Part shown: one piece after another, positions 1 to 42,702 of the stretch
How the letters are laid out: each line of letters begins with the position of its first letter
Numbering within the stretch: the first letter of the stretch is position 1
Assembly (NCBI GenBank): GCA_964012805.1
Contig: CAXGUD010000032.1
Coordinates: 1 to 42,702 of the forward strand
DNA: 42,702 bases
Source: an uncultured Bacteriovoracaceae bacterium
GTDB lineage: Bacteria; Bdellovibrionota; Bacteriovoracia; Bacteriovoracales; Bacteriovoracaceae
Direction of reading: 5' to 3'
Position numbers and translations under genes: made by a program
Notes under the pieces: generated by a model
The model's input: only the letters and a program-made list of their open reading frames with translations
What the model was told of the DNA's origin: nothing
Databases searched by the model: none

Positions 1-281
1 TTTTTACAAGAAAATGGGAGAAGGAAGTTGTTGTTGCAATTTGAGCAGTGGAATTTTAAAAATCCCAGGGAGTAGAGTCCGCAGTTTAAGAATGAGGTGA
101 ATTCATTTTTGATGTAATGGGGAAGAACTTTTTGCTCTAGAGCAAAATATTTTTCAAATTTTACCAAGTTTTCAGCGACAACTTTTTTGACTATGGAGCT
201 GTTTTGGTCTTTTTTTTTGTATGAAATAAGGGACTGCAAATAGGTCTTGGACACAAAAAAGGTGAAGCAAAACCACCACAT
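1..281 (-). mobile_element. IS91-family (rolling-circle, Y2) transposase, N-terminal zinc-binding domain; truncated by the window edge
   Basis: Not in the ORF track. Manual minus-strand translation (ATG 281 or GTG 254, open to base 1) gives ...YKKKDQNSSIVKKVVAENLVKFEKYFALEQKVLPHYIKNEFTSFLNCGLYSLGFLKFHCSNCNNNFLLPFSCK. This matches the IS91/ISCR pattern LPxYVxxEFxxYLxCG...GF...CxxC...(A/P)FSCK. Confidence 0.85.
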
Positions 282-380
282 CTTAATAGAAGAATAAACC
301 CTTGAATACAAAGCATTATTATTCAAACTAGATTAGAAAAGGGTTGTGGAAATCAAAGGCTAAATAGAAAGAATAGGAAA

Positions 381-457
381 TGGTGCTGATGGGCAGAGTC
401 GAACTGCCGACCTTCGGGATATGAATCCGATGCTCTAACCAACTGAGCTACATCAGC
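381..457 (-). tRNA. tRNA-Met (CAT), elongator type (Ile2 not fully excluded)
   Basis: Reverse complement is GCTGATGTAGCTCAGTTGGTTAGAGCATCGGATTCATATCCCGAAGGTCGGCAGTTCGACTCTGCCCATCAGCACCA. It forms a cloverleaf with a G1-C72 pair (not initiator), TTCGA T-loop, anticodon CAT and encoded CCA. Confidence 0.95.
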
Positions 458-472
458 ATATTTTGTAACGAA

Positions 473-501
473 CTTTTAATTCCTCACGAGTCTATTGTCA
501 A
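473..501 (-). promoter_or_regulatory. Putative sigma70 promoter of the tRNA
   Basis: Minus strand TTGACA (501-496), 17 nt spacer, TAAAAG (478-473), ending 15 nt upstream of the mature tRNA 5' end. Confidence 0.55.
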
Positions 502-837
502 ACTTTCTTTTAAGGCCAAACTTGGCGAGAAAGCCTTTAATATCAAGCTCTTAACCGTCGGATAAAACTAAGCCGACTCTTTCTAATTAGAATTCATAGG
601 AGCCTAATAAAAACAACACTTTGGTATATTTGTTGGTTAAATTTGGAATAATATAAATATGCCGTTCTAACCAACTAAAGTGTACAACCCTATACCCTGA
701 GAACAAGTCTTGGAAATTTAATAGACTACCCTCTTTTTGTCCAGATAAATTCGTTTATTTTTTAAACAAAATTTTTTTAATGGGCTCTTTTTTTTCCCTC
801 AAAAGCGCCCATTTCTTTAAAAAAATTCAATCACAGC

Positions 838-865
838 TTTATCAATGGCCTCTTTGGCCCGATGA
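838..865 (+). promoter_or_regulatory. Possible sigma28 (FliA)-like promoter
   Basis: TTTA-N16-CCCGATGA upstream of ORF 905. Same spacing as the motifs at 4797 and 8628 but a weaker match. Confidence 0.3.
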
Positions 866-904
866 TAGCATTGAATAGCAAGAGGAAAGAGAGATAAAGC
901 GATC

Positions 905-1294
905 ATGACGTCAAGCGGTAAAATTATTTTTTCTAAAGAAAAGTCTTCAAAACCTGAAGACTTGCTTAAATTTACCATCCACGAACAATTGGCCATGGAG
1001 ACTAGTCAACATGAAGAAGTTGAAGAAAAAACTGAGGAAGTCCCAAAAGAAAAAATGCTGCCCTCTGGTCTTCAAAGAGAAATGGAAGAAAAGTTTATCC
1101 GCCAACTAAAAACTGAAAAGGCCAGATTAAAAGAAAGCCTTCAGATTGATTTTGCACGACGCTCTAGCATTATGGAAAAAGAAGTTAAAAAGGTGTTATT
1201 GGCCCTTCTAAAAACAGACCCAAATTTAAAAAAATATCTTTTAAAAATTCAAAAAGTTCTTAGTGAGTTTACCAAAAAAACAACAGAAGACTAA
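905..1294 (+). CDS. Hypothetical charged, coiled-coil-like protein
   Basis: 129-aa ORF with purine-rich upstream region and E/K-rich helical sequence. Its stop overlaps the stop of the convergent gene. Confidence 0.7.
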   Translation: MTSSGKIIFSKEKSSKPEDLLKFTIHEQLAMETSQHEEVEEKTEEVPKEKMLPSGLQREMEEKFIRQLKTEKARLKESLQIDFARRSSIMEKEVKKVLLALLKTDPNLKKYLLKIQKVLSEFTKKTTED

Positions 1295-2370
1295 AGTAAC
1301 TTTGAGCAAAGATCTCTGGCGGCTTTAAATGAAAAGGTGTAGCCATTTTTATAGAGTGATAAAATCCCGTAAATATTATCCTTTTCTTTTCCCAATGGAC
1401 CCCAAAAAGGCATTCTCTTTATGCCTTTTTGCCTAAGACCAACATGCCTTTTTCCCTTTTCAAAGGGAGGAAGAGGAAGCTTCAATTCGGTTTTTCCTAC
1501 ATCATACATTTCTTTTAATTTTACAACTTGAGGCGCCTTCAAAGCTCCCTCATCATTACTGTCAGTTGTGCCTCCAATAAGAAAACACTTATTCCAATGT
1601 TGATAAATAAAGTTATGGCCTTTGTAGGCTATACAAAAGCTTTCTTCATACTTGAAGTCAGAACCGGTATTTTCAAAGACTAAATAACTTCCAGACACAA
1701 CTTTGGCCTTTTCAAGTTGTTCATATTGACCTGGTAAAAAACCTTTCATCAACTTTGAGTAAGCTCCCGTCGCTAATATTAGCTGATCGGCTTTAAAAAA
1801 GGCCTCCGAATGAGTCTCAAGAATAATACCCTCATCAGGGTCATAAGTTATATCAGTAACGAAATCATAAAACTCAAGGTAATTAATTCCTCGGTCCTTC
1901 GCCTTCTTCTTTACTCTTTTTGAAAACCACTTTAGATAAACCGCAGGGTCAATGAAGTAAGCGTCCCAAACCTTTCCCTTTTGAGGGGTTAAAGGGTTCT
2001 TAAAGGGTCCTAAAGCCTTAAGGTCATCAACACTCTTAAACCTTCTCTCATACTCAATAACAGAGTTTTTTCCATCAGGCTCACACTGGTTATATTGCTT
2101 TCCCTTAACAACACCTTCAGGATGCTCTTTTTCAAAAAAAGAACTCGCCAGAGTGTAAGATTCAACTAAAAGGTCTCCCAAAGGACTCACGCCTTTTTGA
2201 GTTCCTTGTAAACAACAAACAGCAGTAGAGTTTAAAGAGCAGCTTGGGGCCATATCCTGACCTTTTATGTGAACAACCCTATGCCCCTTTGGGACTTTTT
2301 CTAGAAAAGAATCCAAAAAAACGTAGGTGCTGATTCCACCACCGATGATGACCCACACTTTTGTCACCAC
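1291..2370 (-). CDS. FAD-dependent oxidoreductase (DAO/glycine oxidase/MnmC C-terminal-like)
   Basis: N-terminal VIIGGGI Rossmann motif, LILATGAYS, IGGT, GLR and C-terminal LYKNGYTFS typical of the DAO family. GGAG SD upstream of GTG. Confidence 0.8.
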   Translation of the reverse strand: MVTKVWVIIGGGISTYVFLDSFLEKVPKGHRVVHIKGQDMAPSCSLNSTAVCCLQGTQKGVSPLGDLLVESYTLASSFFEKEHPEGVVKGKQYNQCEPDGKNSVIEYERRFKSVDDLKALGPFKNPLTPQKGKVWDAYFIDPAVYLKWFSKRVKKKAKDRGINYLEFYDFVTDITYDPDEGIILETHSEAFFKADQLILATGAYSKLMKGFLPGQYEQLEKAKVVSGSYLVFENTGSDFKYEESFCIAYKGHNFIYQHWNKCFLIGGTTDSNDEGALKAPQVVKLKEMYDVGKTELKLPLPPFEKGKRHVGLRQKGIKRMPFWGPLGKEKDNIYGILSLYKNGYTFSFKAARDLCSKLL

Positions 2371-2472
2371 TTTCTCCTTTTTTTTCTTTTCAAACGCTGA
2401 CGGAGCTTAATTGTTTGGCTAAAATGAAATGATCTTTTTACTCACTGCTAAATTTACAGGAGAACTAGGAAA

Positions 2473-4776
2473 ATGGCCATTGATTCCTTAGGGGTTAAGC
2501 ACGCAGCATTAGAAACAGAAATTTCCCTCAATCAGTGCTTAAGTGTCCTCACTTTAATTTTTGACGAAGATTGCACAATCCCATTTGTTACGCGTTATAG
2601 GAAAGAAAGAACCGGGGGATTAGACGAAGTTCAAATTAGAGATATCAAGGATGCCTACGAGGAGTACCTTGAAACTGAAAAAAGAAGGTCCTACATCCTA
2701 GAGGCCATTAAAAAACTAGAAAAATTAACACCAGAGCTTGAAAAGAAAATTAAAGCCGCTCCCAACCTAACTGTGCTTGAGGACCTCTATGCACCTTATA
2801 AAAGTAAAAGAAAAACCAAGGCCATGAAGGCCCAAGAAGCAGGGCTAGGCCCTCTTTTTGATACCTTAAAAACTACGACAAAATCTCTTGAGGAACTGAA
2901 AAGCGAACTTGGCGAAAAATTCCTCAATAAGGAACACAAGATCCTCACCTTCGAAGATGCCTTATCAGGTGCTCTGGATATTTTCATTGAAACTATTGCC
3001 CATGATAGTGAGATCAAAGATCAACTTAGAAAAGATTATTGGAATGAGGCCACACTTTCTTCTGCAAAAAGACCTAAAGCAGAAGAAGAAAAAGACTACC
3101 TCAAATTTAAGGACTATTTTGAGTTTTCAGAACCTCTGACAAACTTAAAAGACGAGAAGAACTCTCACCGCTTTTTGGCCATGAGAAGGGGAATGACTCT
3201 TAAAATCCTCAAACTCGATGTTAATTATAGTGAGGAAGCTGCCACTGCTCTTATCATTAAAAAGCATATTCCTGAAAATTCCGGTATAAGAGATATTCTT
3301 GAAAAAGCTGCTGGCAAATCCTATAGGCTCTTTATTCATAGCTCTTTAGATGTTGAAATCAAAACTGAGCTTAAAAAGATCTCTGATCTTTCCGCAATCA
3401 ACGTTTTTGGTAAAAATCTAAAAGACCTCCTCCTGCAACCTTATTTGGGGGCCAAATGTGTCTTGGGCATAGACCCCGGTGTTAGAACAGGCTGTAAAGT
3501 TGCCGTTGTCGACGATACAGGAAAATATATCTTAGACACTGTTATTTACCCCCACCAATCTGTTGCTCATAAAGATAAATCAGAAAAAATCCTCCTGGCC
3601 CTTTTTGAAAAGTTTAAAATTTTTCATGTGGCGATTGGTAATGGAACCTATGGAAGAGAGACTCTATCTTTTGTGGAAGATACTATAAAGGCCAATAAAC
3701 TAAGCAAAATTAAGGCCACCTTAATTAGTGAATCTGGAGCTTCCATCTACTCGACTTCAGAAATAGCAAGAAAAGAGTTTCCAGACCTTGACCCCACCGT
3801 TAGAGGGGCGATTTCAATTGCAAGACGTTTTCAAGATCCCCTGGCAGAACTTGTTAAAATCGACCCAAAATCGATTGGCGTCGGTCAGTATCAACATGAC
3901 GTCAACCAAAGTAAACTCAAAAAGTCTCTAGAAGAAGTTGTAGAAAGCTGTGTGAACTATGTTGGAGTTGATATTAATACAGCTTCTGCTCCACTTTTAA
4001 GTTATATTTCTGGGATTGGGCCAACTCTCGCTAAAAATGTTGTCAGCTACCGTGAAAAAGAAGGTGGCTTTAAAAGCAGAGAAGAACTCCTTAAAGTTTC
4101 AAGATTCAATGAAAAAATCTACCAGCAATCGGCTGGTTTTATGAGAATTTACCAGGGACAAAATCCACTTGATTCAACTTTTATTCACCCTGAAAACTAC
4201 CCAAAGATTGAGTCCTGGGCCCAAATGAATAAAGTTAAGCTTGAAGCTCTTATTGAAGACTCGGCCCTTATAAACAAACTCGAAAAAGATAAGAGCTTTG
4301 AAGATGAAGTCGGTGACTTTACCCATAAGGATATTATTTCTTCACTTAAGGCCCCTTCCCAGGATCCGCGAAGTGAATTTAAATCCATTGAATTTAGAGA
4401 TGACATAAAATCCATTGAAGACCTTAAAGTTGGGGAGTGGTATACAGGAGTAGTCAACAATATAACAAAATTTGGCGCCTTCGTGGATATTGGAATTAAA
4501 GAAAGTGGTCTTCTTCATATTTCTCAGATATCCGACACTTTTGTTAAAGACCCACTTAGTGTTTTAAAAGTTGGACAAGAGGTTAAAGCTCAAGTCCTAG
4601 ACGTTGATTACGAAAGAAAGAGAATTTCACTCAGTTGTAAAAAAGGTAAGGGCGACCATAACTATGCTGAGTACTCTTCTTCTAACGTCAAGAACTCTGG
4701 AAATAAGTCCAAGAAAAGAACTCAGGACCCTGCTCCTAAAAGCCCTTTCAGCGCTTTAAAAAACTTTAAAGTTTAA
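2473..4776 (+). CDS. tex: Tex family RNA-binding transcriptional accessory protein
   Basis: TIPFVTRYRKERTGGLDE, LEDLYAPYK, GIDPGVRTGCK (YqgF-like domain), IGVGQYQHDV, HhH repeats and C-terminal S1 domain (FGAFVDIG). Confidence 0.97.
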   Translation: MAIDSLGVKHAALETEISLNQCLSVLTLIFDEDCTIPFVTRYRKERTGGLDEVQIRDIKDAYEEYLETEKRRSYILEAIKKLEKLTPELEKKIKAAPNLTVLEDLYAPYKSKRKTKAMKAQEAGLGPLFDTLKTTTKSLEELKSELGEKFLNKEHKILTFEDALSGALDIFIETIAHDSEIKDQLRKDYWNEATLSSAKRPKAEEEKDYLKFKDYFEFSEPLTNLKDEKNSHRFLAMRRGMTLKILKLDVNYSEEAATALIIKKHIPENSGIRDILEKAAGKSYRLFIHSSLDVEIKTELKKISDLSAINVFGKNLKDLLLQPYLGAKCVLGIDPGVRTGCKVAVVDDTGKYILDTVIYPHQSVAHKDKSEKILLALFEKFKIFHVAIGNGTYGRETLSFVEDTIKANKLSKIKATLISESGASIYSTSEIARKEFPDLDPTVRGAISIARRFQDPLAELVKIDPKSIGVGQYQHDVNQSKLKKSLEEVVESCVNYVGVDINTASAPLLSYISGIGPTLAKNVVSYREKEGGFKSREELLKVSRFNEKIYQQSAGFMRIYQGQNPLDSTFIHPENYPKIESWAQMNKVKLEALIEDSALINKLEKDKSFEDEVGDFTHKDIISSLKAPSQDPRSEFKSIEFRDDIKSIEDLKVGEWYTGVVNNITKFGAFVDIGIKESGLLHISQISDTFVKDPLSVLKVGQEVKAQVLDVDYERKRISLSCKKGKGDHNYAEYSSSNVKNSGNKSKKRTQDPAPKSPFSALKNFKV

Positions 4777-4796
4777 CCTTTTAATACCTGTTTTTA

Positions 4797-4824
4797 TTAA
4801 CATGCCTCTCTAATTTACCGAAAA
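4797..4824 (+). promoter_or_regulatory. Putative sigma28 (FliA)-type promoter of kinase A
   Basis: TTAA-N16-ACCGAAAA ending 7 nt before the ATG at 4832; resembles the consensus TAAA-N15-GCCGATAA. Confidence 0.55.
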
Positions 4825-4831
4825 GGGAGGC

Positions 4832-7800
4832 ATGTCATTAAAAAGAAAAATTACTTCACTACTTAATAAATCCGGAGACCTATCACTCCAATTATTTTTA
4901 TTAATTATGTTTGGTTATTTTCTAATCATTCTTGCCATTTTCACTTACCGATACCAAAATTTAAAACAAATTGAGCAAAAAAATATAGAAAAAGAAATAA
5001 AAGAGTTCTCCAAGAGTTTTTCCTCACCAATTGGAAAGCATCTATTTGAAAAGAAAAAAAATTTACTAATAGAAAATATAAATAAAATTTTAGAAAAAGA
5101 AATAATAACAGGGGTTAAAATAACGGACCCTTTTAGAAATCACATTGAAAGTAAGGGAACTACAACTGAATACTTATTGAAAAAAGAAATTCCAATCAAT
5201 ATACAAATTAATAACCAAAAGGAAATGATTGGATACATGAACTATTACTCCGTGGAAGCGGTCATATTTCCTCGAATAAAATATAAATTGGTCAATTTAT
5301 TATTTAAGTTATTTTTAGAGTTTTTAATTCTTAGCATATTTTTATATTTATTTTTATTAAAAAATATTAAAAAGCCTCTAAGAGAAATTGTTAAACAAAT
5401 GTCTCTTATGAAGCCTAAAGAGTTATCTAAAGTTGCTGTGTCATCATCGCTAAGTGGGATCGATTTGTTAAGAGACTCTTTTAATCAGATGGTTTCAAAG
5501 ATTTCCCAACATAAAAAAACTTACGAAGAAAAAAATCAAGCGCTTAAAGATATCGATCTACAAAAAACAAATTTCTTCAAAAATATTTCAGTTGAATTAC
5601 AAACACCTCTTAACCTAATCATTGAACCATTGGAAAACCTACACCAAAAATACCTGGAAGAGGAACATTTTGGTACTGCTTTAAAAAATTCAAAAAAGCT
5701 GTACCGGTTAGTTGAGCAACTTCTTGATTTTCAAAGTTTATCTATAGATAAAATGACGCAAAAAGACTGGCCGATAAATGTCTTTCACTTTTTAAAGCAG
5801 GTTCATTTCTTATTTCAAAGCACCTATAGCTTCGAAGATATTGATTTCAATTTAGACATCGAAAAGCTTGTTACTCACTCTGATGATGGAGAATCTACTC
5901 ACAAGGGTATCTTTATTCAGGTTAATCCAGAAAATTTAGAAAAAATAGTTTTTAACTTTCTTTCGAATGCTCTCAAGTTTACTGGTGAAGGAGGGAGGAT
6001 TACCCTAGGTGGGGAAAGAAGAGATAATATAATTCGAATTTTTGTAAGAGATTCAGGCCCTGGTATTCCCAAAGAGAAACAAGAAAAAGTATTCGAAATC
6101 TTTGGCCAACTTGATCCAGATCCAACTTCAACATTTGAAGGTACCGGACTTGGACTTGCTTTAAGTAAAGAATTGACAATAAAAATGAAAGGAAAAATTG
6201 GAATTGAAAGTGAACCAGGTCATGGTAGCGAGTTTTTTTGTGAATTTAAAGAAATAGATTACGATAAAGAAGAATTGGACATACTGATTTTAGAAGATGA
6301 AATAGATACCGCAAATACTCTAGAAATGATTTTAGAAAAACTTCCAGAAACACCTAAATATAAAATTGCTCTAAGTTCAGAAGAAGGACGTAAAATTCTA
6401 GAAGATAATCAAGTCAAATTAGTTATCGCTGATTCAAGGTTACCTGGAGAAGGTGGTATTAGCTTTTTGGAGTTTATAAGAGATACTCAACCACAAACAA
6501 AAAAAATATTACTTACAGGTGATACTGATTATGAGGCATTAAAAAATGCTCATAATCATGCAAAAGTCGATACAATTATTTTTAAACCCTGGGATGAACA
6601 TTTTCTACTAAAAACGATAGATGAACTCCTTCAATTCTTCGGTAGTAATATTAAAAATTCTCTTTATCTCAAAACAAGAATTGATATAAAAAAGGATAAG
6701 GAAGAAGAGGAAGGGGATGACGAATCTGTTCTTTCTGAGGTAGAAGAAACTAGAACTCAGAGAGTTATACTTATTGTTGATGATATTAAAGACATGAGAA
6801 ATCTTATTTCAAAAGAACTAAGGGAAAAAGGCTTCAAAGTAATTTCTAGAAGTAATGGCCTTAATGGATTTGAAGCCGCTAAGCAGTTTTCTCCCGATTT
6901 AATTATAACCGATTGGATGATGCCTATTATGAATGGGCCTGAAATGATTTCAAAAATTAAGAAATATGAAGAAATTTCTAATATTCCGATAATAATCCTA
7001 ACTTCCAAGGCAGAACAGGAAAGCAGGATTAAAGGAATTGATATTGGAGCAGATAATTACTTATCAAAACCATTTAAAATTCAGGAATTAATCAGCAATA
7101 TTTATAACCTGATTGAATTGAAAGAAAATGAGAAAAAACTAACTACAGCAAATAATGAACTTCAAGAGAAACAATCTGCTATTCAAAATCTCCTTGAGAA
7201 CTTGGGCCAAGGTTTTCTTATATTTAATGAAAAAGCTGTTGTCTTACCGGGTTGCTCTGAAGTAACAAAAGACTTTTTTGGAACTGACCCCACATCAAAG
7301 TTCTTTTACGATGTAATTTCACTTAATGAAAATCAAAAGAAAACATTTATGAGTTGGATAAAAAATGTATGGAAAGGTAATTTCTCATTTAAAGATATGC
7401 TTCCCTTAGCCCCTAAAATGTATGAAGAGGAAGAAAAGTATATTCAACTCAATTACAGACCTATATATGGACCTAATGGAAATCTCGAAAAAATAATTTG
7501 CGTTGCCACAAATAAGACACAAGAAAGAAAGCTTGAAATTAAAACAAAAAATGAAAGAGAAAAGATTCAGATGATTTTAAAAATATTAAAAGATCCACTT
7601 GGTTTCCAAAATGTCATTGATACGACTTACTCTACCTTTAATTTATTTGAAGTAGAACTTAATAAGAACCCAAGTGATATAGATATAACGTATATTTATA
7701 GAAAAACACATACATTAAAAGCACTCTTCGGTTCTTTCTCAGTTCCCGAAATACCTTCAATCCTGAATAACTTTGAAAGCCTGCTTTCAAGGATTAAGGA

Positions 7801-8611
7801 TAAAAATGATAAGGGTAATGATATATCAAGAAGCTCTGTTGTAAGGATTAAAAAAGAAGTTCTTGAAATTTTCACAAAATTTAACAGTTTTACAAAAAAG
7901 AATCGTATTTTAATTGAGCAAACATCAACGAAGGGAAATATTGATAAAAAAGCTGTTTCTATGGAAGATATATATGAAGTGGCCCATACAATTGAGAGTA
8001 CTCTTTCCAAAGACCATCCAATATATATTAACTTTGTTGACGACTTTATCTTAGAAAACATAGCTGTTCCTTTCATAAAGCTCAAAGAAAAATATGAAGA
8101 ATTATCAGAGAAAAAAGGTAAGCCTCTGAATTTTGAAATTGCTTCAACTAAAACGAGGGTTCGGCAAGATTTTTATAATTCTTTTTTTGAAATGAGCCCC
8201 TATCTACTCAACTGTCTAACTGATTATGATCTAGAAACAGCACAAGAAAGAGAAGTATTAGGTAAAGAAAAAAACAACTCTATTAGGATCAGCTTTGAAG
8301 AAACGGCTTCTAAAATGGAAAAGAAGTATATAATTATTAATATTTCTTCTGATGGAAGGGGCATTGATGAAGAAAAATTAAAAACCCTCTTTGAAAAAGC
8401 GGTTCCTAAAGACCTCACTCCTTTTTTTAAATCAGATAACCTTTATCAGATCTTTGGCAAGGATTTTTCTCAAGAAATTATTGGTGTTCACAATCTTATT
8501 GAAGAAATTGAGAATATGAAAGGAAGCATAAAAATCTCATCCAAATCAAATAATGGTTTTCAATTTATTATTAAGGTTCCCTTCGTCAAGTATTCTCCGC
8601 AAGCTCACTAA
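4832..8611 (+). CDS. Membrane hybrid sensor kinase A: TM-sensor-TM-HAMP-HisKA(H->V)-HATPase-REC-REC-PAS-like-Hpt-degenerate CheA-type HATPase
   Basis: Two hydrophobic segments. H-box reads NISVELQTPL. N box NFLSNALKF, G1 DSGPGI, G2 GTGLGL. REC motifs IADSRLP..KPW and ITDWMMP..KPF. Hpt RKTHTLKA. The C-terminal ATPase keeps only DGRGID. Confidence 0.9.
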   Translation: MSLKRKITSLLNKSGDLSLQLFLLIMFGYFLIILAIFTYRYQNLKQIEQKNIEKEIKEFSKSFSSPIGKHLFEKKKNLLIENINKILEKEIITGVKITDPFRNHIESKGTTTEYLLKKEIPINIQINNQKEMIGYMNYYSVEAVIFPRIKYKLVNLLFKLFLEFLILSIFLYLFLLKNIKKPLREIVKQMSLMKPKELSKVAVSSSLSGIDLLRDSFNQMVSKISQHKKTYEEKNQALKDIDLQKTNFFKNISVELQTPLNLIIEPLENLHQKYLEEEHFGTALKNSKKLYRLVEQLLDFQSLSIDKMTQKDWPINVFHFLKQVHFLFQSTYSFEDIDFNLDIEKLVTHSDDGESTHKGIFIQVNPENLEKIVFNFLSNALKFTGEGGRITLGGERRDNIIRIFVRDSGPGIPKEKQEKVFEIFGQLDPDPTSTFEGTGLGLALSKELTIKMKGKIGIESEPGHGSEFFCEFKEIDYDKEELDILILEDEIDTANTLEMILEKLPETPKYKIALSSEEGRKILEDNQVKLVIADSRLPGEGGISFLEFIRDTQPQTKKILLTGDTDYEALKNAHNHAKVDTIIFKPWDEHFLLKTIDELLQFFGSNIKNSLYLKTRIDIKKDKEEEEGDDESVLSEVEETRTQRVILIVDDIKDMRNLISKELREKGFKVISRSNGLNGFEAAKQFSPDLIITDWMMPIMNGPEMISKIKKYEEISNIPIIILTSKAEQESRIKGIDIGADNYLSKPFKIQELISNIYNLIELKENEKKLTTANNELQEKQSAIQNLLENLGQGFLIFNEKAVVLPGCSEVTKDFFGTDPTSKFFYDVISLNENQKKTFMSWIKNVWKGNFSFKDMLPLAPKMYEEEEKYIQLNYRPIYGPNGNLEKIICVATNKTQERKLEIKTKNEREKIQMILKILKDPLGFQNVIDTTYSTFNLFEVELNKNPSDIDITYIYRKTHTLKALFGSFSVPEIPSILNNFESLLSRIKDKNDKGNDISRSSVVRIKKEVLEIFTKFNSFTKKNRILIEQTSTKGNIDKKAVSMEDIYEVAHTIESTLSKDHPIYINFVDDFILENIAVPFIKLKEKYEELSEKKGKPLNFEIASTKTRVRQDFYNSFFEMSPYLLNCLTDYDLETAQEREVLGKEKNNSIRISFEETASKMEKKYIIINISSDGRGIDEEKLKTLFEKAVPKDLTPFFKSDNLYQIFGKDFSQEIIGVHNLIEEIENMKGSIKISSKSNNGFQFIIKVPFVKYSPQAH

Positions 8612-8627
8612 ACAAATACTACTTACC

Positions 8628-8655
8628 TTAATTTAAAATCATCAAAAACCGATAA
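8628..8655 (+). promoter_or_regulatory. Putative sigma28 (FliA)-type promoter of kinase B
   Basis: TTAA-N16-ACCGATAA ending 7 nt before the ATG at 8663; no SD sequence in between. Confidence 0.6.
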
Positions 8656-8662
8656 GTTTCTG

Positions 8663-11600
8663 ATGGTTACCTATGATAAAAAAGTAAGTTCAATTTCTAA
8701 TTTAACAAAGTATACCTTTGCTTTTTTTACTTTTATTTTTTCCATATCATTTATTTTTCAATTTTTTTTATATGTAGAAAATGAGAAAAAAGAACTTATT
8801 TCTAAAGTTCACTTTTTTATTTCAGAAAACAAATCATATTATAAAAGTTCCTTAAAATTATTAGATGTTAAGAAATTAGAAACGGAATTAAATAAAATAC
8901 AAAATTTTTCCTTCATACAAAAAGTTGAATTAATAATAGATTATAAAAATAAAAAGATTCAATCAAAAAATGAATCAAAGAACAAACTAAACTTAATAGA
9001 GTATCTAATTCCAAGCACTGCCACTGAGCCTCTTTCAAGTTTTAACTTGAACTATGATGGTTACTTTAAGTTTTCTATAAAACCAGGTCATATTTATAAA
9101 AAAATAATACCTGATCTTCGATTAGAATTAATTGAACTTTTTAGCAAAGTTATATTTATTAATTTAATTATTTTAATTATTATAAGAAACTTTCTTTTAA
9201 ATCCGATTAAAACTCTCTCTGAAAACCTTCAAAGGATTGATTGGGTTAACCTCCTCAAAACGCATGCACTTTTCCCTTTAGAAAATGAAATTAGTGTTAT
9301 GAAGAATTTGTTTAATAATTTAATTGATGAGCTTAAAAACTATCAATTTATTTTAAACGAACAAAACTTTAGACTTGAGGAGCTTTCAGGCCAAAAAACT
9401 CATTTTTTCCAAAATATGTCTCATGAAATAAGAACTCCACTCACACTAATTCTTTCTCCCTTAGAAAATTTATCAGCTAGGTACAATGAAGAAAGTGATT
9501 TTAGAACAGCTTTTTTAAACTCAAAAAAACTTTATAGACTTGTTAATAACTTCCTGGAATTTCAAAAACTCATTGCCAATAAAAAAATATCAGACATGCA
9601 TCCTATTAATGTTGTTGAATTTATGAATAATTACTTTTCAATGTTTACTGATAATTACTACTTAAAAGGTATTGACTTAAAGATTAAAATACCAAGAGAA
9701 CTGGAAAATAAAGACATCTTTATTCAAGCGGAAATTGATTCTCTAGAAAAAATTATTTTTAACTTTTTATCCAACTCACTTAAATTTTCACCAAAAGGTT
9801 CCAAAATATTTTTTGGAATAGAGAAAAAAGATCAATCAATAAAAGTATTCGTCAAAGATAGTGGTGTTGGTATACCAGTCAATAAACAGAAAGAAATTTT
9901 TGAAACATACCCAAATGAAGATAAACAAAAAGCTGGATTTGGTCTTTCTCTCGCAAAAAAACTTACTGAAAACATGGGCGGTTCCATAGGTTTTGAAAGT
10001 AAAATTGGTCAAGGAAGTCGTTTTTGGATTGAATTTAAAGAGTTAAAAAATATAAAAGAAACAATAGACCTTCTTATTGTGGAAGACGAAGAAGACTGTG
10101 TTGAGTCACTAGAAATACTAATCGAAAAGTTATCGCATTGTCATGGCTATAAAGTAGCCAAAAACTCAGAGGAAGCAAGAGAGTTACTTAGCAAATTTAA
10201 TGTTAAATGTATAATCGCCGACTCCCAAATGCCAGGAGAAGAGGGTACTAGCTTTTTGGCCTTTGCTCATAAGACTCAACCTAAGGCAACGAGGCTTCTT
10301 GTTACAGGAAGGGCGGACGAGTTTATTATTCAAAAGGCAACTAACGAAGCTAAAGTTGACTTCATTATATTTAAACCTTGGGATGAAGATGATTTTATAA
10401 AAATCCTCAATAATTCACTGAAAAAACCTTTTGAACAAGTCAAGTTTCTATTTGATGACTGGCAAATAGCTGACGTTCTGAATACAGATGACGAATCAAA
10501 TAAAAAATATAATGAAGTTCTTGATGAAATTTTATTTTATAATTCAAAAACCATTCTTTTTTGTGATGATCAGAATGAAATGAGAGAATTAATAAACTTA
10601 AAGCTCAAACAAGTAGGTTATAATACCATCTGTAGAGCTAATGGTAAACTTGGTTTAGCTGCAACTTATAAACATAAGCCAGATATTATCATTACCAATT
10701 GGCTCATGCCTGAAATGAGTGGCCCAGAATTAATTATAAAAATAAAAGAAGATGAAAACTTAAAAAATATCCCCATTATACTCCTTACAGCAAAGACTAC
10801 TGAAGAATGCAGGTCCATAGGTCTTGACTTTGGAGCTGATGCTTTTATAGGAAAGCCATTTGACTTTAGAGAGCTTAAATCTATCATAAAAAACCTTTTA
10901 AAGGTAAGAGCAACCGAAAGAAACCTTATAAAAGCAAATAATGAACTCATGGAAAAACAAGAATCAATTAAAACATTAATGGATAACCTAGAAGAAGGTC
11001 TTTTTACTTTTAATGAAAAAGGAATTATTCAACCTGGTTTTTCAAAGTCAACGATCGATATTTTTAACTGTGATCCAAGTTTCTTATCTTTTAGCGAAGT
11101 TCTAAAATTTGATAACAATCAAAAAAGACAGTTTAAAAAATGGTGTCATCAAATATGGTCTGGAAAATATGATTTTTTTGATCTCGTAAACCTGGCACCG
11201 AAAGTTTATATGAAAGGCGAATGTATCATAGAGCTTGACTTCAAACCCATTTATAAATTTAGAAATCAAAAAAAAGTTGTCGACTCAGTCATTTGTATAG
11301 CAAGTGACAAAACACAAGAAGTAAACCTTGAAAAAAAGTCACAGGAAGAGAAAATGAAGGCAAGAATGCTTCTTCATATCATAAGAGATCCACATGGAAT
11401 AAGAAAACTTACCCGCTATGCTTTATCTCTTCTTAATATTTTTTCTAAAGAAATTAAAGCTGAATATGAAAAAATGGACTTAGAAAAAATGGCTAAAATT
11501 ATTTACTATCTACAAGTTAAATTTGCCAGTCACTCAATTCACTATATTTATGAAATAACTCAAAAACTTGATAAAGCCTTTTTCTTTCTTAAGAATCAAG

Positions 11601-12403
11601 GTCCGTCTGAAAAAGTCCTCACAAATATAACTGAAACGGTAAATGAACTTAAAGAAAATATTGAAATATTTATTGAAGAGCAGAACAGTCTTTTTTTAGA
11701 CGATGAAGTTAGTAAAAAAAATATACGACTTATAGACCTCAATAGAATTCAAGTTTTGGCAGAAAATTTAAAAACAGAATTAGGTGATGAGCATAACCTT
11801 TATCAAGAATTTAAAAATAAATTTTTCTTTGAACAAATTTCAAAAAGTTTCCAAAAGTATAAGGAAAAAATAGAAGAGCTCGGTCAAAGAAAAGAAAAGA
11901 AAATTGAGTTTCAAGTTAATCCAAGTAATATAAAAATTGATGTAAATAAGTTTTTGCCATTAATTAACTCATTTATTCATATCTTTAGAAACTCAATTGA
12001 CCACGGTATAGAAACACCAGAAGAAAGGCAAAAAATGGATAAGTCCTCAGTGGGAAATATAAATGTTTCCTTTTTTACGGAGAATATAGAAAATAAAAAT
12101 TTTTTAAAAATCGTGTCAAGAGATGATGGAAAAGGAATTGACCCAAATGATATTCGCCAAAAAGTACTGAAACTCAAGCTTATGTCTAATGAAGAAGTAA
12201 GAAACCTCTCAGATGAGGAAACCATCCAGCTTATCTTTCTTCCTCACTTTTCCACTCGAAATTTTGCGACAGAAACATCCGGCAGAGGCGTTGGAATGGA
12301 TGAGGTGAAACATCAAGTTACGTCTCTTGGTGGTAAAATTCATGTTTACTCAATTCCAAAGAAAGGAACAACTATAACAATATTAGTTCCACTGGTCTCA
12401 TAG
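8663..12403 (+). CDS. Membrane hybrid sensor kinase B (paralog of A): TM-sensor-TM-HAMP-HisKA-HATPase-REC-REC(D->N)-PAS-like-Hpt(H->Y)-CheA-type HATPase
   Basis: H-box NMSHEIRTPL; NFLSNSLKF, DSGVGI. REC motifs IADSQMP and ITNWLMP. CheA P4 motifs HIFRNSIDHGIE, DDGKGID, FST...SGRGVGMD. Confidence 0.92.
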   Translation: MVTYDKKVSSISNLTKYTFAFFTFIFSISFIFQFFLYVENEKKELISKVHFFISENKSYYKSSLKLLDVKKLETELNKIQNFSFIQKVELIIDYKNKKIQSKNESKNKLNLIEYLIPSTATEPLSSFNLNYDGYFKFSIKPGHIYKKIIPDLRLELIELFSKVIFINLIILIIIRNFLLNPIKTLSENLQRIDWVNLLKTHALFPLENEISVMKNLFNNLIDELKNYQFILNEQNFRLEELSGQKTHFFQNMSHEIRTPLTLILSPLENLSARYNEESDFRTAFLNSKKLYRLVNNFLEFQKLIANKKISDMHPINVVEFMNNYFSMFTDNYYLKGIDLKIKIPRELENKDIFIQAEIDSLEKIIFNFLSNSLKFSPKGSKIFFGIEKKDQSIKVFVKDSGVGIPVNKQKEIFETYPNEDKQKAGFGLSLAKKLTENMGGSIGFESKIGQGSRFWIEFKELKNIKETIDLLIVEDEEDCVESLEILIEKLSHCHGYKVAKNSEEARELLSKFNVKCIIADSQMPGEEGTSFLAFAHKTQPKATRLLVTGRADEFIIQKATNEAKVDFIIFKPWDEDDFIKILNNSLKKPFEQVKFLFDDWQIADVLNTDDESNKKYNEVLDEILFYNSKTILFCDDQNEMRELINLKLKQVGYNTICRANGKLGLAATYKHKPDIIITNWLMPEMSGPELIIKIKEDENLKNIPIILLTAKTTEECRSIGLDFGADAFIGKPFDFRELKSIIKNLLKVRATERNLIKANNELMEKQESIKTLMDNLEEGLFTFNEKGIIQPGFSKSTIDIFNCDPSFLSFSEVLKFDNNQKRQFKKWCHQIWSGKYDFFDLVNLAPKVYMKGECIIELDFKPIYKFRNQKKVVDSVICIASDKTQEVNLEKKSQEEKMKARMLLHIIRDPHGIRKLTRYALSLLNIFSKEIKAEYEKMDLEKMAKIIYYLQVKFASHSIHYIYEITQKLDKAFFFLKNQGPSEKVLTNITETVNELKENIEIFIEEQNSLFLDDEVSKKNIRLIDLNRIQVLAENLKTELGDEHNLYQEFKNKFFFEQISKSFQKYKEKIEELGQRKEKKIEFQVNPSNIKIDVNKFLPLINSFIHIFRNSIDHGIETPEERQKMDKSSVGNINVSFFTENIENKNFLKIVSRDDGKGIDPNDIRQKVLKLKLMSNEEVRNLSDEETIQLIFLPHFSTRNFATETSGRGVGMDEVKHQVTSLGGKIHVYSIPKKGTTITILVPLVS

Positions 12404-12423
12404 TTTTTAATTCCAGGATATTC

Positions 12424-13599
12424 TTAAGATAAGCTTCTTATCTCCTCAATATGAGAATGACTCCTTCGAAATTGGGAAATATTAAAGAGAGAAAATATAA
12501 AAGAAATTCCAAAGGGAACACAAAAAGAAATTAAAACGCCCTCTAATGTTACCTTAAAAGGTATTGTTCTATCTACAAAGTTTGCTGGCATAATTTGAAA
12601 GCTAAAATAATCCATAACTTTAATAAATGAAAAAGCCGCTGTTATCCCCAAGCAAACAGTTATAAAACTCATAACAATTAAAAAATACATAAAGGCTTTT
12701 TCCAACTTTAACTTTGAGGCTCCAAGTATCCAAAAACTTGCTAAATCTACTTTTATTTTACTTGTAAAAATATGCAAACCAGATGTGATACAAAGAGAAA
12801 CAAGACAAGTCATAACAACAAAAAGAAAAAGCATAACAGTATTTTCGAGTGCCAATGCATGAACTAAAGTTTTGTGCTGATCTTCCCAAGTAAGAATGCT
12901 GGCATTTTCCTCACCAAACTTTTTATTAATAAAAGTCTGTAAATTCTTTTTAGAAAAATCTCCATAGATTCTTATTCTATTTATCTCCCTCTTTCTAATT
13001 AAATTTTGTATCAAAGGAAGTCTAACCCAGATATGAAAAATATCTATCTCTGGAACATCGGTTACGATTATATCGTCAAGTACCACACTCACTTTTCTAG
13101 GTATATCACCAAAAAAGGAATCCACATGGGAAGGGGAAATCAAACTAACAGTATCACCCAATTGCATTTTAACCTTTCTAGAAAGGTCGAAAGGAGAAAT
13201 TAGCTCACGTAATTCCCTGCCCTTTAAAAAATCTGGAAGCTCTGAGTTTTTGACATCAAAAGCATGGATCAAAACGGGAGAAATATAATTTCCATTCCTA
13301 AGAAGCGCCTCAATTTCATACTCGCCCTGAAAATGAATTTTTGGCCAATTTAACCTTAGTTCACTTATAAGTTGAATAACTTCCTTATCGTCTCTTCTCT
13401 TAAGCCTTACAACACCATCACCCAGAACATTTTTTGAACGTGTTATCAACTTGTCTTGGAAACCACCCATACCACTTTGCAAGACAAGCAATGAGGCAGA
13501 TGAAATGAAAAGGCCTACCATGGCCAAAAAAAGCAATCTTTGCCTTGTCTTGGCCCTAAAAATATACCGGAGAAAATAACTAAAAAACGATTTATACAT
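12424..13599 (-). CDS. LolC/E-like ABC transporter permease (MacB/FtsX family)
   Basis: N-terminal TM followed by QSGMGGFQDKL, large periplasmic domain, TWEDQHKTLVHALALE, then three TMs with LGAS motif. Confidence 0.85.
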   Translation of the reverse strand: MYKSFFSYFLRYIFRAKTRQRLLFLAMVGLFISSASLLVLQSGMGGFQDKLITRSKNVLGDGVVRLKRRDDKEVIQLISELRLNWPKIHFQGEYEIEALLRNGNYISPVLIHAFDVKNSELPDFLKGRELRELISPFDLSRKVKMQLGDTVSLISPSHVDSFFGDIPRKVSVVLDDIIVTDVPEIDIFHIWVRLPLIQNLIRKREINRIRIYGDFSKKNLQTFINKKFGEENASILTWEDQHKTLVHALALENTVMLFLFVVMTCLVSLCITSGLHIFTSKIKVDLASFWILGASKLKLEKAFMYFLIVMSFITVCLGITAAFSFIKVMDYFSFQIMPANFVDRTIPFKVTLEGVLISFCVPFGISFIFSLFNISQFRRSHSHIEEIRSLS

Positions 13600-13643
13600 A
13601 ACCTAAAGATTTCCCAAACTTAATAAAACTTATACCACACTTT

Positions 13644-15773
13644 TTATTCGTAAAATTTCTTTTTATCGGCAACAAGTTTTTTTAGTGATGGTGAAGGATT
13701 ATACCTTTCATTATCCACACTTTTAGAAAAATCAATGAGGGCCTCCAAAATTCTTTCCAATCCTTCTTGATCTGCATATTTAAGTAGACCTCCTCTAAAA
13801 GGAGGAAAGCCTATTCCATAAATCAAAGCCAAGTCAACAGTTGAGGCATGTTCAACGATTTTGTCTTCTAAAATGAAAGCTGCTTCATTTATCATAGGAA
13901 GAAAAATACGCATTTGAATTTCAATTTCATCCATAGACTTGGTAGGAGAAGGAAGCGTTTTTAAAAAAGGCTCACTAAAGTCTATTTCAACCCCTTTTTC
14001 ATCATACTCATAAAAACCTTTAGAGCTTTTTCTTCCTTGGAATTGTGATGTCTTCCAATCATTCACAAGGCTTGAAGGCTTAATTCTACGATCCAACTTT
14101 GCTTCCAAGATAGAGGCGACGTTACTTACGACATTAAGACCTATTTCATCAAGTAGCCTTATAGGCCCCATTGGCATCCCGTAATTAAGACAAGCCTCCT
14201 CTATCAACTTTGGAGAAACTCCTTCGGCCAATAGGTGACCTACCTCATTTAAGTAGGGGGCCAAAACTCTATTGACAAGAAAGCCAGGACCATCCTTTAC
14301 AACAATAGGTGTTTTTTTTGCTTGAACACACCAATTGTGGAGGGATAAAACTGTTTCCTTTGAAGTTTTTTCATGGACGACAATCTCCACTAAGGGCATT
14401 TTAGGAACAGGGTTAAAAAAATGAAGTCCTGCAAACCTTTCTGGATTTTTTAACCCCTTTGCCATTTCACTAATACTCAAGGAAGACGTATTTGAGGCTA
14501 AGGTTGAATCAACCTTGACATGCTCCTCAAGCTGAACAAATAGCTTCTTTTTAACTTCTATGTCCTCTACAACAGACTCAACAATAAGGTCGCATAATCC
14601 CAAAGCTTTCATATCTGTTTGAGGCGTTATTGAGCTCTGAAGAATATGAAGCTCATCATAAGTCATCCTTTTTCTTTTAACTTGACTTAAAAAATACTGA
14701 GAAGATTGTTTAATTCCCGCCTCTAAAGCATCAAACGTTAAATCCACCAAGTGAGGATACATTTTATTTTTGGCCATCAGCCAGCAAATTCCTGCTCCCA
14801 TCGTCCCTGCACCTAAAACTGCACCTCTATTTAACTCTTTTGGCTTTTTCCCTGAAGCATAGCTTTTAGGAACCTTTTTAGAAACCTCATTTAAAAAAAA
14901 GAGGTGTTGTAAATTTTGACTCTGCCCACTTGAACACAACTCTCCAAAAGCTTGGGCCTCCATGGCCAAGTAACTGGATCTTCCCTTGGAAAACCCAGAC
15001 TCAATGACATCTAAAATTTTTAAGGGTGCCTGATAAAACCCTTTCGTTTTCCTTAAAACAGTCTCTCTTGCTTTTTGAAAAACAATTTTTCTGGCCAAAA
15101 AATTATCACTTGCCAGGTTTTCCAAAGACTCTTTAAATGATTTGCTTTTAGGCACTTCATCCAAAAGAATTCTGGCCATTTTCACGACCCTTTCCTTGGG
15201 AAAAATACCTTCTACCAGCCCTATTCTTTTCGCTTTTTTTGAATATATATTTTTACCAGTCAAAATGGCATCTAAAGCTTTTGGAAGACCAATTTTTCTT
15301 GGAAGTCTGAAGGTTCCACCAAAGCCAGGTATTAGCCCCAATTTCACTTCAGGGAGCCCTAAAAAAGTTGATTTACTATCAGACGCAATAATTCTATCGC
15401 AGCTTAGGGCAAGTTCAAGCCCTCCACCTAAACATAAGCCATGAACACAGCAAATAGTAGGAATCGACAAGTCTTCTATTTTATTAAAAAGACTTTGACC
15501 TTTTTCCGCACCTTCAGCCCCTTCACTTTCTGTCTTACAATCAGAAATAAGTTGAATATCCACACCTGCTAAAAAAGCTTTTTTATGGTGGGAAAAGAAA
15601 AGGGCTCCTCTAACGACACCTTCCTGATCTTTCTCTTTGACAAGATTAAGGGCCTCATCTAACTCTTTTAAGGTTTCTTTATCCAAAAGAGGTAGGGACT
15701 TATCACATTTGAGGCCTAGCCCCACCTCTGCAATCCCCTCAGTGACAGAGAAACTTATTTTTTGAAAATCCAA
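13644..15773 (-). CDS. fadJ: Fatty acid oxidation complex alpha subunit (enoyl-CoA hydratase / 3-hydroxyacyl-CoA dehydrogenase)
   Basis: GGGLELAL and PEVKLGLIPGFGG (crotonase domain); GAGTMG, SNTSSL, HFFNP, PGFLVNR and GFPPFRGG (HAD domain). Confidence 0.92.
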   Translation of the reverse strand: MDFQKISFSVTEGIAEVGLGLKCDKSLPLLDKETLKELDEALNLVKEKDQEGVVRGALFFSHHKKAFLAGVDIQLISDCKTESEGAEGAEKGQSLFNKIEDLSIPTICCVHGLCLGGGLELALSCDRIIASDSKSTFLGLPEVKLGLIPGFGGTFRLPRKIGLPKALDAILTGKNIYSKKAKRIGLVEGIFPKERVVKMARILLDEVPKSKSFKESLENLASDNFLARKIVFQKARETVLRKTKGFYQAPLKILDVIESGFSKGRSSYLAMEAQAFGELCSSGQSQNLQHLFFLNEVSKKVPKSYASGKKPKELNRGAVLGAGTMGAGICWLMAKNKMYPHLVDLTFDALEAGIKQSSQYFLSQVKRKRMTYDELHILQSSITPQTDMKALGLCDLIVESVVEDIEVKKKLFVQLEEHVKVDSTLASNTSSLSISEMAKGLKNPERFAGLHFFNPVPKMPLVEIVVHEKTSKETVLSLHNWCVQAKKTPIVVKDGPGFLVNRVLAPYLNEVGHLLAEGVSPKLIEEACLNYGMPMGPIRLLDEIGLNVVSNVASILEAKLDRRIKPSSLVNDWKTSQFQGRKSSKGFYEYDEKGVEIDFSEPFLKTLPSPTKSMDEIEIQMRIFLPMINEAAFILEDKIVEHASTVDLALIYGIGFPPFRGGLLKYADQEGLERILEALIDFSKSVDNERYNPSPSLKKLVADKKKFYE

Positions 15774-15809
15774 TGGACTCCTCCCTCAAATAAAAAAGGT
15801 CTACCCTCA

Positions 15810-17105
15810 CTATAAACGCAAGTTTTCAATCAATAGGGCACCCCCTTGACCTCCTCCGACACAAAGGCTTGCAAGACCGTAACGCCCTTTTCTTCTTTTT
15901 AATTCGTGGGAAAGTGTGACAACAATTCTTGAACCAGAAGACCCCACAGGATGCCCTAAAGCGATTCCGCCTCCGTTAACATTAAGCTTTTCATAGGGAA
16001 TTCTTCCCCAAGCCTTTTTCAATCCATAAGCCTTAGCAATCTTTTCATCCTCAAGTCCTTTCAAAACACAAAGAACCTGAGCCGCAAAAGCTTCATTTAT
16101 TTCAAATAAATCAATATCATCCAGTTTCAACTTATTCCGCCTAAGTATTTGATCAATAGCAGAAAGAGGTCCCATCCCCATTCTCTCAGGACTTAAGCCC
16201 GTAAAAGAGAAATCTACAACTCGGGTCATGGGATCAATTTTAAACTTTTTAACTGCGTCAGCACTTGCTAAAAGGCAAAGAGATCCACCATCAGTTACCG
16301 AGCAACTATTTCCAACCGTAACGGTTCCAGACTTTTTCTCAAAATGAGGTTTCAACTTCAGCAGGGAATCTACAGTGGAGTTCCTTCTTGGGCCAATATC
16401 TGTCCGTAATAACTTATCTCTTTTTTGCCCTACCAAAACAGGCACAATTTCATCGAAAAAGACTCCCTCTTCAGTCGCCTTCAAGGCCAACGAGTGGGAC
16501 CGGTTAGCAAAAGTATCTTGCTCCTCTCTGGAAATATTGTGCTCTCTCGCCAACAGCTCTGCTGTCTGACCCATGTTAAGATGACAAAAAGGATCAGTTA
16601 GCCCTTGCTCCAATGCGATAATCGGTGAAAGATGAGGTGGCCTAAATTGTGTGAGAGCTTTAATCTTTTCACTCAAACCTTGCGATTTATTCACTCGAAT
16701 AAAAAGCTCAGACATCTCTTTACTGTATATAAGGGGCATTTGACTCATATTCTCCACGCCACCGGCAAGAATAAGGTGAAACCGAGACCCTTGGATTTTC
16801 AAAAAGCCTTGAGAAATTGCTTCCATGCCAGAAGCGCAGTTTCGATGGACTGTATATGCACTCACGGAAGGGTCTAGACCTGCCATCAGCGCCATAACTC
16901 TTGCTACGTTAGCATACTGAGGTGGAGCGCCAGTATTTCCTATAATTACCTCATCAACACTCATTTCATCAATGCTGTTAAGGCCTAGAAGGCAACGTAA
17001 TAAAGGTAACCCCATAAACGGAGCTGAAACGTCCTTCAAATCGAAACCAGATTTTACTTGGGGAGTTCTTTTTCCTTCCACCAAGAAGACCTCTTGATTT
17101 GACAC
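15810..17105 (-). CDS. fadI: 3-ketoacyl-CoA thiolase
   Basis: NCASG, EINEAFA, GHPVGSSG and LCVGGGQG catalytic motifs; directly upstream of fadJ. Confidence 0.92.
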   Translation of the reverse strand: MSNQEVFLVEGKRTPQVKSGFDLKDVSAPFMGLPLLRCLLGLNSIDEMSVDEVIIGNTGAPPQYANVARVMALMAGLDPSVSAYTVHRNCASGMEAISQGFLKIQGSRFHLILAGGVENMSQMPLIYSKEMSELFIRVNKSQGLSEKIKALTQFRPPHLSPIIALEQGLTDPFCHLNMGQTAELLAREHNISREEQDTFANRSHSLALKATEEGVFFDEIVPVLVGQKRDKLLRTDIGPRRNSTVDSLLKLKPHFEKKSGTVTVGNSCSVTDGGSLCLLASADAVKKFKIDPMTRVVDFSFTGLSPERMGMGPLSAIDQILRRNKLKLDDIDLFEINEAFAAQVLCVLKGLEDEKIAKAYGLKKAWGRIPYEKLNVNGGGIALGHPVGSSGSRIVVTLSHELKRRKGRYGLASLCVGGGQGGALLIENLRL

Positions 17106-17208
17106 TCTTATTCTCCCTTGAAGCTAACTTTAAGTTAAGTCACAACCGAGTCCGAGTTCATTATATTAGAAGAAAAAAAAATAAATTAAAAGTCTTGGGG
17201 CATATGAT

Positions 17209-17239
17209 AAAAAAGCCTCCCTGAAAGGGAGGCTTTTTT
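17209..17239 (-). terminator. Intrinsic terminator (symmetric A/T tails)
   Basis: AAAAAA-GCCTCCC-TGAAA-GGGAGGC-TTTTTT downstream of the gene at 17306-18511. Confidence 0.88.
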
Positions 17240-17305
17240 AAGGGGAATTTGTATTTTATGCTTTTTAAATCTCTTTTAAAACTATGCAGCTCGCTTTAGC
17301 AATTA

Positions 17306-18511
17306 TTAAAATTTTACGACTACACCTGCATAAACTGACTGCTGACCTGCAGAACTAATTCTTTCAGCGGCATCCTGAAGGTAACTTTTATCCTCAATGG
17401 TTGGGTTGTGTGAGTGGTAAAAACCAAACTCATCATAGTAACCTCCGCCGTGGCCATTCATGTTAGAAGATGACCCTGAATCAATGTTTGATGTAAGTGA
17501 CTTCGAATATTTAAAAGCTGTTGTAAGACCAAAGTTTGGACTGAAGTAGAATTCAGCTCCAATATTTGCAGAACCAGACACTGAATAACCTCTAACAGAC
17601 TCTTCAAAGTTTTGAACTCCGTAATAAGATACTGGTTTATAAGAATCTTTTCCGTATTTTAAATTAAAGTTTTTATATCCAACACCTAAGCTCAAAAATG
17701 GTTTAAACCTTTCGCTTTTACCAAAAAAGAACTTTGAATACATCTCTAATGACCATTGGTTGTAATCAATCACCGTTGGGTAATTTGAGTAGTACGAGTA
17801 ATTATAAAAATTTTGTGATTCGTCTCTAAGTTCAACAGAACTTGCATTAAAATCAAGTCCTATTGAAAAGTTATTTTTCAATTTTTGCTCCAAAGAAATA
17901 CCTGGAGACAAAATCATTTCATATTGAAGATTGTCTACGGAAAAGTTTGTAAGGCCAACGTATGGCAAGACCTTTAAGTCTTTACTTTTTTCAGTCTGAG
18001 CCAAGTCTTTATCTTCTGTTTGGATAACAGGCGCTGGGCTTTCTACATAAGTATCTTGCTGAGGCACGGTCGTCTCAGGCATTGGATTTACAGGTGACCT
18101 TTCGTACCTTGGCACTGGTTGCTCCAGGTTTCTTCCATATTCATTAGGATTGAAGTTATCGTCTCTTCTCTCACTTCTGGCATTATTTAAAGCCCTATTA
18201 ACTTTCCTAGAAAGTTTCCTTTCTTGGTTTAATCTCATTTTTTCAATTTTTTGAAGAACACGTTTTTTAGTTCTTTTTTCGAGTTTCTTTCTCTTAATGG
18301 CCATCCTCTCGGAAAGTGTCTTTCTTCTGGAAAGTCCATCACCTAGTTCATCCTCTGCAAGATCCCCATAAACACTGAGAGACCTAGAGTAGATAACCCC
18401 ATCATCGCCTACTACATAATCCGAACCAGAATAATCTGCTAGGGCATATGGAGTAAATAAACTTGTGAGAAGAAAAGCTCCCACGATATTCAAATTTTTC
18501 GCAAGTTTCAT
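17306..18511 (-). CDS. Outer-membrane beta-barrel protein with N-terminal basic coiled coil and Pro-rich linker
   Basis: Sec signal peptide (..ALA-D), alternating aromatic beta-strands (KPFLSLGVGY, IGAEFYFS), C-terminal F; GGGGG SD. Confidence 0.75.
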   Translation of the reverse strand: MKLAKNLNIVGAFLLTSLFTPYALADYSGSDYVVGDDGVIYSRSLSVYGDLAEDELGDGLSRRKTLSERMAIKRKKLEKRTKKRVLQKIEKMRLNQERKLSRKVNRALNNARSERRDDNFNPNEYGRNLEQPVPRYERSPVNPMPETTVPQQDTYVESPAPVIQTEDKDLAQTEKSKDLKVLPYVGLTNFSVDNLQYEMILSPGISLEQKLKNNFSIGLDFNASSVELRDESQNFYNYSYYSNYPTVIDYNQWSLEMYSKFFFGKSERFKPFLSLGVGYKNFNLKYGKDSYKPVSYYGVQNFEESVRGYSVSGSANIGAEFYFSPNFGLTTAFKYSKSLTSNIDSGSSSNMNGHGGGYYDEFGFYHSHNPTIEDKSYLQDAAERISSAGQQSVYAGVVVKF

Positions 18512-18723
18512 TTTTATTCCCCCTAAAAATCAACTTATATTTCAAAAATAAATATTTCATCTCTTAAGTTTTTTCTTTGTGGAAGATAACACAACACATT
18601 ATCTCAAAACAGATTTTGGGGAGTTCTTTGTAGTTTTTACATAGATTGACTTGGTTATTAATAAGTAATTTTAAGTACTTACTATGTTTAAATGAGTTTT
18701 ATTTGATCACTTTTTTGGAAATA

Positions 18724-18990
18724 TCACCTTCTAACAACAAATCTTTTAAAGTTGGTTCCAGAGTAAATAGAAACCACTTGACAATAAAAACTGTTGGATT
18801 CAGGGGTGCAATTATCACTTTCACCCAATATTTTTTGTTTTAAAAGATCACCCATTTTAAAAGCAACAACACTGGCAACTGCCAAAAGGAGTATATATTC
18901 GACTGCTGTCTGACCTTTCTCTGAAAGTAGACTGGAACATTTATCTTTCTTTCGCTTTTCTTTTTTCGTGAAGAGGAATTTACTTAACAT
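18724..18990 (-). CDS. Flp/type IV pilin-like protein (class III signal peptide)
   Basis: Basic leader then KG|QTAVEYILLLAVASVVAF: Gly at -1, Glu at +5, Tyr at +6 and a hydrophobic helix; two Cys in the C-terminal part. Confidence 0.8.
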   Translation of the reverse strand: MLSKFLFTKKEKRKKDKCSSLLSEKGQTAVEYILLLAVASVVAFKMGDLLKQKILGESDNCTPESNSFYCQVVSIYSGTNFKRFVVRR

Positions 18991-19010
18991 CTTTCCATTT
19001 TAGGGGAAAG

Positions 19011-20420
19011 CTAGAGTCTCAGAAAAGAATGGGCATCTTTTATCTCCATGAGGGAAGAAAAAAGGCCATAGCCCTCCTTTAAGGGACCATAATAATCAAC
19101 TTTCTTTAACTTCTTCTTTTTACCTACTTTTGAAAGGTCAAAAATATCGGCAGCTGGGTAGAAACTCATTTCTTCAGGCTTTTTATAAAACTTTACCTTT
19201 TTCTCTTCCACCCAAACTTCAGGTGTAAGTGAAAAGGAGCTTTTCACAATCTTATTTTTTAAGTCTGGGCAGAAAGGTCCTAGCTCTTCTAGCATTTTCC
19301 TTTCACTGTCCTCAGATAAAAAAGATGCTTTAGAAGCCTTCTCCATAGGAACCACCAAATTGATTGCCACTTTGTCCTTACTAAAACTCGCCTCCCAAAA
19401 AGGACTTTTTGTTCCAAGTCGCGTAAGATCTGTACTGACAATCCTTTCTCCCTGAAGAGGCTCTTCAAGATCTTCTTTGAGCTCCCATTCAATTTTCAAA
19501 CTCGTATAGAGATTCTCCATTTTCCCAACTTGAAGAGGAAGGTTTTTTGAAAGCCCCCCAAAAAATGCCAGCCTCTCCGGTTGAACGAGACCTTCAAAGC
19601 TTTCAAGTTCCAAACACCAAGGTGAACCCGTATGAAAAACCCACTCTCTGATAGAAGTTTTCTTAAACTGGCCTCCATTTTGCTCATAACAATCTTTAAG
19701 GCTATCCATAAGATTTTTTTGACTGGGTTGATAATGTGGAGAGAGAAGACAAAGGAAAAAGTGAAAACGCTCAAACTCGTTTGTAAACCAAGATAGTTTC
19801 TTTTGGAAAAAACCCCTTCCCAAAAAAGCCAATGTTTTTAATTCCCACTCTGGCCCATAAAAATTATAAGTATTTTCATCGAGGATAGAACAAAAAAGGA
19901 GGTAAAGTTCCTTAATATTTTGAGGGCAATGGGTTAAAAAGAAGTTCATATCTAAGCTCTGAAGAGTTTTATATTTGAAACAATTAACCGCAACCCTCTT
20001 GGCAAGTGAGAGGAAAGACTGATCAAAGCTTTTAACACTGGCTTCATTGGCCAATATTTTCTGAACAATATTTTTAAAACGACCTTCATACAAAGCAGGA
20101 AACTTCCTTGCTAACTCTTTTAAATTTCGTGACGGGGAATCGCCTAGACGAACCCTTTTACCACCGACAACAAAAATAACGTGTCTTTTTAAAAGGTATT
20201 CATCCAGGTTTTTGAGGGGGGCTATCTCACGTTCCCGACCCCATATTTTAAGAAACTCCTTCTCTAACTCCCAGAAGGTATCAATAAATAACTCTCCATA
20301 TTTGAGCCTTTCATCATCAAGAACGATAACTTTATGGTTTTTTTCTAAAAAGCTTAAAGAGTAGATAAAAGACAGAAAGCTTTTTCCTACGGTCGTCAAA
20401 TAGACATCTTTTTCTAACAT
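19011..20420 (-). CDS. Hypothetical protein, possibly a degenerate FAD/NAD-binding oxidoreductase fold
   Basis: 469-aa ORF overlapping the waaA stop. N-terminal beta-alpha-beta pattern (VYLTTVGKSFLS...KVIVLD) without GxGxxG. Confidence 0.6.
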   Translation of the reverse strand: MLEKDVYLTTVGKSFLSFIYSLSFLEKNHKVIVLDDERLKYGELFIDTFWELEKEFLKIWGREREIAPLKNLDEYLLKRHVIFVVGGKRVRLGDSPSRNLKELARKFPALYEGRFKNIVQKILANEASVKSFDQSFLSLAKRVAVNCFKYKTLQSLDMNFFLTHCPQNIKELYLLFCSILDENTYNFYGPEWELKTLAFLGRGFFQKKLSWFTNEFERFHFFLCLLSPHYQPSQKNLMDSLKDCYEQNGGQFKKTSIREWVFHTGSPWCLELESFEGLVQPERLAFFGGLSKNLPLQVGKMENLYTSLKIEWELKEDLEEPLQGERIVSTDLTRLGTKSPFWEASFSKDKVAINLVVPMEKASKASFLSEDSERKMLEELGPFCPDLKNKIVKSSFSLTPEVWVEEKKVKFYKKPEEMSFYPAADIFDLSKVGKKKKLKKVDYYGPLKEGYGLFSSLMEIKDAHSFLRL

Positions 20421-21907
20421 TTTTCTTCTTTCCCCAGTCCCAAAAAGTCCAAAATAGTAAGAAACCTCCGGCCCATTAAAGCCACAAAACTCCTTCTCTG
20501 TTCATCTTCATCAGAACAAAGGGTGTTTCCACTCGATTGATCTTGCCCATCGGGTTTCTTATTTAGAATAGTAGCAAACATTCTCAGTTCATGAACTACA
20601 AAAATTGAAGAAGGAGAAATATCTGAAACGAGGTCAAACTCTGTTGAGCGGTGGGTTTTTGGGCCACAATAAACTTTACATCCCGCAAGAAAGGGCTCGA
20701 GTACAGAATGAATAGACCTGCCATGACCTCCTCCGACAAAGGCAGAACCAAAAAAAGTATAGGCTTCTAAAAGTATTCCAGGAGTTGTTAGCACAATAGG
20801 GCCTGGATTTTTCTCCCAATTATTAAACAAGCTCTCCCAATCTTGCTTCTCGCTTCTTAAATCGACAAAAGTTAGGGGAGCAAAATGAGGTAGAGTCCCA
20901 CAGAAACTGACATAGGACTTTTCCAATTCATTTTGAGATTCCTTAGAAAGTTTGTGGGGGGCCAAAACAACTAACTGGGCCTTTTCCATTATTTTTTTCT
21001 GAAGAGTTTCACATCCCAGAGACTCCATTTCTGAAGGCCAACAGCTACCCATCAAAAGCCTATCGCTGAAAGGAACTTTTTTAAAAAGCTTATTTAAAAA
21101 AGCCATCCCGGGTAACATCTTTAAAGATTCCTCTGCCACTAAGGTCCTGCTCTCTATTTGAAGGACCCTTAAGTCGAAAGGAAGCATCCTTTCTTCTTTC
21201 ATTCCCAAAGTTTTAAAAAGTTCGAGGTCTCGCAAAGTCGCCGTCAAAATAAAATCGAAAAGGCCGTAGAGACTCTGATAAATCAAATACTTTAAAGTAC
21301 CTTCCCTTCTTAAAAAAGCCTCTTTTCCCTTTAAGGTCGCGTTTAAAAGGACAAAATCAATTCCCTCCCTGGCTCCGTAGAGAAGGAGCTCGGGATAAAA
21401 GTCATAGCGGCAAAGAAAAAGTTTTTTGGCGGTCACGAGTTGAAAAAAACTCTGTCCTTTTCCTAAAGATAAAGGGAAAGAGGACAATAAAGGCATTCTT
21501 ATAAAACGAATCCTCTCTTTATAGGATGTTAATGAACCCTTTGAAACATTTTGGATCCTCTTCTCAAGACTATCTGAGGCATAAAACACCTCAACTCTCT
21601 GATCCCGCTCGAGAGAAACTTTAATAAGTGGAAAGGCCTGCTCAAACTCTCCCTCACTTGAAACTTCAAAAGCTACATCCGCCCTTATATTACCTGACCA
21701 CCCCTTCGAAAGGGGGTCTCGGGCATTTTGACACTCAAAATCCAGCCTTTTTTTAACAGAGGAGCTAAAGAGGGGGAGAAAATAAGCAGTGAATGGGAAG
21801 CAAAGCCACCTTAAAACCATTAAAACCCATTGAAAATTCAAAAGGATTTTTCTATTCAACCCACTCCATGAACCTCTAATCATCAACAGTCCCCAAATAA
21901 CGCACAA
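20414..21907 (-). CDS. waaA: 3-deoxy-D-manno-octulosonic acid (Kdo) transferase
   Basis: EVSSEGEFEQ (the ASxGE motif), LLNAT, LAPH, AFVGGG...HSVLEP; N-terminal membrane anchor. Start codon uncertain. Confidence 0.82.
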   Translation of the reverse strand: MCVIWGLLMIRGSWSGLNRKILLNFQWVLMVLRWLCFPFTAYFLPLFSSSVKKRLDFECQNARDPLSKGWSGNIRADVAFEVSSEGEFEQAFPLIKVSLERDQRVEVFYASDSLEKRIQNVSKGSLTSYKERIRFIRMPLLSSFPLSLGKGQSFFQLVTAKKLFLCRYDFYPELLLYGAREGIDFVLLNATLKGKEAFLRREGTLKYLIYQSLYGLFDFILTATLRDLELFKTLGMKEERMLPFDLRVLQIESRTLVAEESLKMLPGMAFLNKLFKKVPFSDRLLMGSCWPSEMESLGCETLQKKIMEKAQLVVLAPHKLSKESQNELEKSYVSFCGTLPHFAPLTFVDLRSEKQDWESLFNNWEKNPGPIVLTTPGILLEAYTFFGSAFVGGGHGRSIHSVLEPFLAGCKVYCGPKTHRSTEFDLVSDISPSSIFVVHELRMFATILNKKPDGQDQSSGNTLCSDEDEQRRSFVALMGRRFLTILDFLGLGKEEKC

Positions 21908-22091
21908 TGACTATGCGCTTTTTCACGATTCCTTTAAATATCATCCTTCACCAGACTTTTTTCTTACAATTCCTTACAAAAGCTATGTAAGGAAACTCAA
22001 TCCCGACTTTTTCCCTTGAATATTTCGCAAAAACCTGTACTTTCTAGCCCCAGGTTCTAAGCCGAAACAATGTTCAAGGAGTTATACCGAT

Positions 22092-23006
22092 ATGAAAACA
22101 AAAAAAATGGCAGTTGCTTCCCTTTTAGCTTTAAGTGTTAGCGCTCCTTCTTTTTCTGCAACAAATGAAACATCTGCCAACAAGAGTGTTTCTGAATCAA
22201 AGTCTTTTTATCAGCAATTAAAAGACTCCCCTTTATCACTATATGCTGAACTAGAACATGAAGCTGATTTAGGATTAACAGAGTATAAAGGTAGTAAACT
22301 CGACTCATTTTTATCTTATAAGATTTCTGAAAAAGATAAGTTGAAATCCCAATTACGCCTAAGGGTTAAAAACCAGGGTGATGACACTTATGAAACGACC
22401 TATGACTATGGATACCTTGGGTACTCTAGAAGCAAGCTTCTTACTGAAGAAAAAAATGGAGTTAATGCTACTGGACAAATAAGGTTCTACAAATATGGTG
22501 AAAGTGGTTCTGCTGATGGAGGCGCACAAGGAAGGCTTTATCTTGATAAAAAGTTCTCTGAAAAGCTTTCTAGTGCCGGTGTTTTCTTAGCTGAACAAAG
22601 AATCAACCCAAAAGACGGAAAAACTCTTAGATATGGACTTTTCGAAGGAGGACCAACTTACAAAATGACTAACAAGTTCAAACTTGGAAGTACTCTTTAT
22701 TTTGGCCACTTCATTTCAGAAGGTTCGAATTCAACTGATGGAAGTATTTCTCTCGATCCAACTTTTGCAATCTCTGACAAATTGAATTTATCAAACTCTG
22801 TAACACTTTACGGAGACTTCTCTGGTTCAGATAATAAATATTCTGTATTGCTGACTCCAACAGTTAGTTACTCTATGAATGATGACTTCAGCGCAACCCT
22901 TGAATATGAAGCAAGCGCTTTAAGAATCGCTAACGGCGAAACCTCAGCACGTCAATTCGCTAATAATGGTAAATTGGCCCTAACACTTGGCTATAGCGCG
23001 TTTTAA
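22092..23006 (+). CDS. Putative outer-membrane beta-barrel/porin
   Basis: AAGGAG SD, signal peptide (..SFS-A), amphipathic strands throughout, C-terminal LTLGYSAF BAM-type motif, own terminator. Confidence 0.75.
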   Translation: MKTKKMAVASLLALSVSAPSFSATNETSANKSVSESKSFYQQLKDSPLSLYAELEHEADLGLTEYKGSKLDSFLSYKISEKDKLKSQLRLRVKNQGDDTYETTYDYGYLGYSRSKLLTEEKNGVNATGQIRFYKYGESGSADGGAQGRLYLDKKFSEKLSSAGVFLAEQRINPKDGKTLRYGLFEGGPTYKMTNKFKLGSTLYFGHFISEGSNSTDGSISLDPTFAISDKLNLSNSVTLYGDFSGSDNKYSVLLTPTVSYSMNDDFSATLEYEASALRIANGETSARQFANNGKLALTLGYSAF

Positions 23007-23019
23007 TCTTTTTTTTAAT

Positions 23020-23050
23020 AAGAGGCGGCCAAATAGCCGCCTCTTTTTCT
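23020..23050 (+). terminator. Intrinsic terminator
   Basis: AGAGGCGGC-CAAATA-GCCGCCTCT followed by TTTTCTTTT, shortly after the stop at 23006. Confidence 0.9.
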
Positions 23051-23216
23051 TTTCTCACAACACCCTTTAAATTTGCTTTACCGATAAACTTCTTTTCCAA
23101 AACTCTAGGCAATATTTGCCTCATAACCTACCCCTCTTTCAGCACCTAAAATTTTTTCCCCATTGACCGTTTAGCTTAAGCAAACCAACACAAAAATCCA
23201 AGAAAAGGATTAGAGA

Positions 23217-24632
23217 ATGAGTGATGAACTAGACTCAATGGCCGATATAATACAAACCTTCAAGATAACCCCTGAAGAAATCGTTGAAAAAACGATACCA
23301 AGTTCAGAGCTCTATGAATTGAAGGTAGGGAGTCAGGTTTTAAGCCCCTTTTGGGTCGAAACACTTAAAAAGCAAATAGAATCAGGCTCTCCTCTTTTTA
23401 CCCCTGAAATTCAAATAAGATCGTTGGGAACAGAACAATGGTTCGACCTTTTCGCTCACCCAACCTTCCAAAGAAGGCAAGAAGGAGTTCAAGAAACCGC
23501 TACTGAAGAGACTGTCATAAGCTCACAACAGGAAGCCCAAGAAGGAGATGAGGAGGAAGATGGCGAGTTCTATATTTTGGCAAAAGGACAGAAAGTCGGC
23601 CCCATAACACTCAAAGTGCTAAAAGAAAAAATCGGAACTCATGAGATCCTGGTGACTGACCTCATCAGTCATGATAACGGCGAGACATGGTCCAAAATAT
23701 TTGAAATGCCAGAGTTTGATCGAAGGTCGCTTGGTCAAAGAGACCACCTACCCCATTTACCCAAAGATAACATTTTTAGGGGATCTAAGAAGGAAGTTTT
23801 AGATAACCTTAAAGACGGTGACAGAGAGGGAGACACAATATTTAATTTAGTTCACCTTGGTAGAAAAAAAAACGAGGAAGAAGCTCCTATCCAAACAACT
23901 CCCATTGTAGAAAAGGATGATGATGAAGAGTTCTTTAGTGAAAAAACAATTTCAATGATTCTCATCATCATCTCGCTAATTGGAATTGGCTATTTCGTTA
24001 AAGCAGAGTTTTTTGCCCCTAAAAAAAGGATTACAAAAAGAAGTAGATCAATAGACAGGGAACGAACAGCACCGAAAAGAGTTGAAAGAAAAGAACCTGA
24101 AAGGCCCCAAAGAGCTGATGCACCACCTCCTCCACCAGACAGGAGACCGGAGAGACCTCCTCGCAGGCCTTCCAGAAATGACAAGTCTTTCTCCAGGATT
24201 CCAAGGGATAGACCTCCTCGTATGCCTGATTCTTCATCGAGAAACATGCGAAAAAGGCCCCTTATTGAAGACAGAAATTATTCCAATAATGAAAGACCGA
24301 ATAGAGATCAAAGAGATGACCAACGCCGAGATGACCGATACGGGGACGAACCTAACAGAGGTCAAAACATGGATAGGGATCGTGATAGAGGTGGGAGACC
24401 TTCAAGAGGCACAGCTAACAGCAGATCCATGAATCAAGAACCTCTAGATGGAGAAGAGAGAAGTTTTGATGATGACGAAGGAAGGGATATTGCAAGCCAA
24501 CAAGCTGACGGAAGAGAGGACTCATTCCAAGACTCCAGGGATATGAATCAAGACATGGATGCAGGCGGGCAAGAGGATAGAGGTGATGGTGATAACTTCG
24601 ATGAACCGCCTCCAGAGCAGGACGTATACTAA
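23217..24632 (+). CDS. Membrane protein with two GYF_2 (DUF4339)-like domains, one TM and an R/D/P-rich disordered C-terminus
   Basis: Two similar units (YELKVGSQVLSPF...W...HPTFQRR and FYILAKGQKVGPITL...W...MPEFDRR), TM MILIIISLIGIGYFV, and a PPPPP run. Confidence 0.7.
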   Translation: MSDELDSMADIIQTFKITPEEIVEKTIPSSELYELKVGSQVLSPFWVETLKKQIESGSPLFTPEIQIRSLGTEQWFDLFAHPTFQRRQEGVQETATEETVISSQQEAQEGDEEEDGEFYILAKGQKVGPITLKVLKEKIGTHEILVTDLISHDNGETWSKIFEMPEFDRRSLGQRDHLPHLPKDNIFRGSKKEVLDNLKDGDREGDTIFNLVHLGRKKNEEEAPIQTTPIVEKDDDEEFFSEKTISMILIIISLIGIGYFVKAEFFAPKKRITKRSRSIDRERTAPKRVERKEPERPQRADAPPPPPDRRPERPPRRPSRNDKSFSRIPRDRPPRMPDSSSRNMRKRPLIEDRNYSNNERPNRDQRDDQRRDDRYGDEPNRGQNMDRDRDRGGRPSRGTANSRSMNQEPLDGEERSFDDDEGRDIASQQADGREDSFQDSRDMNQDMDAGGQEDRGDGDNFDEPPPEQDVY

Positions 24633-24701
24633 TAGTCCTCGGCTTAAATTTAAAAAACTTCTCTAGTCCCCAATCTGATTCAAGTGTGTTACCACTGTCA
24701 G

Positions 24702-25391
24702 ATGAAAAATTTAAAAGAAACGACCCCAGACACTTCACCCTTCCATCCTCCCTCCTCGCCTTCCTCTTATTTCCTAAGCTTTGAAGGCATAGAAGGCTCT
24801 GGTAAATCAACTCAGCTAAAGACACTTAAAATATACCTCGAAGGTCTAGGACTTAGAGTCATAGTTTTAAGAGAGCCCGGAGGTACGACTTTTGGTGAAA
24901 AACTAAGGGAAGCCATTCTAGCTTCTAAAGAGGCACTTCACCCGGCTGCTGAAGCATACCTTTTTGCCTCGTCCAGGGCCCAACTCTTAAACCAAGTAAT
25001 CCTAAAAGAGCTTTCCAAAGAAAAAACTATCGTTATTTGTGACCGTTACATTGATAGCTCAATTGCCTACCAAGGCCATGCAAGAGGATTAGGTGCAGGA
25101 ACAATCCTCAAAATTCACGAGCTCCCTCCTCTTAATTTTCTCCCGCATCAAACCTATTACCTGGACATTGATTTAGAAATATCCTTTGAAAGACAACAAA
25201 TAAGAGGCGGACAAAAAGATTACTTTGAATCTGAAAATAAAGATTTTTACCAAAAACTTATTGAGGGCTTCGAAGAAGCATCGCTTCTTTTTCCTAGTCG
25301 CATAAAAAAGATTGATGGTAGACGAGAAGAAGAAAGAGTTTTCGCAGACATTAAAAACTATGTTAACAAGCTTCTAGACATTCCCGGCTAA
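24702..25391 (+). CDS. tmk: Thymidylate kinase
   Basis: FEGIEGSGKST P-loop, LREPGG, CDRYIDSSIAYQG. ATG at 24702 preferred over GTG at 24684. Confidence 0.96.
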   Translation: MKNLKETTPDTSPFHPPSSPSSYFLSFEGIEGSGKSTQLKTLKIYLEGLGLRVIVLREPGGTTFGEKLREAILASKEALHPAAEAYLFASSRAQLLNQVILKELSKEKTIVICDRYIDSSIAYQGHARGLGAGTILKIHELPPLNFLPHQTYYLDIDLEISFERQQIRGGQKDYFESENKDFYQKLIEGFEEASLLFPSRIKKIDGRREEERVFADIKNYVNKLLDIPG

Positions 25392-25430
25392 ACAGCCTTA
25401 AAAACGTAATATTTATAGCAAGTGGTTCTT

Positions 25431-26339
25431 ATGCTCCAAAAAAAACTTGAAACAATTTTATTAAAAAGGTTCCAAGAAGCTCGTTTGGCGGGTTTTTATC
25501 TTTTGAGGGGCCCTCTTTTTACGCCTTCACCCGAAGAGTTTCTCGAAGAATGGATTAAAAGTTTTCTCACTCTCTTATTAAGCCACCACCGAGGACTTTC
25601 CAAAGAAGAAGCGTCACAATCCCTCCTCCAGGGGCATCCAGACATACTCTTTGTCAACAAGCGCCCAGATAAAGGAAACTATATCTGGAACAAACAGGAA
25701 AACGATTTCAAGGACTTTCTTAAGTTTCTTCCCTTTAAACCCTTTGAGTTTTCTCAAAAATTTATTATCGTTTCAAAGGCACACCTCATTCAAAAAGACC
25801 AATGGCATAAATTACTCAAAGCTTTAGAAGATATACCTAAAAATACGACTTTATTTTTTTTATACCCTTCTCAGAAAGAGCTACTCCCCACAATTAAGAG
25901 CCGGTGCCTGGAGTTAACCCTCCCTCTCCCCGAAGAGATAAAGGAAAAGGTTAACGCTGAAAATAAATCTAAATTTTATCAATCTGAAGAGATGAGCAAC
26001 TGGCTTAAAGATCACGTCTACTGGCAGGAAAATGGGGAAGATGTGACAGAGGACACCCATCCGATGCTCCCCCAAGAGCTTAAAGAGTCTCTCACACACT
26101 TTTTAAAAACCAAAACGGGAGAAAATCAGATTATTGATCTTTTAAAAAACGACGAGAAGGGTCAAAAAGACCTTCTGTCAGCATTTCTGACCTGGGAAAC
26201 CAGAAGACTAGGCTCATTTAATGAAAAAAGAAGGGCCCTAGAAGAAATAAAGTGGCACTCTCTTTCAAAGACATTTAGAAACCCAGCTTCTGAACGCCTC
26301 TACTCATTGTTATGGGCCTTTCAGCCTAAAGCCCCTTAG
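25431..26339 (+). CDS. holB: DNA polymerase III delta' subunit (divergent)
   Basis: HPD, LLKALED and LLPTIKSRC (SRC motif); lies between tmk and PSP1 as in the conserved cluster. Confidence 0.8.
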   Translation: MLQKKLETILLKRFQEARLAGFYLLRGPLFTPSPEEFLEEWIKSFLTLLLSHHRGLSKEEASQSLLQGHPDILFVNKRPDKGNYIWNKQENDFKDFLKFLPFKPFEFSQKFIIVSKAHLIQKDQWHKLLKALEDIPKNTTLFFLYPSQKELLPTIKSRCLELTLPLPEEIKEKVNAENKSKFYQSEEMSNWLKDHVYWQENGEDVTEDTHPMLPQELKESLTHFLKTKTGENQIIDLLKNDEKGQKDLLSAFLTWETRRLGSFNEKRRALEEIKWHSLSKTFRNPASERLYSLLWAFQPKAP

Positions 26340-26446
26340 CTTGGGTCTTCACATGCTTAAGACCTGCCGCCATGGCCCTAGACAAAAGAGGAAAAAGTCA
26401 TGACCATGGTCAACTTTAAAGATGATATAAAGGACAAATACGCATT

Positions 26447-27817
26447 ATGTCAAAAAAAAATATAGTGACTGAAACACCTAATGTTCAGGGTCAATCAATA
26501 ACTGAAGAGCAAAGAGCAGAAGAAAAGCAGACCAAAAAAGATACGGATAAGTTTAAAGAAAATGATAAAAGCAAGGAAAAGAATAAAAATAGACAAAACA
26601 ACGACTCTGGAGGAAAACCTTCAAAATATAAATCCGGGGATGTTTTAAAGTTTGTCCGTGTACGTTTTCCTGGTAATGCTAAGTCTTTCCCCTTCATTGT
26701 AGAAAAGAGGAACTTTAGATACGGCCAAAAAGTCGTCGCGATGAGTGATAGGGGTATGACTGTAGGTTACATCAACTCTTTCCCACATAACGTTCACTTT
26801 AATAAGTCGATGCTTCCAATCCGTAATATTTCCAGAGAAGCTTCTCAAGAAGACATTGAAGAGCAGCGAAGTAATATTATGAAGGAAAAAGAGGCTGAAG
26901 TTTTATGCTTAAACCTCATCAAAAAATATGAGTTGGACATGACCTTAACTCATGTTGAGTTCCTTCACTTTGGTAAAAAAGCGGTCTTCTACTTCAATGC
27001 TCCTAACAGAGTCGATTTTAGAAACCTTGTAAAAGATCTTGTTAAAGACCTGAAAATGAGAATTGAGCTTAGGCAAATATCTGTAAGAGACAGGGCCGCA
27101 GCCTTGGGCGCAATTGGTCCTTGTGGTCTGCAAACTTGCTGTTCAAGTTTTCTCAAATCTTATGGAAATGTAAGTATAAAACTCGCCAAAAACCAAAACC
27201 TAGCCTTAATTGCGAGTAAAGTGAATGGCGTCTGTGGGCAAATAAAATGCTGTGTTAAATATGAAGATGAGGTTTATACAGAGAAGAAAACCCGCCTTCC
27301 TAGAGAAGGGGAAATGGTGAACCTCAAAAACGGTGATAAAGGTAAAGTCACAAAAGTTCATATTCTAAGTGAAAAGTTCGAAATTATGACAGATAAAGGC
27401 CAAATCAGGCGTTATGAATGTGGACTTTATGACTCTAAGAACAAGCTTCCTGATAATTGGGCCTTCCCATCTTCTTTTGACCATATTGTTAATGAAACAG
27501 CTAACTTGATCAAATTAGAAAAAAGTGAAGATGCTAATGAAAAGACTTCAGAAGGTCATGCCAAAGATAGTGGCAAAGAAGAGTCCAAGTCTACATTAGC
27601 TAAACCATTAAGCAATACAAGAAAAGAGGAAAGTAAAAAACCAGAAGACCAAAATAGAAGGCCTCCCTCAAGAAGAGATCCAAGAGACAACAAAAAACCT
27701 GCCGAGCGAGAAGCAAGGGATGGTAAAAAAAGTCAATCTCAAAGAAGAAGGCGGTTTAGAAAAGGTCGCGGACCAAATCCGGCCCAGAAGGCGCAACAAA
27801 AGAAAAAAGAACCTTAA
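26447..27817 (+). CDS. yaaT: PSP1 domain protein (YaaT/RicT family) with charged disordered termini
   Basis: RVDFRNLVKDL, RIELRQISVRD, GPCGLQTCC, LAKNQNL and GVCGQIKCC Fe-S-type Cys motifs. Confidence 0.9.
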   Translation: MSKKNIVTETPNVQGQSITEEQRAEEKQTKKDTDKFKENDKSKEKNKNRQNNDSGGKPSKYKSGDVLKFVRVRFPGNAKSFPFIVEKRNFRYGQKVVAMSDRGMTVGYINSFPHNVHFNKSMLPIRNISREASQEDIEEQRSNIMKEKEAEVLCLNLIKKYELDMTLTHVEFLHFGKKAVFYFNAPNRVDFRNLVKDLVKDLKMRIELRQISVRDRAAALGAIGPCGLQTCCSSFLKSYGNVSIKLAKNQNLALIASKVNGVCGQIKCCVKYEDEVYTEKKTRLPREGEMVNLKNGDKGKVTKVHILSEKFEIMTDKGQIRRYECGLYDSKNKLPDNWAFPSSFDHIVNETANLIKLEKSEDANEKTSEGHAKDSGKEESKSTLAKPLSNTRKEESKKPEDQNRRPPSRRDPRDNKKPAEREARDGKKSQSQRRRRFRKGRGPNPAQKAQQKKKEP

Positions 27818-27824
27818 AAGACAT

Positions 27825-27859
27825 AAAAAAAAGGAGTTTTTTTAAACTCCTTTTTTTTT
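27825..27859. terminator. Bidirectional intrinsic terminator
   Basis: A8-GGAGTTT-TTTT-AAACTCC-T9 between the convergent yaaT and asnS genes. Confidence 0.85.
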
Positions 27860-27894
27860 GTTTAAACTCTCTTTGGACCCTTAGGTTTTTCCAC

Positions 27895-29331
27895 CTAAAA
27901 CTGAACACTATTTGGCGTTCTTGGAAATGGTATCGCATCCCTTATATTACTCATTCCAGTGATATACATTACGGCCCTTTCAAAACCTAGGCCAAAACCA
28001 CCATGAGGACAGCTTCCCCACTTCCTTAGCTCTAAATACCACTCAAGAGGCTTTCTGCTCATTCCCTTTTCTTCAATCGCCCGTAAAAGAGGGTCCATCT
28101 TCTCTTCCCTTTCAGAGCCACCTATAAGCTCACCAACACCAGGAACAAGAAGGTCCATTGCCCGCACTGTTTTACCATCATCATTTTGCTTCATATAGAA
28201 AGCTTTAAAGGTTTTAGGGTAATCTGTTACGATAACAGGCGATTTAAAGTGAACTTCTGTAAGATACCTTTCATGCTCTGTTTGAAGCTCATCACCCCAG
28301 TTAGTTGGAAACTCAAACTTTTTATCGGCCTTAGAGAGAATCTCTATCGCTTCTGTATATGTGATACGCTTAAAATTCGAGTTCCTCACATGTTCTAAAA
28401 TTTCAAGGTGACCCTCTTTTCCATTGGGGGAGTCTCCAAACTTTCCTCCCTTAAGACGAGGTCTAAAGTTAAGGAATTCAAGCTCATCTTTACAATTATC
28501 AATAGCATAACCAACGAGATACTTAACATAATCCTCTGCAAGATCTGCAACGTCTTCAAGATGGGCAAAAGCAATTTCTGGTTCTACCATCCAAAACTCA
28601 GCTAAGTGTCGAGGTGTATTCGAGTTTTCTGAACGAAAAGTCGGGCCAAAGGTATAAACTCCACCTAAACCTAGAGCATAGCTTTCAGCTTCTAGTTGAC
28701 CTGTAACTGATAAGAAAGTTTCTTCTCCAAAATAGTCCTGATTATGATCTACCTTTCCTTTTTGGTTCTTTGGGGGATCGTTTGGCGAAAGGGTACTAAC
28801 CCTGAACATTTCACCAGCACCCTCAGCATCTTGAGCAGTTATAATAGGACTTCTCAAAAAGTAGAGCCCTCTTTCATGGAAAAAAGAGTGGGTTGCAAAA
28901 CTTAAAGCGTGGGAAATTCTTGCAATAGCACCAAAAGTTTGTGTTCTTGATCTTAAATGCGCCTGCTCTCTTAAAAATTCATAGGATGTCGCTTTTTTCT
29001 GAAGAGGGTATTCACCATCAGTTTCTCCAATAACCTCGACTTCCTTAGCTTGAAGTTCAATCGATTGACCCTTTCCACCAGACTCTACAAGCTTGCCTTT
29101 TACAGCTATAGCAAAGCCATTAATCATAGATGAGACCTGGTCATAATTGGCCAAGTCCTGATCAGCAATAATCTGTAGAGAGCCTTGGCAAGTCCCATCA
29201 TTTAAAACGATGAAGCAAAATGCTTTAGATTTCCTAACACTACGAACCCATCCTTTAACAAGGACCTCCGAATCAATAAGTTCTTTACCGTCTTTAAAAA
29301 GCTTTTTTAAAAGATGTCTTTTTGATGACAT
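27895..29331 (-). CDS. asnS: Asparagine--tRNA ligase
   Basis: GWVRSVR, LNDG, DAEGAGEMF, GPTFRSENSNTPRHLAEFWMVEPE, GFGLGFER, IPFPRTP. Confidence 0.98.
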   Translation of the reverse strand: MSSKRHLLKKLFKDGKELIDSEVLVKGWVRSVRKSKAFCFIVLNDGTCQGSLQIIADQDLANYDQVSSMINGFAIAVKGKLVESGGKGQSIELQAKEVEVIGETDGEYPLQKKATSYEFLREQAHLRSRTQTFGAIARISHALSFATHSFFHERGLYFLRSPIITAQDAEGAGEMFRVSTLSPNDPPKNQKGKVDHNQDYFGEETFLSVTGQLEAESYALGLGGVYTFGPTFRSENSNTPRHLAEFWMVEPEIAFAHLEDVADLAEDYVKYLVGYAIDNCKDELEFLNFRPRLKGGKFGDSPNGKEGHLEILEHVRNSNFKRITYTEAIEILSKADKKFEFPTNWGDELQTEHERYLTEVHFKSPVIVTDYPKTFKAFYMKQNDDGKTVRAMDLLVPGVGELIGGSEREEKMDPLLRAIEEKGMSRKPLEWYLELRKWGSCPHGGFGLGFERAVMYITGMSNIRDAIPFPRTPNSVQF

Positions 29332-29412
29332 TATTTTTTCCTTACAATTATTGGCTTAGTTTTAACTTTCCTTCTAAACTTTCTTCTCTTTAGAGGGAAA
29401 TGGCTTCTTTAG

Positions 29413-30429
29413 CTATTGGCTTAATTCGTTACCAAAATCCACTAACAGGGACTTAGGCTGCTCATTACTCAAACGTGCCCCAAACTGTGTCACAAGTTTT
29501 GAAGCAGCACTGCAGGCCAGGCTCCCGGCTTCTTTAAAACTCATGCCATGATTAATTCCGTAAAGGAAAGCTCCCGCAAAAAGGTCTCCAGCTCCATTTG
29601 AGTCTACGGCTTTAACTTGTGGTGCCTCTACATTTATAAATTTAGATGCATCATAATCATAAAGAAGGGCACCCTTCTCACCCAAAGTAATGGCCATCGA
29701 TTTAGTAACCTTCTTTAGCTGCTCCGCAGCTTCCTTAACATTATCCTCGCCAGTAAAGGCCATGGCCTCATGCTCATTACAGAAAAGAAGATCTATGCCT
29801 TTTCCAATGATCTCTTCAAAGCCACTTTTAAAGGTTGAAACCATAAAGGGATCAGAAAAAGTTAAGGCAACTCTAACACCGTTTTCTTCAGCAACTCTCT
29901 TTGATTCCTTAGCCGCATCTTTTCCTTTTTCTGTGCTGACAAGGTAGCCTTCCACATAAACCCACTTAGAAGCTTTTATAGACTCGACATCAACATCAGT
30001 TTTAGAAAACTCAGACGAAATACCTAAAAAAGTATTCATAGTCCGATCTGCATCTGGAGTAACAAAAACCAGGCATTTTCCAGTCGTTCCAACTGGCCTC
30101 CCCTCTCTCTCAAAGTTAGTTTTGACACCTGATTCAAGTAAATTATTGTAATAAAAGAGGCCAGACTCATCATTACCGACTCTAAAAGAGTAGGAGCTTT
30201 TACCTCCAAACTGGGAAACAGCAATTATTGTATTGGCCGCACTTCCCCCACAGCATCTTTTAGCATCTTTTAAATCAAGGCTTTTGAGAATTTCTTCCTG
30301 TCTTTCGCCATCAACCAAAGTCATTAAGCCTTTTTTAATCCCCATTTTTTCAAGAAACTCAGGAGACACCTCAAACTCCATATCAACCAAGGCATTCCCC
30401 AAACCATAAACATCAAAGTTTTTATCCAT
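29413..30429 (-). CDS. PfkB family adenosine kinase-like sugar/nucleoside kinase
   Basis: GNALVD, GGSAANT, RTMNTFLG, FCNEHEA, DSNGAGDLFAG. Confidence 0.92.
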   Translation of the reverse strand: MDKNFDVYGLGNALVDMEFEVSPEFLEKMGIKKGLMTLVDGERQEEILKSLDLKDAKRCCGGSAANTIIAVSQFGGKSSYSFRVGNDESGLFYYNNLLESGVKTNFEREGRPVGTTGKCLVFVTPDADRTMNTFLGISSEFSKTDVDVESIKASKWVYVEGYLVSTEKGKDAAKESKRVAEENGVRVALTFSDPFMVSTFKSGFEEIIGKGIDLLFCNEHEAMAFTGEDNVKEAAEQLKKVTKSMAITLGEKGALLYDYDASKFINVEAPQVKAVDSNGAGDLFAGAFLYGINHGMSFKEAGSLACSAASKLVTQFGARLSNEQPKSLLVDFGNELSQ

Positions 30430-30561
30430 TTTTTCTTTCCCTCATAAATCACAAAATGAAGCTGGATATTATTACAAGAGAATTAAAAAGTCATGATTTA
30501 GATAGACTGAGAATTAAAGAGGATCGGCTTTTTTGGAAACAATTACGCGATACACCAACGA

Positions 30562-30969
30562 TTATTCATAAGACGTCAAATAGATAACGAGGCTTTCAAT
30601 GGACTTTCCTATCTGAGATCCAAATTTGAGGACTTCCTCTGAGGAATTGTTTTCCACATCAACAGTATGGAAAGTATCAAAACAAAGACAGGAGCCATTC
30701 TTTGACATACTGCATATTACTTCATTGTAATCCGAAACAAATACATAATAACCACTTTCTATTTCAGGCAGTTTTTTTAGTCTTTTTTTAACCTCATTTA
30801 AGCTATTAGGCTCGACAATATAAACACCGCCAGCGTGAAAGTTAAAAAGAGGCCCATCGAGACTCGTATGATGAAAGTTGGCATCAAGGCCTTCTGCTTT
30901 CATATAGCCTTCTCTAAAATGACCCAGAAGGCCAGTAACTTTACCAACAGTCAAAACGTCCCTCCTCAT
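30562..30969 (-). CDS. Hypothetical protein
   Basis: 135-aa ATG ORF filling the gap, with protein-like composition; no recognised motif. Confidence 0.65.
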   Translation of the reverse strand: MRRDVLTVGKVTGLLGHFREGYMKAEGLDANFHHTSLDGPLFNFHAGGVYIVEPNSLNEVKKRLKKLPEIESGYYVFVSDYNEVICSMSKNGSCLCFDTFHTVDVENNSSEEVLKFGSQIGKSIESLVIYLTSYE

Positions 30970-31119
30970 TTAGTAACTGTAATCACAGTAACTAAGTTCC
31001 ATTCTACAAGGGTCTTTTTGCAATCCAAAGCTAGGCAATTTGGGGGCCCTCCTTATTAACAAAATATACATTTAAAATATAAGGAGCTTAACAGTTCAAA
31101 AATAAAAGGAGAAATAAAC

Positions 31120-31356
31120 TTGGATGAAGATGGATTATTTTTAGTGGCCATGTATGCTGATGATGCTAGCCCCGAGGACTTAAAAATGTTTAGACTCATG
31201 CAGGAGGTTACTTCGCTGAAAAATGAGATTAGGCAACTAATGAAAGCATCTCTGCCAAATTTCACTCTTATCAAGCGCTATCAAAAGCACATAGCCGAAA
31301 TGGAAGAAGAACTTAAAGTTATCCAGAGTAAAAAAAATGAACAAAGCTCTCAATAA
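31120..31356 (+). CDS. Small hypothetical coiled-coil protein
   Basis: AAAGGAG SD correctly spaced before a TTG start; helical heptad pattern; ends 1 nt from the convergent yaaA stop. Confidence 0.6.
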   Translation: MDEDGLFLVAMYADDASPEDLKMFRLMQEVTSLKNEIRQLMKASLPNFTLIKRYQKHIAEMEEELKVIQSKKNEQSSQ

Positions 31357-31357
31357 C

Positions 31358-32140
31358 CTAATAAGATCTATTAAATACGAACTCCTTGTTCGTTGACTCT
31401 TTCTTTGAAAACTTATAACCCATTTCATTAAAGGACTCTAAATCGCTTGGCTTTCGAATCCTTTCCTTGACAATAAACCTTGCCATCATTCCTCTTGCCT
31501 TCTTTGAAAAAAGGCCTATCACTTTAGGAGGATCATCAGAGCCTTTCTTTTTTTCCTTAAAAACAGGATTCACAACAGGTATGCTTAGACATTTCTCATC
31601 CACAGCAGAAAAGTACTCCTTGGAAGCGCAATTTACAACCCAGGATGCTTTGCTATCTTTTGCCAGCTTATTGAGCTCATCCGTTAAAGATTCTCTCCAA
31701 AATTCATAAAGGTTTTTAAAACCTTTGGGACCGAACTTTGTTCCCATCTCTAGTCGGTGGGGCATAATTAAATCCAAAGGACTTAGCATTCCATATAAAC
31801 CTGAGAGGACTCTGACAGACTTCTGAGCGTATTGAAGATCTCTTTTCGTCAATTGACCAACATCAAAGCCCTGATAAGTATCACCAATAAAAGCGAAGAT
31901 GGCTTGCCGCGATTTTTCTTTTTCTAAAGGTAACTTAAAGTCTTTGTACCTCTTGGCGTTTAGATCACCCAACTTTGCGCTAATCTTCATAAGTTTTGAA
32001 AGGTCAGCTGCTGACTTCTTTTTTAATTCTTTTACTAAAACAAGAGTTTGTTCAAGAAAGATAGGGTTTGTTGCCTGGGTTGCATTAGGGACTTCAGAAT
32101 CGAAGTCAAGTTTCTTAGCTGGAGATAGTACGACAATCAT
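31358..32140 (-). CDS. yaaA: Peroxide stress protein YaaA (UPF0246)
   Basis: LSPAKKLD, LSGLYGML.PLD, RLEMGT, NCASKEY, KKARGMMARF. Confidence 0.96.
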   Translation of the reverse strand: MIVVLSPAKKLDFDSEVPNATQATNPIFLEQTLVLVKELKKKSAADLSKLMKISAKLGDLNAKRYKDFKLPLEKEKSRQAIFAFIGDTYQGFDVGQLTKRDLQYAQKSVRVLSGLYGMLSPLDLIMPHRLEMGTKFGPKGFKNLYEFWRESLTDELNKLAKDSKASWVVNCASKEYFSAVDEKCLSIPVVNPVFKEKKKGSDDPPKVIGLFSKKARGMMARFIVKERIRKPSDLESFNEMGYKFSKKESTNKEFVFNRSY

Positions 32141-32176
32141 AATTGATAAAATCCTAAAAAATTTGGTTTCTAATTA

Positions 32177-33511
32177 TTAAAACCTAACCTTAACAAAAAT
32201 GGGGAAGTGGTCAGAATAACCTGCTTCTTCAGAATCCGTAGTCTCAAAATTATATTTTTTCGGCACACCGGAAACTATGCTACCATAAGTCCAAAAATCT
32301 GGGTCATCGTATTTAAAAGCCTTCGCAGAAAACCCAGGAGCATAAACTGTATAAGTATCAACATCAACTTCAAGTCCACCTTTTGAAAAGAAGTTGGAAG
32401 ACATTAAAAACCTGTCTAGTTGATTCCACTCCATGTTCTTTACATAAAAATAGGTCCCTCGGCTTATGAGGTTTTTAAGGGCCTTTGGGCCAGTTCTTAG
32501 AAAAACCTTATGAATATCAACAAGAAGAGACTCTCCGGCCATGGATGGCTCAACAGTCTCTGTTAAAACGCCTCGTATAGGCCTTGGAAAATCTTTTGCT
32601 ATTGTGTTGAAATCACCCATGGCAATGACTCTGGTTTCGGGGCGTTTCTTTATTTTTTTTAGGATAAGTTTCTTTAAATTTCTAGAGGCAATCAGGCGAG
32701 TTTGAGAAGGGTTTCTTTGAGAAGGCCAGTGGTTGATGTAAGTTATTAGCCTTTGCCCCTTTCCAACATCAAACTCAACCTCCAGTATACTCCTGGTGGG
32801 CATCGATATAAAATGATTACCCTCGATCTGATGTTCTTTGCTCCTAACAAACTTTAACTTAGAGGACGGGTTAAAGAGAATGGCAACATCAATACCTCTC
32901 TTATCCAGGCTATCTGTTACTATATACCTTTTGTAACCCAAAACTTTTGCCAACTTCCTCAAAACATTTTTATTCTCAATCTCACAAAGGCCTAAAATCT
33001 CAGGCAGGTGATCCCTCTCCCTAGTGAATAAATCTTTAATTTGTGAAAGTTTTAGATTTAACTTTTCTTCTGTCCAATTGGAGTTGATGCACTTCTCTCT
33101 GAAGTAATCACTCTTTATGAACTGACAGGCCTCTTTTTTGCCTGGGTAATCTTTAGGCAGGAATTCCCAATCGTTTTTTCCTACATCATGTTTAACATCA
33201 AAAAGGTTTTCGACATTATAAAAAGCGATCTCCAATTCTCCCTCTGCTGTGGAAAAGAGACCCTTTTCTTTTGGCTCCAGGGATACATCTATTTTAGGTG
33301 GAGGAGTCTTCTTTCCTTTAAACCCTGGGTTTTCATCGTTAGTCTTTGATGGGGGTAAAGGAGGTGGTGAAGGGGCTTGAGGCTCCTCAGAAACAGAGCT
33401 ATATTCATTTACAGAAAAAAGAGCGAAGGAACGGGACGAATCTACGATGGAGAAAATTATAATCGCAAAGCACAAAATAATTTTTTTCACACGATAACCC
33501 TTATTCCTCAA
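32177..33511 (-). CDS. Secreted endonuclease/exonuclease/phosphatase family protein
   Basis: Signal peptide, Pro-rich linker, FYNVENLFD, LCEIEN, NHWPS, MGDFN, GYSDHFP. Confidence 0.9.
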   Translation of the reverse strand: MRNKGYRVKKIILCFAIIIFSIVDSSRSFALFSVNEYSSVSEEPQAPSPPPLPPSKTNDENPGFKGKKTPPPKIDVSLEPKEKGLFSTAEGELEIAFYNVENLFDVKHDVGKNDWEFLPKDYPGKKEACQFIKSDYFREKCINSNWTEEKLNLKLSQIKDLFTRERDHLPEILGLCEIENKNVLRKLAKVLGYKRYIVTDSLDKRGIDVAILFNPSSKLKFVRSKEHQIEGNHFISMPTRSILEVEFDVGKGQRLITYINHWPSQRNPSQTRLIASRNLKKLILKKIKKRPETRVIAMGDFNTIAKDFPRPIRGVLTETVEPSMAGESLLVDIHKVFLRTGPKALKNLISRGTYFYVKNMEWNQLDRFLMSSNFFSKGGLEVDVDTYTVYAPGFSAKAFKYDDPDFWTYGSIVSGVPKKYNFETTDSEEAGYSDHFPIFVKVRF

Positions 33512-33698
33512 TTCAACTTCAAAAAAGCTGGGAAATAAGCCCCTTTCTCAAAAAGGTTTATTAGCTCGACTTTACGCAGTCAAGCTATTCCTTTTCTTCA
33601 ATTGAGGGTTTAGGTTGGTATTAAAAAAAATATGTTTAAATAAGTAAAGCTAAATATTTAATTTTTAAATGCTTTTTCTTAGAAAAGCGTTATTTAAA

Positions 33699-34550
33699 TT
33701 AAAAACTTACTTTCTCGATGACAGTAAATAACCTTTTGGTTCTCTTTTTTTGGTGCCAAAATAACCCTTTTTTGCACTCATCTTTCTTAGTTTTATAGAG
33801 ACCATCAAGCCCTTCTTTTTTAAAGGAAGCCTTGAAATCTTCCAAAAGCTTATCTGTTCTCCTTAACAGGACTTCCTCCTGCTTGGTGAAGTCATAAGAA
33901 CGAAAAATAAAGTTAACCCCGTTTTTTTTCCTCTTTAAGCTTTTAAGGGCCTTTGCCAAAGGACCTTCTTCTTCATATTCCTTCAAGATTGAGGAATAAA
34001 ATATGAGTATTTTCCCATCAACTTCTAGACGGTCTAAGAGTAAGGTGAGCATGTCTTCCCAGTCTTTAAGACCATAGAGACCATCCAGAGAAAATATAAT
34101 CTTATACTTTTCATTTTTTTGAAGAAAAAACGGGTCATGAAAGTTTCCCAACCTGAAGGTAACATCTGTCAATTCATTAATGTTTAGTTTTTTCCCTTTC
34201 TTAACTGCATCCTCAGAAAAATCAACCCCAACACCACTCAATTTAAGCATCTTAGAAACTTCAAGCGTGTTGTGCCCCATGCCACACCCCAAGTCCAAAA
34301 ACCTGTCACTCCCCCTTTTTGGAATCCCTTTTAACTCTTCTAAAAATAAATCCCATTGGTCGGAATCGATTAGATTAAATTGAGGAAGACTTCTCCCATA
34401 TAGAGAGGTGCAAAACGTTAAGTAAGCTTCGGAATTAAAAGCATCTCTATAAAAAGAACTGAATGCCTTAGACATTTTTCTCTGAAAAGAAGACCTCTGA
34501 ACAAAAGCCTTCTTTAGTAACTTAGTGAGTTCTTTTGGCCAGGAAATCAA
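33699..34550 (-). CDS. Class I SAM-dependent methyltransferase
   Basis: FLDLGCGMG motif I and GVDFS motif II. Start uncertain (TTG 34550 or the downstream ATG of MSKAF). Confidence 0.85.
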   Translation of the reverse strand: MISWPKELTKLLKKAFVQRSSFQRKMSKAFSSFYRDAFNSEAYLTFCTSLYGRSLPQFNLIDSDQWDLFLEELKGIPKRGSDRFLDLGCGMGHNTLEVSKMLKLSGVGVDFSEDAVKKGKKLNINELTDVTFRLGNFHDPFFLQKNEKYKIIFSLDGLYGLKDWEDMLTLLLDRLEVDGKILIFYSSILKEYEEEGPLAKALKSLKRKKNGVNFIFRSYDFTKQEEVLLRRTDKLLEDFKASFKKEGLDGLYKTKKDECKKGLFWHQKKRTKRLFTVIEKVSF

Positions 34551-35505
34551 CGACGGTCTCCATAACAGGAAGAGTCTTTAAAAATGAGTCTTTATTACTT
34601 CCAGTTAAGTGAGTTGAAACCTCTTTCAGGATTCCTTTGCAGTTTTCTAGCTTTTCTAAGGCCAAGGCTTCAACTTCAGAAGTTGCTTCTAACAAGGAAG
34701 GACCGTCAATTTTATCTTCGAGAGACTCAAGGCTGACCTCACCTTTTTTATAAAGGTCAAAGTTTTTAGGGTGCTTTTTAAACCACCTATAAACGACAGC
34801 ATTAACCACTCCATTTTTAAGATCAGTTTTCACACCCTTTTCTGAATTCTTTTTAAAATCCAAAGCATCATCCATAAATTGGAACCCCAGACCCAGTTGA
34901 ACACCAAAATCCTTCGCTAGCGAAACGATGTCATCTGAATATCCCGCAATGACCGCAGGGGCAAGGCAACAATAGCTCATAACGCTTGACGTTTTTTTCT
35001 TCGCAATAGTCTCAATAACATCCCAACTGTAATCTCTTGTTTGAGCAGCTTCTAACTGAATCCATTCCCCTTCAGCAAGATCCCTAATGACATAACTCAT
35101 TTCCCTCACGAGCTTAAGATTTCCCTCCTGAGTCAAATGAACAATGACATCCGCAAGAAGGTAGTCTCCAGTTAAAATTGCTTTCTTATTTGAGCCGATA
35201 ACATTTATAGAAGGTAAACCTCTTCTCATTTGAGCATTATCGATGACGTCATCGTGAGAAAGACTCGCAGCATGAACTAACTCTACGGCTCTAGCGTAGT
35301 GCTTCAAAGACTCTCCGGGAACATTAAAAAGCTCACCCATAAGAAAGGTCAAGAGTGGTCTTAAACGTTTTCCACCTAAAAGAACTGTTCTTTTGAGAAG
35401 GTCATTAATCTGTTTGTTGCAGTCTTCAGAAGGCGGCACTACATCTAGAGTTGTAACCTCTTTCAAAATTGTCTTAGGCAAGGAACTAAAAAATTCATTT
35501 ATCAT
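34522..35505 (-). CDS. Polyprenyl diphosphate synthase (IspB/HepT-like)
   Basis: GGKRLRP, HDDVID (first Asp-rich motif), RRG, KKT, FQFMDDALD (second Asp-rich motif). Confidence 0.93.
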   Translation of the reverse strand: MINEFFSSLPKTILKEVTTLDVVPPSEDCNKQINDLLKRTVLLGGKRLRPLLTFLMGELFNVPGESLKHYARAVELVHAASLSHDDVIDNAQMRRGLPSINVIGSNKKAILTGDYLLADVIVHLTQEGNLKLVREMSYVIRDLAEGEWIQLEAAQTRDYSWDVIETIAKKKTSSVMSYCCLAPAVIAGYSDDIVSLAKDFGVQLGLGFQFMDDALDFKKNSEKGVKTDLKNGVVNAVVYRWFKKHPKNFDLYKKGEVSLESLEDKIDGPSLLEATSEVEALALEKLENCKGILKEVSTHLTGSNKDSFLKTLPVMETVVDFLAKRTH

Positions 35506-35857
35506 TGAACCACCAATTAACGGGGTATGTCACATTTTCATCATAACGATCGATTTTTAGTACATTATAAGTGCCGCGTCTCATTGATTCTGTCAATAAT
35601 TGACCCGTTTAGCTAAATTGGATTTTTCTTAGTTCTTTCCAGTTTTTGCACCATTTTTTAAAAAAATCTTTTAGTCTAGACAAACACTATTAACTCTTTG
35701 CATATTCAATTCAAGAGGAAATTGAAGTCTGAGACCTAAAAAAAAGATTTTAAAATCATGATTAAAATAAATCCAACTTGTAAAAGTTTAAATTAAAAAA
35801 AACTCATTGTAAGGGATAGATTAGTTCAATGTGCTAAAGCTTGGAAGGAAAAAACGG

Positions 35858-36598
35858 ATGAAAACACAAATTGATGACAGAAAGAAAGAGTCTTATAAAA
35901 TTTTTGATTCCATAGCTCCAACGTATGACTCACTTAATCACATTTTATCCCTCGGAATTGATATTCTCTGGAGAAAAAAGCTTACCAAAAAATTACCAAC
36001 AAATAAGAAGCTGTTTGTTGTTGACCTGGCCACAGGCACAGGTGATGTGGCACTCCACCTTTCTCAGGAAAGAAACATTCAAAAAATTCAAGGTTTTGAC
36101 CTCTCTAGAAACATGATCGAGATTGGAAGGCAAAAGGTAAAAAATAAGAAAGTCGAGCATAAAGTTTCTCTCGATATCGGTGATGGAATGAACATCCCTT
36201 TAAAAGACAATTCGGTTGACGTCATCACCTTATCTTTTGGTATTAGAAACTTTAGTAACCCGCAAAAAGGTTTAGACGAAATTTATAGGGTTCTAAAGCC
36301 TGGAGGTCGAGCACTCATTATGGAGTTCTCTATCCCAAAAAATTATCTTATCAAAAAAGCCTACTTCTTCTATTTTAGAAAAGTTTTGCCTTGGATCGGC
36401 AATAAAGTATCAGGTCACAAGGATGCCTATACATACCTCAACAAAACAGTTGAAAGCTTTCCTTATGGTAAAAAGTTTTTAGGCCTTATGAATAAAGCTG
36501 GTCTTGAAAAACTGGAAGCCAACCCCCTGACTTTTGGTATCTCTACCTTATACGTTGGAAATAAGAAGGCTCCGACAGGGAATCTCTCTCATGATTGA
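35858..36598 (+). CDS. ubiE: Demethylmenaquinone methyltransferase (UbiE/MenG)
   Basis: FDSIAPTYDSLNHILSLG, DLATGTGD, FGIRN, AYTYLNKTV. ATG at 35858 follows a GGAAGGA SD. Confidence 0.95.
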   Translation: MKTQIDDRKKESYKIFDSIAPTYDSLNHILSLGIDILWRKKLTKKLPTNKKLFVVDLATGTGDVALHLSQERNIQKIQGFDLSRNMIEIGRQKVKNKKVEHKVSLDIGDGMNIPLKDNSVDVITLSFGIRNFSNPQKGLDEIYRVLKPGGRALIMEFSIPKNYLIKKAYFFYFRKVLPWIGNKVSGHKDAYTYLNKTVESFPYGKKFLGLMNKAGLEKLEANPLTFGISTLYVGNKKAPTGNLSHD

Positions 36599-38015
36599 GC
36601 TTATAGAAATAAGAAAGAATGTTCTAGAGGGGCTCATTAAAGAATGGGAGAAGCTTGAAAAAGCACCTTCTTTTACTTCTTTGCCTCACTACAACACTTT
36701 AAAGTTTGAAATTCCAAAATTAGATCTAAGGAATCTTCTTGCTTTTTGCGATCAAGCAACCCCTCTTTTTTATTGGTCAGATAGGTCACATGAAAAAGAG
36801 TATCTGGGAATAGACTCCATTCATCAAGTCGGAGATAGTGATTTTCTTTCAGTCATTGAAGATATTGTTAGAGAAAACAAGGATCTTTACTATATAGGTG
36901 GCCTCCACTTCAGTGAGAACTCTAAAGAGACAAATGAGTGGAAAAGCTTTAAAGAACTTAAATTCAGTCTGCCACTTGCTTCTTATGAGAGAAAAAGACA
37001 ATCTTTTATCCTAAAAATAAACTTTCCCAAATCGATTCTATTTAACAAAAAAGAACAGGCCGACTTTTCTTTCAAAGTTGAGAATGTCCTTAACTTCGGG
37101 GGCTATGGTATAACCGAAACCTCTAAAACACCTGTTGATCTTGATGAGCAAGAAGATGCTTCTGCTACATTCGAAGACCTCTCTGAACAGATCAGAACAT
37201 CAGATACAAGCCTTTATCCCCAAAAGAAGGAATGGACTGAAATGGTCCAAAAATGTCTCAAAGAGCTTAAAGAAGATAAATTAACCAAGGTTGTCCTTGC
37301 AAGAAAAAAAATATTTAAGTCAAGGTCGCCTATTAAACCAATGAATTTTTTCGAACTCTGTAAAGAGGAGGCCCTCGGTAGAAATTTCACTTTTTTTATG
37401 AGACCAAAAGAGTTCCAATCTTTTTTAAGCTTTTCACCGGAAAGGCTTTTTCTTTTGGAAAACGATAAAATTTTCGTAGATGCAATTGCCGGTACGAGAC
37501 CAACAGACCCTAATCCGATTAAAGATCTAAAATTTGAAAAAGAGCTTCTCGATTCAAAAAAAGATGCTTTTGAACACATGGTTGTTTGCAAAATGATCCA
37601 TGAAAAGCTTAATGAGTTTTCCAAGAAAGTTTATATGACCAAAAATATGGAAATCATGAAGCTTTCTCATGTTCAACACCTTCAATCTGAATTTGAAGCT
37701 GAACTTAAGCCTGGCTTTAACCTAAAAAGTATTATTGAAAAACTCCACCCGACACCTGCAGTTGGAGGATCTCCAAGTAATAAGGCAAAAGATTTTATAG
37801 CCAATCATGAACCTTTTGAACGGGGTCTTTATGCTTCCCCAATTGGGATTATTTCAAAGGACTATACCGAATTTGCCGTTGGTATCAGGTCAGCCCTTGT
37901 TGAACAAAATCAAATACACCTCTTTGGAGGTGCCGGAATTGTTATTGGGTCTACTCCGGAAAGAGAATGGGAAGAAACTCAAAGTAAAATGAAATCTTTT
38001 GAGCATTATCTATGA
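36591..38015 (+). CDS. menF: Isochorismate synthase
   Basis: KVVLAR, SPERLF, AIAGT, EH, LHPTPAVGG, RGLYA, AVGIRS, GAGIV. The ATG at 36591 overlaps the end of ubiE. Confidence 0.92.
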   Translation: MIELIEIRKNVLEGLIKEWEKLEKAPSFTSLPHYNTLKFEIPKLDLRNLLAFCDQATPLFYWSDRSHEKEYLGIDSIHQVGDSDFLSVIEDIVRENKDLYYIGGLHFSENSKETNEWKSFKELKFSLPLASYERKRQSFILKINFPKSILFNKKEQADFSFKVENVLNFGGYGITETSKTPVDLDEQEDASATFEDLSEQIRTSDTSLYPQKKEWTEMVQKCLKELKEDKLTKVVLARKKIFKSRSPIKPMNFFELCKEEALGRNFTFFMRPKEFQSFLSFSPERLFLLENDKIFVDAIAGTRPTDPNPIKDLKFEKELLDSKKDAFEHMVVCKMIHEKLNEFSKKVYMTKNMEIMKLSHVQHLQSEFEAELKPGFNLKSIIEKLHPTPAVGGSPSNKAKDFIANHEPFERGLYASPIGIISKDYTEFAVGIRSALVEQNQIHLFGGAGIVIGSTPEREWEETQSKMKSFEHYL

Positions 38016-39835
38016 AAAAAGAAATCTTTTGCCCTGACCTTCAAAAATTCCTTTCAAATTGGAAAAACATTTCTAGAGTATGGTCTTTGATTATTATTGA
38101 CCAACTAATTAAAAGTGGAGTGAGGTATTTTAATATATCTCCAGGACTTAGAAATGCGCCACTCATTAAGGCCCTCGTTACAAAAAAAAGAGAAGCTTCT
38201 TTTCCTATTGACCTTACGGTTGGACTTGATGAAAGGTCTGCCGCTTTTAGAGCATTAGGCCAGGCCAAAGCCTCGGGCAAGCCAAGCGCCCTACTATGCA
38301 CCTCAGGTACGGCCCTGGCCAATTATTTTCCAGCAGTCATTGAGGCCAGGATATCAGGAGTCCCCTTAGTTGTTTTAAGTGCAGACAGACCTTCAGAGCT
38401 TGTAGAAGCTGGAGCGAATCAATCAATTGATCAAAACAATCTTTTTGGTCGCTACACCCGTTTCTTTCTCAATCCGGGCCCCCCTTCAGAAGATACGCCT
38501 CCTCGGTCACTTGCAACCTCAATAAACCAGGCCATAAAAGAAGCACAAAATACTCCTTTTATGCCAGGCCCTGTCCATATAAATATTCCACTTAGGGAAC
38601 CTCTTGATGAAAGTAGTACAACCTTCAATTCTCGGTTATGGCCAGAAGAGGTGCTATCTTTACTAAAAGAAAACCAACCTTCTACTTCATTTCTTATACC
38701 TAAACCAAGTGACGCCTCAAACTTACTCCCTTCGGAGAAAGAAGTACTTAAAGAAGCCCTTTTTAAATCCAACAAAGTCCTCATAGTCGTCGGGCACCTC
38801 CCTCCAGCCAGTTCAAAAGAGGGCCTTAAAAAACTTTTGAAGCTTCTTCAAAAACCATTTAATCTCGATGTTACCTCTGGTTTAAAGTATAGCTTTTCAC
38901 TAGCTGATGGAGCGACTCCAGCTTTTGACCATCCTGAAGTATTAAACCATTACGATAATGAAAAAATTGATTCCATTATCCACTTTGGTGGCCGCCTTAC
39001 TTCAAAGTTTTATTATAAGTTTTTAGAGAAAAATCCATCGGTAAACTTAATCTCAGTACAGAATACTTCAGAGAAAGAAGATCCTTCCTATAGAACAAAA
39101 TATAGAATTTTAAGAGAGCCCAATGAGTTGGCAAAACAGATTCTTGAAAATTTTAAAAATGAATTAGCGAACGAGAACGAAAAAGAGACAATCTCTAAAA
39201 ACATATGGAATTCCGTCGTACTAAAAAAAAGAGCTATCATTGATAAATCCCCTTTAACATTTCCTGCCATAAGCAAATCTTTAGTTGAACTGGTACCTAA
39301 TGATTCAACTCTCTTTTTGGCAAACAGCACATGCATAAGGTCTTTTGACTACTATGTATCAGTAGATAAGGTTAAAAACCTAACTATTATGAGTCATAGG
39401 GGTGTTAGTGGTATCGAAGGCATGATTGCATCATCTTGGGGTTACCTAGACTGTAAAAAGGAAGATCCATTTACACTCGTCATTGGAGATATCAGCTTTA
39501 TTCACGACTTAAACTCTCTTCACTTTTTAACTGAAGAATCAAGACCTTTCATTATTATTGTTGTTAATAATGGTGGGGGTGGGATTTTCAACCTTCTTCC
39601 TATTTCTGAAGAAGAAGACATAATGCCATTTATTTCAAGCCCTCATAAAACAAACCTCAAGTATGCGGCCAAAACATTTGGCATTTCCTTTACATCGATA
39701 AATACAATCAATCAGCTAGAAGGGGCCTATAAATCTGCGCTCCAGTCAAAAAAGGCAACCATTATAGAAGCCATTGTCGATGATGAAGTTAATAGGAATA
39801 TTTATAAACAATTGAAAACCGTACGACTCAATTAA
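38012..39835 (+). CDS. menD: SEPHCHC synthase
   Basis: SPGLRNAPL, DERSAAF, CTSGTA, ADRP, GANQSIDQ, HRGVSGIEG, GDISFIHDLN, NNGGGGIF. Confidence 0.96.
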   Translation: MKKEIFCPDLQKFLSNWKNISRVWSLIIIDQLIKSGVRYFNISPGLRNAPLIKALVTKKREASFPIDLTVGLDERSAAFRALGQAKASGKPSALLCTSGTALANYFPAVIEARISGVPLVVLSADRPSELVEAGANQSIDQNNLFGRYTRFFLNPGPPSEDTPPRSLATSINQAIKEAQNTPFMPGPVHINIPLREPLDESSTTFNSRLWPEEVLSLLKENQPSTSFLIPKPSDASNLLPSEKEVLKEALFKSNKVLIVVGHLPPASSKEGLKKLLKLLQKPFNLDVTSGLKYSFSLADGATPAFDHPEVLNHYDNEKIDSIIHFGGRLTSKFYYKFLEKNPSVNLISVQNTSEKEDPSYRTKYRILREPNELAKQILENFKNELANENEKETISKNIWNSVVLKKRAIIDKSPLTFPAISKSLVELVPNDSTLFLANSTCIRSFDYYVSVDKVKNLTIMSHRGVSGIEGMIASSWGYLDCKKEDPFTLVIGDISFIHDLNSLHFLTEESRPFIIIVVNNGGGGIFNLLPISEEEDIMPFISSPHKTNLKYAAKTFGISFTSINTINQLEGAYKSALQSKKATIIEAIVDDEVNRNIYKQLKTVRLN

Positions 39836-39850
39836 GAGAGGTCTACTATA

Positions 39851-40771
39851 ATGCCTAAAAATAATACACGCCCACAATCAAAGCTATCAGTTTGGATATC
39901 GGCAACAAGACCTAAGACTTTGCTAGCATCCCAAGGTCCCGTCTTACTAGGACTTTTCCTGGCCTTCGAAATCAATCAAAATATAAACTTCTCTATAGCA
40001 ATTATTACACTCCTTTGCGCACTCTTAATGCAAATTGGAACCAACCTTGTAAATGACTACTTCGACCACTTTACTGGAGTCGATTCAGAAAAGCGCTTAG
40101 GTCCAGAGAGAGTTACATCAAAGGGGCTCCTTGCACCGGAAGAAGTAAAAAAAGGATTTCTGACCTGCTTCATTACCTCATTTTTGTTTGGCTGTATTTT
40201 AATGTATGTCGGGGGTTACCCAATTATTATTATCGGTCTTCTCTCTCTCTTGATGGCCTATACTTATACAGGTGGGCCTTTCCCACTTTCCCATTTTGCC
40301 CTTGGAGAGCTTGTAGCAATCATTTTTTTTGGTCCCGTTGCAGTTTGGGGCACCTACTTTCTTCAGACAAAAAGCTTTGATACCTTACCTGTCTTAATTG
40401 GACTTGGACCTGGATTCATTGCAGGTACACTGATGAGTATAAATAATTTAAGAGATAGAATCAGTGATAAAAAAGCATCCAAACTAACCCTCGCAGTACT
40501 TTTAGGAGAAGAAAGAGCACGCCTACTTACGCTTTTCACAGTAATACTTTCAGGTTTTATACCAACTATAACCTATTTCTTAAAACCAAACCCCTATTTA
40601 CTACTACCCGCCCTCACTCCGCTTCTTTTTTTAAAGAATTGGAACTATTTAAGGAAGGGACCTATCAATCAACACCTCAATATTGTTTTGGCAAAAACAG
40701 GTCAGTACTTATTTTTATACTGTATCTTTTTTAGCTTAAGTTACTTTATGGCAGTGAAAAATGTGGCTTGA
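39851..40771 (+). CDS. menA: 1,4-dihydroxy-2-naphthoate polyprenyltransferase
   Basis: RPKTL, NLVNDYFD, YTGGPFPL, NNLRD..SD, multiple TMs. Confidence 0.95.
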   Translation: MPKNNTRPQSKLSVWISATRPKTLLASQGPVLLGLFLAFEINQNINFSIAIITLLCALLMQIGTNLVNDYFDHFTGVDSEKRLGPERVTSKGLLAPEEVKKGFLTCFITSFLFGCILMYVGGYPIIIIGLLSLLMAYTYTGGPFPLSHFALGELVAIIFFGPVAVWGTYFLQTKSFDTLPVLIGLGPGFIAGTLMSINNLRDRISDKKASKLTLAVLLGEERARLLTLFTVILSGFIPTITYFLKPNPYLLLPALTPLLFLKNWNYLRKGPINQHLNIVLAKTGQYLFLYCIFFSLSYFMAVKNVA

Positions 40772-41873
40772 TCGATTTGACCTTCAAAATATTGAAATCC
40801 CCTTTAAAAAACCAATCAGAGTTGGAAAAGAGACCCTCGTAAAAAAACAATCTCTTTACCTAACTCTAGCCTTTTCAAATAAAAAAAGTGGTAAAGGGGA
40901 GATTTCTCTGCTTTCAGGCCTTATAAACCTTTCACCTGAAGAAGTAATCAAAGAAGTTAATTTATTTTTACTTCCTCTTCTTAAAAGAAATTTAAAGGCA
41001 TTAGATAAGCCTATTGAGGAAGTAGAGTTAAAAGAACTTTTTTTTAATAAGCTTCCAAAAACTAAACTCCCTTCACCAGTTATTTTTGCCATAGAGTCAG
41101 CACTTCTAGATTGGAATAAAGTTTCCTTTCCTGATAATTTTGAACATTTGTTTCCAGGAACAGTAAATGATTTCTCCATTCCTGTTAACGACCTTCTTTA
41201 TCCAACAGATCAAGTTTTTGATTTAAAAGCTTCATCGTTTAAAATCAAAGTTGGCCGCTTTAATACAGATGAAGAAAAAAAAGAAGAAATCAGTTTTATT
41301 AAGAAAGTGGCAAGTAGGTTAAAAAATTTGCCTCCTCCATCCCAAAGAATCCGACTAGATGGAAATAGAAGCTTCAGTTTAAAGTCCTTGCAAAAATACA
41401 TCGACCTGCTCGATCCAACCACATTGGCTCAAATAGAATACCTAGAAGAACCGTTACAAAATATAAATGAGTGGAAAGATTTTTATAAGAAAAATAAAAT
41501 AGGACTAGGACTTGATGAATCCATTTTAGACCTTGAAAAACAAAAAATTTCACTCCCCATAGGTACCAAGGCTTTCATTTTGAAACCTTCAGCTATAGGA
41601 GGGATTTCGAAATACTTTTCCTATTTAAATTGGGTTCATGAAAAAGGTATTAAAATTGTCGTAAGCTCAACATTTGAAAGCTCTCTAGGTCTATTCGTGT
41701 TATCACTTCTTTCGTCTAAAGAAGCGTCGACACCGTCTGGACTAAATACTTACAAATACCTGGAAGAAGAAAACCCTTCCTATTTATTCGAAACTATTGA
41801 CGGTAGAATGTTGATTAAAAAATCCTCTAATCTTGTGTTTGAAGCCAAACAAGATAATCCTCACCAGCTTTAA
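40761..41873 (+). CDS. menC: o-succinylbenzoate synthase
   Basis: Enolase-superfamily motifs KIKVG, RLDGN, YLEEP, LDES, LKPS; located in the men operon. Confidence 0.9.
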   Translation: MWLDRFDLQNIEIPFKKPIRVGKETLVKKQSLYLTLAFSNKKSGKGEISLLSGLINLSPEEVIKEVNLFLLPLLKRNLKALDKPIEEVELKELFFNKLPKTKLPSPVIFAIESALLDWNKVSFPDNFEHLFPGTVNDFSIPVNDLLYPTDQVFDLKASSFKIKVGRFNTDEEKKEEISFIKKVASRLKNLPPPSQRIRLDGNRSFSLKSLQKYIDLLDPTTLAQIEYLEEPLQNINEWKDFYKKNKIGLGLDESILDLEKQKISLPIGTKAFILKPSAIGGISKYFSYLNWVHEKGIKIVVSSTFESSLGLFVLSLLSSKEASTPSGLNTYKYLEEENPSYLFETIDGRMLIKKSSNLVFEAKQDNPHQL

Positions 41874-42702
41874 TTTTTTGAAATAGTTTTTTCTGACAAT
41901 AAAAATCCTGAATACAATTTGAGACTTTCGCCAGTTGATTTTCATTTCCTTTTATTCTTTTTCCTCTAAGGGACATAAAGACTGGCTTCAATGGCCTGTT
42001 ATCACCAACCAACGAAGTAATATCTCCAGGAAAAAAAACAGGGGAGCGCCAAAATATTTTCTTCTTTAGGGGTAGATTCGGAAAAAGATCCTTAAGAATT
42101 TTCTCATGAATTGTTTTTCCCTGGGCCAATAAATCAAATTCTGTCTTGTATTTTTTTCCTTCTAAATCTATCGCATCTTTCCATAAGGCCCTACTCTGAC
42201 CTCTATCAGTAAGTCCTTTTTCATATTTCAAAATCATTACATCCTTAAACATTTTGCTATAATTATTAATCGAAATTATATCTGCTTTATCATTTACAAC
42301 AGTTAAGAGGTTTTTTCCTTTTGTAATCGATTCTTTTCTCCAAAAATAAGGACCTTTTTTTGGGTTCAAACCTAAATCTAATAGCTGCTGATTGTGACCC
42401 AAAAAAACTCCTAAGTGGTCCCAATATCCTTTTTGAAGTGAAATATAAGGTGAACCCGTCTCGAATTTACCTAGTATTATATATAGGGGTTTCAATTTTC
42501 TCAAAAAATCAACTGTACGAACATGTTTTCTATTTTTTAATTTTGAAAAGTCTTTTGAAAAGTCAAGTTCTTGTGTCCAATAAAAAGAAGCCATTCCTCT
42601 TTTTTCAACAATCAACTTTCCAATACTTTTTCTTACTGAAGCTAAAAAATTAGATCTGACTTTTAAAAGGTCTTTCTTATTTTTCAAGCTTAGCTTTTCT
42701 TT
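41827..42702 (-). CDS. YiiX/YebB-like permuted papain-like (NlpC/P60) domain protein, 5'-partial, catalytic Cys apparently absent
   Basis: The frame stays open to the window end. GYWDHLGVFLG (catalytic-His strand) and GKKY..FD are present, then KTIHEK where xxCSE is expected. Confidence 0.6.
   Translation of the reverse strand, partial: KEKLSLKNKKDLLKVRSNFLASVRKSIGKLIVEKRGMASFYWTQELDFSKDFSKLKNRKHVRTVDFLRKLKPLYIILGKFETGSPYISLQKGYWDHLGVFLGHNQQLLDLGLNPKKGPYFWRKESITKGKNLLTVVNDKADIISINNYSKMFKDVMILKYEKGLTDRGQSRALWKDAIDLEGKKYKTEFDLLAQGKTIHEKILKDLFPNLPLKKKIFWRSPVFFPGDITSLVGDNRPLKPVFMSLRGKRIKGNENQLAKVSNCIQDFYCQKKLFQKIKAGEDYLVWLQTQD

Follow-up and report, generated by a model that had tools for sequence, protein, structure and literature searches.

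The tandem genes A and B of an uncultured Bacteriovoracaceae bacterium raise the question of whether two histidine kinases, each of which has lost what the other retains, can function only as a pair. Heterodimeric histidine kinases are described as rare. Both genes lie in a stretch of 42,702 nucleotides, referred to here as the window. The two reading frames are open and separated by 51 bp, and the proteins are colinear, with an architecture common to both (Table 1). The domain order of A is TM, periplasmic part, TM, HAMP-like segment, HisKA, ATPase1, REC1, REC2, PAS, Hpt and CheA-type ATPase, with the HAMP-like segment being assigned from its position and pattern and having no Pfam HAMP match. 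A preliminary description had presented A and B as colinear paralogues with named catalytic residues; every codon was confirmed, as was the presence of the REC1 Asp in both copies (D534 in A and D520 in B). A frameshift, a pseudogene or an assembly artefact was ruled out, the frames being open and the pair recurring in G001 and L101. A scan for promoters and terminators gave results at chance level.

Table 1. Genes and domains of the A/B locus (positions in the window)
Feature	Position	Strand	Remarks
Gene A	4832-8611	+	1259 aa, ORF intact
A periplasmic sensor domain	4952-5308	+	Weak CHASE5 likeness, Pfam E 0.005 (below cut-off); flanking hydrophobic helices
A HisKA/DHp without phospho-His	5537-5746	+	V254, codon 5591
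A first ATPase	5747-6265	+	N, G1, lid and G2 boxes all complete; dN/dS 0.023
A REC1	6266-6646	+	D534 intact
A REC2	6758-7126	+	D694 intact; 45-residue helical linker, then PAS
A PAS-fold domain	7139-7531	+	Pfam PAS_4 E 0.003; AlphaFold2 secondary structure
A Hpt/P1-like helical bundle	7532-7921	+	R957, H960 (codon 7709), K963, E982; Pfam Hpt only E 0.26
A degenerate CheA-type ATPase	8069-8611	+	Fold retained without N-box Asn, G1 Asp, lid or G2; dN/dS 0.03
Gene B	8663-12403	+	1246 aa, ORF intact
B HisKA/DHp	9368-9577	+	H254, codon 9422
B first ATPase	9578-10054	+	N and G1 boxes retained; 6-residue deletion in lid; no first G2 Gly
B REC1	10055-10435	+	D520 intact
B REC2 pseudo-receiver	10544-10912	+	N679, codon 10697
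B pseudo-Hpt	11327-11707	+	K945, Y948 (codon 11504), Q951, D970 replace R, H, K, E; dN/dS 0.035
B CheA P4-type ATPase, intact	11834-12403	+	No CheW domain behind

Protein A combined a HisKA domain without its His, an intact ATPase1, a REC2 Asp, an Hpt His and a degenerate CheA-type ATPase; protein B combined H254, a degraded ATPase1, a REC1 Asp, a REC2 Asn, an Hpt without His and an intact CheA-type ATPase. Twice, a His without a working ATPase in one chain faces an ATPase without a His in the other, if ATPase1 of B is dead as its motifs suggest. Position 254 of A is Val (Ile in distant orthologues), E+1 and T+4 are retained and R+3 is replaced by Gln, and the domain scored 24.9 bits in Pfam, just under the cut-off of 26.9. 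The second ATPase of A also had neither the His of DHG nor the SGRGxG box, and that of B matched the P4 domain of Thermotoga maritima CheA (PDB E 8e-30; TM 0.85 to 0.92 on target length). In all 8 B rows, the Arg, Lys and Glu found alongside the Hpt His were lost as well, and the R/H/K/E set was complete in 5/5 A rows and 33/33 paralogues.

These losses are not the background of this genome, since 55 of its 57 full PAS-Hpt-ATPase modules (from 76 matches) keep their catalytic residues and 33 of its 34 HisKA-HATPase kinases keep the His, A being the only exception. Among the 57 modules, the Hpt His is missing only in B and the ATPase motifs only in A, and modules outside the A and B clades were intact in 25 of 25 cases. 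The same A-clade pattern was detected in 5/5 full-length sequences (to 59% identity) and in the fragment P0075, and the same B-clade pattern in 8/8 rows (to 65% identity) and in L106. Conservation in orthologues, which the preliminary description had left to be checked, was thus found in all A-clade and B-clade relatives recovered. The dN/dS values were 0.054 for A and 0.064 for B (dS, 1.3 to 1.4), a range comparable to that of five neighboring genes (0.02 to 0.065). They were low in every cytoplasmic domain, the constraint on dead domains being equal to that on live domains. Neutral decay of a copy made redundant by duplication would agree with the narrow distribution of the pair but is hardly credible in view of the open frames, a dN/dS of ∼0.05 to 0.06 at a dS of >1.3 and the persistence of the same losses to 59 to 65% identity. 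Purifying selection, conserved losses and a reciprocity unique in the genome bear out the earlier proposal of subfunctionalization rather than decay.

The A and B clades were sisters in the REC tree (98/96) and in the module tree (SH-aLRT 93), and the trees of A and B had similar shapes. Sequence phylogeny therefore supports the descent of A and B from a single duplicated receptor that had two kinase units. Independent fusion was not favored by the REC and module trees, although the sister relationship is not resolved in the DHp-ATPase tree. Single-chain forms in which all four kinase elements are intact occur in the same genome (C4:109624-113682) and as P0006, P0007 and P0160. With such intact paralogues as controls, the pair would represent a clear-cut example of degeneration and complementation after duplication, leading to an obligate heteromer. 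The tandem order, with gaps of 51 to 57 bp, was observed in three loci, all with at least 85% identity; the relatives at 59 to 67% identity lie outside these loci. The pair was found in one genus (g1) and in unplaced metagenomic relatives only. Searches with the A/B profile, in which the best two candidates per genome were scored, detected no orthologous pair outside this genus in 236 family genomes and none in 400 phylum genomes. G002, from the same genus and 68% complete, had no pair but is uninformative because both flanking genes were absent as well. The slot behind tex held no preduplication gene in G021, G023 or G145, being occupied by a chemoreceptor-like gene, an unrelated hybrid kinase and an unrelated gene, respectively. 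No second independent split pair was seen among the best 150 representatives, and a protein search for shorter forms returned only A fragments and more distant kinases. The limits of the system are an uncultured organism and a narrow range.

As the relatives keep the reciprocal losses, A and B likely work only as a pair. A simpler split, with one kinase per gene, was possible, yet the cross-wise outcome has been kept to ∼60% identity. By our estimate, with five losses distributed over two copies, both kinases would be split cross-wise by prior chance about 1 time in 4, and hence more than the pattern is needed to establish selection for heterodimers. Potential other partners are encoded in the genome, namely, the 55 remaining modules and several closely related class I paralogues, and A and B might instead belong to a multikinase network in which B, with its His, dead ATPase and receivers, is RetS-like (an inhibitor or phosphate sink) and A is pseudokinase-like. 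RetS, which no longer binds ATP, forms a DHp heterodimer with GacS (PMC8498467). This arrangement is improbable for A and B given their exactly complementary losses, the conserved tandem order with its short gaps and the similar shapes of their trees.

Complex prediction, performed for the AB pair and its C-terminal modules only, gave a weak score of 0.36 compared to 0.00 for the best control. The mark for this score was reached by 116 of 157 solved pairs and 2 of 215 mismatched pairs; among the pairs reaching it, scores of ≤0.60 belonged to 18 solved pairs and to both mismatches. At least 84% of contacts agreed between runs, and the partner pLDDT was at least 79. The score is weak, and proteins closely related to a true partner reach the mark as well, so that this prediction does not discriminate between AB and AA or BB. 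The heterodimer of the preliminary description thus gained slight support as an assembly but not in preference to either homodimer.

In the first kinase unit, the ATPase of A is the predicted phosphoryl donor and B-H254 is its predicted acceptor. ATPase1 of B had the lid deletion in every B row, and the erosion of its G2 box has gone further in P0027, the P0028 cluster and L106, distant orthologues in which two of the three Gly residues are gone; close relatives still have two. Judged by these motifs, the domain is probably inactive, and this is the weakest link of the whole model. It may still work, since the N-box Asn and G1 Asp are kept, the dN/dS is 0.026 and the first G2 Gly is also missing in 14/208 class I cores that belong to neither the A clade nor the B clade. 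A few other kinases of this genome likewise have unusual G1 or G2 boxes. An active domain would mean that only the CheA-type half is split, with B working by itself as a class I hybrid kinase and A being a His-less, DivL-like accessory that supplies REC2 and Hpt. The retained H254, N-box Asn and G1 Asp, the two Gly residues of close relatives and the first-Gly losses elsewhere are consistent with such an arrangement, which nevertheless has a low probability: the lid deletion is universal in B, the second Gly has gone in the distant orthologues and ATPase1 of A is complete without a His of its own in 5/5 rows. DivL-type pseudo-histidine kinases have a HisKA fold without His and keep the ATP-binding domain, and the DivL comparison structure (PDB 4q20) was matched with an E value of 2.5e-17. 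A differs from DivL in that its ATPase has a predicted substrate in the neighboring protein and in that its REC and Hpt sites are live. The stretch from the His to helix 2 was 3 residues shorter than in PDB 7z8n/7n0e_A, which we take to be GacS, and 6 shorter than in HK853, which acts in cis. Such a short stretch fits trans phosphorylation, the mode described for GacS (PMC8498467).

The sole phosphorylatable REC2 of the pair is that of A. The linker from REC2 to PAS was 38, 45 or 59 residues long in 16 of 17 matched rows, a series in steps of seven that has few independent lineages behind it; the off-register linker was that of P0160 (48 residues). In paralogues, this HK-REC(-REC) core is followed by an adenylate/guanylate cyclase. 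The second kinase occupies the place of this cyclase behind REC2, and a serial cascade therefore fits better than parallel kinases. Serial logic is also suggested by the heptad-periodic helix between REC2 and the output and by unfused REC-PAS-Hpt-ATPase genes (C33:23381-25237 and C6:56108-58039), which are, respectively, one gene away from and next to class I kinase genes. The preliminary description had proposed an AND gate over the two periplasmic sensors; in this model, the kinases of the heterodimer would be active in parallel and independently of each other and would respond to two different periplasmic signals. Both kinases do need both chains in that proposal, and the periplasmic parts differ, that of B evolving faster (54% identity and dN/dS 0.35, against 75% and 0.11 for A). 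The AND gate is less likely than the serial cascade and has only a small chance of being correct, however, since a whole kinase and two REC domains lie between the membrane and a second kinase wired behind REC2, and relaxed selection on the sensor of B equally fits a mainly structural role.

The CheA-type ATPase of B is the predicted donor for A-H960. The R-x-x-H-x-x-K..E set is present in 33/33 paralogous modules and 52 of the 57 modules of the genome have no REC at all, which indicates an Hpt built to be served by an ATPase. The same counts weigh against a heterodimer with a convergent relay, in which phosphate would pass from B-H254 through a REC Asp to A-H960 and the CheA-type ATPase of B would be a second, independent input to A-H960 (an integrator or OR node). 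That relay would share the HisKA-ATPase-REC-Hpt order of BarA, ArcB and TorS, the top NCBIfam likenesses (all below cut-off), and A keeps both the REC2 Asp and the Hpt His in one chain whereas B has lost both. REC2 has, however, also been kept in relatives that have a cyclase as output and no Hpt, and we regard the convergent relay as unlikely.

The reading that we prefer, to which we assign about an even chance, is that A and B are an obligate pair in which two kinase units are split cross-wise and act as a serial cascade. The first ATPase of A would phosphorylate B-H254 in trans across the A/B bundle, and the phosphate would pass to Asp694 in REC2 of A. Phosphorylated REC2 would act as an allosteric switch through the helical linker and PAS domain, turning on the CheA-type ATPase of B, which would phosphorylate A-H960 and so feed a response regulator encoded elsewhere; no response regulator gene was present in the A/B locus. 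About as likely as not, every step of the phosphoryl path would run from one subunit to the other, starting at the ATPase of A and continuing through the His of B, the Asp of A and the ATPase of B to the His of A. Both homodimers would be silent at both tiers, so that output would need both genes. The cross-wise split would thus be a check on assembly in a serial cascade of two tiers, which need not act as a logic gate for two signals.

Precedents are known for either half singly, and no report of both halves together was found. In group A Streptococcus, the tandem class I sensor kinases FasB and FasC are reported to heterodimerize, with FasC giving the essential His, its ATPase being dispensable, and FasB giving the ATPase (PMC12675982). 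Compared by features, the two systems share a His and an ATPase from different tandem kinases. Fas differs in having one kinase unit, no REC, Hpt or second ATPase and a cognate regulator in the operon, and FasB still has DHp histidines, with cis action not ruled out there. CheA3/CheA4 of Cereibacter (Rhodobacter) sphaeroides form a split kinase with the Hpt His and the ATPase on separate proteins (PMC10542144, PMC3591291). As in A/B, the protein that donates the His still has a degenerate ATPase, and the origin was by duplication and loss; CheA4 has deleted P1, whereas B keeps a pseudo-Hpt, and both Che proteins have CheW domains and act in a chemoreceptor array, with no class I kinase and no sensor. 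RetS/GacS of Pseudomonas aeruginosa is a DHp-DHp heterodimer in which RetS no longer binds ATP (PMC8498467, PMC12189002). Like the proposed A/B complex, it is made of two hybrid kinases, but their interaction is inhibitory and facultative, a homodimer of the complete GacS is active and the two genes did not arise as complementary duplicates. The largely open-access literature searched contained neither a kinase with a double or cross-wise split nor a fusion of class I and class III kinases. The previously known splits concern one kinase unit, and in A/B a two-kinase receptor would have been duplicated and resolved cross-wise. If correct, this would be the first double split kinase, with two kinase classes stacked in series in an obligate heterodimeric receptor.

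With regard to known classes, Pfam placed HisKA, HATPase_c and REC in the order of a class I hybrid kinase, and neither A nor B has a phospho-His and complete N, G1 and G2 boxes in the same chain. The CheA-type unit clearly has its His acceptor and ATPase on separate coencoded proteins; in the class I unit, the same separation is clear from A and, judged by the motifs, probable from B. The NCBIfam equivalogs LvrA, BarA, TorS, ArcB and CheA were all below their curated cut-offs among the best 25 matches per protein. A P4-type ATPase is present in B, and both chains end after the ATPase with no CheW domain (P5), which is present in all CheA proteins (PMC10542144). The same paper gives the CheA H-kinase_dim domain (P3) as two helices of 26 to 28 residues; the A/B models had helices of 15 and 10 to 11 residues at this place, with no Pfam match, and thus no P3.

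The module family of the second unit has an Hpt and a CheA-type ATPase without CheW or a full dimerization domain; A and B have this set only jointly. Class III histidine kinases have sensor or PAS input, an Hpt and a CheA-type ATPase and are without CheW or a full dimerization domain. The A/B modules differ in being fused behind a complete class I hybrid kinase and split over two chains. The class III kinases of Adebali et al. (2017) are cited in PMC6501615. A CheX phosphatase and a single-domain regulator are further class III features, and neither was recognized among the ORFs flanking A/B. Another is pilT, which this genome encodes, with TIGR01420 over its cut-off at C22. No solved structures of CheW-less, CheA-like kinases were found beyond the ATPase, and A and B give a handle on such kinases, of which this genome holds 57. 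If the proposed cascade is correct, the pair would be a natural example in which each tier has a single active site, suited to studies of trans phosphorylation, half-of-sites asymmetry and class III activation.

Alignment of A with B, two tandem paralogous sensor kinases, confirmed at its codon each catalytic residue named for them in the preliminary description. Both proteins have the layout sensor, HisKA, ATPase1, REC1, REC2, PAS, Hpt and CheA-type ATPase (ATPase2). A has no phospho-His (V254) and a degenerate ATPase2, and it retains ATPase1, D694 in REC2 and H960 in Hpt; B retains H254 and ATPase2, and it has a degraded ATPase1, N679 in REC2 and Y948 in place of the Hpt His. REC1 is intact in both. 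The proteins were colinear over their whole length and ~36% identical in the cytoplasmic part, with a 51-bp spacer between the genes. Pfam searches assigned each protein a HisKA domain, HATPase_c twice and REC twice, and the named NCBIfam families shown for A and B all scored below their own cut-offs. The ATPase1 of B was missing six residues from the lid and the first Gly of the G2 box, with the N-box Asn and G1 Asp kept. Besides the His, the Hpt domain of B had lost an Arg, a Lys and a Glu that were invariant in 33/33 paralogues and 5/5 A rows.

Coordinates of the paired kinase genes in the window
Feature	Position	Description
Gene A	4832-8611	1,259 aa, ORF intact
Gene B	8663-12403	1,246 aa, ORF intact, orientation as A

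The genome to which the window belongs as contig C32 (G000; 4.47 Mb, 35% GC) yielded 76 matches to the C-terminal PAS-Hpt-CheA-type ATPase module, 57 of them near full length. Among these 57, the Hpt His was missing in B only and the ATPase motifs were missing in A only, while A was the only one of 34 HisKA-HATPase kinases of this genome without the His. Modules lying outside the A and B clades in proteins fetched from outside were all intact (25/25). Among 232 class I (HisKA-ATPase) cores of outside proteins, the phospho-His was missing from nine A-clade records and the unrelated P0050, with no others. The weakest element of the reciprocal pattern is the ATPase1 of B, as its N-box Asn and G1 Asp are kept and the first G2 Gly was also missing in 14 of 208 other class I cores. 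The distant B orthologues P0027, P0028 and L106 lacked the second G2 Gly too, which favors inactivity of this domain but does not prove it. P0050, a partial record, shares the core type; it is a hybrid kinase in which Asn replaces the phospho-His and the REC2 box is odd, and it could be a member of an independent split pair. Class III-like kinases are very greatly expanded in this single 4.5-Mb genome, the 57 near full-length modules lacking CheW and following varied N-terminal sensors.

A syntenic A/B pair with identical losses was present in a genome of the same genus (G001). Between the two pairs, dS was near saturation (1.39 for A and 1.34 for B) and dN/dS was 0.054 and 0.064, respectively, with values of 0.02 to 0.065 for five neighboring genes. 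Dead domains were constrained like live ones (dN/dS of 0.03 for ATPase2 of A, 0.026 for ATPase1 of B and 0.035 for Hpt of B), and the HisKA domain of A was 96% identical; the least constrained region was the periplasmic part of B (dN/dS, 0.35). Protein searches added three full-length clusters to the A clade (85, 60 and 59% identity) and six clusters to the B clade (90 to 67%; lowest, 65% in global alignment), each clade comprising a close and a distant group. Every relative found showed the pattern of its own clade, with Ile at the phospho-His position in distant A proteins. The reciprocal pattern, whose conservation in orthologous pairs under purifying selection the preliminary description had put forward as a check, was thus kept to 59% identity for A and 65% for B. 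The tandem order was directly visible in three loci: the window, G001 and L101, in which B begins after an A orthologue. A further relative with the pair (L022) was 87% identical to A, and the contig of L106 begins within a distant B, which has the same genes downstream. Two A-cluster and two B-cluster members had longest contigs of equal size (12981 and 15058), which is compatible with co-location rather than proof of it. Searches of 236 genomes of the family and 400 of the phylum, in which two candidates were scored for each genome, revealed no A/B pair beyond the genus.

The A and B clades were sisters in a tree of both REC domains (98/96; 28 rows) and in a module tree from a quick search (SH-aLRT, 93; 90 rows); a tree of the HisKA dimerization (DHp) and ATPase domains did not resolve this relationship. 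All four kinase elements were intact within one chain in a protein of G000 (C4:109624-113682; L013) and in others from elsewhere (P0006, P0007 and P0160), an architecture not found in the literature searched. The modules of the C4 protein, P0006 and P0007 fell elsewhere in the module tree, indicating that two kinases were fused on more than one occasion. Most simply, A and B would derive from a single intact two-kinase sensor that was duplicated and whose copies then underwent complementary losses. The partial proteins of L008 and L014 also combine class I and CheA-type kinases in one chain. L103:8262-13921 carries a further two paralogous hybrid kinases in tandem; they belong to the same core family, and in both the His and G2 box are intact. 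In other genera, the slot right behind tex carries another signalling gene (L187:4172-5881 and L190:4180-6762); it holds a chemoreceptor-like gene in G021 and a hybrid kinase in G023.

In AlphaFold2 models (mean pLDDT, 86 for A and 85 for B), each module consisted of a PAS domain followed by a long helix, then an Hpt-like bundle, a pair of short helices and a GHKL fold. The GHKL fold was retained in the dead ATPase2 of A, and ATPase2 of B superposed on CheA P4. Neither module has a CheW domain, and the layout is consistent with class III kinases; pilT was found in the same genome. The two short helices are much smaller than the P3 helices of CheA, given as 26 to 28 residues (PMC10542144). A complex of the two modules, predicted together with ATP and Mg for the AB pairing only, scored 0.36 versus 0.00 for the best control and returned no interface, lending weak support to the heterodimer of the preliminary description. 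Both chains depart from the canonical hybrid kinase, and the pair, which is not a CheA, would act as a split kinase at two levels.

Two times, and cross-wise, one chain offers an intact ATPase but no His for it, and the other a His but no sound ATPase; the nearest substrate of each live element therefore lies in the partner chain. It is highly likely that A and B complement each other in one way or another, and a split of both kinases between them is likely. The reciprocal residues of the preliminary description were confirmed, and its "double split kinase" interpretation was supported in part. Phosphorylation in trans is plausible for the class I unit. A short DHp loop would favor trans action, and the His-to-helix-2 stretch of A/B is three residues under that of PDB 7z8n/7n0e_A and six under that of HK853. 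Loop handedness is described as predictive of trans action, and GacS as acting in trans (PMC8498467).

The two kinases probably stand in series. In paralogues (C63:2706-6335 and C1:100311-103502) and many relatives, an adenylate/guanylate cyclase lies at the end of the same HK-REC(-REC) core, suggesting that REC2 controls whichever output comes after it. Unfused REC-PAS-Hpt-ATPase genes close to class I kinase genes (C33:23381-25237 and C6:56108-58039) are candidate receiver-controlled class III kinases. The REC2-to-PAS linker was 38, 45 or 59 residues long in 16 of 17 matched rows, several of which are kin, and these steps are those expected of a signalling coiled coil. REC was absent from 52 of the 57 G000 modules, which argues that the Hpt of such modules is served by the ATPase. 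These observations led us to propose a serial path, with an even chance of being correct, in which ATPase1 of A would phosphorylate B-H254, the phosphate would pass to A-D694, and A-D694 would activate the CheA-type ATPase of B, which would act on A-H960. From A-H960 the phosphate might reach an unlinked regulator, and N679 in B would leave one switchable REC2 per pair. The same core also has a cyclase output in L006, with 7TM-DISM-type sensors in relatives. In L019:6270-10193, L028:2849-6577 and P0141, kinase-REC-REC-PAS is followed in the same slot by a conserved helical domain of ~400 residues, a putative output domain that lacks an Hpt His and any ATPase motif.

Each half of the A/B split has a published precedent. 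FasB and FasC, tandem class I kinases, are reported to heterodimerize, with the His from one and the ATPase from the other, and kinase heterodimers are called rare (PMC12675982). CheA3/CheA4 represents a CheA split via duplication and loss in which the His donor keeps a dead ATPase (PMC10542144, PMC3591291). The DHp heterodimer of RetS with GacS is inhibitory (PMC8498467, PMC12189002), and heterodimerization was proposed for a His-less hybrid kinase of Caulobacter (PMC10760086). Neither a cross-wise split of two kinase units nor a fusion of class I and class III kinases was found in the literature searched, coverage of which was incomplete.

At the start of gene B, 20 bases 5' of the start codon were nearly invariant across three loci, and in the window (8640-8665) a hairpin spans the ATG and a clear Shine-Dalgarno sequence is absent. 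The conserved stretch and hairpin possibly reflect translational coupling of A and B.
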